This document shows, piece by piece, positions 1 to 45,476 of a stretch of DNA of 45,476 bases. The position numbers were made by a program, and so were the translations under genes. The notes under the pieces are model-generated. The model was not told where the DNA came from, searched no databases, and worked only from the letters and a program-made list of their open reading frames with translations. The stretch is from Escherichia phage vB_VIPECOTPH05A. Numbering within the stretch: position 1 is the stretch's first letter; each line of letters starts with the position of its first letter. Location: sequence record PQ429079.1; one strand, 5' to 3'.

Positions 1-585
1 TCATTCCTCTACCTCACCCATGTTCGTTGTTACAATTTTACCTACAGGCTCCGCAACACTGAAAATAATCTCAGTCGGTGCCGTTTCTTCGGCGGATTCA
101 ACTGGTTTCTCTTTGCCAAGGCCAAGTTTCGCAGCGGCAAACGTAGCAGAGATACCTGCGGCCCCTGTCTCAGTGAAGTATGCCTCTTCCAATGCCTGTG
201 CTGTCTCATAGGCTTCGGCAAATGCGGGAATCTCACGCAGCCACAGCTTAATAATCGGGATAGTGACGCCGATGTGTAGGGCGAAGCGGGCCAGTGACGG
301 TGGCTTATCCTGAATCAGCGGGCGTTCGTCACCCTTAGACGTGGGCGCAAGTTCCCATGACGTGCGGTCGAAGAACTCGATTAACGCGTCGCAATAGTCC
401 GGGTCCCACAACGCGGCGGAATTACGGGACGATTGATAAAGGCTCTGTTTACCGCGCGGTCGTTTACGGCGACGGTTTGCGCTAACAGCTTCTTCATGTG
501 CAGCTTGCACCACCTCTGGCGATGGCTGCTTGAGTTTCAGCTTCATAGAATCCCCTTGCGTATGCGTCTGACCATCAGAGCGCAT
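1..585 (-). CDS. terS: terminase small subunit (putative)
   Basis: 194-aa ORF whose TGA stop sits at positions 1-3 and overlaps (ATGA) the start of the large-terminase ORF running off the other window edge; HTH-like segment PSLARFALHIGVTIPIIKLW; likely true start at internal Met (546..544) preceded by AAGGGGA RBS. Confidence 0.6.
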   Translation of the reverse strand: MRSDGQTHTQGDSMKLKLKQPSPEVVQAAHEEAVSANRRRKRPRGKQSLYQSSRNSAALWDPDYCDALIEFFDRTSWELAPTSKGDERPLIQDKPPSLARFALHIGVTIPIIKLWLREIPAFAEAYETAQALEEAYFTETGAAGISATFAAAKLGLGKEKPVESAEETAPTEIIFSVAEPVGKIVTTNMGEVEE

Positions 586-611
586 CAGACGCGCCCTACG
601 CGTCTAAAGGG

Positions 612-641
612 ATTATATAGGGGGATTGGGTGGGATGTACA
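612..641 (-). promoter_or_regulatory. sigma70-like promoter (TGTACA-N18-TATAAT) upstream of terS
   Basis: perfect TATAAT -10 on minus strand (612-617) with weak -35 (636-641), just downstream of a hairpin. Confidence 0.3.
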
Positions 642-644
642 GAA

Positions 645-664
645 AAGCCCTCCGTAGAGGGCTT
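645..664 (-). terminator. putative hairpin terminator
   Basis: stem AAGCCCTC/GAGGGCTT with 4-nt loop; flanking U-tract is weak. Confidence 0.3.
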
Positions 665-756
665 GTATCAGTTATACAGGCCGTGTCGTGGTGCTCTTTT
701 ACCATCGCCGCCGTAATGGTTGTTAGCTACAGCGATAGCCCAGACGTTAGGGATGA

Positions 757-999
757 TTAGTAGCCGCATTCGTTCTCCTCTTTAGCAATACGTTGCTCGG
801 TTTTAGTGATACCGCGGCGCGTGAATAACACCGGGCTTGTCTTAACGTGTGTCATTAGACGATTGTTATAAATTACATGGCGCTCACATTTCACGTCTTT
901 GCTGTACTTAGCAATCGTCATTTCGTTGAGGCCAGTTTGTCGGCATGTCTCCGCCATCGTGCCGAATTCTTTAATCAGGTTAGGAATGCTGGTAATCAT
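757..999 (-). CDS. small HTH DNA-binding protein
   Basis: ORF 757..1023; probable start MITSIPN at 999 (ATGA overlap with an upstream micro-ORF); HTH-like TMAETCRQTGLNEMTIAKYSKDV. Confidence 0.45.
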   Translation of the reverse strand: MITSIPNLIKEFGTMAETCRQTGLNEMTIAKYSKDVKCERHVIYNNRLMTHVKTSPVLFTRRGITKTEQRIAKEENECGY

Positions 1000-1168
1000 C
1001 CTAAGAAATTCCTCGTTGACCACATCGCATTCGGATATTTGTTATCCCGGTCCTGCACTACGGCAATCATGTTACCGCGTTGCACGAGGCAAAAGTGCCG
1101 CTGTTGCTCGCCGTTATAGCGCCGCCATATTGCTTCTTCGATTGCTGCGTTGATGTCACTGAACATAA

Positions 1169-1435
1169 TCACCCCACTACCTCATCGCCAAGCCACGCCG
1201 TTTCTCGTATATCACCGACCACACACGCGGCGTGCTCACGGCTAATTGCAAAAATGTAGAAGCTAAACTTCTTCCCGTCGGCGTCGATGTGGTTAACCGA
1301 GTAGGGTTTCCACAGGACGCCATCAATTACTACTGGCTTAGGCGACTCCATACGCTTCACCACATTTAATGCACGTGGCTCGATGTAACCCGCCAACCAC
1401 ATGTAAGTAGTAGTCATGCGCACAAGGCTTTTCAC
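1169..1435 (-). CDS. hypothetical protein
   Basis: 88-aa ORF with globular-looking sequence (VVIDGVLWKPYSVNHIDADGKKFSFYIFAISREHAACVVGD); overlaps 3' end of ORF 1338..1817 in another frame. Confidence 0.45.
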   Translation of the reverse strand: MKSLVRMTTTYMWLAGYIEPRALNVVKRMESPKPVVIDGVLWKPYSVNHIDADGKKFSFYIFAISREHAACVVGDIRETAWLGDEVVG

Positions 1436-1817
1436 CCTCTTTCAACTTATCAAGCAACAACTTAAATGCCTCCAGTTGAAACTCACCGTTAATCGACAGT
1501 TGCCCGCTTAACGTCTGTTTCTCCGGCTCAAGCACCAGAATACGGCGCTCGAGTGACGCGATTGTGATTTTAGGCATTATTCGGCCCCCCCCCTCATAAA
1601 AATCTCCATTTCGGTAATCCCCATCGAAATCGTCAGAAATAGCGCACCCCTTGTTCAGGTTGAAGCGGTTAATCAGTTCACGGCGAGTCTCGTAAAGCGA
1701 CTCTACCATTTGCTCCGCTACTGCGATTTTAGTATTCAGGACGTGCATCACGTGGCTTACGTCTACGCCGCCGTTAACGGCCTCTACCATCATCTTTTCG
1801 TATTCACGGTCAGTCAT
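1338..1817 (-). CDS. hypothetical protein (contains G9 homopolymer; may be two genes)
   Basis: 159-aa ORF; a 9-nt G run (plus-strand C9 at 1585-1593) lies in frame and also resembles an SD for an internal start MPKITIAS. Confidence 0.35.
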   Translation of the reverse strand: MTDREYEKMMVEAVNGGVDVSHVMHVLNTKIAVAEQMVESLYETRRELINRFNLNKGCAISDDFDGDYRNGDFYEGGGRIMPKITIASLERRILVLEPEKQTLSGQLSINGEFQLEAFKLLLDKLKEGEKPCAHDYYLHVVGGLHRATCIKCGEAYGVA

Positions 1818-2114
1818 TCTTTACGCTCTCCCCACATGCGATTGAGATACTTGTTCTTGTCCGGCCCCGGGAAACTGTTACGTTTCATCAGCTCCTCGCG
1901 TGTCGGGAACGGGGTGTGACTGACTTTACGGCCTACTCGTAACGGTTGGCTTACTTGACCTTGTTCGCTCATTTCTTCTCTCCTGCATACGCAGATTTCA
2001 GTGCCTTCATCGCTGCGGCCCAGAACGAATCCGCGGGAATGCTTCCACCCAGGTTACTAACGGCGATGCGTGCCATCAGTTGCGCGTCTTCGAATGCTTC
2101 GATATCTGTGATTT

Positions 2115-2303
2115 TCATTTTACATCCCCATAAAACGCCAGAACCTGCTCAACAATAGTCATAAAATCATCCAGGCTCATATTAACATTAGCTGATTCGT
2201 CGCTATCACCGTCGGTACAAGTTATAAGTAATGACCCGTCCCTGCACTTATCTATCTCCAGGAAATCGCCCCAATTATCGGTATGCTTAATCTTAGTCAC
2301 CAT
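2115..2303 (-). CDS. hypothetical protein
   Basis: 62-aa ORF; ATG at 2303 preceded by conserved leader AACGAGAGGAGAGACAGAGA and a TTGACT-N17-TATATT promoter. Confidence 0.5.
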   Translation of the reverse strand: MVTKIKHTDNWGDFLEIDKCRDGSLLITCTDGDSDESANVNMSLDDFMTIVEQVLAFYGDVK

Positions 2304-2335
2304 TCTCTGTCTCTCCTCTCGTTGTCGATGGAGTA

Positions 2336-2364
2336 AATATAATAGGTGTCAGAGTAATAGTCAA
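2336..2364 (-). promoter_or_regulatory. sigma70-like promoter (TTGACT-N17-TATATT)
   Basis: -35 at 2359-2364 and -10 at 2336-2341 on minus strand, upstream of ORF 2115..2303. Confidence 0.45.
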
Positions 2365-2382
2365 CTAGTCATTACAGAAAAT

Positions 2383-2418
2383 AGATAAAAAAAATCCCGG
2401 CTGGGTCAGGGCCGGGAG
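2383..2418 (-). terminator. rho-independent terminator
   Basis: GC stem TCCCGGC...GCCGGGA followed on minus strand by a U8 run (plus A8 at 2386-2393). Confidence 0.6.
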
Positions 2419-2488
2419 AAACAGAGAGCAGAGGGATGATACAGGAGGTTGGAGAAACCAGTATGCCTTTAGCGCCTGGTGCCGTCAA

Positions 2489-2526
2489 TGGGCAAAATAA
2501 AACCCGGATTCGCGGTCCGGGTTTCA
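2489..2526 (-). terminator. rho-independent terminator
   Basis: stem AAACCCGGA/TCCGGGTTT followed on minus strand by UUAUUUUG; lies downstream of the lysis cassette. Confidence 0.55.
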
Positions 2527-2562
2527 GGGTGGTGCAAGCACAAACAGCGTAGGGTAATTATA

Positions 2563-2655
2563 TCAACGGCCTTTCAACCCGTCAAAGCATCCCCAGAAGG
2601 CCCCAACCACCGCGCCAGCACCGATAGCCAATAAGATGAAATCAATCTCTGTCAT
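2563..2655 (-). CDS. 30-aa hydrophobic peptide (possible lysis accessory)
   Basis: MTEIDFILLAIGAGAVVGAFWGCFDGLKGR; start overlaps endolysin stop (ATGA); below ORF-track size cutoff. Confidence 0.3.
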   Translation of the reverse strand: MTEIDFILLAIGAGAVVGAFWGCFDGLKGR

Positions 2656-3137
2656 TTAACAGCCCTCCCGATAGCAACCGCCTCTTGCCACGGTTTACCG
2701 TCGAACAGTGCCAGACGCCCGGCGGTACGTCGGCGCAGTCCAAGTAACGGTTTACCATTCTGGTTGATGAACAGTGCCAGCTTAGCCCGTAGCGTCTGCG
2801 CATCACCAGCGCGCAGCGCCTTACCCGTTCCGGTAGTAGCTGCGATTACGCCAGCGCCCGCGTTAAACACCAGGTCGCACACCGCATCGAACTGACCCTG
2901 CGTCAGCGAGTGATGCGCTGCGGCGTCAACGGCAGATACGGCCTTAGCCATGTCACGATTGAGTAACAGGAGGCCCTGACCTGGCGTGATGGTCTGCCCT
3001 GGCTTAACATCAGCACCGTAATGCCCGTAGCCTATAGTCAGGTACTTCTCGTCCGGCGTAGCGCGATACGCAGTTCCGCGGAAGCCCTCGAACGCAGCGC
3101 AGAAATGCAGTCCATTATCTGAAATATTTCGAGACAC
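2652..3137 (-). CDS. endolysin, GH24 (T4/lambda-type) lysozyme
   Basis: catalytic pattern E..D..T in FEGFRGTAYRATPDEKYLTIGYGHY; likely GTG start at 3137 with GGAGG RBS 8 nt upstream; ORF track gives 2652..3188. Confidence 0.8.
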   Translation of the reverse strand: MSRNISDNGLHFCAAFEGFRGTAYRATPDEKYLTIGYGHYGADVKPGQTITPGQGLLLLNRDMAKAVSAVDAAAHHSLTQGQFDAVCDLVFNAGAGVIAATTGTGKALRAGDAQTLRAKLALFINQNGKPLLGLRRRTAGRLALFDGKPWQEAVAIGRAVK

Positions 3138-3387
3138 GCTTATGTCCTCCGTACGACAGCCACGCCTGACGAATCTGGCGCAGCGCAACTAATGTGATTA
3201 ATGTCTCAGGCAACGCAGGCGACATGCTGCCCTGTAACAGGTGGATACATCCGGCGGCGCAAACGATAGCTGTCAGGATATAGAGCACCCGACCAAATAG
3301 CCCGTCGTCCACACTGGGGTGGTATACGTTAAACAGCGATGCGCCCTCAATTGCGAGCATACCGCCAAACCAGAATAATTCATTCAT
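3115..3387 (-). CDS. holin/antiholin-like membrane protein
   Basis: ORF 3115..3480; start MNELFWFGGMLAIEG at 3387 with GGAGGTGG RBS; two hydrophobic segments; overlaps both neighbours. Confidence 0.5.
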   Translation of the reverse strand: MNELFWFGGMLAIEGASLFNVYHPSVDDGLFGRVLYILTAIVCAAGCIHLLQGSMSPALPETLITLVALRQIRQAWLSYGGHKRVSKYFR

Positions 3388-3688
3388 TACCACCTCCGCG
3401 ACGTGCGATGTATTCTCCGGCGACAATGCCAGAGAGACGGGAATAAATCGGCATCCAGAGAATAGCAATGATGAACCCAAGGCCTGCTATTTCGCGTTCA
3501 CCTGCGATACCGAACCATTGAGCGGCAAGAGGTGCACCGAATACGGCGCACGCAAATCCAGTGGCGAGAAAACAGAGAGCATCGACAGGACCAGTAATAG
3601 TGGCTTTGTGTTGTCGTAAGCCTATTACCCCGCCAGCTAGTGAGGCAGCCAGAAGCCAGCCCGTCACTGTTTCAGTAAATTTATCCAA
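3380..3688 (-). CDS. holin-like membrane protein
   Basis: 102 aa with three hydrophobic helices (WLLAASLAGGVIGL, FLATGFACAVFGAPLAA, GLGFIIAILWMPIY); immediately upstream of endolysin. Confidence 0.55.
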   Translation of the reverse strand: MDKFTETVTGWLLAASLAGGVIGLRQHKATITGPVDALCFLATGFACAVFGAPLAAQWFGIAGEREIAGLGFIIAILWMPIYSRLSGIVAGEYIARRGGGNE

Positions 3689-3747
3689 GATGAATCCTCC
3701 AGGTGCGTATTAAGTATGCAGTAACTGGAGGATACCACGGGTAGGAA

Positions 3748-4188
3748 TTATCCTAATAGTTGTTTGGTAATAATCTTGCCGCCGGTGTTAGTGTCGAACT
3801 TCGAGGCAACTGCTACCCCACCATGCGCCGAATACCCACATTCCATCGCCGCCAGTGCATAAGGAGAACCGGAACCTACGGCGGCAAAGCTATCAGCAAT
3901 CGGAATAACCGAACTTAGCGCACAATCCCATGATTTATAGAACGCGACTTTATACACCTGTTCGGTGTCTTTCACGAACACCAGGGCTTCGAAATTGAAG
4001 TCGTAAGGCTGTGGTCGAAGAATACCCGGGCAATCGATAAGCATAGTGCCTGCCCCCGCATCACCAGCCACCCCGATAACAGCAAAATCATTCTCGTATA
4101 TCTTTGTGTCTGTGTTGTAGCAGTTACTCCCGCACACAACACGGGTGTCACAGGCCATTGTCTTTCCGTCAAACGCGATAGTAGTCAT
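3748..4188 (-). CDS. Ntn-hydrolase, proteasome beta/HslV-like peptidase
   Basis: N-terminus MTTIAFDG (Thr directly after Met, as in HslV TTIV) and AVGSGSPYALAAMECG resembling HslV GSGGxYALAAA. Confidence 0.5.
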   Translation of the reverse strand: MTTIAFDGKTMACDTRVVCGSNCYNTDTKIYENDFAVIGVAGDAGAGTMLIDCPGILRPQPYDFNFEALVFVKDTEQVYKVAFYKSWDCALSSVIPIADSFAAVGSGSPYALAAMECGYSAHGGVAVASKFDTNTGGKIITKQLLG

Positions 4189-4478
4189 TTGTGTCTCCAG
4201 ATGTATTGTCGTCTCTGCGGTTTTGTCGGAATATCATCGTACCCCAGCGATTTCCAGTAATTAAATAACCGATTAGCGATTGCTGCGCGTTCCTTTGTTT
4301 TAAACTCACCGAGGTTCACGGCCTTCCCATTCTGGAATCCACAGGCGCGGACAGCTTTGCGTCTGGCCTGAATCTCAGGGAACAGCGCATTACGGCGGCG
4401 CTTGTATATCTGTGTTTTAGCTCTCGGCGACAGCGGCGCAAGGCCGCTTCGTTTCAGGATGTCAGTTGCAAGGCTCAT
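4185..4478 (-). CDS. AP2-domain DNA-binding protein
   Basis: ORF 4185..4523; likely start MSLATD at 4478; GFQNGKAVNLGEFKTKERAAIANRLF resembles the AP2 domain found in homing endonucleases; no HNH motif. Confidence 0.4.
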   Translation of the reverse strand: MSLATDILKRSGLAPLSPRAKTQIYKRRRNALFPEIQARRKAVRACGFQNGKAVNLGEFKTKERAAIANRLFNYWKSLGYDDIPTKPQRRQYIWRHK

Positions 4479-4669
4479 ATTCCGAGAATCTCGCGGGCCA
4501 TTTCTTCTGTAACTTTCGAACAAGGTTCGTATATTACCTGTTCAGCGAATTCACGTAACTTTGCTTCCAGTTTAAGATAAGCGTCGTATTCTACATAATC
4601 GCCGTATGCGTACTCAGCCATCTCAGGCTCTGGCAGGCCCCATTTTTCCACCTCATACCTCTGTACCAT
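4475..4669 (-). CDS. hypothetical protein (MVQRY paralog A)
   Basis: ORF 4475..4714; likely start MVQRYEVEKWG at 4669; tandem paralog of the adjacent gene. Confidence 0.45.
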   Translation of the reverse strand: MVQRYEVEKWGLPEPEMAEYAYGDYVEYDAYLKLEAKLREFAEQVIYEPCSKVTEEMAREILGI

Positions 4670-4872
4670 CACTCCACCCCTTCCAAATGTGTAACTGACC
4701 CACAGTTCGCGCACTCTACGTAATCAGGGAACTGGTCTTTGTATTTCTGTAACTCGGCTTCAACTTCCAACAGCTTGTGGTCAAGATTCTGGTAGTCCTC
4801 AAACTTAACCCACGCCCCGTGACGGTCCCCGAAATGGTTGTCAGACCCATACTTAGAGTATCTCTGTACCAT
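4669..4872 (-). CDS. hypothetical protein (MVQRY paralog B)
   Basis: ORF 4669..4878; ATG at 4872 with AGGAG RBS; starts MVQRYSKYG. Confidence 0.45.
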   Translation of the reverse strand: MVQRYSKYGSDNHFGDRHGAWVKFEDYQNLDHKLLEVEAELQKYKDQFPDYVECANCGSVTHLEGVE

Positions 4873-4874
4873 AA

Positions 4875-5078
4875 TCACTTCTCCTGTTTACCAAGTCGCT
4901 TAGGTGAGCAGATAGCGCGTACCTCTGAGTCGTTGGGCTTGTCACCCTGAAACAGAAAGTGCGCGTTCTCTGCGGCGCGTGCCGCTGACTGGCACGCCTC
5001 CATCGAATAAAACGTTTCTGATGCCGCTAGCTGCATCTGGCCTGCGGACAATACCCAGATAAATAATATGCTGGTCAT
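4875..5078 (-). CDS. small protein with N-terminal signal-peptide-like segment
   Basis: ORF 4875..5093; likely start MTSILFIWVLSAGQMQLAAS at 5078 (GGGGTGA RBS). Confidence 0.4.
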   Translation of the reverse strand: MTSILFIWVLSAGQMQLAASETFYSMEACQSAARAAENAHFLFQGDKPNDSEVRAICSPKRLGKQEK

Positions 5079-5149
5079 TTGATCACCCCGCATTTAGAGC
5101 ACTGCTGTAAGTCGCTACACCACAGAACCAAACGATAGTCATGTTCACA

Positions 5150-5599
5150 TTACTGTGTGTCAATCTTGTATTCCACTATGTCTGCGTATGTTCCATCCCA
5201 AATCCACGACCGCTTTTCTGCTGCTACACTGTGTTTCGGCTCCTCCCCGTTGCGATACCGGATAAATACCATAGTCCCATCCGGAACAGGTTGTCGTGCA
5301 CCATAATGCGGCCTCCAGGCGTTGTACTGAGTATCTTCCTTACGGCAACCAGATTGCTCCGTGGCATCGATGTATTCTCCAATGTCACCGGTAGACTTAG
5401 CTATCTCTTTACGCAAACGAACGACGGTGCTATTGGCGATATCAAGTTCTTTCTGTAACTCAGCCACCAGCGCCGACGCATCACGTAACTGATTCTTGAG
5501 TGACAACACCTCGTGCGCCAGGTCTTCGCACCGGTTGCTAGTTACCTGCTGCCGTAGCTGGTCAATCAGGTACTCGAATACTTCGTTTTTGTTACTCAT
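5150..5599 (-). CDS. hypothetical protein (coiled-coil N-terminus)
   Basis: ORF 5150..5689; likely start MSNKNEVFEYLIDQLRQQ at 5599. Confidence 0.45.
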   Translation of the reverse strand: MSNKNEVFEYLIDQLRQQVTSNRCEDLAHEVLSLKNQLRDASALVAELQKELDIANSTVVRLRKEIAKSTGDIGEYIDATEQSGCRKEDTQYNAWRPHYGARQPVPDGTMVFIRYRNGEEPKHSVAAEKRSWIWDGTYADIVEYKIDTQ

Positions 5600-5810
5600 C
5601 TTCTGGCTCCTCCCCGTTATATTCTTCAAACACAAAGTCATCGTCTGCGGATAGCGCCCATCGACCATACCCCATGTAGTAGACATCAAGTTCAGTGCCG
5701 TTGTCGTCTATTACGTAGCAGCGGCTCTCGTCGCCGTCTTCTTTGAGGTGGTATAAGTCGTTTTTGGTCAGTGCCCAATAGTCATCATAGGATTTGCATT
5801 CCAGGAACAT
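5592..5810 (-). CDS. hypothetical acidic protein
   Basis: ORF 5592..5837; likely start MFLECKSYDDYW at 5810 preceded by conserved leader AACGAGAGGAGAGACAGAAG. Confidence 0.45.
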   Translation of the reverse strand: MFLECKSYDDYWALTKNDLYHLKEDGDESRCYVIDDNGTELDVYYMGYGRWALSADDDFVFEEYNGEEPEDE

Positions 5811-5829
5811 CTTCTGTCTCTCCTCTCGT

Positions 5830-6102
5830 TTACTCAACAGCGCCGGTTATCGCTATAAGCCCGGTATTACCACGGCGGCGATACTTACGAATCACAGTTT
5901 TAAGTTCTTCATTACTACTCTGATGCCCAAAAGTGATCGGCAACTCTTCGCCGCCGGACATCCCGAACTCAGTGTCTGTCGGTTTGTTCCTCCATCCCTG
6001 GATAAAACCTAAACGGTCGCGAGTTATATACCGGTAGTTGTTGGGGAGGGGCAGCTCCAGCCCCTCAAAATCAACGGTAACGGTGTAACTGTTAAAATTC
6101 AT
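5830..6102 (-). CDS. hypothetical protein
   Basis: ORF 5830..6108; likely ATG start MNFNSYTVTVDFEG at 6102. Confidence 0.45.
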   Translation of the reverse strand: MNFNSYTVTVDFEGLELPLPNNYRYITRDRLGFIQGWRNKPTDTEFGMSGGEELPITFGHQSSNEELKTVIRKYRRRGNTGLIAITGAVE

Positions 6103-6271
6103 AGTCAATTACCCCGAACTCGTTGATGATTTGCGCCTTGTAGAAGTTGCCGTTTGATGCCAGGTGATACGCCTGCGCCATAGTCATCTCGCGATAAGTT
6201 GCTGCGCTGTTTTCGAATTCCATAACCATCAAAGTAACCATCTTCTGTCTCTCCTCTCGTTTGTGTAAATG

Positions 6272-6300
6272 AATAGTAGCCTATTCTATCTTAGTGTGCA
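6272..6300 (-). promoter_or_regulatory. sigma70-like promoter (TTGCAC-N17-TACTAT)
   Basis: -35 at 6295-6300 and -10 at 6272-6277 on minus strand, followed by conserved leader AACGAGAGGAGAGACAGAAG-ATG. Confidence 0.5.
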
Positions 6301-6530
6301 AGTAAATTTTATTGGTGTTTTAACGATAATTGTTCACCGCGAATACAGTAGTACCTCGGGCGTCTCGCCCACTGACGCCATCGCATAACACGGTACTTGT
6401 TGCCGTCTGACGCAACAATAAGCCTGAATCGCTTTTCTCCGTTTCTACCAGTCCAGGTTACGATGTCATTCAGTTTCATTGTTGCATCTCCTGCAATAGT
6501 CGCTTCGATTGTTGCGTTTGGTGAAATAGA

Positions 6531-6570
6531 ACAAAAATGAGAAAAATGATACGCTGCTGTGTAGCAGCGT
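6531..6570 (-). terminator. rho-independent terminator
   Basis: stem ACGCTGCT/AGCAGCGT followed on minus strand by AUCAUUUUUCUCAUUUUU. Confidence 0.5.
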
Positions 6571-6612
6571 AAGTCACTCAGTAAAATCCCAAACTATTGT
6601 TACAATATAACA

Positions 6613-6813
6613 TCACACTTCTGACGGCTCTGGTAACGGCATCCAGTGTGTCACGTACTTATCATAGTGATTCCAGAACGGCTTTCTCCCGTCATCAGGA
6701 ACGATGTAATAGTCGTGCTGAACTGCGTTATTCAACGTTTCATACACCAGAAACTCTTTATCAGTACTTCCGTTACCTGGTAGCATCTCACTACACTTAA
6801 TCCACTCGCTCAT
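6613..6813 (-). CDS. DUF551-like phage protein
   Basis: 66 aa; C-terminal THWMPLPEPSEV matches the characteristic DUF551 ending. Confidence 0.5.
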   Translation of the reverse strand: MSEWIKCSEMLPGNGSTDKEFLVYETLNNAVQHDYYIVPDDGRKPFWNHYDKYVTHWMPLPEPSEV

Positions 6814-6967
6814 AAATCACCTCTCTTTTCGAATGCACCAGCCATTACATTCGCACCAGCTTTCCACGCCCGCCACGCGAGACGCGTCTTAACGTTCAGG
6901 TACTCTTTCTTTGGCCCCTTGTTAACCGGCAGACCCTCGACGATGGCCCACCGTTCGAATGCTTCTC

Positions 6968-7123
6968 TCATACCAGAACCTCGCATTCATCCCGATACAC
7001 GAACAATAACGACCCTTTGTACTCAATCATAAAACCATAATGGTTGCTGCTGAACGCCATAAAAACATCACCTACCGAGATACCGAAATCTACAAGCCCG
7101 CGGTCAGTTATACGGATTCTCAT
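6968..7123 (-). CDS. hypothetical protein (MRIRI paralog, 51 aa)
   Basis: not in ORF track (below cutoff); MRIRITDRGLVDFGISVGDVF... parallels the adjacent 66-aa protein. Confidence 0.4.
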   Translation of the reverse strand: MRIRITDRGLVDFGISVGDVFMAFSSNHYGFMIEYKGSLLFVYRDECEVLV

Positions 7124-7183
7124 ACCAACCCCCGCAACGCGTGCGCCACATAAACGGCGCTGATGATTAAAATGAACGGGTAA

Positions 7184-7384
7184 TTATTCATAGATAATCT
7201 CCGCCTCTCTGTTACGAATAAACAGTTCTTCACCATCCTTTTCTACAAGATACCCGTAGTCGTTGCGGTAAGTAATATCAAACTCATCGCCTATCGAAAC
7301 ACCAAAGTGGCGCAAAGAATGGTCACCATACCTCGGCGGCAGCACATAATCGACATCAATTATTCGAATTCTCATTAACGGCAA
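7184..7384 (-). CDS. hypothetical protein (MRIRI paralog)
   Basis: 66 aa; MRIRIIDVDYVLPPRYGDHSLRHFGVSIGDEF. Confidence 0.45.
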   Translation of the reverse strand: MPLMRIRIIDVDYVLPPRYGDHSLRHFGVSIGDEFDITYRNDYGYLVEKDGEELFIRNREAEIIYE

Positions 7385-7629
7385 CCTCCCTCAGAGTCGT
7401 CGGCACGAGCATCATGATTCGATGCCGTTCTGAATGTTACCGCTGGTGTGCCCAGGACATTCACGGTAAAGGCTTCACCATGTGATTGCTCTAAATCCCA
7501 CTCATCACCTTCCTCGTCTAAAACGTAGAGACGACCGTCGTAGTGTACTTTCAACGAATACTCGTTGCCTTTTATAAACCAACCGCCCATTTCTGCTTTA
7601 GACTCAATACAAATTAATTCTTCCATCAC
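7375..7629 (-). CDS. hypothetical protein
   Basis: 84-aa ORF in the early leftward operon, overlapping neighbours by a few nt. Confidence 0.4.
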   Translation of the reverse strand: MMEELICIESKAEMGGWFIKGNEYSLKVHYDGRLYVLDEEGDEWDLEQSHGEAFTVNVLGTPAVTFRTASNHDARADDSEGGCR

Positions 7630-7826
7630 TTCGCCCCTTTGAATTTAAAATTGTTGCCGATGAGCTTCATTTCATACTCTCGGTAATACGCCGTGGAACT
7701 TAACCCGTGCTCCCTGAGTAAGCTAACGACATAAGAACTTCGGTACACTGTCGATTTCTTTTCAATAATACCTAAGCTACCGTACATCGTTTTCACCAAC
7801 TGACCCTTCCTAAACATAACCCTCAC
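7626..7826 (-). CDS. hypothetical protein
   Basis: first ORF of leftward operon; GTG at 7826 or ATG at 7817; downstream of promoter at 7852-7880. Confidence 0.4.
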   Translation of the reverse strand: MRVMFRKGQLVKTMYGSLGIIEKKSTVYRSSYVVSLLREHGLSSTAYYREYEMKLIGNNFKFKGAK

Positions 7827-7851
7827 TCATCTGTCTCGTTTCGATAAGTGA

Positions 7852-7880
7852 ATAGTATCCTATTATGTTGGGGCGTGCAA
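7852..7880 (-). promoter_or_regulatory. sigma70-like promoter (TTGCAC-N17-TACTAT), leftward
   Basis: -35 at 7875-7880 and -10 at 7852-7857 on minus strand. Confidence 0.5.
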
Positions 7881-8251
7881 GAGAATAGTTACGTTGCCGT
7901 TGTGATTCTTCAGGTAGGGTTGTGCCTTTATTCTTATTACTTGGTAACTAAAGGGCAGGCCCTAAGCCTGCCCAATAATCGTTACATTTTTACGGTTGCG
8001 AATCTACGGCACATTAAGAAAATCAGATACTTAAGAGATATGCCGCCGATGAGAATATAGCTTGCCCAGGGCAACCGGAGATACTTAGGAAGGAAAGTTA
8101 CAATAATTCTCGTGTTCAGTAAGCCTGCTGCTTAACCCTTTGCTTAACGCACGGGTTAAGCATTCTTACAAGGTGAACAGGAATCAAAGTAACTAAGATA
8201 TAGAAGCATCTTAAACGAAGATTTTCATAATGTCAATAGGTGCAATTATGT

Positions 8252-8280
8252 TTGATTTCCCATTATTCGCAATGTATACT
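8252..8280 (+). promoter_or_regulatory. sigma70-like promoter (TTGATT-N17-TATACT), rightward
   Basis: in AT-rich divergent intergenic region 8061-8311; drives the plus-strand replication operon. Confidence 0.45.
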
Positions 8281-8311
8281 TTGTTTCGTTAACTGATAAT
8301 GGGGTTTGAGA

Positions 8312-8482
8312 ATGACGCAGAATGAGGTAGCTGAGCGCATCGGGGTTACCCGTCGCACGCTGAATAACTGGTTAAAGAGTGGGAAGTTCCCGGATTGTTG
8401 TATTCGCATTATGGGCCGTCGTCAGCCAGGTACGTTTGACCCGGAGAAAGTGGAAGCGTGGATTAAGGAGAATGTAAAATGA
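8312..8482 (+). CDS. small HTH DNA-binding protein (56 aa)
   Basis: MTQNEVAERIGVTRRTLNNWLKSGKFP is a clear helix-turn-helix; below ORF-track cutoff; stop overlaps next start (ATGA). Confidence 0.55.
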   Translation: MTQNEVAERIGVTRRTLNNWLKSGKFPDCCIRIMGRRQPGTFDPEKVEAWIKENVK

Positions 8483-8712
8483 CCGAGTTTCAGTCCCGCG
8501 TATTTACGGCTGTAGTTTCGTTAACGCGTAAAAAAGGGTCGTGCAGCGTTATGGACTTGCGCCGTAGTTATTTTAAGTACTATAGTTCCGCCATTATTGA
8601 AGGGTCGTTGAAGGTACTGGTTAAATCGGGTGTCGTGAAAAACGTTGGTGGGAAATATAGTGCTGTTGCTGAAGTTCGCGGAATGGCTGCTACTTTAGAA
8701 GACCTGGAATAA
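8479..8712 (+). CDS. hypothetical protein with acidic C-terminal tail ...LEDLE
   Basis: 77-aa ORF; C-terminus ends LEDLE like the primase/helicase-like protein and the exonuclease. Confidence 0.5.
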   Translation: MTEFQSRVFTAVVSLTRKKGSCSVMDLRRSYFKYYSSAIIEGSLKVLVKSGVVKNVGGKYSAVAEVRGMAATLEDLE

Positions 8713-8770
8713 AAGAAAGCCCCGACGCGGTGAACGCCGAGGCCAAATTACTTGCTGAAGGAAATACAAC

Positions 8771-11038
8771 ATGTCCGATGTAATTTTATCCTACTCGTGG
8801 TCACGTCGCAACGCGCGGGCGGAGAAAAAGGATATAAACGTCAGAACCACACACACGGCAACACTGGACGACCTGAAAGAGCTAATCCAGCCGCTCTATG
8901 CCGTTCGTGACGGGATTAACCCTAAGACCGCACCGGGGTATATCACCGCCGCGTGCGATTTGACACACAGCACCGTAAAAGACCCGGAAACCGGCGACTT
9001 TAAGCAAGCGCGTAAAGGCTTTTTCTATCGCTGCGACGCGTCTGTAAGCAAATCGTCGCTGGCGTACCTGGACTTCGACAGCGCAACACCGGAAGAGTAT
9101 CAGGAAGCTGTGCGCCTGGTTAAGCGCAGCCGCCTGGCTATGTGCCTCTACACCACGGCATCCCATACCGATGAGTCACCACGCTTTCGCGTCGTCATGC
9201 CGCTGGGCCGCCCGGTTGAAGGCGGAGACATCATCCGTGTTCGCCATGGATTGCTGGAACACTTCTTCAAAGGCATGGGCGCGGACCGCAGCGGTTTCAC
9301 TCTGTCGCAGCCTATGTACCTGCCGCCGGTTGGCTCTACCGTTATCTGGTCGCGCCGAAACGACCTGATTGACCCGGAAGAGTTACTGGAAGGCATCCCG
9401 GATTACGAGGTGAGCAGCGCATCTGACTACCAGATACCAGAAGAACTGCGTACCGCGTTTACTGATGCGTTTGAGGCGCTGGCGTTTGAGTACGGCGGTG
9501 TTATGACGCCCCGCGGCCTTAAGATGCCAGCTACGCCGGAACATGCAGAAAATTACAGCGACCCTACGCCGCGCCCGGACGACTTCCTGCTGTGCTTCCC
9601 GCGCGAGGGCTACGAAGCGCCGAACGTAACCATGATCCACGACACTGACATTACGGCAACCGAAGGCATGTCGCCGAAAGAGGTGTGGAAATATGCGTGC
9701 GATGCGACCGGGCTTCCGTTCAGTGAAGTTGCAGAGGCAATCGGTTGGGGTACGCGTGGGTCAGTTTCATGCAGCCTGGACGACCTGGAAGACGATGAGG
9801 ACTCAGAGGAGGGCGAGCTACCGGAACCGGTAAAGGCTGATTTCGTCGTTGAAGGGTACATGCCGTCGGATTGTATCTGGGATATCGTCGGGGAATCTGG
9901 CACGTACAAATCGTTCTATACGCTGGGGATGATGTATCTCAGCGCCGCCGGATACCGGTTTGCGGGGGCGGATACCCAGCGTTGCCATCACTTCTATATT
10001 GATGGTGAGGGTGGCGCGGCCACACGTACGCGTATTGACGCGCTCGCGGCTAAATACGGTGCGGAAGGTAAAGATTACGTACACGTCATCGATATGGGTG
10101 AAGTCGGCAAACTGAAAAGCCTGATTAAGTTGATGCGTGAAACTGCGGGCGATGAACCTATCGGCATGGTCGCGTTCGACACCCTTAACCAGACCCTGGC
10201 CCTGACGATTGATAAGTTTGACGAGAACAGTTCATCAACGGCAATCGGTATGGGTAAAGTTATCGCCATCCTGAAAGAAGTGCGTGACGCAACTAAAGCC
10301 GCGGTGGGCGTCGTTCACCATACGCCGAAGGGGGGAAAGAAAGCCCGTGGTAGTGGCGCTCTGTATGCGGGGGTCGATGTGGAACTGACAATCGAACGCG
10401 CCACCGACCGACAGATAAACGTATATCACTCGAAATTCAAGCACGGGCCTCAGCAGAAGACGGTTGGCATGGTACTGGAGTCTGTACAGTTCCGCGAAGC
10501 ACCACCTCCGAAAGAGTACCGCGCGGTTGAGTTCGTCGGTAACACAGAGGAATACGGCGCAATCGTAAACCTGGACCTGCCTGAGCCGCACAAGGCGCTT
10601 GTGCTGATGCCGTGGGGCTTCGAGCCGTTCAAAACTGACGAGGAGAAAGAGCGGGAAGAAGGGCTGACAAAAGAAGGTAAAGAAAACGTACGTAAAACCG
10701 TAGAGAACGCAGTCAATAGTTCAGAAGCCACGATACTTGCCGCGTTTGAACTGGCGGAAGGAACCTACAACGGCAACGAAGGTATCACGGTAGCCGCAGC
10801 GAATAAGCTGGCACGGTCCGACCCTAACGCGAAGGCGTTTAACTCCAAAGAAGCCATAGAACGCGGGAAGATTAAGAAAATGGTTGAGGCGGGGTATCTT
10901 GTGCCAGGGACCGACGAAAACAATCAGATAATACCTGGCCGCTACAGGCTTAACACCAGGATAACGGATAACAAGATTCCGAAGACAATATACGAGCCGA
11001 ATGAGATGCTGGTGGTGACAGAGGAGGATTTGGAATAG
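8771..11038 (+). CDS. primase/helicase-like replication protein (RecA-like AAA ATPase domain)
   Basis: 755 aa; Walker A GESGTYKS, Walker B-like MVAFD, arginine-finger region; N-terminal primase-like region; ends EEDLE. Confidence 0.65.
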   Translation: MSDVILSYSWSRRNARAEKKDINVRTTHTATLDDLKELIQPLYAVRDGINPKTAPGYITAACDLTHSTVKDPETGDFKQARKGFFYRCDASVSKSSLAYLDFDSATPEEYQEAVRLVKRSRLAMCLYTTASHTDESPRFRVVMPLGRPVEGGDIIRVRHGLLEHFFKGMGADRSGFTLSQPMYLPPVGSTVIWSRRNDLIDPEELLEGIPDYEVSSASDYQIPEELRTAFTDAFEALAFEYGGVMTPRGLKMPATPEHAENYSDPTPRPDDFLLCFPREGYEAPNVTMIHDTDITATEGMSPKEVWKYACDATGLPFSEVAEAIGWGTRGSVSCSLDDLEDDEDSEEGELPEPVKADFVVEGYMPSDCIWDIVGESGTYKSFYTLGMMYLSAAGYRFAGADTQRCHHFYIDGEGGAATRTRIDALAAKYGAEGKDYVHVIDMGEVGKLKSLIKLMRETAGDEPIGMVAFDTLNQTLALTIDKFDENSSSTAIGMGKVIAILKEVRDATKAAVGVVHHTPKGGKKARGSGALYAGVDVELTIERATDRQINVYHSKFKHGPQQKTVGMVLESVQFREAPPPKEYRAVEFVGNTEEYGAIVNLDLPEPHKALVLMPWGFEPFKTDEEKEREEGLTKEGKENVRKTVENAVNSSEATILAAFELAEGTYNGNEGITVAAANKLARSDPNAKAFNSKEAIERGKIKKMVEAGYLVPGTDENNQIIPGRYRLNTRITDNKIPKTIYEPNEMLVVTEEDLE

Positions 11039-11041
11039 GTA

Positions 11042-11066
11042 AAAAGAAAGGGGCGTTAAGCCCCTT
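11042..11066 (-). terminator. hairpin terminator between convergent genes
   Basis: stem AAGGGGC/GCCCCTT; U-run on minus-strand side only. Confidence 0.4.
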
Positions 11067-11271
11067 CACCGAACGCCAGCCACTTGGCGTCTACTTCCAG
11101 CACTTCCGCCAGCTTGAACAGCGTCACCGGGCGGACGTCCTGAGTTACCCCGAGCGCAAGCTGGTTAATTGCGCCCTGGGAAACTCCAGTCAGGACAGCC
11201 AGACGGCGCTGGGAGATGCCAAGTTCTTTACGGCGTTGTTCTACGCGAATGCCTAGTTCAGATGGTTGCAT
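11056..11271 (-). CDS. XRE-family HTH transcriptional regulator (Cro/CI-like)
   Basis: 71 aa; RKELGISQRRLAVLTGVSQGAINQLALG is a typical XRE HTH; opposite strand inside the replication module. Confidence 0.7.
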   Translation of the reverse strand: MQPSELGIRVEQRRKELGISQRRLAVLTGVSQGAINQLALGVTQDVRPVTLFKLAEVLEVDAKWLAFGEGA

Positions 11272-11335
11272 GCCAGTTACTCCTTAGTTAGTTGATATGT
11301 GAATAGTACCATATTAATTATTTTAGAAAAGCCCA

Positions 11336-11364
11336 TTGACACATGAATAGTTCGCTATTATAGT
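11336..11364 (+). promoter_or_regulatory. sigma70 consensus-like promoter (TTGACA-N17-TATAGT)
   Basis: followed by conserved leader AACGAGAGGAGAGAAACGT-ATG at 11396. Confidence 0.6.
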
Positions 11365-11395
11365 TAGCCCATACCAAACGAGAGGAGAGAAACGT

Positions 11396-11653
11396 ATGCG
11401 GTTAATTGACTTGCTGCTTAAAGAACTACCTAAGTATGGTGGTTGGCCTGCAGGCGCTACGGAATGTATTCGGTTTGTAGATGAAGCGACGATTGACTTC
11501 TACGACTCTACCGGAAACTGGCCGTACGATTGTGCAGAGATATATGGCGAGATAGCATCCGGTCTGGTGTGCGAGCCGTCTAGACCGCTTGAAAGTGAAG
11601 TAGTTTACTACGAAGACTATAAAAATGTGCTAAATAAACAGGAGAACAAATAA
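11396..11653 (+). CDS. hypothetical protein
   Basis: 85-aa ORF with strong RBS. Confidence 0.5.
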   Translation: MRLIDLLLKELPKYGGWPAGATECIRFVDEATIDFYDSTGNWPYDCAEIYGEIASGLVCEPSRPLESEVVYYEDYKNVLNKQENK

Positions 11654-12123
11654 TGTTAGAACAATTCTTAAAATTACTGGAACGTTTCGTAGTCGCACAT
11701 GAACAGATTGCTGCGAACAGCGAGAAACAGGTTGTCGTTGCTGAAACTGCAACAATCGCGCCTACTGTTGCAAAAGAAGCAACAAAAGAAATCCCGGTCG
11801 AAGGTGAAGACATCGTTGACACTAAACCAGCAGAAGAAGAGAAGCCGAAACGCAAGCCGCGTAAAGCTAAAGTAGAGGAACCGACAACAGAGCTGGAAGA
11901 AGAGAAGGAAGAGGTAGACTACCAGTCTCTGCGTGACCAGATTCGGGCTATCGACGATGCGATTAACGAAGGCCCGAGCGATGCCGCGTGCGACGATTCT
12001 GATGAACTTCTGGAAGAGTTCACCGGTAAGAAGATGAAGATTGCCGCGATTAAAGACGAAGACCTGGCTGAATACCTGGAACGCCTGACAGCAATCAAGA
12101 ACAAGTATTTCGAAGAAGAATAA
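11653..12123 (+). CDS. hypothetical acidic protein
   Basis: 156 aa, Glu/Lys-rich (EEEKPKRKPRKAKVEE...). Confidence 0.5.
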   Translation: MLEQFLKLLERFVVAHEQIAANSEKQVVVAETATIAPTVAKEATKEIPVEGEDIVDTKPAEEEKPKRKPRKAKVEEPTTELEEEKEEVDYQSLRDQIRAIDDAINEGPSDAACDDSDELLEEFTGKKMKIAAIKDEDLAEYLERLTAIKNKYFEEE

Positions 12124-12166
12124 TTACCCAGCGGCCTTCGGGCCGCTTTAACTGAGGGTCGGAATT

Positions 12167-12502
12167 ATGAACTACGAGAATTTAACAGACATAGAAATTA
12201 ATGCACGTGTCAGCCGCGCGCTATACGGTGATGTTTCGCGAGGGCATCAGATGGAATTGGCTTCTGGAATAGTAGACTATTGTAACCGTATAGATGACGC
12301 ATGGCCTATCATCACCGGTAACAACATCTCGATTGTAGCTACAGATTTAGAATGGATTGCTTTACCGGATAATGCGGTTATCGACGGTATTACCGGAGAC
12401 GCAACCAGTATGATTTACGTAGATGACTCATGTGTTATTGGTAAAAACCCTCTACGCGCCGCTATGATTGTCTTCTTGAGAACGCATGAGGTGGATAAAT
12501 GA
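12167..12502 (+). CDS. hypothetical protein
   Basis: 111-aa ORF. Confidence 0.45.
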   Translation: MNYENLTDIEINARVSRALYGDVSRGHQMELASGIVDYCNRIDDAWPIITGNNISIVATDLEWIALPDNAVIDGITGDATSMIYVDDSCVIGKNPLRAAMIVFLRTHEVDK

Positions 12503-12771
12503 TTTACCAACTCTACCGCGCCGTCGACAGGCGGGACAACACAGATGCACTATGGCTGTTGCGTGCGCCGTCAGGAGCGCACCAGATGGAAGAGATGGCG
12601 TACTTAGGCAAAGTACCGCGGCCTAAAGATATAGGCCGTCACGTGTCGCAGATTAAGCGCACGACTTTCGCCAAACCTGACTTTTATGTCTTCGAGTCGA
12701 TGTACGGGTGGGCCATGCATTGCCATCACCAGACACGACATTTAATTGACCAGTGGGGGAGCAGGGTATGA
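12499..12771 (+). CDS. hypothetical protein
   Basis: 90-aa ORF, ATGA-coupled to neighbours. Confidence 0.45.
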   Translation: MIYQLYRAVDRRDNTDALWLLRAPSGAHQMEEMAYLGKVPRPKDIGRHVSQIKRTTFAKPDFYVFESMYGWAMHCHHQTRHLIDQWGSRV

Positions 12772-13115
12772 CGGATAAATGGTGGCTTAATTTGCGCAGC
12801 GGTGACAAGGTTTACACCGTCGGTGACCGCAGAAAGAACAGCGGCGTAGCTACTGTGTTACAAAACGGCAAAAAGTACATCCACATTGCGCATGAAGCCC
12901 GGGCGCTCCGCGTGAATAAATCTTCTGGTAGGCTTGAGGATTACCTGAAAACATTAATATACAAAAGTGAAAAGCATCACATGGCCGCTGTTGACGCAAG
13001 ACGTCAGTTCGCAGGAATGTTGCAACAGTTAAGCGACTTACATCGCGATGATTCTTTCACCCCCTCAGAAGAACAGCTACAGGCATTAAACTTGTATTTG
13101 GAGAGTTTACGATGA
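12768..13115 (+). CDS. hypothetical protein
   Basis: ORF 12753..13115; likely ATG at 12768 overlapping previous stop. Confidence 0.45.
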   Translation: MTDKWWLNLRSGDKVYTVGDRRKNSGVATVLQNGKKYIHIAHEARALRVNKSSGRLEDYLKTLIYKSEKHHMAAVDARRQFAGMLQQLSDLHRDDSFTPSEEQLQALNLYLESLR

Positions 13116-14353
13116 TTCTAAAAGAACGCGGCGGCAATAACGATGTTCACGCCTTACTTTCGCCGTCAGGTGCTAAAAAATGGCTGTCATGCGCTGCATC
13201 ACTGGCCTGTGAAAAAGATATTCCTAACACGTCGGGTAAATCCGCCGTTACGGGGACAGCGTGCCACACCATAGCTGAAGTCCATCTCAACGCCTATATC
13301 CGCGGCACTGCGTTGCCGTTAGAGCGTGAAGTTGGCGCTTACGTGCCGGATGAGGGTAAAGGCCAGATTAAGGCGCTAATCAGCCCGATGAAAGGCGCGG
13401 TACTGATTACGGCGGACATGATTGAGCAGGTGCGCAAGTACACCGACTACTGCAAAGCGATTATAGACGTAGCGACTTATGCCAAGCTCGAGATGCGGGT
13501 AAATCTTACTGAGGTGTTGCATCCTGGTTACGAAGGCGTTGAGACGTTCGGAACCGCTGACCTTGTTGCCGTTCAGGAACTGGCAAACACTGGCGAGCAT
13601 ATGCTCCTTATCGGCGACCTTAAAACAGGACGGCATCGTGTTGAAGCGAAAGAAAACAAGCAGCTTATGCTCTACGCTCTCGGTGTTTATCGCCGACTCA
13701 AGAGACGTTATAACATCACCGCGGTTCGTCTGGCCATCTTTCAGCCATACGCTGGCGGCGCGTCGGAGTGGGACATCTCGGTTGAAGGTCTGGAACTGTT
13801 CGCTAAGTTTGCGCAGAAACGGGCGCTGTTAGCTCTTGATGCGTATTTCCGTGGTAAAAAGAACCTGAAAGCGTCGGACTTCAGGCCGTCTGTCGACGGT
13901 TGCCAATGGTGCCGTTTCTCAGAGCAGTGCGCCGCGCGTACAAAAACCGTCAACGCGGTGCTGGCGGAAGAACTGGAGGACGACTTTGCGCTGGAACTGA
14001 CGCCGGAGCAACTCGTCGCTGAGTATGAGAAGCTGCCGCTGTTGCGCCAGCACATCGATAAGGTTGAGAAAGCTATGGCTGCTGCGTTGCATTCCGGTAA
14101 GAAAGTTCCTGGGTACAAGCTGGTTGAAGGTAAGATGGGCAATCGTGCGTGGAAAGACGCGGAGAAAGTAACAGAACTCTACGGCGACAAGCTGACTAAA
14201 GAAGTGCTCATGACGCCAACCGAAGCTGTTAAAGTGATACCGGAAGAAGAACTGAAAGACTTCATCACACGTAAGCCAGGTGCCCCATGCATCACAACGG
14301 CAGACGACAAACGGCCTGAGTGGAATCAGGTTAGTGAAGAAGATTTGGAATAA
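13112..14353 (+). CDS. PD-(D/E)XK exonuclease, Cas4/RecB-like (DUF2800-type)
   Basis: N-terminal HALLSPSGAKKWLSCAASL, GDLKTG, C-terminal cysteine cluster CQWCRFSEQC; ends EEDLE. Confidence 0.6.
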   Translation: MILKERGGNNDVHALLSPSGAKKWLSCAASLACEKDIPNTSGKSAVTGTACHTIAEVHLNAYIRGTALPLEREVGAYVPDEGKGQIKALISPMKGAVLITADMIEQVRKYTDYCKAIIDVATYAKLEMRVNLTEVLHPGYEGVETFGTADLVAVQELANTGEHMLLIGDLKTGRHRVEAKENKQLMLYALGVYRRLKRRYNITAVRLAIFQPYAGGASEWDISVEGLELFAKFAQKRALLALDAYFRGKKNLKASDFRPSVDGCQWCRFSEQCAARTKTVNAVLAEELEDDFALELTPEQLVAEYEKLPLLRQHIDKVEKAMAAALHSGKKVPGYKLVEGKMGNRAWKDAEKVTELYGDKLTKEVLMTPTEAVKVIPEEELKDFITRKPGAPCITTADDKRPEWNQVSEEDLE

Positions 14354-14357
14354 AGTG

Positions 14358-14386
14358 TTGACACCTGAATAGTTAGCTATTATAGT
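14358..14386 (+). promoter_or_regulatory. sigma70 consensus-like promoter (TTGACA-N17-TATAGT)
   Basis: near-identical to the promoter at 11336. Confidence 0.6.
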
Positions 14387-14441
14387 TCTAATCACTGGCC
14401 GGGCAGCTCCCGGAGTAAACTGAAAACTGAGGAATCGAGAA

Positions 14442-15068
14442 ATGGGGCTGAAATTAAATCTGCGTAAAGTAAACACTGCCTGGGTTAACGTATTCGAACG
14501 CGAAAAAGACCGTGAAAATGATGATGGTTCAATCACTAAAGGTCAGTACAGTGCGACTATTATCCTGCCGTCCGACCACGCGCAAATCGACGCGCTCTAC
14601 GACACCGTTTACGCTGTAGTTGAAGAAGCGTTAGGTGCAGCCGCCGCTGAGAAGTGGATGAAGTCTAACTACGGCGAAGGTAAGCACATGGATAAATGTG
14701 CGATTAAAGACATTGCTGAGCGTGACAATCCGTTTGAAGACTTCCCGGAAGGCTTCTACTTCAAAGCGAAGGCACAGAAACAGCCGCTGATTGTTACCTC
14801 TAAAAAAGGTGAGACTCAGGTAGAGCAGGACTTCAATGTAGACGGCGAACAGATTGAAGGTGAACAAGTTTACAGCGGCTGCGTCGCTAACGTAAGCGTC
14901 GAAATCTGGTTCAGCCAGAAATACAAAGTCCTCGGCGTTAACCTGCTGGCTATTAAATACGTAGGCGAAGGTAAAGCGTTCGGCGGTTCTAAAGTCGCCG
15001 CAAGCGTCAATGACCTGGAAGATGACGAAGAAGATGAAGCACCGCGCCGCGAACGTCGCCGCCGCTAA
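14442..15068 (+). CDS. ssDNA-binding protein (DUF2815/T7 gp2.5-like, acidic C-terminus)
   Basis: 208 aa; C-terminal NDLEDDEEDE tail; sits between exonuclease and polymerase. Confidence 0.55.
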   Translation: MGLKLNLRKVNTAWVNVFEREKDRENDDGSITKGQYSATIILPSDHAQIDALYDTVYAVVEEALGAAAAEKWMKSNYGEGKHMDKCAIKDIAERDNPFEDFPEGFYFKAKAQKQPLIVTSKKGETQVEQDFNVDGEQIEGEQVYSGCVANVSVEIWFSQKYKVLGVNLLAIKYVGEGKAFGGSKVAASVNDLEDDEEDEAPRRERRRR

Positions 15069-15087
15069 TATCTGAATGAATTTAACT

Positions 15088-15110
15088 AAGGCCCTTCATT
15101 GGGCCTTTTT
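15088..15110 (+). terminator. rho-independent terminator
   Basis: stem AAGGCCC/GGGCCTT followed by TTTTT. Confidence 0.6.
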
Positions 15111-15122
15111 ACCGGAGTCAGA

Positions 15123-15596
15123 ATGGAACATATAAAAGATTTTCTTAGCTATAACCGAGAAACCGGAATATTCACATGGATACAACCTACATACAGACGA
15201 GGGAAACCTGGAGACATCGCAGGATGCATCAATAGTAGTGGATACTGGCGAATACCTTATATGGGTAGATATTACATGGCCCACAGGCTCGCTTGGTTTT
15301 TCGAGTACGGTGAATGGCCCGAGGGTCCTCTTGACCACATAAACCGTGACAGGTTAGACAATAGGATTTCTAACCTAAGGAAAGCAACCACCGCAGATAA
15401 TGTGCGAAACGCTAAAAATAAGGGGGCTAGAACGGGAGTTAAGGGAGTAGTTAAAACCGGCAACCGATTTTATGGGCGGGTACATTTTAACTACAAAAGT
15501 TATAATGCGGGTAGCTACGGAACTCTTGAAGAAGCAGAAAGCGCTGTAAAGAAATTAAGAGAAAAATTGCATAAGGAATTTTATTGCCATGGCTAG
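15123..15596 (+). CDS. HNH homing endonuclease with AP2 domain
   Basis: ORF 15099..15596; likely ATG at 15123; HNH motif LDHINRDRLDNRISNLR, AP2-like C-terminus; stop overlaps polymerase start. Confidence 0.75.
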   Translation: MEHIKDFLSYNRETGIFTWIQPTYRRGKPGDIAGCINSSGYWRIPYMGRYYMAHRLAWFFEYGEWPEGPLDHINRDRLDNRISNLRKATTADNVRNAKNKGARTGVKGVVKTGNRFYGRVHFNYKSYNAGSYGTLEEAESAVKKLREKLHKEFYCHG

Positions 15597-17787
15597 TTTA
15601 TTATACCTGGATACCGAGACATTCTCCGAAGCGGACTTAAAGAAAGTCGGGTCGTATGCGTATGCGGAGCACCCAACGACAGAGGTTATAATTTGTACAT
15701 ATGCCGTTGATGATGGCCCTGTAGAAATATGGGATTGCACTTCCGAACCTGTAATGCCGATAAGCCTCTGTGTGGCTCTCCGTAATGTTATGCGTGGGCG
15801 TATGAAAATCGTGGGCCATAACTTTTTAATGTTCGACAGGCTCGTCATGAAACACTGCTGGGGCTTTGATATTCCGGTAAGCAACACCATTGATACGATG
15901 ATTTGGGCGTTTCGTCACGCGCTGCCGGGTTCACTTGATGCCTTGTGCGAAGTGTTGGGCGTATCAGCAGACAATGCGAAAGATAAACGCGGCAAGGCGC
16001 TGATTCAGCGTTTCTCTAAACCGACGCCGAAGAACTACAAAATCCGCCGTTACACTGCCGAAACGCACCCGGACGAGTGGGCGCTGTTTATCAAATACGC
16101 CGTGAGCGACATCACTGCGATGCGTGAGGTCTTCCATAAGCTGCCGCGTTGGGGTAACTCAGAGTTCGAAGACCGTGTACTGGAACTGGACCAGTTAATC
16201 AACGACCGCGGGTTTAAGGTCGACGTTGCGCTGGCAGAAGCCGCGATTGAAGCCGTGGAGAAACACAAAGCGCAGTTACAAGAAGAAACCCAACGTAAAT
16301 ACGGTGGCTCTCTTACCGGTAAAGACTTTCTGCCGATTCTGCGTGAACTGGCGCCTGCGCATCGCATCCACAACGCGCAGAAGTCTACGCTTAACGACCT
16401 GCTGGCGGACGATGATTTACCGGACGACGCCCGCGCGATTATCGAAATGCGCCTTGGAGCCGCGTCGACAGCGTCTACGAAATATAACCCGCTGCTGCTG
16501 GGACGCTCGTCGGACGACCGCCGTCGTGGTTGCTTGCAGTACGGCGGGGCGAAACGCACTCTGCGATGGGCGGGTAAAGGCTTCCAGCCGCAGAACCTGG
16601 CACGCGGGTATTATCACGATGATGAGCTGGATAAAGGCATTTCTGCGTTACTTAAGGGTCGCGCTCATCGCCGTTTTGACGTAGCCAAACTAACGGCATC
16701 GACGGTTCGTAGCTGCATCATACCGGAAGCTGGGCACAAGTTTGTCGTCGCCGATTACTCTAACGTTGAAGGCCGTGGGCTTGCGTGGCTGGCGGGAGAA
16801 GAAACTGCGCTGGATACGTTCCGTGCAGGGCTGGATATTTACTGCGTAACCGCAGGTAAGATGTTCGGCATGGACCCCGACGATATTAAGAAAAACTTCA
16901 AGGAAATCAGACAGATAGGCAAGGCTTGCGAGCTTGGCCTCGGCTATGAGGGCGGAGTCGGAGCGTTCGTTACGTTCGCCAAAAACTTAGGTCTTGACCT
17001 TATTGAGATGGCAAAAACAATGGATGGTACATTCCCTGACCACATCTGGTCAGCCACCGCGAGAGGATATGAATGGGCGCGCATCCAGGAAGCCAAGCGA
17101 CCCCCGCATCCAGGTGAAAAGGACGACAGACCATCATATATTCTGGACAAGAAAGTGTGGCGCACATGCGACGCAATCAAACGTATGTGGCGTGAGTCAC
17201 ACCCTGAAACAGTAGCGTTCTGGCGTGACCTTAAAGACGGAATTTTAGCCGCTGTTCGTAATCCTGGTCGTGAATTTTGGGCGGGGGCGCACTTGCGCAG
17301 GAATGGGGAAAGGGCCATCCGCGTATGGCGTACGGTAGAATTTGATTCGTCGGGCAGGAAGGTTCCCGGTTGGTGGCTTTGTATGGAGTTGCCGTCAGGC
17401 CGTATCCTCTCGTATCCGGGAATCGGCGTTAGCGTGACAAAGGAAACCGACGAAGACGGACGGGTAAATACGAATGTGCGAATCAAGTATCAGGGCGAAA
17501 ACCAGTTAACCCGTCAGTGGACTACCCTGCACACACACGGCGGCAAAGCCTGTGAAAACCTGGTCCAAGCGCTGTGCCGTGATTTACTTGCGTATGCGAT
17601 GATTAACGTTGAGCGCGGTGGGTACCCTATCGTACTTTCGGTACATGATGAACTGGTATGTGAAACTCCAGATACGCCCGATTACACGGTACCTGATCTG
17701 GAAAAATTAATGTGTGCGTTGCCAGAGTGGGCGGAGGGGTTCCCTCTTGTAGCGGAAGGTAGCGAAATGTACAGATATGCTAAATGA
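15589..17787 (+). CDS. DNA polymerase, family A (T7-like) with 3'-5' exonuclease domain
   Basis: Exo motif YLDTETFS; pol motif A DYSNVEGR, motif B KACELGLGYEGG, motif C VHDELV. Confidence 0.85.
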   Translation: MASLLYLDTETFSEADLKKVGSYAYAEHPTTEVIICTYAVDDGPVEIWDCTSEPVMPISLCVALRNVMRGRMKIVGHNFLMFDRLVMKHCWGFDIPVSNTIDTMIWAFRHALPGSLDALCEVLGVSADNAKDKRGKALIQRFSKPTPKNYKIRRYTAETHPDEWALFIKYAVSDITAMREVFHKLPRWGNSEFEDRVLELDQLINDRGFKVDVALAEAAIEAVEKHKAQLQEETQRKYGGSLTGKDFLPILRELAPAHRIHNAQKSTLNDLLADDDLPDDARAIIEMRLGAASTASTKYNPLLLGRSSDDRRRGCLQYGGAKRTLRWAGKGFQPQNLARGYYHDDELDKGISALLKGRAHRRFDVAKLTASTVRSCIIPEAGHKFVVADYSNVEGRGLAWLAGEETALDTFRAGLDIYCVTAGKMFGMDPDDIKKNFKEIRQIGKACELGLGYEGGVGAFVTFAKNLGLDLIEMAKTMDGTFPDHIWSATARGYEWARIQEAKRPPHPGEKDDRPSYILDKKVWRTCDAIKRMWRESHPETVAFWRDLKDGILAAVRNPGREFWAGAHLRRNGERAIRVWRTVEFDSSGRKVPGWWLCMELPSGRILSYPGIGVSVTKETDEDGRVNTNVRIKYQGENQLTRQWTTLHTHGGKACENLVQALCRDLLAYAMINVERGGYPIVLSVHDELVCETPDTPDYTVPDLEKLMCALPEWAEGFPLVAEGSEMYRYAK

Positions 17788-17802
17788 TGAGGGGTGCGTA
17801 TT

Positions 17803-18301
17803 ATGAGAGACCTAATTAATTGGCACGACCATTTTCTACTACGAACCCGACACGGGGAAGATACGATGGAAGTATTCCCCGAGACACAGTATAAACGCCG
17901 GAGACGAAGCCGGCAGCCCAAGTAAGAGGGGCTACATCTGTATCGTCGTCAGAGGGGTTAGTTACAGGGCTAATCGCATCGCGTGGGAGATGCATAACAA
18001 TGAACGTTTAGGGACTGATGATGAAGTAGACCATATAAATCACATCCGGGATGATAATCGTGCATGCAACCTTCGTAAAGTATCTCGTACTGATAACAAC
18101 CGAAACGCATCTCGGAGAAAAGATAACAAATCAGGTCTCACAGGTGTGCACTGGAACGCACGGGCGGCTAAATGGAAAGCATGTATATTTGTTGGTGGTA
18201 AACTTATATTCCTGGGCCATCATGACAATATATTTGACGCGGCTTGTGCGCGGAAATCTGCGATTATTCGCTACGTCTTTCATGAGAATCACGGAGGTTA
18301 G
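17803..18301 (+). pseudogene. HNH homing endonuclease, apparently frameshift-disrupted
   Basis: ATG at 17803 opens a 39-aa frame; the HNH body (VDHINHIRDDNRACNLR) is in the +1 frame from about 17816 to 18301 with no start codon of its own. Confidence 0.55.
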
Positions 18302-18302
18302 A

Positions 18303-18434
18303 ATGCTAAGTAAACTGATTATCGCGGTACTGGCAGGATTCGCCGCCGGTGTCTACTGCCACGAGGGGCAATACGGCATGATTGTCGCCGTATTAGGTAT
18401 GTTCATCGCAATTTATCTGTGGGTGCTGGAATGA
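18303..18434 (+). CDS. small membrane protein (43 aa)
   Basis: MLSKLIIAVLAGFAAGVYCHEGQYGMIVAVLGMFIAIYLWVLE; ATGA-coupled. Confidence 0.35.
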   Translation: MLSKLIIAVLAGFAAGVYCHEGQYGMIVAVLGMFIAIYLWVLE

Positions 18435-18516
18435 AAATTTACTGGTTCTACGAAGAAGACCGCCGAATCTGTCCGCGCTGTGGGATTGAGCATACGAAAC
18501 GCGAGGGGTGCGTGTT

Positions 18517-18669
18517 ATGACAATGCTTGTATTTTGGACGATAGTAGCCATGCTCGCACTGTTACTCGGTGCAGGAATAGCCGCGATGTTCTGTTACGGC
18601 CTGTTCTTTAAGTTTGCCGGTGTCGCCGTTCTAGGCGGGGCTTTCATTACCTGGATTCTGCGCTCATGA
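18517..18669 (+). CDS. small membrane protein (50 aa)
   Basis: MTMLVFWTIVAMLALLLGAGIAAMFCYGLFFKF...; preceded by a 29-aa CxxC peptide ORF at 18431..18520. Confidence 0.35.
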   Translation: MTMLVFWTIVAMLALLLGAGIAAMFCYGLFFKFAGVAVLGGAFITWILRS

Positions 18670-18950
18670 CTAAAGAGGGGCGCATCCAGAAATACGCAAA
18701 AGAGCGATTCGAGGCTATCGGCGGCCTCGTTCGTAAGCTCTCCTACGAAGGACGTTCCGGCGCTCCTGACCTGCTGGTAATTCTCCCCGGCGGCATAGTC
18801 TGGTTCGTCGAGGTTAAGAAAGACGAAAACACGAAGCCGGACCCGCACCAGTTACGAGAGCACGAGCGTATGCGTAAACGTGGTGCTAATGTTTTTGTCG
18901 TTGGTTCGTTCAAACAGGTTGACGACCTAATAGCGAACTATTATAGTTAG
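18666..18950 (+). CDS. VRR-NUC domain nuclease
   Basis: PD-(D/E)XK core GAPDLLVILPGG...WFVEVKKDE. Confidence 0.65.
   Translation: MTKEGRIQKYAKERFEAIGGLVRKLSYEGRSGAPDLLVILPGGIVWFVEVKKDENTKPDPHQLREHERMRKRGANVFVVGSFKQVDDLIANYYS
18919..18947 (+). promoter_or_regulatory. sigma70 consensus-like promoter (TTGACG-N17-TATAGT)
   Basis: embedded in the 3' end of the VRR-NUC gene; same architecture as promoters at 11336 and 14358. Confidence 0.5.
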
Positions 18951-18980
18951 CCATACACCAACAATATAAGGAATTGAGAA

Positions 18981-19175
18981 ATGAAACACGAATATGACCG
19001 CAAGCCAGCACGTGACATCGTACCTGGCGACATGATTTTCAACGTTAAGACCCGCCAGCCTGTTGCCGTTGATACTGTGTTCGTCGAGTCAAACGGTAAA
19101 CTGGTTATCGAAGATGTAACAGGCAACGTTACTGCGTTCGGGCGTAAAGAGCTGGTACTCTACGTTAAGGATTGA
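18981..19175 (+). CDS. hypothetical protein
   Basis: 64-aa ORF with RBS AAGGAATTGAG. Confidence 0.45.
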   Translation: MKHEYDRKPARDIVPGDMIFNVKTRQPVAVDTVFVESNGKLVIEDVTGNVTAFGRKELVLYVKD

Positions 19176-21643
19176 ACATGTCTAAATTTATCCGTCGAGG
19201 GTACCAGAAGCTCATGACTTCGTTCATGCTGCAACACCCGCGCTGTAATATCTGGGCCAGTATGGGTAGCGGCAAGTGCCTGAAACGCGGGACTGAAGTT
19301 ATTATGTTTGACGGTACGACCAAGAAAGTAGAAGACGTCATCGTCGGTGACGTGCTTATGGGGCCGGATTCGACGCCTAGAAATGTACTGTCTCTCGGTA
19401 GAGGCCGGGAGATGATGTACGAGGTTAAACCGCGAAAAGGAGAGTCGTATACGGTCAACGAAAGCCATATATTATCCCTGCGAACTACTACAGGGATCGC
19501 AAAAGGTTCATGGCCAGATAATACCGTTTTCGACATAAGCGTCCGCGACTGGCTTAAGTTGCCGAAATATGTAACCGGACCTAATGGGTATCTTAAGGGT
19601 TGGCGGGTACCTGTCGATTTTACAAGGAAAGAGCAGGACGAGGCTTTATTGCCTCCGTACCTTATGGGGTTATGGCTGGGTGACGGTACTTCGTCGTCGG
19701 GGGCCATAACATCAGGAGAGAACGAAAAGGAAATAAGGGCTTATCTTGAGTCGTACGCAGCACGTAATGGGATGCAAATACGAAAAGAAGGACTTACATG
19801 GAGTATATCTTACGGCAACACAGGTCATAAGAAGCACGGGTTTACGCACGCGCTGAAATCGGCGGGTGTCCTGAACAATAAGCATATACCGCATAGTTAC
19901 AAATGCGGCGACCGGCGACAGCGGTTAGAATTGCTGGCGGGGCTTCTGGATAGTGATGGTTACTGCGATTTGTCTAAAGCGGGTTTTGACTGGATTTCGG
20001 TAAGCGAGCGACTTGCTGATGATTTTTGTTATCTATGCCGTTCTCTTGGTTTTGCTGCTTACAAGAAGAAAACTCGTAAGCGTTGCGCAAACACTGATGT
20101 TTGGGGTGACTACTTCCGTGTGTCGGTATCTGGCGATTTTTCTGAGGTACCTTTCGTGCGAGGACGCCACCAGAATTTACCGAAGCGTAATATTAATAAG
20201 AACGTGCTTAACGTTGGGATAGAATCCATAACCCCGGTCGGCGTAGATGATTATTTTGGCTTCACTATCGACGGTGACAGTAGGTTTTTATTGGGGGACT
20301 TCACTGTCACGCACAATACAAGCTCAACGTTGTGGGTTCTCAACCGCCTGTTCCGTAATGGGCAACTTAATGACGACGACCGCGTGTTAATCCTCGCCCC
20401 GTTGCGTGTTGCGTCTGGCACGTGGCCTGCGGAACAGGCACGTTGGGGTTTCCCGTGCCTGCGTGTCGTAGATGCAACTGGTTCAGAGAAGCGCCGCATC
20501 GCGGCGCTGGAGTCGGACGCTAACGTGGTGTGCACTAACTACGAAGTTATCGAATGGCTTATTGACTACTACGGCAAAGACGACTGGCCTTTTACAGTTA
20601 TTGTCGCCGATGAAAGCACGAAGCTGAAATCGTTTCGCAGCCGTTCAGGTGGTAGCAAGCGTGCAAAGGCGCTCAGCAAAGTGGCGTTTGGTAAGGTTAA
20701 GCGTTTTATCAACCTGACCGGTACGCCGTCACCAAACGGCCTCAAAGACTTGTGGGGGCAGAACTGGTTTATAGACGCAGGCGAGCGACTTGGTTCTTCG
20801 TACACGGCATTCACTGACCGCTGGTTTAACTCGGTGCAGAAAGGGAAGTCCGCGATGGCGCGCGAGTATCACGCACGACCGGGTGCAGATAATGAAATTC
20901 ATCAGAAGATGAAGGATATCAGTCTCACTATCGATGCCGCAGAGTGGTTCGGTTGCGAAGCGCCGATTATCGTTCCTGTTGAAATAGACCTGCCGAAGAA
21001 AGCGCGTCAGGCGTACATCGATATGGAGGAGAAGTTATTTGCGGAACTCGAGAGCGGAGAAGTCGAAGCGGCTAATGCCGCGGCGAAGACGTCGAAGTGT
21101 TTGCAGATTGCATCCGGTGCCGTATATGTGTCAGGGCCAGATGGCGAAGCAACAAAAGACTGGGAGAAAGTGCACGACACGAAACTGGATGCGCTCGAGT
21201 CGATTGTTGAGGAGTTACAGGGTGCGCCGTTACTGGTAGCCTATCAGTTTAAGCACGAACTGGAGCGTATCCTTAAGCGATTCCCGCAAGCGCAGGCGTT
21301 TGCCAAAGGCGCTAAGGGTAATAAGCAGATGGAAGCGTGGAACCGTGGGGGAATCGAAATCTTATGCGTTCACCCCGCGTCAGCGGGCCATGGTTTGAAT
21401 TTACAGGACGGTGGACATCATCTGGTATTCATATCGCAAGGCTGGAACCTTGAGCACTATTTGCAGGTTGTCGAGCGCATAGGCCCCGTACGCCAGAAAC
21501 AGGCGGGGCATGAGCGCCCGGTGTTCCTTTATCACATCGTTGCTAAAGACACGCTGGATGAGGTTGTTGCCGCGCGTACAGACGAGAAGAAATCGGTCCA
21601 GGAAGAGTTGCTTAATTACATGAAGAGACGAGGTAAGAAATGA
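19172..21643 (+). CDS. SNF2-family helicase, intein-containing
   Basis: extein has Walker A GSGK|T (split by intein), DEST box VADESTKL, LTGTPSPNGLKDLW, HPASAGHGLNLQ, Q..G...R. Confidence 0.75.
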   Translation: MNMSKFIRRGYQKLMTSFMLQHPRCNIWASMGSGKCLKRGTEVIMFDGTTKKVEDVIVGDVLMGPDSTPRNVLSLGRGREMMYEVKPRKGESYTVNESHILSLRTTTGIAKGSWPDNTVFDISVRDWLKLPKYVTGPNGYLKGWRVPVDFTRKEQDEALLPPYLMGLWLGDGTSSSGAITSGENEKEIRAYLESYAARNGMQIRKEGLTWSISYGNTGHKKHGFTHALKSAGVLNNKHIPHSYKCGDRRQRLELLAGLLDSDGYCDLSKAGFDWISVSERLADDFCYLCRSLGFAAYKKKTRKRCANTDVWGDYFRVSVSGDFSEVPFVRGRHQNLPKRNINKNVLNVGIESITPVGVDDYFGFTIDGDSRFLLGDFTVTHNTSSTLWVLNRLFRNGQLNDDDRVLILAPLRVASGTWPAEQARWGFPCLRVVDATGSEKRRIAALESDANVVCTNYEVIEWLIDYYGKDDWPFTVIVADESTKLKSFRSRSGGSKRAKALSKVAFGKVKRFINLTGTPSPNGLKDLWGQNWFIDAGERLGSSYTAFTDRWFNSVQKGKSAMAREYHARPGADNEIHQKMKDISLTIDAAEWFGCEAPIIVPVEIDLPKKARQAYIDMEEKLFAELESGEVEAANAAAKTSKCLQIASGAVYVSGPDGEATKDWEKVHDTKLDALESIVEELQGAPLLVAYQFKHELERILKRFPQAQAFAKGAKGNKQMEAWNRGGIEILCVHPASAGHGLNLQDGGHHLVFISQGWNLEHYLQVVERIGPVRQKQAGHERPVFLYHIVAKDTLDEVVAARTDEKKSVQEELLNYMKRRGKK
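19277..20317 (+). mobile_element. intein with LAGLIDADG homing endonuclease domain (347 aa)
   Basis: begins Cys (CLKRGTEVIMFDG) right after GSGK, ends ...THN followed by Thr; two LAGLIDADG-like blocks LMGLWLGDGT and LLAGLLDSDGY. Confidence 0.75.
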
Positions 21644-21777
21644 ACATCATAGCCCCGATTCCAGCATTGCAAAAACGTATCAAGGAACTCGAAGAAGAGG
21701 TTCTACGCCTTCGTCAGCAAAGAGACGCCGCTAATGTGCAACTGGCGTTTGTACTGGAGAAGTTAGCAGAAGAGTAG
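21640..21777 (+). CDS. hypothetical coiled-coil peptide (45 aa)
   Basis: ATGA overlap with helicase stop; below ORF-track cutoff. Confidence 0.3.
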   Translation: MNIIAPIPALQKRIKELEEEVLRLRQQRDAANVQLAFVLEKLAEE

Positions 21778-21809
21778 AGAAAAGGCCCCTTTCGGGGCCT
21801 TGTTTATTT
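21776..21809. terminator. bidirectional rho-independent terminator
   Basis: stem AGGCCCC/GGGGCCT flanked by A-run and T-run, at convergence of the replication and structural modules. Confidence 0.7.
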
Positions 21810-24144
21810 AACTGTTTGTCAGGGTAGCCACTAATGTCTCAAGCGCTATAATCCTTTTCTCTAACTGAGCTGCTTTACGTCGCTGTAACGCAGCCTCTAA
21901 TATCAATACCTCATCATAACGAATACCATACCGCTCCCCTGCCGCCGTAGCTTTTGTTAATACTTCCCCAGATTCCTCATCAATAATTTCCGGAGACGCT
22001 TCCCACTTATCGTAGCACAGGAAACCGTACTTAGTCGCGTCCAACCCGTGCCGGGTAAACGCCTCAATTGCTCGTTGGGCTACTACTCCAAAGTGCCACC
22101 TAGCTGCATCCTCCCCCTTCTCTGCAACCCTATCCAGGTACTTATATTGAACTAAATTAACTTCAGCCCAAGCGTCTAACATAGCGTCAGTTAATTCCAG
22201 GGGTAGTGTCTTGGCTCTCTCGTCAGACGTAACCGTAAACGCTGTTTGAGTGAATCCGCCGGACAAAGCGAGACTTGCCGACCCGATAGCGACGGTGTTT
22301 GCACTGGATGGTGTAATAGCCGTCGGTGCTATTTGAATATACGCCAATGTGTCAGAGGCTAAGCGTAAATTACCATTAACCAGAGAAATAGTTCGAGAAG
22401 TACCATTAGATGTGAGTAATTTTATCTGAGAGGTCGTACCTCCACCAATAGCCAAAGATGTAGCCCCATCGGAAATTAGTCTGAATTTATCAGCTGTCAC
22501 AAAACGCAATGCAGAAGTATCTATATACTTAGTGAACCACTCAAACCTACCGGACATGGACCCTATGTATTGTCCTATAGCGGGGGCGTGTACCACGTTA
22601 CTGGTGGTAGTACCATCAATGCTAGAGACCCCGGTTATAGTAGATAGTGAACTAAGAAGACTGTTCTTGGGTCCAGGGTGCTTTACTTCCACAAAGTTAC
22701 GGGTAGTCCCTGTCTCTAGTGTAACAACCCCGGAAGCACTATACATAGGGAAAACCGATGCGTAGTTATTACTAGCTCCGTCTAAAAACCTAATAGAAGT
22801 CGCGGTTTGCGTTTGCCCTAAACTATTAGTTCCGCTGCACCCAACCATTAGAATATTATCAGCGGCATTATAGTTGCCTTGTAATGTAACGCCGTGTGCT
22901 TGCGTGGCCTCGGAGGAGGAGTAATCAGCTACAACATTTGACACCAGATTACCTGAACCCTTGCCGGTGACCACAGCGGCGTACTTAGCGTTATTAGCAA
23001 CAACATTACTGATAATATTACTGCTAGGGGCATTGGTCGTCTCGGTGCCATTATAAACAACGTGCTGACAGCTTTGCCCAATGACGCCACTAACAACATT
23101 ACATTTAGCATCTGTTTTCAACTCAACCGCCCCGAATTGGGGGTAGTTTCGGGCGATAACATCGTTGATTATAGTATTACTTGCGGACTCAAACAGCACG
23201 CACCCCGCTGTTTTATTTGTAGCATACCCGGAGTAGTCGCCCCGTATGCCGCTTACAATGTATCCAGACGGACCCCCATCACTAGGGTATGCTATTAAAC
23301 TAAATCCAGTTCCCTTTGCATTTTTAAAATCAATACCTTTAATAGTAACGTCCTGCCCACCGGCGAAGGAAACCTGCTGACCCTGTGTGAAGTCCGTTGC
23401 CTTATTTCCTACAATACTCAGGGTGCTAAGTAGCCCTCCTGCAGGTTTATCAAAGATTAAGTGGTTTCCAGAATCGTTTGATTGTTTTAAAACCCCACCC
23501 CCTGTTCCGAATAGAGAGCATGTCGGGTGGGAGAGTAGCGACGTACTATACTCCCCTTGCGGTACAAGCACCCCGTTACTAGCTGTAAGCGCTCGGTTAA
23601 GGGCGTTTGTGTAATCAGGGTCAGTACCTAAATAGAAGTCCAGAACGGAAACTACTTCTCTATTTTTATCGTGTTGCGTCCTGCCGACAGCGTCGGTAAA
23701 TGGTTGTCGGACGCCGACCATGGCATCACCTAATGTCGCATTGTCTGTGCTGGATAAATCATTGCGCAAATCCGGGTCAGTACGCGGCTCCCAGTTAGCG
23801 TTACCTACGGGATTAAAACTCGCGGGAACTGTAACTGGTAACGTCCCCGCGTACGAGTACCACGTTTTACTTACAGGGTCGTACACCACTTTGTCGCGGT
23901 CATTAACTGTTAACGTACCGCCAGAGGAGAAATCCCACGATACAGGAGAAAAACCAGCATCACGCAACACGGCGGGTAACGTCTTCTGTGTCTGCCCTGT
24001 AACCTGGTTTGTTGCGTAATCAATATCGGCTCCGCCAGCGACACCGCCGGATTTGCCAGTGATAACCTCGGCTTCGAAAATCTGGTGTTTCTTGGCGGTT
24101 TGTAAATCCGCCAGGCTTAAAACGTCACCGCATCCGCTTGACAT
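21808..24144 (-). CDS. tailspike/tail fiber with beta-helix (depolymerase-like) domain and C-terminal intramolecular chaperone
   Basis: 778 aa; repetitive beta-helix-like middle; C-terminal region around TSDERAKT resembles the auto-cleaving chaperone (S74) domain. Confidence 0.7.
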   Translation of the reverse strand: MSSGCGDVLSLADLQTAKKHQIFEAEVITGKSGGVAGGADIDYATNQVTGQTQKTLPAVLRDAGFSPVSWDFSSGGTLTVNDRDKVVYDPVSKTWYSYAGTLPVTVPASFNPVGNANWEPRTDPDLRNDLSSTDNATLGDAMVGVRQPFTDAVGRTQHDKNREVVSVLDFYLGTDPDYTNALNRALTASNGVLVPQGEYSTSLLSHPTCSLFGTGGGVLKQSNDSGNHLIFDKPAGGLLSTLSIVGNKATDFTQGQQVSFAGGQDVTIKGIDFKNAKGTGFSLIAYPSDGGPSGYIVSGIRGDYSGYATNKTAGCVLFESASNTIINDVIARNYPQFGAVELKTDAKCNVVSGVIGQSCQHVVYNGTETTNAPSSNIISNVVANNAKYAAVVTGKGSGNLVSNVVADYSSSEATQAHGVTLQGNYNAADNILMVGCSGTNSLGQTQTATSIRFLDGASNNYASVFPMYSASGVVTLETGTTRNFVEVKHPGPKNSLLSSLSTITGVSSIDGTTTSNVVHAPAIGQYIGSMSGRFEWFTKYIDTSALRFVTADKFRLISDGATSLAIGGGTTSQIKLLTSNGTSRTISLVNGNLRLASDTLAYIQIAPTAITPSSANTVAIGSASLALSGGFTQTAFTVTSDERAKTLPLELTDAMLDAWAEVNLVQYKYLDRVAEKGEDAARWHFGVVAQRAIEAFTRHGLDATKYGFLCYDKWEASPEIIDEESGEVLTKATAAGERYGIRYDEVLILEAALQRRKAAQLEKRIIALETLVATLTNS

Positions 24145-24156
24145 ATAGAGTCCTCT

Positions 24157-26703
24157 TTAATTAAAACCATTGCTGAATCCGTCGGAGAAACCGCTACCGT
24201 ATGGAGCGACGCCGTCGTATTTATAGAATCCGTCGTCATAGTTGTAGCCTGTAATCTTGACCGTGCGGTCGTCGCCCGGGTCGATTGAAGAAACAACTAT
24301 CTTCTGTGCATTATGCCTTGCTTCGTTGCCGAATGAAAACTCAGTTTTTAGTGCGCTATTCCCCGTGTATATTGCTTCCCCCGGCGCGGAGAGCATAATC
24401 ACTTCGCGGTCGTGGTTTCCTTTGATAACAGAAATACTCTGCACGGAGCCATCGCGCTTCTTGAGGATGATGGAGTGGTCATCGCCGGGGGTAAACGTAA
24501 CCGGCTGTGACAGTGTCAGCGTAAGCCCATTAACGGCAACAACATAGCCATCCTGCGGCGCGATACGCGAGCCTTTAACGACACTGATTACGCCGCCCGG
24601 TGTAGCGAGTGCCCCCTCTTCGGTAGCTTCGAACTCTACGACAACTTTACTTAACGCATTGCGCTGATAGCGACGCCACGCCAGCCAGTACGCCTGCTGA
24701 TAGTTGCGCACGCCTTTCGATTCGTATTCCTCAGTGTTTGCACCGAGTTCTTCCGGGATATAAATAGTTTCCTGTACGTTTGTATCCGGGTCGATGTACG
24801 AGAACGACAGGCTATCGTAGGTAGTAGAATCGTTGAATGTGCGCGTCCATTTCTCTGTACCGGTAGTTTTACTGCGGTGGGTGAACACCATTTCAGGACC
24901 AGCAACCGGACGGTCGAAGCGCAACATAATATCCGCGCCTTTACGGTACGCGGTACAAAACACGGCTTCCGCTATGGTCTGAACAATGTCCTGCATCGTT
25001 GTATCATAATCATCAAACGTGTAGCAGAACTGCCCGGCTAACTCGCTGCCAAAATAGGACTCAATCTCTTCCTGCACAGCAAGTAACTTGTCCATGTTTG
25101 CGGTTGTCAGTTCTAAGTTACCTACCGCCGGGTCGCGGGCCAGTCGAATTAGTGATTGCACCGCCTGCGTATTAGGTGTCATTACCGTATCAAATACCCC
25201 ATTTCCGAGGTATTTGTAACACATCTCAGTCGCAATCATGCGCAGTTCAGGGTTGTCAATACTAGCGGCCCGCGGTGTCTGTTTACGGGCGCAATGTACT
25301 GTTGTCCGGTTGCCGTAGTGCGGGGTTGTGTCCAGAGACTGCCCGTACAGGTTGATGAATGTTATCTCATCGCTTACGGTACCGTCGTAGTCCTTATCAA
25401 AATTCGTTATACGACGCATACGGGCGCGGAAACGCGATGCAGTAGGCAATTGCCCGTAGATAGACGTGCCAACGTAATCCGTGCTATTACCGGTAACGGT
25501 GCCTTGTACGGTGTAGATATCACCAATCGGGTTACGCTGAGAATCTATCATCTGGTACTGGAGTTCTACGGTTACATTGGCTCGGCTATAACCGCCGTCG
25601 TATTTGTAGAGGCCGTTCTGCCCGGCAACGTTAGCAAGCACCCGGTCAACTTCTCCGCGCACCATGTAATACCAGTCGGTCAGGGATACGTCGTAGGTGT
25701 CTCTAGGACCAATGAAAGTATCAGAACGCTCTGTTAAGGTATACGTCTGCCCACTGGTTAACGCGTCCCAATTAGAAGCACCATTCACCGCCAGTCTTAC
25801 TTCGAAGTCATCGACATATAAAACCTCAAACGAGCCGTTAAGATTAGTGACGCCTGCAACGTCAAAGTTGCTCAGCACCGCGACATCACCGACGCTAAGA
25901 AACTCAGAAAAAGCGGAGTTACCCGACGGGTCATAGATGTAGCCGGTGTTTGAAATACGTTTCGCGGTGCCATCGGCGCTTGGGTTAGCCCCGATGTCGT
26001 TTGGCGCTTTCAGTACAATACCGTCAACGTCGTCGTTGGAGTATGTCACATAGAGTTTCTGGTCAATGACGTCCCCGATTTGTAGCTGCGGAGATGTGGT
26101 GTTGTTCGGGGAGGTATATGGCGCATACACGGCAACAGAGGAGCCTGTGATGTCACTTATCAGGGTATCGCCCTCTGTGACCCCATCAGCCTCAATATGT
26201 AGATGCCCTCGCCCGGCGTCATAGTACGAGTATTCTAGTAAATTCCCGATATTGTCGAACGCCTTATACGTCTGCATCAGGTCATTAGGGATTGTCTGCA
26301 CAGTCCCGCAGATGTCATAGGAGCGCTCGTAAGGACGCGGCTTGTTGGAGCGGTCAGTAAGGCTGTTATTAGCGGATTTTGCTTGGTTATTTGTCGCTGT
26401 TACCGCCAGATTCGGTTTCTTAGTTAGTAAAACCGTAGCCGCGACGACGACCAACGCAACAAGCGCACCTACTACAAGTGCACCCCCACCAGCTCCTTCT
26501 ACTATGTGATACACCGCGTCTTCGTCTTTAAGCGCTTCGAAGTCGTCCGTTACGTCTGTATCATCACCAATTTCGCCGAGGTAGACGCGCACCGGCACGC
26601 CGTCAGGAATACGGTTAACGACAAACTCCATCGGCATCCCGACGTGTTTTGTGCGGTCGAAAACACCGTTAGCATTTCGCGTGTAGTGCAGGATTATCGC
26701 CAA
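24157..26703 (-). CDS. tail tip/central fiber protein (lambda J-like)
   Basis: 848-aa protein directly after K/L/M-like genes; N-terminal hydrophobic stretch GAGGGALVVGALVALVVVAATVLL. Confidence 0.6.
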   Translation of the reverse strand: MAIILHYTRNANGVFDRTKHVGMPMEFVVNRIPDGVPVRVYLGEIGDDTDVTDDFEALKDEDAVYHIVEGAGGGALVVGALVALVVVAATVLLTKKPNLAVTATNNQAKSANNSLTDRSNKPRPYERSYDICGTVQTIPNDLMQTYKAFDNIGNLLEYSYYDAGRGHLHIEADGVTEGDTLISDITGSSVAVYAPYTSPNNTTSPQLQIGDVIDQKLYVTYSNDDVDGIVLKAPNDIGANPSADGTAKRISNTGYIYDPSGNSAFSEFLSVGDVAVLSNFDVAGVTNLNGSFEVLYVDDFEVRLAVNGASNWDALTSGQTYTLTERSDTFIGPRDTYDVSLTDWYYMVRGEVDRVLANVAGQNGLYKYDGGYSRANVTVELQYQMIDSQRNPIGDIYTVQGTVTGNSTDYVGTSIYGQLPTASRFRARMRRITNFDKDYDGTVSDEITFINLYGQSLDTTPHYGNRTTVHCARKQTPRAASIDNPELRMIATEMCYKYLGNGVFDTVMTPNTQAVQSLIRLARDPAVGNLELTTANMDKLLAVQEEIESYFGSELAGQFCYTFDDYDTTMQDIVQTIAEAVFCTAYRKGADIMLRFDRPVAGPEMVFTHRSKTTGTEKWTRTFNDSTTYDSLSFSYIDPDTNVQETIYIPEELGANTEEYESKGVRNYQQAYWLAWRRYQRNALSKVVVEFEATEEGALATPGGVISVVKGSRIAPQDGYVVAVNGLTLTLSQPVTFTPGDDHSIILKKRDGSVQSISVIKGNHDREVIMLSAPGEAIYTGNSALKTEFSFGNEARHNAQKIVVSSIDPGDDRTVKITGYNYDDGFYKYDGVAPYGSGFSDGFSNGFN

Positions 26704-27059
26704 AATTCAATCTCCGTGTACAGGTCGCTCAGGTCAACAAGCCGGTCTAGCCGTACCTGACGGGAGGCCATCTCGCAATGACTCACCATTCCGTCAAAGT
26801 AGACCCCGGCGTGCCACACGATTCTGCCGCCGCGGCGCCTACCCATAAGAACCGCGCACAAGTTCTCAGGCTTATCAATTTTCGTAAGCCCCTTCGTGTT
26901 GCGATGCCCTTCGTCAAACGCGTCGTTAATTGCCGTTGGGCTTGTAGCGTCGAACGCCGGTGTGGCTAACCCGGCATCCGCACGGACAATACGCACGTGA
27001 TGCCAGCAATTGCGTTTGCGAAAGTCGTAAGGTATCCCCGTGTAGTCGTTAATGTTCAT
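26694..27059 (-). CDS. tail assembly protein, NlpC/P60 domain (lambda K-like)
   Basis: 121 aa with Cys and His residues (NCWHHV...WHAGVY) in an arrangement consistent with NlpC/P60; position in the tip operon. Confidence 0.5.
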   Translation of the reverse strand: MNINDYTGIPYDFRKRNCWHHVRIVRADAGLATPAFDATSPTAINDAFDEGHRNTKGLTKIDKPENLCAVLMGRRRGGRIVWHAGVYFDGMVSHCEMASRQVRLDRLVDLSDLYTEIEFWR

Positions 27060-27586
27060 GTGATTAACAGGCCGCGTAATAAAGGTATCTCTTTAGGTGT
27101 CATGAGTATACCAGTGCTTCGTTGGTTAAGCATAGGTGTCCCTAAATTAGCGGAGAATCGCCCCTTGTCCTGAGCTATGGTCTGCGCCTCGTATGCCACA
27201 GGGCCGTCTGCCGGGTAAGACAGGTCGGTGCTGACATAACGGCGAAATATGAACTTCGGCAACTCAGTACTATCCATCGGAATATTATCCAGTTCATCGT
27301 CCAGTAAATTTCCGACGTCAGGAAGTGTAAACGTCGTCGTCTGGTCCATGTCGTTATTGTTAGCGGCTCCCGACGCTTCCATCGGTGTTGGCTCGAACGT
27401 GATTGTTTCGCCTGTCTCCAGTGTTGCCGTAAGTTCCTGTAGCCCTCGAACAAGATAGTACGTCTTCGACAGCAACGGGTGGCTGATTTGCAACGTGATG
27501 TAGTCCATCTCGCCGTCGGGATTCGAGGCCAGCTTACGGCGATAGGCGGCTTCTACTGATTCCTGGCTCATTGCATCGGGTCCCAA
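27056..27586 (-). CDS. minor tail protein (lambda L-like position)
   Basis: 176-aa ORF between M-like and K-like genes. Confidence 0.45.
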   Translation of the reverse strand: MGPDAMSQESVEAAYRRKLASNPDGEMDYITLQISHPLLSKTYYLVRGLQELTATLETGETITFEPTPMEASGAANNNDMDQTTTFTLPDVGNLLDDELDNIPMDSTELPKFIFRRYVSTDLSYPADGPVAYEAQTIAQDKGRFSANLGTPMLNQRSTGILMTPKEIPLLRGLLIT

Positions 27587-28068
27587 ATTCGTGGAAACGT
27601 TGATTGCGCGGTTCCGTAGGCTTTAAGGAAGCAATTAAGCCCGTCGCCATAACAACCATACAAATCCGGCAGATTGCTAACAAGGCACTGGTTATATTCA
27701 TCCTGGAACGGCGATTTCTCGGCGGTTGCCGTGAAGGTAATCGTCCAGTTAATGCCGTCTTCGGTGGACTCCGCGATGGTGGATGTAATTGTTACCTGGT
27801 AATCCTCAATGCCCATGCCGAAGTCGTGCGCCATCCAGAAACTTGAAGCACCACCATCGACTTTCTCAATGAACGACAGAAACGCCTGTCGCCCTAGTGC
27901 TGAGGTAATCAGGGTTACGCTTATCGGGAACACGTCGTAATACGTGTCACGGCCCTGACGCACCCCGCCACCGGCTAAATCTACACTCCAGACGTTGTTA
28001 CGTCTGGTCATTGAGTAGCCTTTTGATACCACCGGCTTAAGGCTACGTGGAAAGTATAAGTCGCTCAT
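27568..28068 (-). CDS. minor tail protein (lambda M-like)
   Basis: FLSFIEKVDGGASSFWM resembles lambda gpM ESFLEEHGGWKSFLW; follows tape measure. Confidence 0.5.
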   Translation of the reverse strand: MSDLYFPRSLKPVVSKGYSMTRRNNVWSVDLAGGGVRQGRDTYYDVFPISVTLITSALGRQAFLSFIEKVDGGASSFWMAHDFGMGIEDYQVTITSTIAESTEDGINWTITFTATAEKSPFQDEYNQCLVSNLPDLYGCYGDGLNCFLKAYGTAQSTFPRIWDPMQ

Positions 28069-30395
28069 TATTTAAACCCCGGCGCATTTCTTGTGGCCTT
28101 GCGGGCCTTGCTAATCTTACTGTTGCTGTTCTGCAAAGAGGCAGCCACCTGCTCTTCTATGATGATGCGCAAACGGCCTTCGTCATCCTGCTCGGTAGAT
28201 ACGTTGCCAATCTGACTCGATGTGTTATTTACAATGGTAACATTAGATGGGCCAGAAGAAGACCCATTTTGCCCCATAATTTCTTTCATCTGCTGCGCAG
28301 TTCGTACGCGCGATGCACCAGCAGGCATGATAACTTCTGGTTTACCGCGTTCGGCGATGGTGGAAGCCTGCCCCGCAGATAACTGACCGCCCTGTTCACG
28401 TGCGGACCTGATAGCGGAAACCTGCGCCATACCTGCCCCAACGGCAGCGGCAGCGGCTACAGGGGCCAGGAACGGGCCAACTACAGGGATAGCCGCCGTG
28501 GACTTGTATGCCTCAATAGCTGCGGTGTACGTGGCTATAGTGGCCTGTACGATAGCGAATGCCTTATACGCGCCAGAAGCCTCACCCAACGCAGACCCGA
28601 TGTTTGAGGCCATGTTGCCAAAGGCCGTTGCCGTTGCGTCGGCGCGCTTCGTAGCATACTGCTCATTGATAGCGTTAAGCGCCGCCTGATACTGTTCCTC
28701 GTTAATAAGCCCCTGTTCACGGTATTTATCTGCGACCGCCAGTTTCTGCTGTTCCTGGATGTCGAGAAGCTCAAGCTCAGCGGCGTTCTGGCCCATAATC
28801 TGAGCCATGAAGTCGTCGCCTTTCTGCTGCTTTTCCTGCTGCTCTTTTCTTTTCTTATCCAGTTCTTCCTGTCTGGCCTGCTCGGCTGTGAGCATAATTT
28901 GAGTTTTGGCGTTTTCATACTGCTGCTGGCTTATCGTTCCGGCGCGGTTGAACTCCTCCAGTTTCGCCAGTTTCTGTTCTTCTGCCGCCGTGATACGAGA
29001 AATTTCGTCTCCAGTAGTGCGGTCGACAGTAGCCAGGAAATCTTCGGCGGCTTTCTTCTGACGTTGCGCCGCCGTTTCTTCACGTTTGGCCTGCGCCGCC
29101 AGACGTTTCTCGTTCGATTTAGCCTCGCGGTCTGCCTTCGCTTTTTCGGTAGCGTCGATGCGGGCGATGTCTTGCTGCGCTTCCGCGTCACGGGCAGCGT
29201 TATACGCGGCTATCTGTTCTTTGGTGACAGCTTCACGTTTAGCGAACGCCTGCTTATCCAGTTCAGCTTGTGCCCGGATGCGCTCACGGTCGCTTAAGAT
29301 GGCAATTTGCTGATTCTTGACGATAGCTTCGTTCTGCTCCTGGAACCTCTGTGTGGTTGAGTTAACGTTACGTCCAAGATTCTTTTGGGCCTCTGCCGCC
29401 GCGTTTGCTGACTTCTCTGCGTTCTCCAGTGCCGTGGCGTTCTTATTGGCATTGTCAGTCAGGCGGATAAGTTCCGGGTTCAACTGTTTTGTGTTACCGA
29501 GCCAGTCGGTAAACACATCGGCGATACGACGGGCATTCTCGGCGGTTGGTTCTTTGTTAAACGCACTCTGCGCCGCTATCATCTCCAGCGCCTGGTCACG
29601 GTTAACTCCGAACTTACTGCTAAGCTCCGCGATATTCTGCGCCAGCATGTTGACGCCCACGATGTTACCTTCGTAAGTGCCGCCGAGTTTTTCTAACGTG
29701 TCGCCTACATCCGCACCCTTAGATACCAGTGCATCGTACTGACTAATAGCCGATGTCGTGGAGGCTTTCCACGTTTCCCACGATTCGGCATCTTCACGAA
29801 CAGCTTTAGCGGTTTGCTGTGCGATAAGGTCCGCGTTAGCCTTAGCCAGAGCAAGCTGAGTCTCCGCCGCCTCCCTACTGATTTGGGTAAGCTGGATAAG
29901 GCCGTCTGTCAGTTCGAGGGAGCCAGATGCCGTTTGCTGGAAAGTATCTTTTAACTGTTTCTGTGCGGCTTCGAGGTCTTTTGAACTGCCTTCTGCTTCG
30001 GTTAGCGATTTGTACAGTACCCCGCCAACAGCCGACGCTAGCGCGATTACCGCTCCAAGTACAGCACCCCCCGGTCCGAAGGCACCTGCAAGCTGGGAGC
30101 CTTGTTGCCCTATCGCTACGAATGCGGACGTGCCGGACTGCAACTGGACGACCATGTCCTGTACCTGGAAGCCCACCTGCCCGGCGGCGTTACGGAACTT
30201 GGCAAAACCGTCGGACGCGGCTTTAGAGGTAGCGGTGTTAACTTTATTAACATCCGGAGTTAGTTTGTTTACAGATGCGTCCGCCCGGTCTGCGGATGCC
30301 GCCATAGCGTCAAGCTGTTTGGCGGCGACGTCAGCCCCTTCAGTTTTTACTCTGGCGATTAGGGAAGCCGTATCAGCCATCTTCTCTGCCCTCAA
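28068..30395 (-). CDS. tail tape measure protein
   Basis: 775 aa, Ala/Gln/Glu-rich coiled-coil; C-terminal hydrophobic/Gly-rich region; downstream of G/GT chaperones. Confidence 0.8.
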   Translation of the reverse strand: MRAEKMADTASLIARVKTEGADVAAKQLDAMAASADRADASVNKLTPDVNKVNTATSKAASDGFAKFRNAAGQVGFQVQDMVVQLQSGTSAFVAIGQQGSQLAGAFGPGGAVLGAVIALASAVGGVLYKSLTEAEGSSKDLEAAQKQLKDTFQQTASGSLELTDGLIQLTQISREAAETQLALAKANADLIAQQTAKAVREDAESWETWKASTTSAISQYDALVSKGADVGDTLEKLGGTYEGNIVGVNMLAQNIAELSSKFGVNRDQALEMIAAQSAFNKEPTAENARRIADVFTDWLGNTKQLNPELIRLTDNANKNATALENAEKSANAAAEAQKNLGRNVNSTTQRFQEQNEAIVKNQQIAILSDRERIRAQAELDKQAFAKREAVTKEQIAAYNAARDAEAQQDIARIDATEKAKADREAKSNEKRLAAQAKREETAAQRQKKAAEDFLATVDRTTGDEISRITAAEEQKLAKLEEFNRAGTISQQQYENAKTQIMLTAEQARQEELDKKRKEQQEKQQKGDDFMAQIMGQNAAELELLDIQEQQKLAVADKYREQGLINEEQYQAALNAINEQYATKRADATATAFGNMASNIGSALGEASGAYKAFAIVQATIATYTAAIEAYKSTAAIPVVGPFLAPVAAAAAVGAGMAQVSAIRSAREQGGQLSAGQASTIAERGKPEVIMPAGASRVRTAQQMKEIMGQNGSSSGPSNVTIVNNTSSQIGNVSTEQDDEGRLRIIIEEQVAASLQNSNSKISKARKATRNAPGFK

Positions 30396-31151
30396 ATATT
30401 CCGTCTAAGCCCATGATAACCTCGGCTTCGAACAAACTTATGCCGTAACCGGCGACATCGCGAAACGCAGCCAAATCTTGCCATTTGAGCGCATCGCGCG
30501 GGATTATAACGATAGTATCATCTGTTTCGCGCTGTAGGAATTTAATGGCCCGGTATTTCTCGAACACGTCGATAAGAGAAACGGGGCATTCCGGCCCCGT
30601 CGCTTCTTTCATCTGCGGTTCTTTAATCACGCCCATTGCAATCAAAGCCGCCTGGTGTCCCGCCGCGATGTCGTCGAATTGCTTACGTTTGTGGCGGTCG
30701 ACAAAGCACCATTGCGCAAATTCATACAGCGCTTTTACTTTTCCGAGAGTTTCTCGCGGCTATCGGTGTGGTGCTTAACTACAGCCTCCGCCAACCCACT
30801 GTACTGGTCGAACAGGTTAGCCAGCGCCTCTTTACTGAACGGCTCATCGAAGGACCAACCGGTGACGATTTCCACGGCGAGCTGCTTGTTCAGGTCCATA
30901 ACCCGCCAGCCCTTCTCATCGTTATAGCGCGCCCAGTTATTCAATGCCTCACACTCTTTATCTAACGGCGCAAGTTCTTCCGTAAGGCGTCGAATTGCCG
31001 TTGTGTAGGCGCGGCCTGCTCGAACGCCCGCATCGCAATCGGGGCCAATGACCTGCAGCCATTCGCCAGAGTCTTTTCCGCTAGGCAGAAGGATTGGCAT
31101 TTTAGTACCGGCGGCGTGACGGTCGGCAAAATAGAAATCAGAAAGTTTCAT
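30373..31151 (-). CDS. tail assembly chaperone frameshift product (GT-like, via -1 frameshift near 30738)
   Basis: -1 frame is open from the G stop region through 30373; ORF-track 30373..30645 is its 3' part. Confidence 0.5.
30735..31151 (-). CDS. tail assembly chaperone (G-like)
   Basis: 138-aa ORF upstream of tape measure, ends ...SEK at slippery GAA-AAG-TAA. Confidence 0.6.
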   Translation of the reverse strand: MKLSDFYFADRHAAGTKMPILLPSGKDSGEWLQVIGPDCDAGVRAGRAYTTAIRRLTEELAPLDKECEALNNWARYNDEKGWRVMDLNKQLAVEIVTGWSFDEPFSKEALANLFDQYSGLAEAVVKHHTDSREKLSEK

Positions 31152-31258
31152 TCTTTAGTCCTTTGGTTAAGAGGTTACTGGTTATGGTTAATGCGCCAGG
31201 CGGGAACCACCCGCTTTTCGTGTGCGACACTAGGCGCAAACTTATTCTAACACACTAC

Positions 31259-31287
31259 TTGCACACCCCAATATAATAGGGTACTAT
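31259..31287 (+). promoter_or_regulatory. sigma70-like promoter (TTGCAC-N17-TACTAT) for opposite-strand island
   Basis: drives plus-strand genes from 31316 inside the minus-strand tail operon. Confidence 0.5.
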
Positions 31288-31315
31288 TCACCCGTAACTT
31301 ACTGAGGAAACAATT

Positions 31316-31642
31316 ATGCGTAAATTAGTATTAGCTCTGGGGTTTATGTCTTTTGCTACTTTTGGGACTCCGTGTGAACAGGTATTTAGCGAATCTGTTC
31401 TTATGACTTCTGGTGTGCTTGAGAAAGCCGACCCTACTATTGTAAAGGCATTTAAGGACTCTACCGTTCGCGAGTGTGAAGCCGCCGTAGAGGTTGGTAA
31501 ATCTGGTCTACCTCCGCAAGCAGTAACATACACGGTGATACGTTCGGTAGAGAAAAACGGAGACGCGTTTTACAGCCTGCTGACAGCCACCCGCCTGCAA
31601 ATGGTAATGGCTGGATGGGCGATAGGCGCGGAAAGTAAATAG
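31316..31642 (+). CDS. secreted/periplasmic small protein (signal peptide)
   Basis: N-terminus MRKLVLALGFMSFATFG is signal-peptide-like; RBS GAGGAAA. Confidence 0.55.
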   Translation: MRKLVLALGFMSFATFGTPCEQVFSESVLMTSGVLEKADPTIVKAFKDSTVRECEAAVEVGKSGLPPQAVTYTVIRSVEKNGDAFYSLLTATRLQMVMAGWAIGAESK

Positions 31643-31708
31643 TCGCCTTTATTTAAAGGAACGCACTGTGGTTAAATAGGACAAATCCTAAACGCGAGGA
31701 AGTAAAGC

Positions 31709-32839
31709 ATGGCCCAGATTAAAATAACCGACGAACAGTTACAGGAAGAATTGAACGCCGGAACAAAGATTATCGACATATCCCGTAAATACGGCATCTC
31801 AGACCGAGTTATTCGTATCCGTAAAGCGAAGCTGGCGAAGAAAGGCGTAGGTCACGGTCGTGACGTTAGCCATCTTGTCCCGGACGGCTACAAGATTAAA
31901 GGCACGTCGTCACTTGTTGACGAGTTCGGCAACACTAAACTGCAATGGGTTAAGACTGATACCGACGCCGAACGTCAGGTTGAATTGATGAAAGCCGTAA
32001 TTGAAGGCATGAAGTCAGAGATTACGCCCGTTGCGCCTGTTAAAGCTGTTCGCGCCAAACGCGACGACAAGCTACTCAATCTTTACACGGTATCTGATTT
32101 CCATCTCGGTATGCTGGCATGGGCTGATGAGAGCGGAGACGACTGGGACATGAAGATTGCAGAAGACCTGTTCTCCCGATGGTTCGACGCGGCGTTCCAG
32201 AAAGCACCGGATGCAGGAACAGGAGTTATTAACCTTCTGGGCGACCTCGCTCACTTCGATAGTCTGGATGCGGTTACACCTGCAAGTGGTCATGTTCTTG
32301 ACGCGGACACGCGCTATCAGAAACTTGTACGCTACATGATTCGTATGGTCCGCCGTGTCGTTGATATGGCTCTGGTTAAACATAAAAATGTTCGCTTGCT
32401 TATCGTGCAAGGGAATCACGACGAAAGTGGCATGATTTGGTTGGCTGAGATGTTCAGCACGCTGTACGACAATGAGCCGCGTGTGTTCGTCGATACGTCG
32501 CCGGATGTTTACAAGATGGTGCAACACGGCAAAACGACGCTGTTCTTCCATCACGGACATAAAGCACGCTTCGACGCTATCGAACCGGTTATGATTGCCA
32601 AGTTCCGCAAAGCGTTCGGCGAGAGCGTTTATAGCTACGCCCACGTAGGCCACCTGCACCACCAGAAAATTGTAGAAAGCCGTAACATGATTGTTGAGCA
32701 ACACCGCACCCTGGCGGCTAAAGACGCCTACGCCTCTCGCGGCGGATGGATGTCAGGTCGTAGTGCAAATGTAATTACTTATAGCGCCGAATATGGTGAG
32801 GTCGCACGTTTAACTATTTCACCGGAGATGCTGGGATGA
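31709..32839 (+). CDS. HTH-fused calcineurin-like metallophosphoesterase
   Basis: N-terminal HTH (IIDISRKYGISDRVIRIRKAK); phosphoesterase motifs SDFHLG, GDLAHFD, QGNHDE, HHGH, GHLHH. Confidence 0.6.
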   Translation: MAQIKITDEQLQEELNAGTKIIDISRKYGISDRVIRIRKAKLAKKGVGHGRDVSHLVPDGYKIKGTSSLVDEFGNTKLQWVKTDTDAERQVELMKAVIEGMKSEITPVAPVKAVRAKRDDKLLNLYTVSDFHLGMLAWADESGDDWDMKIAEDLFSRWFDAAFQKAPDAGTGVINLLGDLAHFDSLDAVTPASGHVLDADTRYQKLVRYMIRMVRRVVDMALVKHKNVRLLIVQGNHDESGMIWLAEMFSTLYDNEPRVFVDTSPDVYKMVQHGKTTLFFHHGHKARFDAIEPVMIAKFRKAFGESVYSYAHVGHLHHQKIVESRNMIVEQHRTLAAKDAYASRGGWMSGRSANVITYSAEYGEVARLTISPEMLG

Positions 32840-33036
32840 AAGACATGTATGAATGCACCGAGGTAAGTCCGTATGCAGAGAAAAATGGGTTCGAAGTAGG
32901 TGCGGTGTACGAAGGAGTCACCCTAGAGAATGGCGATGTAAGAATGTATTCGCCTAAATATCGCAGCTTCTTTGAAATAGGCAACATTAACGAGTCAGGC
33001 ATAGCCAGATTTAAGAGAGTTAACAGTGACAAATAA
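32836..33036 (+). CDS. hypothetical protein
   Basis: 66-aa ORF, ATGA-coupled to the phosphoesterase gene. Confidence 0.4.
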   Translation: MKDMYECTEVSPYAEKNGFEVGAVYEGVTLENGDVRMYSPKYRSFFEIGNINESGIARFKRVNSDK

Positions 33037-33256
33037 ATACAACCGCACAATGACAAACACCTACGGCAGCACTATGACTGTAGACGTTTACGATGTACTA
33101 CGCGCATTCGATATACGCGACCCGGCGTTACAGCACGCATTGAAGAAGTTATTGTGCATGGGTCTTCGCGGCCACAAAGATACCGGGACAGACTTAGCGG
33201 AAGCAATTGAAAGTCTGGAGAAGTTACGGGAGTACAGGAGTAATATTGATGAGTAA
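33026..33256 (+). CDS. hypothetical protein
   Basis: 76-aa ORF. Confidence 0.4.
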   Translation: MTNKYNRTMTNTYGSTMTVDVYDVLRAFDIRDPALQHALKKLLCMGLRGHKDTGTDLAEAIESLEKLREYRSNIDE

Positions 33257-33422
33257 GAATGTAATGAAAACAATATACATAATCCGCGTATACGACAAAG
33301 AATGGGACGAGTGGAATGATATCTATGCTGTAAGTAGCCGGGAAGATGCGTTAGATGAATATTCACGGCTTCGGGATAAAGGAGAACTCGTTAACTTCTA
33401 CCCTATGCAATTGAAGGAATAA
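33249..33422 (+). CDS. hypothetical protein (57 aa)
   Basis: ORF 33207..33422; likely ATG at 33249 with AGGAG RBS. Confidence 0.4.
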   Translation: MSKNVMKTIYIIRVYDKEWDEWNDIYAVSSREDALDEYSRLRDKGELVNFYPMQLKE

Positions 33423-33452
33423 GAAAAAGGCCCCGTTAGGGGCCTTAGTTTT
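33422..33452. terminator. bidirectional rho-independent terminator
   Basis: stem AGGCCCC/GGGGCCT flanked by A5 and T-rich runs, between island and major tail gene. Confidence 0.7.
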
Positions 33453-34617
33453 ATACGTAACTAATACGTTGAATTACGATGGACGACTGGTACTGATTGC
33501 CTGTGGACTGTCCTTCTATGCTCTGAGTGATTGACTCAGGCCCGCCAATCTCTGGCGTAACCGCCGTAAGTTCCGCACGTTTCAAACTGAAAGACATAGC
33601 CCCGTTTACCCCCGCCAGAATAGAGTTAATCTCTACCTGCTGTTCGTTGATAAACTTCTGAATCATCACCATGTCGTACAGCTTGCCGGAGATAGAGAAG
33701 GTGTTAGCCGCGCGTCCACGTTCCACGAACGCCACGCTACTGTTGCCGAGTTCGAACTGCGCGGATGCGCTGTTGTCGTTGGTGATGGTCAGAGTATCGC
33801 AACGCAACGGCGTAGAACCGTCGAACACAGACACATCTACGGATGAGAACGGCTCGTCACCAAACGTAACAGAGGAGAAGTCGGAACCAGACGGCGCCGC
33901 GGTAAGAATCTCCTGGCTGCGCCCGATGAACGGGAAGCTGCCCGTCACCATCGCGTTAACGGCCTGTTCAACAGTGAAACCAGAAACTTCCACGCCTTTG
34001 GTAAGCGTGTACGCGTCTGTCCCGCCGCACTGGCCCTTGTACCAGGTGAGAATAGAGAACGTCTTACACTGGCTGCCTGTTTCCAGTTTGTCGCCGGTCT
34101 TAGCCGCGGTAGTAGCAGTCTCGGTGATCAGAGTGTGTTGAATACCTGCACCAGTTACCACCAGTGCCTCTACCGCAGTAACAATAAACGGTTTAGCGTT
34201 ATCGCCGGTTAAGCCAGTAAACGCAATCAGGTCGCCTACTTCCACACCGTCAGTAATAAAGCTACCTTCGGCACGGGTGAACGTCTTGCCCACCGGTGCG
34301 ACGGTAATCGACAGCCCCGACAGAGAAACACCGGATTGCCACGTAGAGCCTAAAGCACCCGCCAGCCAGTCGTCCTGGCTTTTAGAGCTAAGCTCGACCG
34401 CGTATTCACCGCTAACCTGTTTGTTACCGGTTCGAATGGATGTAGTTTCACGGCTGCCGTCGAGTTCGTTGGAGGTCAGCGCATCGCGGGTTACCGCAGG
34501 AACACCGCCCGTATTGCGCAGCGGCGACCAGGCAGGGTTGGCTGGGGTTACGCCCGGGGTCACTTCCGCCACATAGAATTGCGCTGTATTCGCGCCCTTA
34601 AAAGGAGTTGTAGCCAT
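33451..34617 (-). CDS. major tail protein
   Basis: 388-aa Thr/Ser/Gly-rich protein between tail-terminator-like and chaperone genes. Confidence 0.6.
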   Translation of the reverse strand: MATTPFKGANTAQFYVAEVTPGVTPANPAWSPLRNTGGVPAVTRDALTSNELDGSRETTSIRTGNKQVSGEYAVELSSKSQDDWLAGALGSTWQSGVSLSGLSITVAPVGKTFTRAEGSFITDGVEVGDLIAFTGLTGDNAKPFIVTAVEALVVTGAGIQHTLITETATTAAKTGDKLETGSQCKTFSILTWYKGQCGGTDAYTLTKGVEVSGFTVEQAVNAMVTGSFPFIGRSQEILTAAPSGSDFSSVTFGDEPFSSVDVSVFDGSTPLRCDTLTITNDNSASAQFELGNSSVAFVERGRAANTFSISGKLYDMVMIQKFINEQQVEINSILAGVNGAMSFSLKRAELTAVTPEIGGPESITQSIEGQSTGNQYQSSIVIQRISYV

Positions 34618-34619
34618 AT

Positions 34620-35036
34620 TTACAGCCTCTTGGTGAATGCAATAAAGTTAATTGACAATGGTCGTTTGGCCCATCCGTTTTCTACAATCAGCGGCCCCAG
34701 GCTTACCGATTGAACCTCGGCGCAGATGTCGTTACGTGAAAATGACTTACCTGCTTTAAATGCCGTGTTAAGTAAGTCTGCCATTTTATTGATTGGCGCG
34801 CTACCTTTCACCGATGCGTAGTTAATGTCGACCTGATAAACACCTGAGCGTTGTTCTGTGAAGAACAAATCCGCCTGTTCTGTATCCGCAAGTAACATGT
34901 AACTTGCCAGATACGGCGTATCGGTTGACGTCGGCGCGTCGATGTTTTCAAGCGAGACCTTGATGCCGTTGGTTGTTCCGAAGGCTACCAGCGGCACATC
35001 AAATGCTTTGGTTAAGTCCTCAAAGTAGCCCATCAT
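34620..35036 (-). CDS. tail terminator / tail completion protein (putative)
   Basis: 138-aa ORF immediately upstream of major tail protein (gene order). Confidence 0.45.
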   Translation of the reverse strand: MMGYFEDLTKAFDVPLVAFGTTNGIKVSLENIDAPTSTDTPYLASYMLLADTEQADLFFTEQRSGVYQVDINYASVKGSAPINKMADLLNTAFKAGKSFSRNDICAEVQSVSLGPLIVENGWAKRPLSINFIAFTKRL

Positions 35037-35428
35037 TTCACCTTGTTGGCTTCTTCGTTAATGAGTTGCTGGAAGCGGGACACATTCACCCGGACAAATC
35101 CTTGTGGCGCTTGCTGCGACCAGCCATACTCCAGCCGTTGTGCATACGGCAGATTATTTGTCAGCGTGAACTCGTGCCAGTCTGCGGCTTTCAGTACGAA
35201 ACTTGTAGCGTTTCCGGTTGCCGTGTTTCCTGATTTATCCGTAGCATCTGTAACCCCGGAAGCAGGAGTACCGCCAGATGCCATCCAGTTCATACGAAAG
35301 CGGCCTGTATCTACCGGACTCGCCTTTATGATAGCGGAAAACAGCTTAATAGACACCTGACGCATCACCTTCTCAGGATTCTTCTTCGCCTTTTCCACGA
35401 ACTTAGAGACATCAAGCGCGAAACTCAT
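35033..35428 (-). CDS. neck protein, HK97 gp10-like
   Basis: PVDTGRFRMNW matches the HK97 gp10-family signature. Confidence 0.55.
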   Translation of the reverse strand: MSFALDVSKFVEKAKKNPEKVMRQVSIKLFSAIIKASPVDTGRFRMNWMASGGTPASGVTDATDKSGNTATGNATSFVLKAADWHEFTLTNNLPYAQRLEYGWSQQAPQGFVRVNVSRFQQLINEEANKVK

Positions 35429-35784
35429 TTTCTCACCTGAATAAAATACGCCACGACATCATCGTTAACCATCTTCTTCTCGATACCTACGACAGACCAT
35501 TGCTCGCCGCCGAATTGTACCTTGTCTTCCATCTTCGGTACGACGCTGCAATCGGCTTTAACAATCACGTCTCCCGCCTGAATCGTCGTACCGTTCACCA
35601 GTCCTGCGTTAACAGGAACCGGAACAGCTTTCAACGGCAGCACTTCATCCGCGGACCGGACATACTCCCCGAGAACTTCATCCCACACTTTCGAGCCAGC
35701 GCGAACAAGAGATACCGTGCTACCGAATTTGGTTAGCAGGCGTGTACCGACGCCTTGCATACGTTTACTGAAAGCGGTGCTCAT
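35425..35784 (-). CDS. head closure / head-tail adaptor protein (putative)
   Basis: ORF 35425..35865; likely start MSTAFSK at 35784 with AAGAGGTG RBS. Confidence 0.45.
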   Translation of the reverse strand: MSTAFSKRMQGVGTRLLTKFGSTVSLVRAGSKVWDEVLGEYVRSADEVLPLKAVPVPVNAGLVNGTTIQAGDVIVKADCSVVPKMEDKVQFGGEQWSVVGIEKKMVNDDVVAYFIQVRK

Positions 35785-35878
35785 TTTAGCACCTCTTGCA
35801 GCGTCAAAAGAACACCGTAACTGTGCAAGGCTACCGCGGTAAGAAAACCAAAAACTACACCACATGTGAACTTATTCA

Positions 35879-36493
35879 TCAGGCGGCCTCCAGTCTCGAA
35901 ATAACCAATAGCGCGGACGGCGCTGTACCCCATGCAGTTACGGTAGCGGCTTGTGGGTATACGCCGCCGAAGTTACTCCCGGCGCTATCCCGCATAATCT
36001 GAACGGCAAACGTCTGGCCTGCGGTCGGGTTAATAGCAACACGAGACTCAATAGGAATTGTAGTATCCGCGCTTACCAGTTTCGTAGCGGCTGGCGAGCC
36101 GTATTGTGCGCCATTAACCACAATACGCGATAGCAAGATAGAGGTTCCGCTAGCACCAGTGCGGCCTGCCTGTAACTTGATGCGAACGGCGTAGTTACCC
36201 GCGGTGTTGAACGTAACCGACCCCGCAGCATTAATCATTACCGGGTCAGATGCACTACCCTGAGCAGAGCCGAACGATACCTGCAACGCCGTATCTACTG
36301 CGGTAGGCGCTTGCGCTACTGTCGACGCAGCGCGGAGAACTTCAACCTCTTTAACACCCGGAGTGGCGTAAATAGGTGAGTCAGCCATCTGGGTTAATAC
36401 CCCGCGCAACTTCGCAGGCGTAATAAGTCCGGTCGTGTTGTCCGGTAGCTCGGAACCGATTAGCGTGAATATCTCTGATTTAGTCTTCGCCAT
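35879..36493 (-). CDS. hypothetical structural protein
   Basis: 204-aa Ala/Thr/Gly-rich protein in the head-neck region. Confidence 0.45.
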   Translation of the reverse strand: MAKTKSEIFTLIGSELPDNTTGLITPAKLRGVLTQMADSPIYATPGVKEVEVLRAASTVAQAPTAVDTALQVSFGSAQGSASDPVMINAAGSVTFNTAGNYAVRIKLQAGRTGASGTSILLSRIVVNGAQYGSPAATKLVSADTTIPIESRVAINPTAGQTFAVQIMRDSAGSNFGGVYPQAATVTAWGTAPSALLVISRLEAA

Positions 36494-36495
36494 TT

Positions 36496-37008
36496 TTAAC
36501 CCCGGTACACGTTAAACGAGAAACCATTGTTAAGACCACCACACAATAACGGGCGTAAAGCGTCGTCAGCAGCGGTAATCGCGGTCGTAGCGCCACTGTT
36601 GCCATTGTTGAAGTAGGTCACTGTTACCGCACCCTCGACACGCTCAGTCTGCACGGCGCGGCCGTCTGAGTTAGCCCGGACTTCGGTGCCCTCGCCATAT
36701 GTAGCGGCAGCGATTACCTGCGCAAGAATCACCTGTTTCGGAATGGCGTTGTTGGCCACCGGGAACCCGTTTAACGTAACGCCGGTGCGGGGGTATGCAA
36801 GAGACTGTTCGGCGGATACTCGACGACCGCACATCTGCGGTTCTGCAAGCCCTACATAAGTAGCACCGTTGCGTAAGGCCACCTCTGCTGCGGTATCGTC
36901 TTCCGGCAGCTCAAGGCCATAATTAGCCGCTAACGCGCGGGCGTCAGCCAGACTAATGTAACTGTCGGCATTTGGGACGATCACCCCAGTTTCCACGATT
37001 AGCGGCAT
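36496..37008 (-). CDS. head-tail connector protein (gp6-like, putative)
   Basis: 170-aa ORF downstream of capsid cluster (gene order). Confidence 0.45.
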   Translation of the reverse strand: MPLIVETGVIVPNADSYISLADARALAANYGLELPEDDTAAEVALRNGATYVGLAEPQMCGRRVSAEQSLAYPRTGVTLNGFPVANNAIPKQVILAQVIAAATYGEGTEVRANSDGRAVQTERVEGAVTVTYFNNGNSGATTAITAADDALRPLLCGGLNNGFSFNVYRG

Positions 37009-37227
37009 AAATTATTCCTCTGACTTACGGCGACGACGCTTAGTACCACCGCCGTTGTTGTGCGCTTCTTCGTTGTCCGGTTGAGCCGCAACCAGTTCAT
37101 CCGCTTCTACAACACCGCGAACCGGCATTACCTGACCGTCAACAACATCAACGTGGGTGTATTTTTCGCGGATTACATAATTATCTGCCATGACCTTTCC
37201 TTATTACGGCCCCGAAGGGCCGTCGCA

Positions 37228-37581
37228 TTAAGACACAGTTGCTACAGTGCTGCTGGAGATAATATTACCATATACATCCTGAACAACCACTTTATACGTA
37301 CCAGAATCGGTAGATGCGACAGTGGTAGATTTGGTGTACGTAGCTGCGGTAGCGCCTGCGATGGCGTTGTTATCCTTGAACCACTGATAGGAGTACGGTT
37401 CGGCCCCGCCGGTTACCGCAACGGTCAGGGTCAATGCCGCGGGTGCGGTAACAGCGGTAGTAGCCGCCAGCACGGAAGAGAAAGATGCTGGAGAAATATT
37501 CTCCATATCGATTTCTACCTGCCCATCAGCAGGAGAATCATCAGACACACCTACAATACGACGTTTGATTACATCAACCAT
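37228..37581 (-). CDS. Ig-like domain protein (possible capsid decoration)
   Basis: YSYQWFKDNNAIAGATAATYTKSTTVASTDSGTYKVVVQD looks like a bacterial Ig-like domain. Confidence 0.5.
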   Translation of the reverse strand: MVDVIKRRIVGVSDDSPADGQVEIDMENISPASFSSVLAATTAVTAPAALTLTVAVTGGAEPYSYQWFKDNNAIAGATAATYTKSTTVASTDSGTYKVVVQDVYGNIISSSTVATVS

Positions 37582-37591
37582 TTTAATCCCC

Positions 37592-37846
37592 TTATGATTC
37601 GATTACACCAGCGGCGCGGAGTTGCGCCAGAAGTGCGTTTAGTTTAGTGCCTACGGCGTTAACCGCAGTCTGTGCGGACGTAGCAACCGCGGCGGCGTCT
37701 TCACCCGTAACGGTTTGCGAGCCGATATTGGTTACCGCAGCACCTTTCTTAACCAGTCCAGCGGTTTCTGCCGTTGTGTCAGGCACAACACTACTGAAAT
37801 CGGTGTTCTCAAGGCTGCGAGGCAAGCCTTTTCCGGTCTTAGCCAT
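37592..37846 (-). CDS. hypothetical protein
   Basis: 84-aa ORF directly downstream of the capsid terminator. Confidence 0.4.
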   Translation of the reverse strand: MAKTGKGLPRSLENTDFSSVVPDTTAETAGLVKKGAAVTNIGSQTVTGEDAAAVATSAQTAVNAVGTKLNALLAQLRAAGVIES

Positions 37847-37855
37847 AATTTACCT

Positions 37856-37889
37856 CTTAGTAAAAGAAAAGAGGGACCGAAGTCCCTCT
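37856..37889 (-). terminator. rho-independent terminator downstream of capsid gene
   Basis: stem AGAGGGAC/GTCCCTCT followed on minus strand by UUUCUUUUAC. Confidence 0.6.
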
Positions 37890-37905
37890 CGATTATAGCT
37901 TAACC

Positions 37906-38955
37906 TTAAGCACCGACACCAGTTACCAGGAAGGCAATCGGTACATGCTTACGCTCAACAACGCGGTTCCAGTTGGAGGCGTTCGCCAGGTCCTGCCATG
38001 AAGCAGAACGTGCGACGGTCTCGGTGCCGTTACCGGTGATTACTGCGCTGGTAAAGCTGTAGCCCAGTGGGTGCAGCAACCAGGTCTTACGGGTCCACAG
38101 GGTTTCTACCCCACCGCCGTTGCCGCGAGACGCTTCGCGCTCGTATTCCAACGGGTTGGACGGAGAACCTTCACCGTAACCGATAGCGCCGTTACCGAAG
38201 ATAATGGAGATGAACTTACGGCTAGAGTCGGTGCTGACTACGGTCATGCTGTCGTCAACAATCACGCGGTAACCCTGGTAGGTGGCGAACAGTGTGTCGT
38301 TGTCGGCGTCTTTGATGAAGTCAATAAGCTGCTGCTTACGGGCCTGCGCATAAACGAAGCTGTGCATCGCGATAGCACCCAGCACTTCTCCGCCGTTGCC
38401 CATCAGCGCATCACCCATAGTCTGGGTGGCGTCGATGAACGCACCTGCGTCGAAGCCCAGAGTAGCAGACACGTCTACAACCATGTCATTCTGCTCGTGG
38501 TATGCGTCGGTAGCGGCTACGTTGTCATTGTACAGACCGAGCGCGGTAGCGATCAGACGGCGTTGCGCCTGGCGCTGCCAGAAGTTATCCAGACGGGACG
38601 CTACGGATTGCAGCGGGTTCTGGCTGGTCAGTTCGACAGTCAGGTCCGCCTGGCCAAAACCTTCGTTCAGGTATGCAACGCGCGCCATCATCTCGCCGGT
38701 TTGCACGTTACGCGGGGTAGCGATGTCCTGGTATACGTCGTTCGAGTAGTTAGGCTCGATAGAAGTATCAATCGCTTTCCAGAAAGGAATGTTAGCGACG
38801 TTGGACGGGCCGCGGGCAATCTCGGCGGCGTACGGAGTAGGGGTAAGAATACCGGACTGGAAGAACGCGGTTTTTTCTACCGGGTCCTCGGTCATATAAG
38901 ACGCCAGGACCGGGATGTTGCCAGTTACGATATCGCCGATAGTGGTAATTGCCAT
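37906..38955 (-). CDS. major capsid protein
   Basis: 349-aa protein immediately after the scaffold gene and followed by a strong terminator. Confidence 0.7.
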   Translation of the reverse strand: MAITTIGDIVTGNIPVLASYMTEDPVEKTAFFQSGILTPTPYAAEIARGPSNVANIPFWKAIDTSIEPNYSNDVYQDIATPRNVQTGEMMARVAYLNEGFGQADLTVELTSQNPLQSVASRLDNFWQRQAQRRLIATALGLYNDNVAATDAYHEQNDMVVDVSATLGFDAGAFIDATQTMGDALMGNGGEVLGAIAMHSFVYAQARKQQLIDFIKDADNDTLFATYQGYRVIVDDSMTVVSTDSSRKFISIIFGNGAIGYGEGSPSNPLEYEREASRGNGGGVETLWTRKTWLLHPLGYSFTSAVITGNGTETVARSASWQDLANASNWNRVVERKHVPIAFLVTGVGA

Positions 38956-38957
38956 TA

Positions 38958-39659
38958 TTATTTCCTCAGGGCTTTAAGTTGCCGTTCAAATTCGGCAGGG
39001 TTCGATTTATACAGAGCTAAACGCTCCGCTTCACTCATGTCTTTAAACGCTGGTGCGGCCCCGCCGCCTTTGCCACCGGAAGCCCCGCCGCCGGAAGCTG
39101 CATTTGCTTTAATCAAATGCGAAAACGCTTTGTGTTCGCGCAGGTATTTGCGGAACTGTTCAGGGTCAGTCGTGATTACACCGCCGTCTGGCCCAACAAA
39201 CTTAGTAACCACATCATCACCTTCGAACTCAGTCTTAACGAACGGAGCAAGAATGTCTACTGCTTCCGGGGTAATAAAGTCACCTGCGAAAGAGCCTAAC
39301 ACCGCTTTACGTTCGCTGCCGAGGATGCGCTCAGCCATTTTGGTTATGCGACCATCTTTCTCGGCTAACACCGGGTCATACTGGCTACGAATCGTCTTTT
39401 CGAACTCGTCCATCTTGCCGGCGGCTTTTAGCGCCTCCTGGTGCGCACGCTGACGTTCCTCTTCGGCCTCTTTTGCTTTACGGGCGGCTTCTTTCTTCTC
39501 CGCCAGCAATGCTTCCTGATTGGCCTTAAGTCCGGCAACTTCTTTCTCAATCATCGCCTGAACTTCTTCAGCGGTGAACATTTTTGGAGCGTCGCCACCG
39601 CTAGATTTATCTTCTGCCCCAGCTTCTTCCTGGAACGGATAGTGTAAAAAACGATTCAT
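38958..39659 (-). CDS. scaffolding protein
   Basis: ORF 38958..39713; likely start MNRFLHY at 39659; long Ala/Glu/Lys coiled-coil and Gly-rich C-terminus. Confidence 0.6.
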   Translation of the reverse strand: MNRFLHYPFQEEAGAEDKSSGGDAPKMFTAEEVQAMIEKEVAGLKANQEALLAEKKEAARKAKEAEEERQRAHQEALKAAGKMDEFEKTIRSQYDPVLAEKDGRITKMAERILGSERKAVLGSFAGDFITPEAVDILAPFVKTEFEGDDVVTKFVGPDGGVITTDPEQFRKYLREHKAFSHLIKANAASGGGASGGKGGGAAPAFKDMSEAERLALYKSNPAEFERQLKALRK

Positions 39660-39741
39660 AGTCAGTATGTCCCCTGGACGTTGGAATCCGGGCCTCCCGG
39701 ATTTACATGTCAAGAATAAATTATTCCAACATGCAAGGCAA

Positions 39742-40005
39742 CTATTCCAGAATATTCCTCACGTAATCCTGCAACATGAACACTTTCAGTCTCAGTTGCC
39801 GTACACATTCGGCGTTCTGAACGTCGATAGCTAAATCCTCGTCTGCGTCGCTACTTGGCAGTGCCAGTTTGCACGGCGGCTGCATCATCGGCATACCCGG
39901 GGATGGAATTGGCGTTTGCGACGGCGCGGGACTTGAGCTGCACCCGCTCAGGGTCAAAAGTGCACACGCTGCGGCCAGGCGTTTTAATGTACTTAACGAC
40001 TTCAC
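39742..40005 (-). CDS. outer-membrane spanin lipoprotein (Rz1-like)
   Basis: lipobox LTLSGC, Pro-rich mature region; overlaps Rz-like gene in another frame. Confidence 0.6.
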   Translation of the reverse strand: MKSLSTLKRLAAACALLTLSGCSSSPAPSQTPIPSPGMPMMQPPCKLALPSSDADEDLAIDVQNAECVRQLRLKVFMLQDYVRNILE

Positions 40006-40237
40006 GGGTTATCACCTCTGATTTCGTTTTGCCTTCGTTGTCAGCGGCGGCGGCCTTTGATTCATCCTGCTGCTGCCGTTGTGTTTTCTTCGCGAACTCA
40101 GCCTGTGCTTTCTGCTGTTGCTGCGAAACGAGATTAGCACGGCCTTCACCCCAGCCGCTGCGGTATTGATAGATGCCGTGTGCGTAGGCCAGGACGACGA
40201 AACATGCTCCGGCTACGACAGTTGCTTTAAGATTCAT
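39851..40237 (-). CDS. inner-membrane spanin (Rz-like)
   Basis: N-terminal TMD ATVVAGACFVVLAYA followed by Gln/Ala/Lys-rich predicted helix. Confidence 0.6.
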   Translation of the reverse strand: MNLKATVVAGACFVVLAYAHGIYQYRSGWGEGRANLVSQQQQKAQAEFAKKTQRQQQDESKAAAADNEGKTKSEVITREVVKYIKTPGRSVCTFDPERVQLKSRAVANANSIPGYADDAAAVQTGTAK

Positions 40238-40488
40238 GTTTCCCCTTTCTCGATAAGTAAAGCCCCGCCTTAAAGCGGGGCGCTAGTCCTTATCATTTAA
40301 ACATAGAAACGGCGTAATCTCAGTAAACCAGTTACTTTTTACACAAGCAATAGAGTATGGCCCTTCCGAACGCGTCAGCGTAACTACACTCAGGACTTAC
40401 GTCCCGCTCCGTTACCTGCCCGCGCCGCGGTCGCTTGTTCATACTTCACAAGCTCAGGTGGAGCTTATCATATTTTCAGTGAAAAGTC

Positions 40489-40504
40489 AACTATTCGAAT
40501 AGTT
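40489..40504. promoter_or_regulatory. perfect 16-bp palindrome AACTATTCGAATAGTT (operator-like)
   Basis: exact inverted repeat about 55 bp upstream of promoter at 40557; half-site ACTATTC recurs in -10/start regions of other promoters. Confidence 0.45.
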
Positions 40505-40556
40505 TATTCCAACGTTTACAATTGAGTGGAATAACTGGAATACGTAAATAAATAGT

Positions 40557-40585
40557 TTGCGCGCACCAACATAATAGGGTACTAT
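40557..40585 (+). promoter_or_regulatory. sigma70-like promoter (TTGCGC-N17-TACTAT)
   Basis: same -10/start context (GGGTACTATTCA) as promoter at 31259. Confidence 0.5.
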
Positions 40586-40612
40586 TCAGTTAACTTAAAC
40601 AGGAGATGAGAA

Positions 40613-41134
40613 ATGATTACTACAGTAATTACTTTCCCTGCGTATGTAGGGGCGAAAATATGCAGGGCTAAAAATGATGTGCGCTACTATTTGAACGCTT
40701 TTTACATAGACCCTGAAGGATTGATAGTGTCTACGGACGGTCATAGATTGTTCTGCGACAATGTGAAGACCAACGTTGAGAAAGGGACTCTCATAGACAT
40801 CAAAGGGAGAGAGCCTTCTAAATTTAACTACGCGGAGGTAAACCACGACAACGGCAGTGTATCTTTCTATGACGATAATCGTGCGCTTATATGTACACTT
40901 CCGGTAGATGTTGTAGAAGGAAACTTTCCTGACTGGAGACGCGTGGTGCACATCACACCGGGTGTTGTCGATAGTATAGGGTTCACTCTGCGCTATTTGG
41001 CAGACGCGTACAAGATTTCTAAGGCATACAAAAATGAAATTGCTCGTTTCGATTTCCAGGACCAAACCAGAGGATGCAAAATACAATTTTCAAACACGGC
41101 CTTTATGGTGTTAATGCCCGCGCGATTTAAATAA
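40613..41134 (+). CDS. hypothetical protein (opposite-strand moron)
   Basis: 173-aa ORF with AGGAG RBS, own promoter and terminator; possible PD-(D/E)XK-like pattern STDGHRL...IDIKGRE (weak). Confidence 0.55.
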   Translation: MITTVITFPAYVGAKICRAKNDVRYYLNAFYIDPEGLIVSTDGHRLFCDNVKTNVEKGTLIDIKGREPSKFNYAEVNHDNGSVSFYDDNRALICTLPVDVVEGNFPDWRRVVHITPGVVDSIGFTLRYLADAYKISKAYKNEIARFDFQDQTRGCKIQFSNTAFMVLMPARFK

Positions 41135-41137
41135 AAC

Positions 41138-41166
41138 TAAGGCCCCATATGGGGCCTTTTATCATT
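41138..41166. terminator. bidirectional rho-independent terminator
   Basis: stem AAGGCCCC/GGGGCCTT with T4 run. Confidence 0.7.
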
Positions 41167-41623
41167 CTGGTTTAGAGACCTTCGCCGCTTTGCTTACGGC
41201 CTCTGCACCATCGGCATCGGTAACTTTAACGAAGTATTCGCCCGCCGCATTAACCGTCAGAGACAGCGCCTCTTCAGGGGCATTTACCACTTCCTTCCCG
41301 TCTTTGTACCAGGTCAGTACATACGGCGCTTTACCCGCCTTAACTTCGACGGTGATGGTGGCGCTACCGTCGACCAGCTCGGTGTCTTTCGGCTGCACAG
41401 AGAAATACACATCACCAGCGTCCGCCAGATACGGAATCTCATAAAGCATACCCGCCGCGGGTAACGCAATACCGGTTTTATCTGCAAATGGCATATCATC
41501 CACTGGTGTACCGAGTACACTTTCATCTCCAATAAACACCACGTTCTCGCCGGAACCAGACACTCGGGCGTACTGGACTACTCGACGTGACGGTACATCA
41601 GTTACTTTGAAAAAGCCCATCAT
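41162..41623 (-). CDS. Ig-like domain protein (putative structural/decoration)
   Basis: C-terminal PYVLTWYKDGKEVVNAPEEALSLTVNAAGEYFVKVTD resembles an Ig-like domain. Confidence 0.45.
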   Translation of the reverse strand: MMGFFKVTDVPSRRVVQYARVSGSGENVVFIGDESVLGTPVDDMPFADKTGIALPAAGMLYEIPYLADAGDVYFSVQPKDTELVDGSATITVEVKAGKAPYVLTWYKDGKEVVNAPEEALSLTVNAAGEYFVKVTDADGAEAVSKAAKVSKPE

Positions 41624-42699
41624 TATTCCCCTTTCAGATAATCAGCAACACGTTTATCGAGTTCCGCCATCTGCTTAAGCGTGAGCGGATTCCCGAAACC
41701 ATCTACAGATATTACGCGAAACTCTTCCGGCGATATACCGCTGTTACGGAAAATCTTACCGCGGGTCGGCCCGAGTGCTTCGTCCACGAACCACGCCGGT
41801 TGTTGTTCCAGGAACTCGTAGTAAGTGGTGTCTGCGCTTACCTGAGTACCTCCGTCCGCGCCCTTAGCCGCACGTTTTGCACCTTTATCGAGGAAGTCGA
41901 ACTCTGAACTGATTACAGGTGCCGTGGTACTTCGGCACCCAAAATGGGCCGGGGGTATCGGCCCCTTACCGATTTCCCACGTCATTCCGTCTCTGGCCCT
42001 ACAAATCGTACTGGTACGGCTGTCTAGCGTTGACACCCACTCGTACTTCTCGATGATGTCGTCGTTCTGGCGGTACGTCTCGTTACGGGCCTCGTTGGAT
42101 ACATGAGACAGCGCGGTGCGGATTACCGTAGCTGCGTTACGCTCGGAGATGTCCGCCAAACCACCAGCACCAACAACATTCTTAACAATCTGCCGTGTTG
42201 TCTTACCCTGAACAAAGCCCATCTTAACGCCGGTTACGAGACGTGCTACTTCGGTTTCGCCCCATCCCGACATCAGCTTAGTGAAATCAACAGGCTTGTC
42301 GCTTAATGATAAGGGTTGAAACTCGGCAGCGGACCACACCTGTTCGGCGGTAGGCGTAACAAATTCCGCATCTACGTTGGTGGTCAGTGTCTTTACATTC
42401 CACTCGGCCTCATACGCCGCCAGTTCCATAAGGTCTTCTGTCAGCTTTGTTTGCCAGTCACCGGTAAGCGCGGTAAGTGCTTCTTCAAGGTCGCGTAACA
42501 GTTTATTCAGTCGCGCGGTGCTTCGCCCGTCGTCGCCGAATAACAGCACCTGCCGTTTTATTTCGTCCCGCATCTCCTTAATGAACGGCGCGAGGTCTTT
42601 CACCTCACCGGATGCAGTGCGTTGCAGCCATATCTGGTGGCTGATTAGAGATGTAAGTAAGCTCATAGATAAACCCTGTGGCGCTAAAGTTAATAGCAT
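41623..42699 (-). CDS. head morphogenesis protein (SPP1 gp7 / Mu F-like)
   Basis: WVSTLDSRTSTICRARDGMTWEIGKGPIPPAHFGCRSTT fits that family; real start may be Met at 42666. Confidence 0.65.
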   Translation of the reverse strand: MLLTLAPQGLSMSLLTSLISHQIWLQRTASGEVKDLAPFIKEMRDEIKRQVLLFGDDGRSTARLNKLLRDLEEALTALTGDWQTKLTEDLMELAAYEAEWNVKTLTTNVDAEFVTPTAEQVWSAAEFQPLSLSDKPVDFTKLMSGWGETEVARLVTGVKMGFVQGKTTRQIVKNVVGAGGLADISERNAATVIRTALSHVSNEARNETYRQNDDIIEKYEWVSTLDSRTSTICRARDGMTWEIGKGPIPPAHFGCRSTTAPVISSEFDFLDKGAKRAAKGADGGTQVSADTTYYEFLEQQPAWFVDEALGPTRGKIFRNSGISPEEFRVISVDGFGNPLTLKQMAELDKRVADYLKGE

Positions 42700-42735
42700 A
42701 CTATAAGAAAGCCCCTTTCGGGGCTATATGTGAAC

Positions 42736-44217
42736 TTACTGCTGAGTGACATCTTGTTGCTGCGCCGACTGCGGAATCTCTCCTGCCACCTGAGTAACCG
42801 CACCTAACGGCAGAGGTGCGCCCTCAATAGCGTTCTGAATATCCTCGTCGGTCCAGTCAGTCACCCCTGCTTTACGCAACGCGGAGTAGTATGCGGTCGC
42901 TGGCAGCAGACCGGCATTAATGTCCGCCATCCACTGAGCGCGGTCCTGAGCGGTCATCGGTTGCAGGAAGAACTCCATGTTAAGTTTGAACTCAATCTCT
43001 GTGCCTTCACGCAACCCTAGCATCGCAGCCACCCAGCGCAACGCATCGGTATACGCCATGCTTACGTTACGTGCGATTGTCGCCATAACGGACGTGTCAG
43101 CACCACGTTGCAGGCGGGCCGATTCAGCGGTGATTTGCTGCGTCGGGGTGATAAGCTGCGCACCAATCTGGATGGCCTGATTCTCTTTATCCAGCATGTT
43201 CTGCTTGGCCAGGTTATTCTCTCCGGCCTGGACCAGAAACGCATTGCCGCCGTAGCCGATGTTATGACCTGAACGCGACCCCATGCGCACACCGTGTGGG
43301 TTAGCCTCTTTCCACTGTTCCATGCTCATGTTCTCACCCGGGGCGATGAACAGAGTTGGCTGACCTACAACGAAGCTGGATTCCTCATTGTCTGCGCTGT
43401 TGCGGAAATGCCCGATATTAAGCTCGGCCAACGGCAGCAAAGGCGCATCGTCAATGGTCGCGTCGTTATTGCTTGCGCCGATAAACGTGAACGGGATTTT
43501 GCCGCGCAACTGTTCGCCAAGTTCCGGGAATATTTCGATTACTTCATCCTGGGCACCACCTTCGGCATCGAAGCGGTAAATGCGCTGGCGGTAGCGCCCA
43601 TCAATCAGGTCAAGGACGCGGTATTGCTCGCCGAACTTTGTTTCGAACTCTGCACCAGGTTCTGAGTATTCCCATATCTCACGTAATACAACCATCGTCA
43701 CGCGGTTCACTGAACCGACGCGAGCCAGTCGCCAGTTGATGATGTTCTCCGCGGTATAGAATGCGATGACCGGGTTTAATAGCCCTGCGTTCTGCTCGGC
43801 TGCCGTTGCTGCAGCTGTCTCAGGGGCATCCACCAGCAACCCGCCGCGGCCCACCGAATCAATCTCCATCAGCGTATCCTGCGCGTGCTGCCACAGCCCG
43901 ACACCGGAACCGTCGGCATTACGTAACAGGTACTCAAGTTCAGGCGGGATAATCTGCTCTGGGTCTTTGCACATCACTGACCCAACCATCCCCGCCAGGG
44001 TACGTTTGGTGAAGTTGTAGCAGATAGCGCCGTTCTCGTATTCTTCCTGGCGCTGGTCTGCGTATTTCTGGTCTGGCTCATTCTTCCCGACATTTCGAAG
44101 ATAGCGAATAAGGTCGCCTTCCAGCGCGTGGCGCACCTTCTGCCATTTATTGAAGTGATGCAGCCATTCCCGGTGTTTTGTCTTAACACCCTGATTCTGA
44201 CCGTTCATAGTTAACAT
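42736..44217 (-). CDS. portal protein
   Basis: 493-aa protein between large terminase and head morphogenesis genes. Confidence 0.7.
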   Translation of the reverse strand: MLTMNGQNQGVKTKHREWLHHFNKWQKVRHALEGDLIRYLRNVGKNEPDQKYADQRQEEYENGAICYNFTKRTLAGMVGSVMCKDPEQIIPPELEYLLRNADGSGVGLWQHAQDTLMEIDSVGRGGLLVDAPETAAATAAEQNAGLLNPVIAFYTAENIINWRLARVGSVNRVTMVVLREIWEYSEPGAEFETKFGEQYRVLDLIDGRYRQRIYRFDAEGGAQDEVIEIFPELGEQLRGKIPFTFIGASNNDATIDDAPLLPLAELNIGHFRNSADNEESSFVVGQPTLFIAPGENMSMEQWKEANPHGVRMGSRSGHNIGYGGNAFLVQAGENNLAKQNMLDKENQAIQIGAQLITPTQQITAESARLQRGADTSVMATIARNVSMAYTDALRWVAAMLGLREGTEIEFKLNMEFFLQPMTAQDRAQWMADINAGLLPATAYYSALRKAGVTDWTDEDIQNAIEGAPLPLGAVTQVAGEIPQSAQQQDVTQQ

Positions 44218-44229
44218 TGAATAATCCTC

Positions 44230-45476
44230 TTAAAGTGCGAAAGTTACCGGGATGTTGATTACTGGTTTAACCACCGGCATCTCATAAACTACAGGATAGC
44301 CGAGAGCATCCGCCATATGGTCAATGACGCCGTCTTTAGCAGGCTCTCCGTTATCATCATATGCCTGCTGCTCCAGCGTCTTCGCTATCTCAGGGCATAA
44401 GTGGTCGTTAACCCACAGCTTACCTTTTTCCAGCGCGGTATTCACGGCTAAAACACGGTCTTTAACCGGTGGGTTGGCGGATTTAGCGCGAACATCAAAA
44501 CCAGCCTGCTGTAGTAAGGCGATATCGGAGATTGATGCTGAGTTGGTTTTGCGGTTCTTGCCGCTGGCGTCCGGGTAAACGACGATGCGGTGGCCTTGCG
44601 ACTTCCACTTCTCGGTAATCACACGCACGGTATCTGGCGTATCGAACAGGCCCTTCAGTTCTGCTACCGCGTGCCAGCCGTCTTTACGTTGCACATACAC
44701 GGCGCTGGCGTTCTTCGTAACGTTGAAGTCCTGCCCGATGTACAGCGTGTCGCCCGGTTGGATTGTCTCTTTGCTGCGATGCTTACGTCGGTCGTAGGCG
44801 TAGTATACGCTGCCGGATGTCAGGTTAACGAACTCCCCATTCAGGTACGCGTTAATCAGTTGCGCTGGGTAAGTCTCGGTCAGCGAGCTAATGTAGTCAG
44901 GCGGCAGGAATCGCGCGTTCTCGTGGGTGGAAGCCTGCACCATTGAGTAACTCGGTGTCGGGTTCTCTTTGAACTTGGCGTAGACGAACTTGAACCCTTC
45001 CGGCGTCGTGGTGACGGAGATGTGGTTGGTTACACCAGGGATAACCAGACGCATACGGGCGACGATTTTGTTCCATGCCAGTTCAGCTTTTTCTCGGCTC
45101 AGTACGTCCAGTTCATCCACGACCGCGGCGGCGATTTTGAAACCCACAATCGAACCGGGGTTATCCATAGAACGACAGATAACCGTTCCGAGCACCGTCT
45201 TACCGCGAGTAACCACGACCTCTTTGTCTCCGGATTTAACCAGCACATCAAGGCCGAGCAGGTTAGCCGCTTCCTCGAATGTCGGGTAGAAGATGTCACG
45301 GATGGCGGGATAGGTGGGGCCGAAGTAGCCCAGGCGCGTACCGGGATGCTTGAGCATAAACGTAAGCAGGTCAAGGCAGCCGACAAACGTCTTGCCACTA
45401 CCGAAGCCGCCTACGTAGGCCTTGTATTTGTTGTCACAATTCAGGAACAGTGCCTGCGGCGCGGATAGCTGAATAC
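44230..45476 (-). CDS. terL: terminase large subunit (5' end at/through window edge)
   Basis: Walker A YVGGFGSGKTF near the window end; frame stays open to the edge and, if circular, joins an ATG at positions 4..2. Confidence 0.8.
   Translation of the reverse strand, partial: IQLSAPQALFLNCDNKYKAYVGGFGSGKTFVGCLDLLTFMLKHPGTRLGYFGPTYPAIRDIFYPTFEEAANLLGLDVLVKSGDKEVVVTRGKTVLGTVICRSMDNPGSIVGFKIAAAVVDELDVLSREKAELAWNKIVARMRLVIPGVTNHISVTTTPEGFKFVYAKFKENPTPSYSMVQASTHENARFLPPDYISSLTETYPAQLINAYLNGEFVNLTSGSVYYAYDRRKHRSKETIQPGDTLYIGQDFNVTKNASAVYVQRKDGWHAVAELKGLFDTPDTVRVITEKWKSQGHRIVVYPDASGKNRKTNSASISDIALLQQAGFDVRAKSANPPVKDRVLAVNTALEKGKLWVNDHLCPEIAKTLEQQAYDDNGEPAKDGVIDHMADALGYPVVYEMPVVKPVINIPVTFAL

Follow-up and report, generated by a model that had tools for sequence, protein, structure and literature searches.

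We assign the 16-bp palindrome in the intergenic region upstream of the spanin gene, somewhat more probably than not and from sequence comparison, to the upstream control region of a leftward promoter, PA, and not to a rightward moron promoter whose operator it had appeared to be in the first-pass annotation. A striking symmetric element is thereby re-read as the edge of a promoter region on the opposite strand. The analysis covered the 45,476-nt genome of Escherichia phage vB_VIPECOTPH05A (PQ429079.1), a Kagunavirus (Guernseyvirinae), and this whole stretch is referred to below as the window. For comparison we used 47 related loci and four more distant relatives. The intergenic region, previously taken as 325 bp of non-coding DNA, measures 375 bp (40238-40612) and is probably transcribed from the minus strand. 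The elements that enter the argument are the following.

39713-39748, minus strand: promoter PB, with GGAATAG, TTGCCT (39741-39736), N17 and TATTCT (39718-39713)
40450-40466, no strand: inverted repeat AAGCTC-N5-GAGCTT, overlapping the -10 element and start site of PA
40462-40470, minus strand: extended -10 element of PA, with TG (40470-40469), a, and TAAGCT (40467-40462)
40482-40495, no strand: one-mismatch copy of the dyad AATAG-N4-CTATT, on the minus strand AATAG-TTGA-CTTTT (AAAAG-TCAA-CTATT), centred on the -35 element of PA
40485-40490, minus strand: -35 element of PA, TTGACT, with the left arm of the palindrome, GAATAG, in front of it
40489-40504, no strand: the palindrome, AACTATTC followed by GAATAGTT, spanning -34 to -49 of PA and centred at -41.5
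40497-40510, minus strand: dyad GGAATA-N3-TATTC, GGAATAAACTATTC, with a centre at about -48.5 of PA and the TATTC half forming the right arm of the palindrome
40527-40542, minus strand: two distal direct boxes, TATTCC-AGT-TATTCC, on the plus strand TGGAATAACTGGAATA, with a 9-bp period, at about -73 to -87 of PA
40557-40586, plus strand: moron promoter cassette (class I), TTGCGC, N17, TACTAT, with an exact dyad AATAGGGTACTATT at 40573-40586

The palindrome and its conservation

The palindrome is present at 40489-40504 as originally described, AACTATTCGAATAGTT, with perfect dyad symmetry over 8+8 positions. In Markov-1 shuffles 0.72 perfect palindromes of at least 16 bp are expected per window, and two were observed, the other one being a bidirectional terminator at 41139-41158, so that the palindrome alone is not beyond chance. 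What does exceed chance is its conservation and the recurrence of its component words elsewhere, not the palindrome by itself. Note that the genome is short of palindromes of at least 12 bp (5 observed versus 12.7 expected) and that 6-nt inverted repeats abound here, with 35 pairs in 381 bp. A search across the window returned no second copy resembling the palindrome, and no published description of it was found in the literature. Of the two inverted repeats reported alongside it, AAGCTC/GAGCTT at 40450-40466 has 6-nt arms and a 5-nt loop as given; the other exists with its coordinates shifted by one base (TTATTCCA at 40504-40511, TGGAATAA at 40527-40534), and a third TGGAATA at 40536-40542 had been overlooked. 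The former repeat is probably incidental. With one of its halves upstream of the predicted start it cannot form in RNA, and the Jersey-type group has a direct repeat, AGCGT-N4-AGCGT, in its place. A plus-strand terminator at this position was considered and rejected, as there is no plus-strand transcript to end and the element is unconserved in Jersey-type phages and overlaps the -10 and start of PA.

Among relatives, the palindrome is exact in 31 of the 36 main-group IMG/VR loci, with one occurrence per locus, and it is kept with other cargo genes and without any moron, for example in fTaEco01. Six different single-arm changes in the main lineage break it, all of them uncompensated; double changes that would preserve the symmetry were found in none of these main-lineage variants. 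Jersey-type and Cornellvirus phages lack the palindrome, the corresponding position reading CTTTATTC and AAAAAGTT in Jersey and AATTATTCC and AAAAGT in Cornellvirus. The element would be the junction where the TATTC half of GGAATA-N3-TATTC abuts the GAATAG box, its perfect symmetry then being most likely incidental, and it seems to have arisen, in this lineage only, as a by-product of the short GGAATA/GAATAG boxes next to the leftward promoter.

High conservation extends over the whole intergenic block and is thus no special feature of the palindrome. Positions 40238-40542 show at least 94% identity in about 180 phage records in which the cargo genes differ or are absent, and the block is more conserved than the adjoining spanin gene (99.5% versus 74.9% in locus L040, 94.5-95.7% versus 78% in L037 and L038). 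Leftward conservation stops at 40542, directly before the moron promoter cassette. The block is also a mosaic boundary: position 40543 is where cargo cassettes are inserted, and among relatives the spanin cassette that separates the box clusters of PA and PB is exchanged.

A probable leftward promoter next to the palindrome

The conservation of its elements points to PA as a minus-strand host sigma-70 promoter, from which both its activity and its start site, predicted at a G at about 40455, are deduced. Its -35 hexamer matches the consensus in five of six positions and its -10 hexamer in three (T-12, A-11, T-7); a simple promoter scan with a 9/12 threshold did not list PA, which scores below this value. 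The hexamer spacing is fixed at 17 nt across the 47 related loci, with a spacer sequence that is polymorphic in the main group and almost wholly different in the Jersey-type group, and TGnTA(A/C)GCT is found in all 47. In Cornellvirus the sequence is TGaTAACCT, at the same distance from the boxes. The -35 hexamer occurs in the single-base variants TAGACT, found in most Jersey-type loci, and TCGACT (one locus, L016), and as TAGATT in two further Jersey-type loci. PA hence combines sigma-70 hexamer spacing, the TG of an extended -10 and a phylogenetic footprint. The word TAGTTGMCT is found exactly at 2359, 39736 and 40485, in all cases on the minus strand, intergenic and leftward. Inspection for a plus-strand promoter that would use the palindrome gave no acceptable hexamer pair. 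In phages without a moron (Jersey, fTaEco01; L053 and L095) an intrinsic terminator lies about 14-20 nt upstream of the distal box, so that a promoter is needed at the position of PA. PA would restart transcription past the bidirectional terminator that closes the portal-to-decoration genes.

The boxes upstream of PA have a wider distribution than the palindrome. Both GGAATA-N3-TATTC and the two distal TATTCC boxes are conserved in three genera; the distal boxes mark the end of the conserved block, are invariant in the Jersey-type group and present in Cornellvirus, where the dyad takes the perfect form GGAATAAATTATTCC. Variants in the main group are GTAATA and AGAATA, and the spacing is N4 in one locus (L030). 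A search of IMG/VR with the pattern TATTCCAGTTATTCC-N12-24-GGAATA gave 39 matches, all from this phage family and none outside it. Within the window, exact GAATA-N3-TATTC has only two copies, at 39714 and 40497, and phage Jersey carries it at the same two orthologous sites. Likewise, clusters of at least three GGAATA hexamers occur only twice, at PA and at PB. The latter promoter is located upstream of the scaffold and capsid genes, 780 bp downstream of PA, with its dyad (39727-39714) over the spacer and -10, and it is followed by a conserved hairpin. PB is conserved in Jersey-type, St162 and Cornellvirus phages, even with a different upstream neighbour gene. The arrangement GAATAG-TTG(A/C)CT is seen again at PB, as is TAGTTGACT at 2359; a GAATAG adjoining the -35 is found at PB in all three genera, at PA in the main lineage only.

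We regard the boxes as likely sites for at least one DNA-binding protein that would set the activity of PA, with both the binding and its sign inferred. We know of no host regulator among CRP, FNR, ArgR, PurR, CpxR, OmpR, PhoP and RcsB, nor among IclR, DnaA, Fis, IHF, OxyR, SdiA and MetR, that fits the boxes in sequence and spacing. Since the box words also occur at PB, and GAATAG also in the dyads of early and middle promoters, a single regulator could serve all of them; one phage protein could be a repressor at the early and middle promoters while having a different effect at PA and PB.

The recurrent dyad and the moron promoter

The half-site ACTATTC, which had been noted at several promoters, is indeed over-represented, with 12 copies in the window versus 4.83 expected and none of 100 shuffles reaching this number, and it lies within listed promoter-like sites at 6271 and 7850 (minus) and 31283 and 40581 (plus). 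With its reverse complement GAATAGT it forms a recurrent, promoter-associated word, and at eight promoter-associated sites it belongs, as one half, to a 14-bp dyad, AATAG-N4-CTATT, with 8 exact and 4 one-mismatch copies in the window (1.33 expected). Four class I promoters have the dyad overlapping their -10; in three consensus promoters of the form TTGAC(A/G)-N17-TATAGT it overlaps the spacer. As the XRE gene has two copies (11302, 11346) in the 124-bp divergent region that precedes it, an XRE/Cro-type dimer is a reasonable candidate for binding the dyad. By family match the helix-turn-helix candidates are HTH_3 (11056-11271), HTH_17 (8306-8482) and a weak NinH-like protein (757-1023); according to the Kagunavirus RNA-seq paper, the HTH gene of a related phage belongs to the early genes. 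The XRE protein of the window has 49% identity to that of phage Jersey with a different recognition helix, and the dyads near the Jersey gene are imperfect. A 'phage promoter' consensus obtained with PHIRE for the Kagunavirus fBC-Eco01, tgAATAGTa-ccTATTat-T (PMC9825357), contains the identical 14-bp dyad and with it the half-site of the first-pass annotation; that study ascribes the consensus to an RNA polymerase of the phage, an enzyme for which a close relative has no annotated gene.

In the palindrome the half-sites are everted, CTATT-CG-AATAG (CTATT-N2-AATAG) versus AATAG-N4-CTATT, and it is therefore not a copy of the PHIRE consensus; no other site of the putative regulon was found to share its geometry. 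The one-mismatch dyad copy at 40482-40495 does overlap its left arm, but the palindrome as a whole does not fit the dyad. This arrangement resembles the one at 2356-2369 (ACTAG-TTGA-CTATT), on the -35 of the leftward promoter 2364-2336. Of the dimeric regulator that had been proposed, the operator-like dyad holding ACTATTC thus stands, at eight sites, while the palindrome, everted and unique, drops out as a member of that set.

That the palindrome would be the operator through which a dimeric phage HTH protein, such as the XRE protein, controls the moron promoter at 40557-40585 is in our view very unlikely. The perfect dyad, the enrichment of ACTATTC at promoters, the presence of encoded HTH_3 and HTH_17 proteins, the early expression of such a gene in a related phage and the exact dyads that overlap the moron promoter and flank the XRE gene all speak for it. 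Against this, a fixed dimer cannot bind both site types alike as the half-sites are everted, the palindrome has no second copy, some 95 bp separate it from the moron start site downstream, phages with other cargo or with no moron retain it, and its symmetry is missing in two other genera and broken without compensation. The tie to the moron promoter, which precedes a 173-aa clamp-like gene (40613-41134), does not hold: the palindrome is kept where the moron is absent and adjoins the -35 of a promoter on the opposite strand, and the block ends at 40542. In fBC-Eco01 the moron promoter cassette is found at another genome position.

A predicted structured leader RNA and its putative terminator

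Transcription from PA would yield a structured leader of about 200 nt that terminates directly before the spanin, scaffold and capsid genes. Two features describe it.

40250-40455, minus strand: predicted leader RNA of about 200 nt, comprising a hairpin at the 5' end, a nested, GC-rich domain in the centre (40430-40366) and a terminator hairpin
40262-40281, minus strand: terminator-like hairpin with the sequence GCCCCGC-TTTAAG-GCGGGGC and then TTTACTTAT, 24 nt before the spanin start codon

As evidenced by RNAalifold, the leader contains 9 compensatory pairs with changes on both sides; 98.5% of the leader cells are paired, versus 34-54% in slid controls, and none of 500 shuffles reaches the observed score, with the structure derived from the same alignment that served to score covariation. 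The minus strand is favoured by six G-U-type pairs and by a fold energy of -71.3 versus -52.5 kcal/mol. Compensatory changes thus coincide with the lack of a conserved reading frame, as in a structured non-coding RNA. A 36-aa ORF at 40442-40332, annotated in phage Schulenburg, was examined as a gene and rejected, being frameshifted or absent in 14 of 38 distinct sequences: it is frameshifted in loci L006, L016, L018, L021 and L029, has no start in L030 and is deleted in the Jersey-type phages. The annotated 'hypothetical protein' is most likely this leader RNA, and such a reading would correct the annotation in about 180 deposited genomes. With Rfam the best match in the region reached 16.2 bits against a threshold of 42 (E-values up to 10), no family attained its gathering score in the whole window, and no tRNA or tmRNA was found there. 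The leaders of Cornellvirus, St162 and Serratia phage Otaku fold differently, with only a short core, (C/G)NTTCGG(A/G)A(A/G)G, recognisable.

The hairpin at 40281-40262 has the makings of an intrinsic terminator, a GC stem of 7-8 bp and a U-tract. Its stem shows compensatory changes from CG to GC (8 sequences), CG to UA (1) and GC to AU (1); in the Jersey-type hairpin the U-tract is poor.

Alternative functions for the palindrome and the conserved block

The palindrome might also be a lineage-specific site at which a dimeric activator or repressor acts on PA alongside the older GGAATA boxes, which we regard as unlikely. Coordinate calculation places its centre exactly at -41.5 from the predicted start, the class II position of CRP, FNR and lambda CI at PRM, and it is exact in most main-group loci of a genome otherwise depleted of palindromes. 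Yet this start site is a predicted one, the -35 of PA is already good and its -10 an extended one, symmetry-preserving double changes are missing, and the same promoter serves Jersey-type and Cornellvirus phages, which lack the palindrome. Quite unlikely, too, is a late-gene antitermination switch built from PA with its boxes, the leader and the terminator, the region of boxes and palindrome being the loading site. Such a switch would account for the succession of promoter, leader of about 200 nt and intrinsic terminator directly before the late genes, for a leader that is structured and covarying, and for further minus-strand terminators in the late operon (37890, 33446) with few consensus promoters between them; moreover, the PB dyad sits between -35 and -10, as the binding elements of Q and AlpA do in their promoters, and an HTH_17 protein is encoded. 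This stands against the lack of a Q homologue, an HTH_17 protein that matches neither the Phage_AlpA family nor AlpA chains in the PDB, boxes that at PA are upstream of the -35 and not between the hexamers, a Jersey-type hairpin without a U-tract, a first late promoter (2364-2336) without such a leader, and no Rfam match for the leader. A Q/AlpA module with both a homologue and an element between the hexamers was looked for and not found, the dyad having this location at PB only, and the HTH_17 protein was rejected as an AlpA-like antiterminator because of the lack of both matches.

The conserved block could instead act at the DNA level, as an origin of replication, as a pac site, or as a boundary for recombination or homing, with repeats that bind terminase or initiator, but we consider this highly improbable. 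Pac sites and origins typically contain short repeated boxes, the block coincides with a mosaic boundary of cargo insertion and spanin cassette exchange, and the HTH_17 protein resembles the DNA-binding domains of small terminases. Nevertheless, the pattern of hexamers, spacing and TG is specific to promoters, G-U pairs and compensatory changes point to RNA, and the terminase and replication genes are far away.

Significance and relation to known systems

Few phages are isolated more often for therapeutic use against E. coli and Salmonella than the Guernseyvirinae (Kagunavirus, Jerseyvirus), and yet the transcriptional programme of this group is essentially unmapped so far. RNA-seq of a Kagunavirus is available from a single paper that gives timing per gene only, and a K1B4 time course has been published with reads (PMC12645636). 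A small set of words, AATAG-N4-CTATT, GGAATA/TATTCC and TAGTTGMCT, marks Guernseyvirinae promoters, and the island, as a recombination boundary that takes up cargo genes, is useful for engineering these phages. It is conceivable, if rather unlikely, that the island as a whole, with boxes, PA, leader and terminator and the sister PB with its hairpin, constitutes an undescribed late-gene switch of the Guernseyvirinae. If so, a small DNA-binding protein of the phage or the leader RNA itself would enable RNA polymerase that initiates at PA to read through the leader terminator as well as the terminators further along the structural operon, with the box and palindrome region as loading or control site.

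Operators of Cro and CI are dyads of 14-17 bp that overlap promoters, and the AATAG-N4-CTATT dyad resembles those of lambdoid phages in being a short dyad repeated at several promoters, with two copies in a divergent region beside an XRE-family gene. Unlike these, the phage is virulent, with no repressor-and-integrase module annotated, and the half-sites of the palindrome differ in orientation from this putative operator. Lambda CI at OR2 activates PRM from about -42, the same geometry as that of the palindrome centre. The order of promoter and short terminated leader before lysis and structural genes, with DNA boxes in or near the promoter, is shared with lambda PR'-6S RNA-tR' and Q and with Pseudomonas AlpA, but their elements lie between -35 and -10, which here is true of PB and not of PA. 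In HK022 put, a cis-acting antiterminator RNA, a structured leader likewise lies between promoter and downstream terminators; this likeness is one of architecture, with the function of the present leader purely conjectural. PA itself, with TTGACT, N17 including TGn, and TAAGCT, is built like extended -10 sigma-70 promoters with upstream elements. Its AT-rich boxes at -38 to -87 recall UP-element promoters, and Jersey-type phages carry AAAAAG at the proximal UP position, but the boxes differ from generic A/T tracts in being specific repeated hexamers that are also found at PB.

Genomic setting of the palindrome

The sequence, a complete genome of Kagunavirus type (subfamily Guernseyvirinae), shares 98.5% identity with vB_EcoS_fFiEco02, vB_VIPECOMC04 and similar phages over the kilobase tested, and its structural genes read leftward on the minus strand. 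The region of interest comprises:

40238-40612, intergenic region of 375 bp with the palindrome
39851-40237, minus strand, i-spanin gene, on one flank
40613-41134, plus strand, beta-clamp-like gene of 173 aa, on the other flank
41139-41158, bidirectional terminator 3' of the clamp-like gene

The clamp-like gene has been inserted as a moron; a methyltransferase gene follows the same intergenic region in Salmonella phage S100, and two small genes do so in fBC-Eco01, where the clamp cassette lies elsewhere in the genome. Database records disagree on this cargo gene ('DNA polymerase III sliding clamp' or 'RusA-like resolvase'); its match to the Pfam beta-clamp central domain is weak (E 0.006), and it matches PHROG 3007 with E 1.7e-36 and PHROG 947 (processivity factor) with E 2.4e-9.

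The perfect palindrome AACTATTCGAATAGTT at 40489-40504, from which the first-pass annotation had proposed a dimeric operator for the moron promoter, is present, as is the inverted repeat AAGCTC-N5-GAGCTT at 40450-40466. The further repeat TATTCCA/TGGAATA also exists but had been placed one base off, its true arms being 40504-40511 and 40527-40534. TGGAATA has a third occurrence at 40536-40542. As 0.72 perfect palindromes of at least 16 bp are expected per window, the 16-bp palindrome alone is not significant. Palindromes of at least 12 bp (arms of at least 6 nt) are depleted in the window, which has 5 where 12.7 would be expected, while at least 5 are seen in 99.5% of shuffles; such a depletion is consistent with restriction-site avoidance. 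The two longest are the one at 40489-40504 and the bidirectional terminator at 41139-41158.

A published dyad marks two promoter classes

The half-site ACTATTC, said to be shared among several promoters, does recur: the genome-wide search returned 12 copies against 4.8 expected, a number reached in 0 of 100 shuffles. Alignment of the 12 contexts identified it at eight sites as the right half of a 14-bp operator-like dyad, AATAG-N4-CTATT, present in the window in 8 exact and 4 one-mismatch copies (1.33 expected) and distributed as follows:

6272, 7851, 11302, 11346, 12268, 14368, 18929, 31275 and 40573, 14-bp dyad sites
6271 and 7850 (minus strand), 31283 and 40581 (plus strand), four conserved class I promoters (TTGCAC/TTGCGC, N17, TACTAT) with the dyad over the -10
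11336, 14358 and 18919, the three promoters of the rightward replication operon that best fit the consensus (TTGAC(A/G), N17, TATAGT), with the dyad in the spacer
124-bp divergent region beside the XRE gene, two copies, one being that of the 11336 promoter

The dyad is the mark of two promoter classes, on the -10 in one and in the spacer in the other. Its four central bases differ freely from site to site and from phage to phage, and the exact copy at 12268 lies within coding sequence, where no -35 is obvious. Four exact copies are retained in phage Jersey, and annotated promoters contain three of these. The element is not new, having been given as the PHIRE 'phage promoter' consensus tgAATAGTa-ccTATTat-T in the fBC-Eco01 paper (PMC9825357). 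The annotation of a close relative includes no phage RNA polymerase. An XRE/Cro-type dimer is a sensible candidate for binding the dyad. A one-mismatch copy at 42692-42705 comes after a terminator located between the genes for portal and head morphogenesis.

The palindrome probably belongs to a leftward promoter

Read on the minus strand, the palindrome abuts TTGACT (40490-40485), and 17 bases on there is TAAGCT (40467-40462) preceded by TGa. The start of this leftward promoter, PA, is predicted near 40455; on this numbering the palindrome extends from -34 to -49 and is centred at -41.5. The -35, TG and -10 are kept in 47 related IMG/VR loci, with single-base variants of the -35 (most Jersey-type loci have TAGACT and two have TAGATT; locus L016 has TCGACT), while the spacer is polymorphic in the main group of close relatives and almost wholly different in the more distant Jersey-type group, at unchanged length. 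Conserved hexamers and TG around a freely varying spacer of fixed length are the pattern that an extended -10 sigma-70 promoter should show, and we infer that PA is an active host-polymerase promoter. The moron-less phages Jersey and fTaEco01 carry an intrinsic terminator whose distance upstream of the boxes is roughly 14-20 nt, and a promoter is therefore needed here to restart transcription.

About 180 phage records share the block 40238-40542 at an identity of at least 94%, with similarity ending just short of the moron promoter cassette, and fTaEco01 retains the exact palindrome although it has no moron. Judged by this conservation, the block belongs to PA and not to the moron. Nor is the palindrome a copy of the element with the shared half-site, as its pentamers are everted (CTATT-CG-AATAG) and this arrangement has no second copy in the window. 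Across genera the block is also better conserved than the adjacent spanin gene (for example 99.5% against 74.9% in locus L040, 94.5-95.7% against 78% in L037 and L038), and different cassettes are inserted at its edge, so that position 40543 looks like a recombination boundary and a hot spot of moron insertion. These varied cassettes, each of which brings a class I promoter of its own, sit directly past the distal box (loci L005-L051).

At the position of the palindrome, Jersey-type phages carry CTTTATTC|AAAAAGTT and Cornellvirus FSL SP-049 carries AATTATTCC|AAAAGT. The relevant elements are:

40542-40528, minus strand, two direct TATTCC boxes, 9 bp apart, common to all three genera
40510-40497, minus strand, dyad GGAATA-N3-TATTC(C), about 16-17 nt past the TATTCC boxes, in all three genera
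39741-39713, minus strand, promoter-like element PB upstream of the scaffold and capsid genes: GGAATAG, TTGCCT (39741-39736), N17, TATTCT (39718-39713)

The TGn-extended -10 of PA is the third element common to the three genera, and in Cornellvirus the dyad forms a perfect 15-bp palindrome. GAATA-N3-TATTC occurs exactly twice in the window (40497 and 39714) and exactly twice in phage Jersey, at orthologous positions. At PB the GGAATA-N3-TATTC dyad covers spacer and -10, and a covarying hairpin without a U-tract, AATCCGGG/CCCGGATT (39703-39685), follows upstream of the scaffold gene. Kagunavirus, Jerseyvirus and Cornellvirus all keep PB, including where its upstream neighbour is another gene. 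Within the window, clusters of at least three GGAATA hexamers are confined to the PA and PB sites; both share a GAATAG flush with the -35, which at PA is restricted to the main lineage. TAGTTG(A/C)CT is found exactly at PA, at PB and at a leftward promoter at 2364-2336 (minus strand, TTGACT-N17-TATATT). The latter lies downstream of the endolysin gene, after a terminator, and has a one-mismatch dyad, ACTAG-TTGA-CTATT, on its -35, in the same layout as at PA; promoter and dyad together span 2336-2369.

Given the boxes and dyad shared across genera and their recurrence at PB, the palindrome is, on sequence comparison, the place where the old dyad's TATTC half meets a GAATAG box flush on the -35. 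Although it is exact in 31 of the 36 main-lineage loci, its six different variants there each affect one arm and are uncompensated, a pattern that speaks against selection for symmetry as such. The palindrome is best read as a lineage-specific composite upstream of a leftward promoter, not as a moron operator.

A predicted leader RNA with covariation

The transcript from PA is predicted to be about 200 nt long (40250-40455, minus strand) and to end at the following element:

40281-40262, minus strand, GC-rich hairpin with U-rich tail, 24 nt upstream of the spanin start

For 38 distinct sequences the RNAalifold consensus structure has four parts: a long-range helix joining the 5' and 3' sides, a central domain that is GC-rich and nested (40430-40366), an inner hairpin at 40406-40391 whose arms read GGAC/GTCC, GTGC/GCAC or GGCG/CGCC depending on the sequence, and the terminator hairpin. 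Nine pairs are changed on both sides, 98.5% of cells are paired against 34-54% with slid partners, and the covariation score of 0.228 (against 0.01-0.05) was reached in 0 of 500 shuffles, figures that are somewhat inflated because the structure was derived from the same alignment. Six pairs that are mainly G-U or U-G, together with a fold energy of -71.3 kcal/mol for the minus strand against -52.5 for the plus strand, indicate a minus-strand RNA. The core (C/G)NTTCGG(A/G)A(A/G)G is also present in Cornellvirus and in Serratia phage Otaku, and Rfam returned no family match for the leader. A 36-aa ORF that the leader overlaps, deposited in some genomes as 'hypothetical protein', is frameshifted, start-less or deleted in 14 of the 38 distinct sequences and was rejected as a gene.

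Of more interest as by-products of this analysis are PA and PB, together with the boxes conserved at them, and the leader RNA with its covariation; we found no publication describing either.

Possible regulation and relation to known systems

We infer that the box array at -38 to -87 of PA binds one or more regulators. As the word GAATAG is common to the boxes of PA and PB and to the dyads of early and middle promoters, a single phage protein might shut the latter, where perfect dyads cover -10 or spacer, and act differently at PA and PB through single or differently arranged sites next to the -35. A related phage has an HTH gene among its four early genes, and candidate regulators are:

11056-11271, HTH_3 protein
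8306-8482, HTH_17 protein
757-1023, weak NinH-like protein

Strong terminator-like hairpins are seen within the long leftward structural operon at 37869-37890, 33427-33446 and 30580-30601 (minus strand), with few detectable consensus promoters between them. With such further terminators inside the late operon, antitermination would be useful. With a promoter followed by a leader, a terminator and then late genes, the arrangement resembles lambda PR'/Q, AlpA and HK022 put. Against this likeness, no homologue of Q or AlpA was found, and in the Q and AlpA systems the binding elements lie between the hexamers, a placement seen at PB but not at PA.
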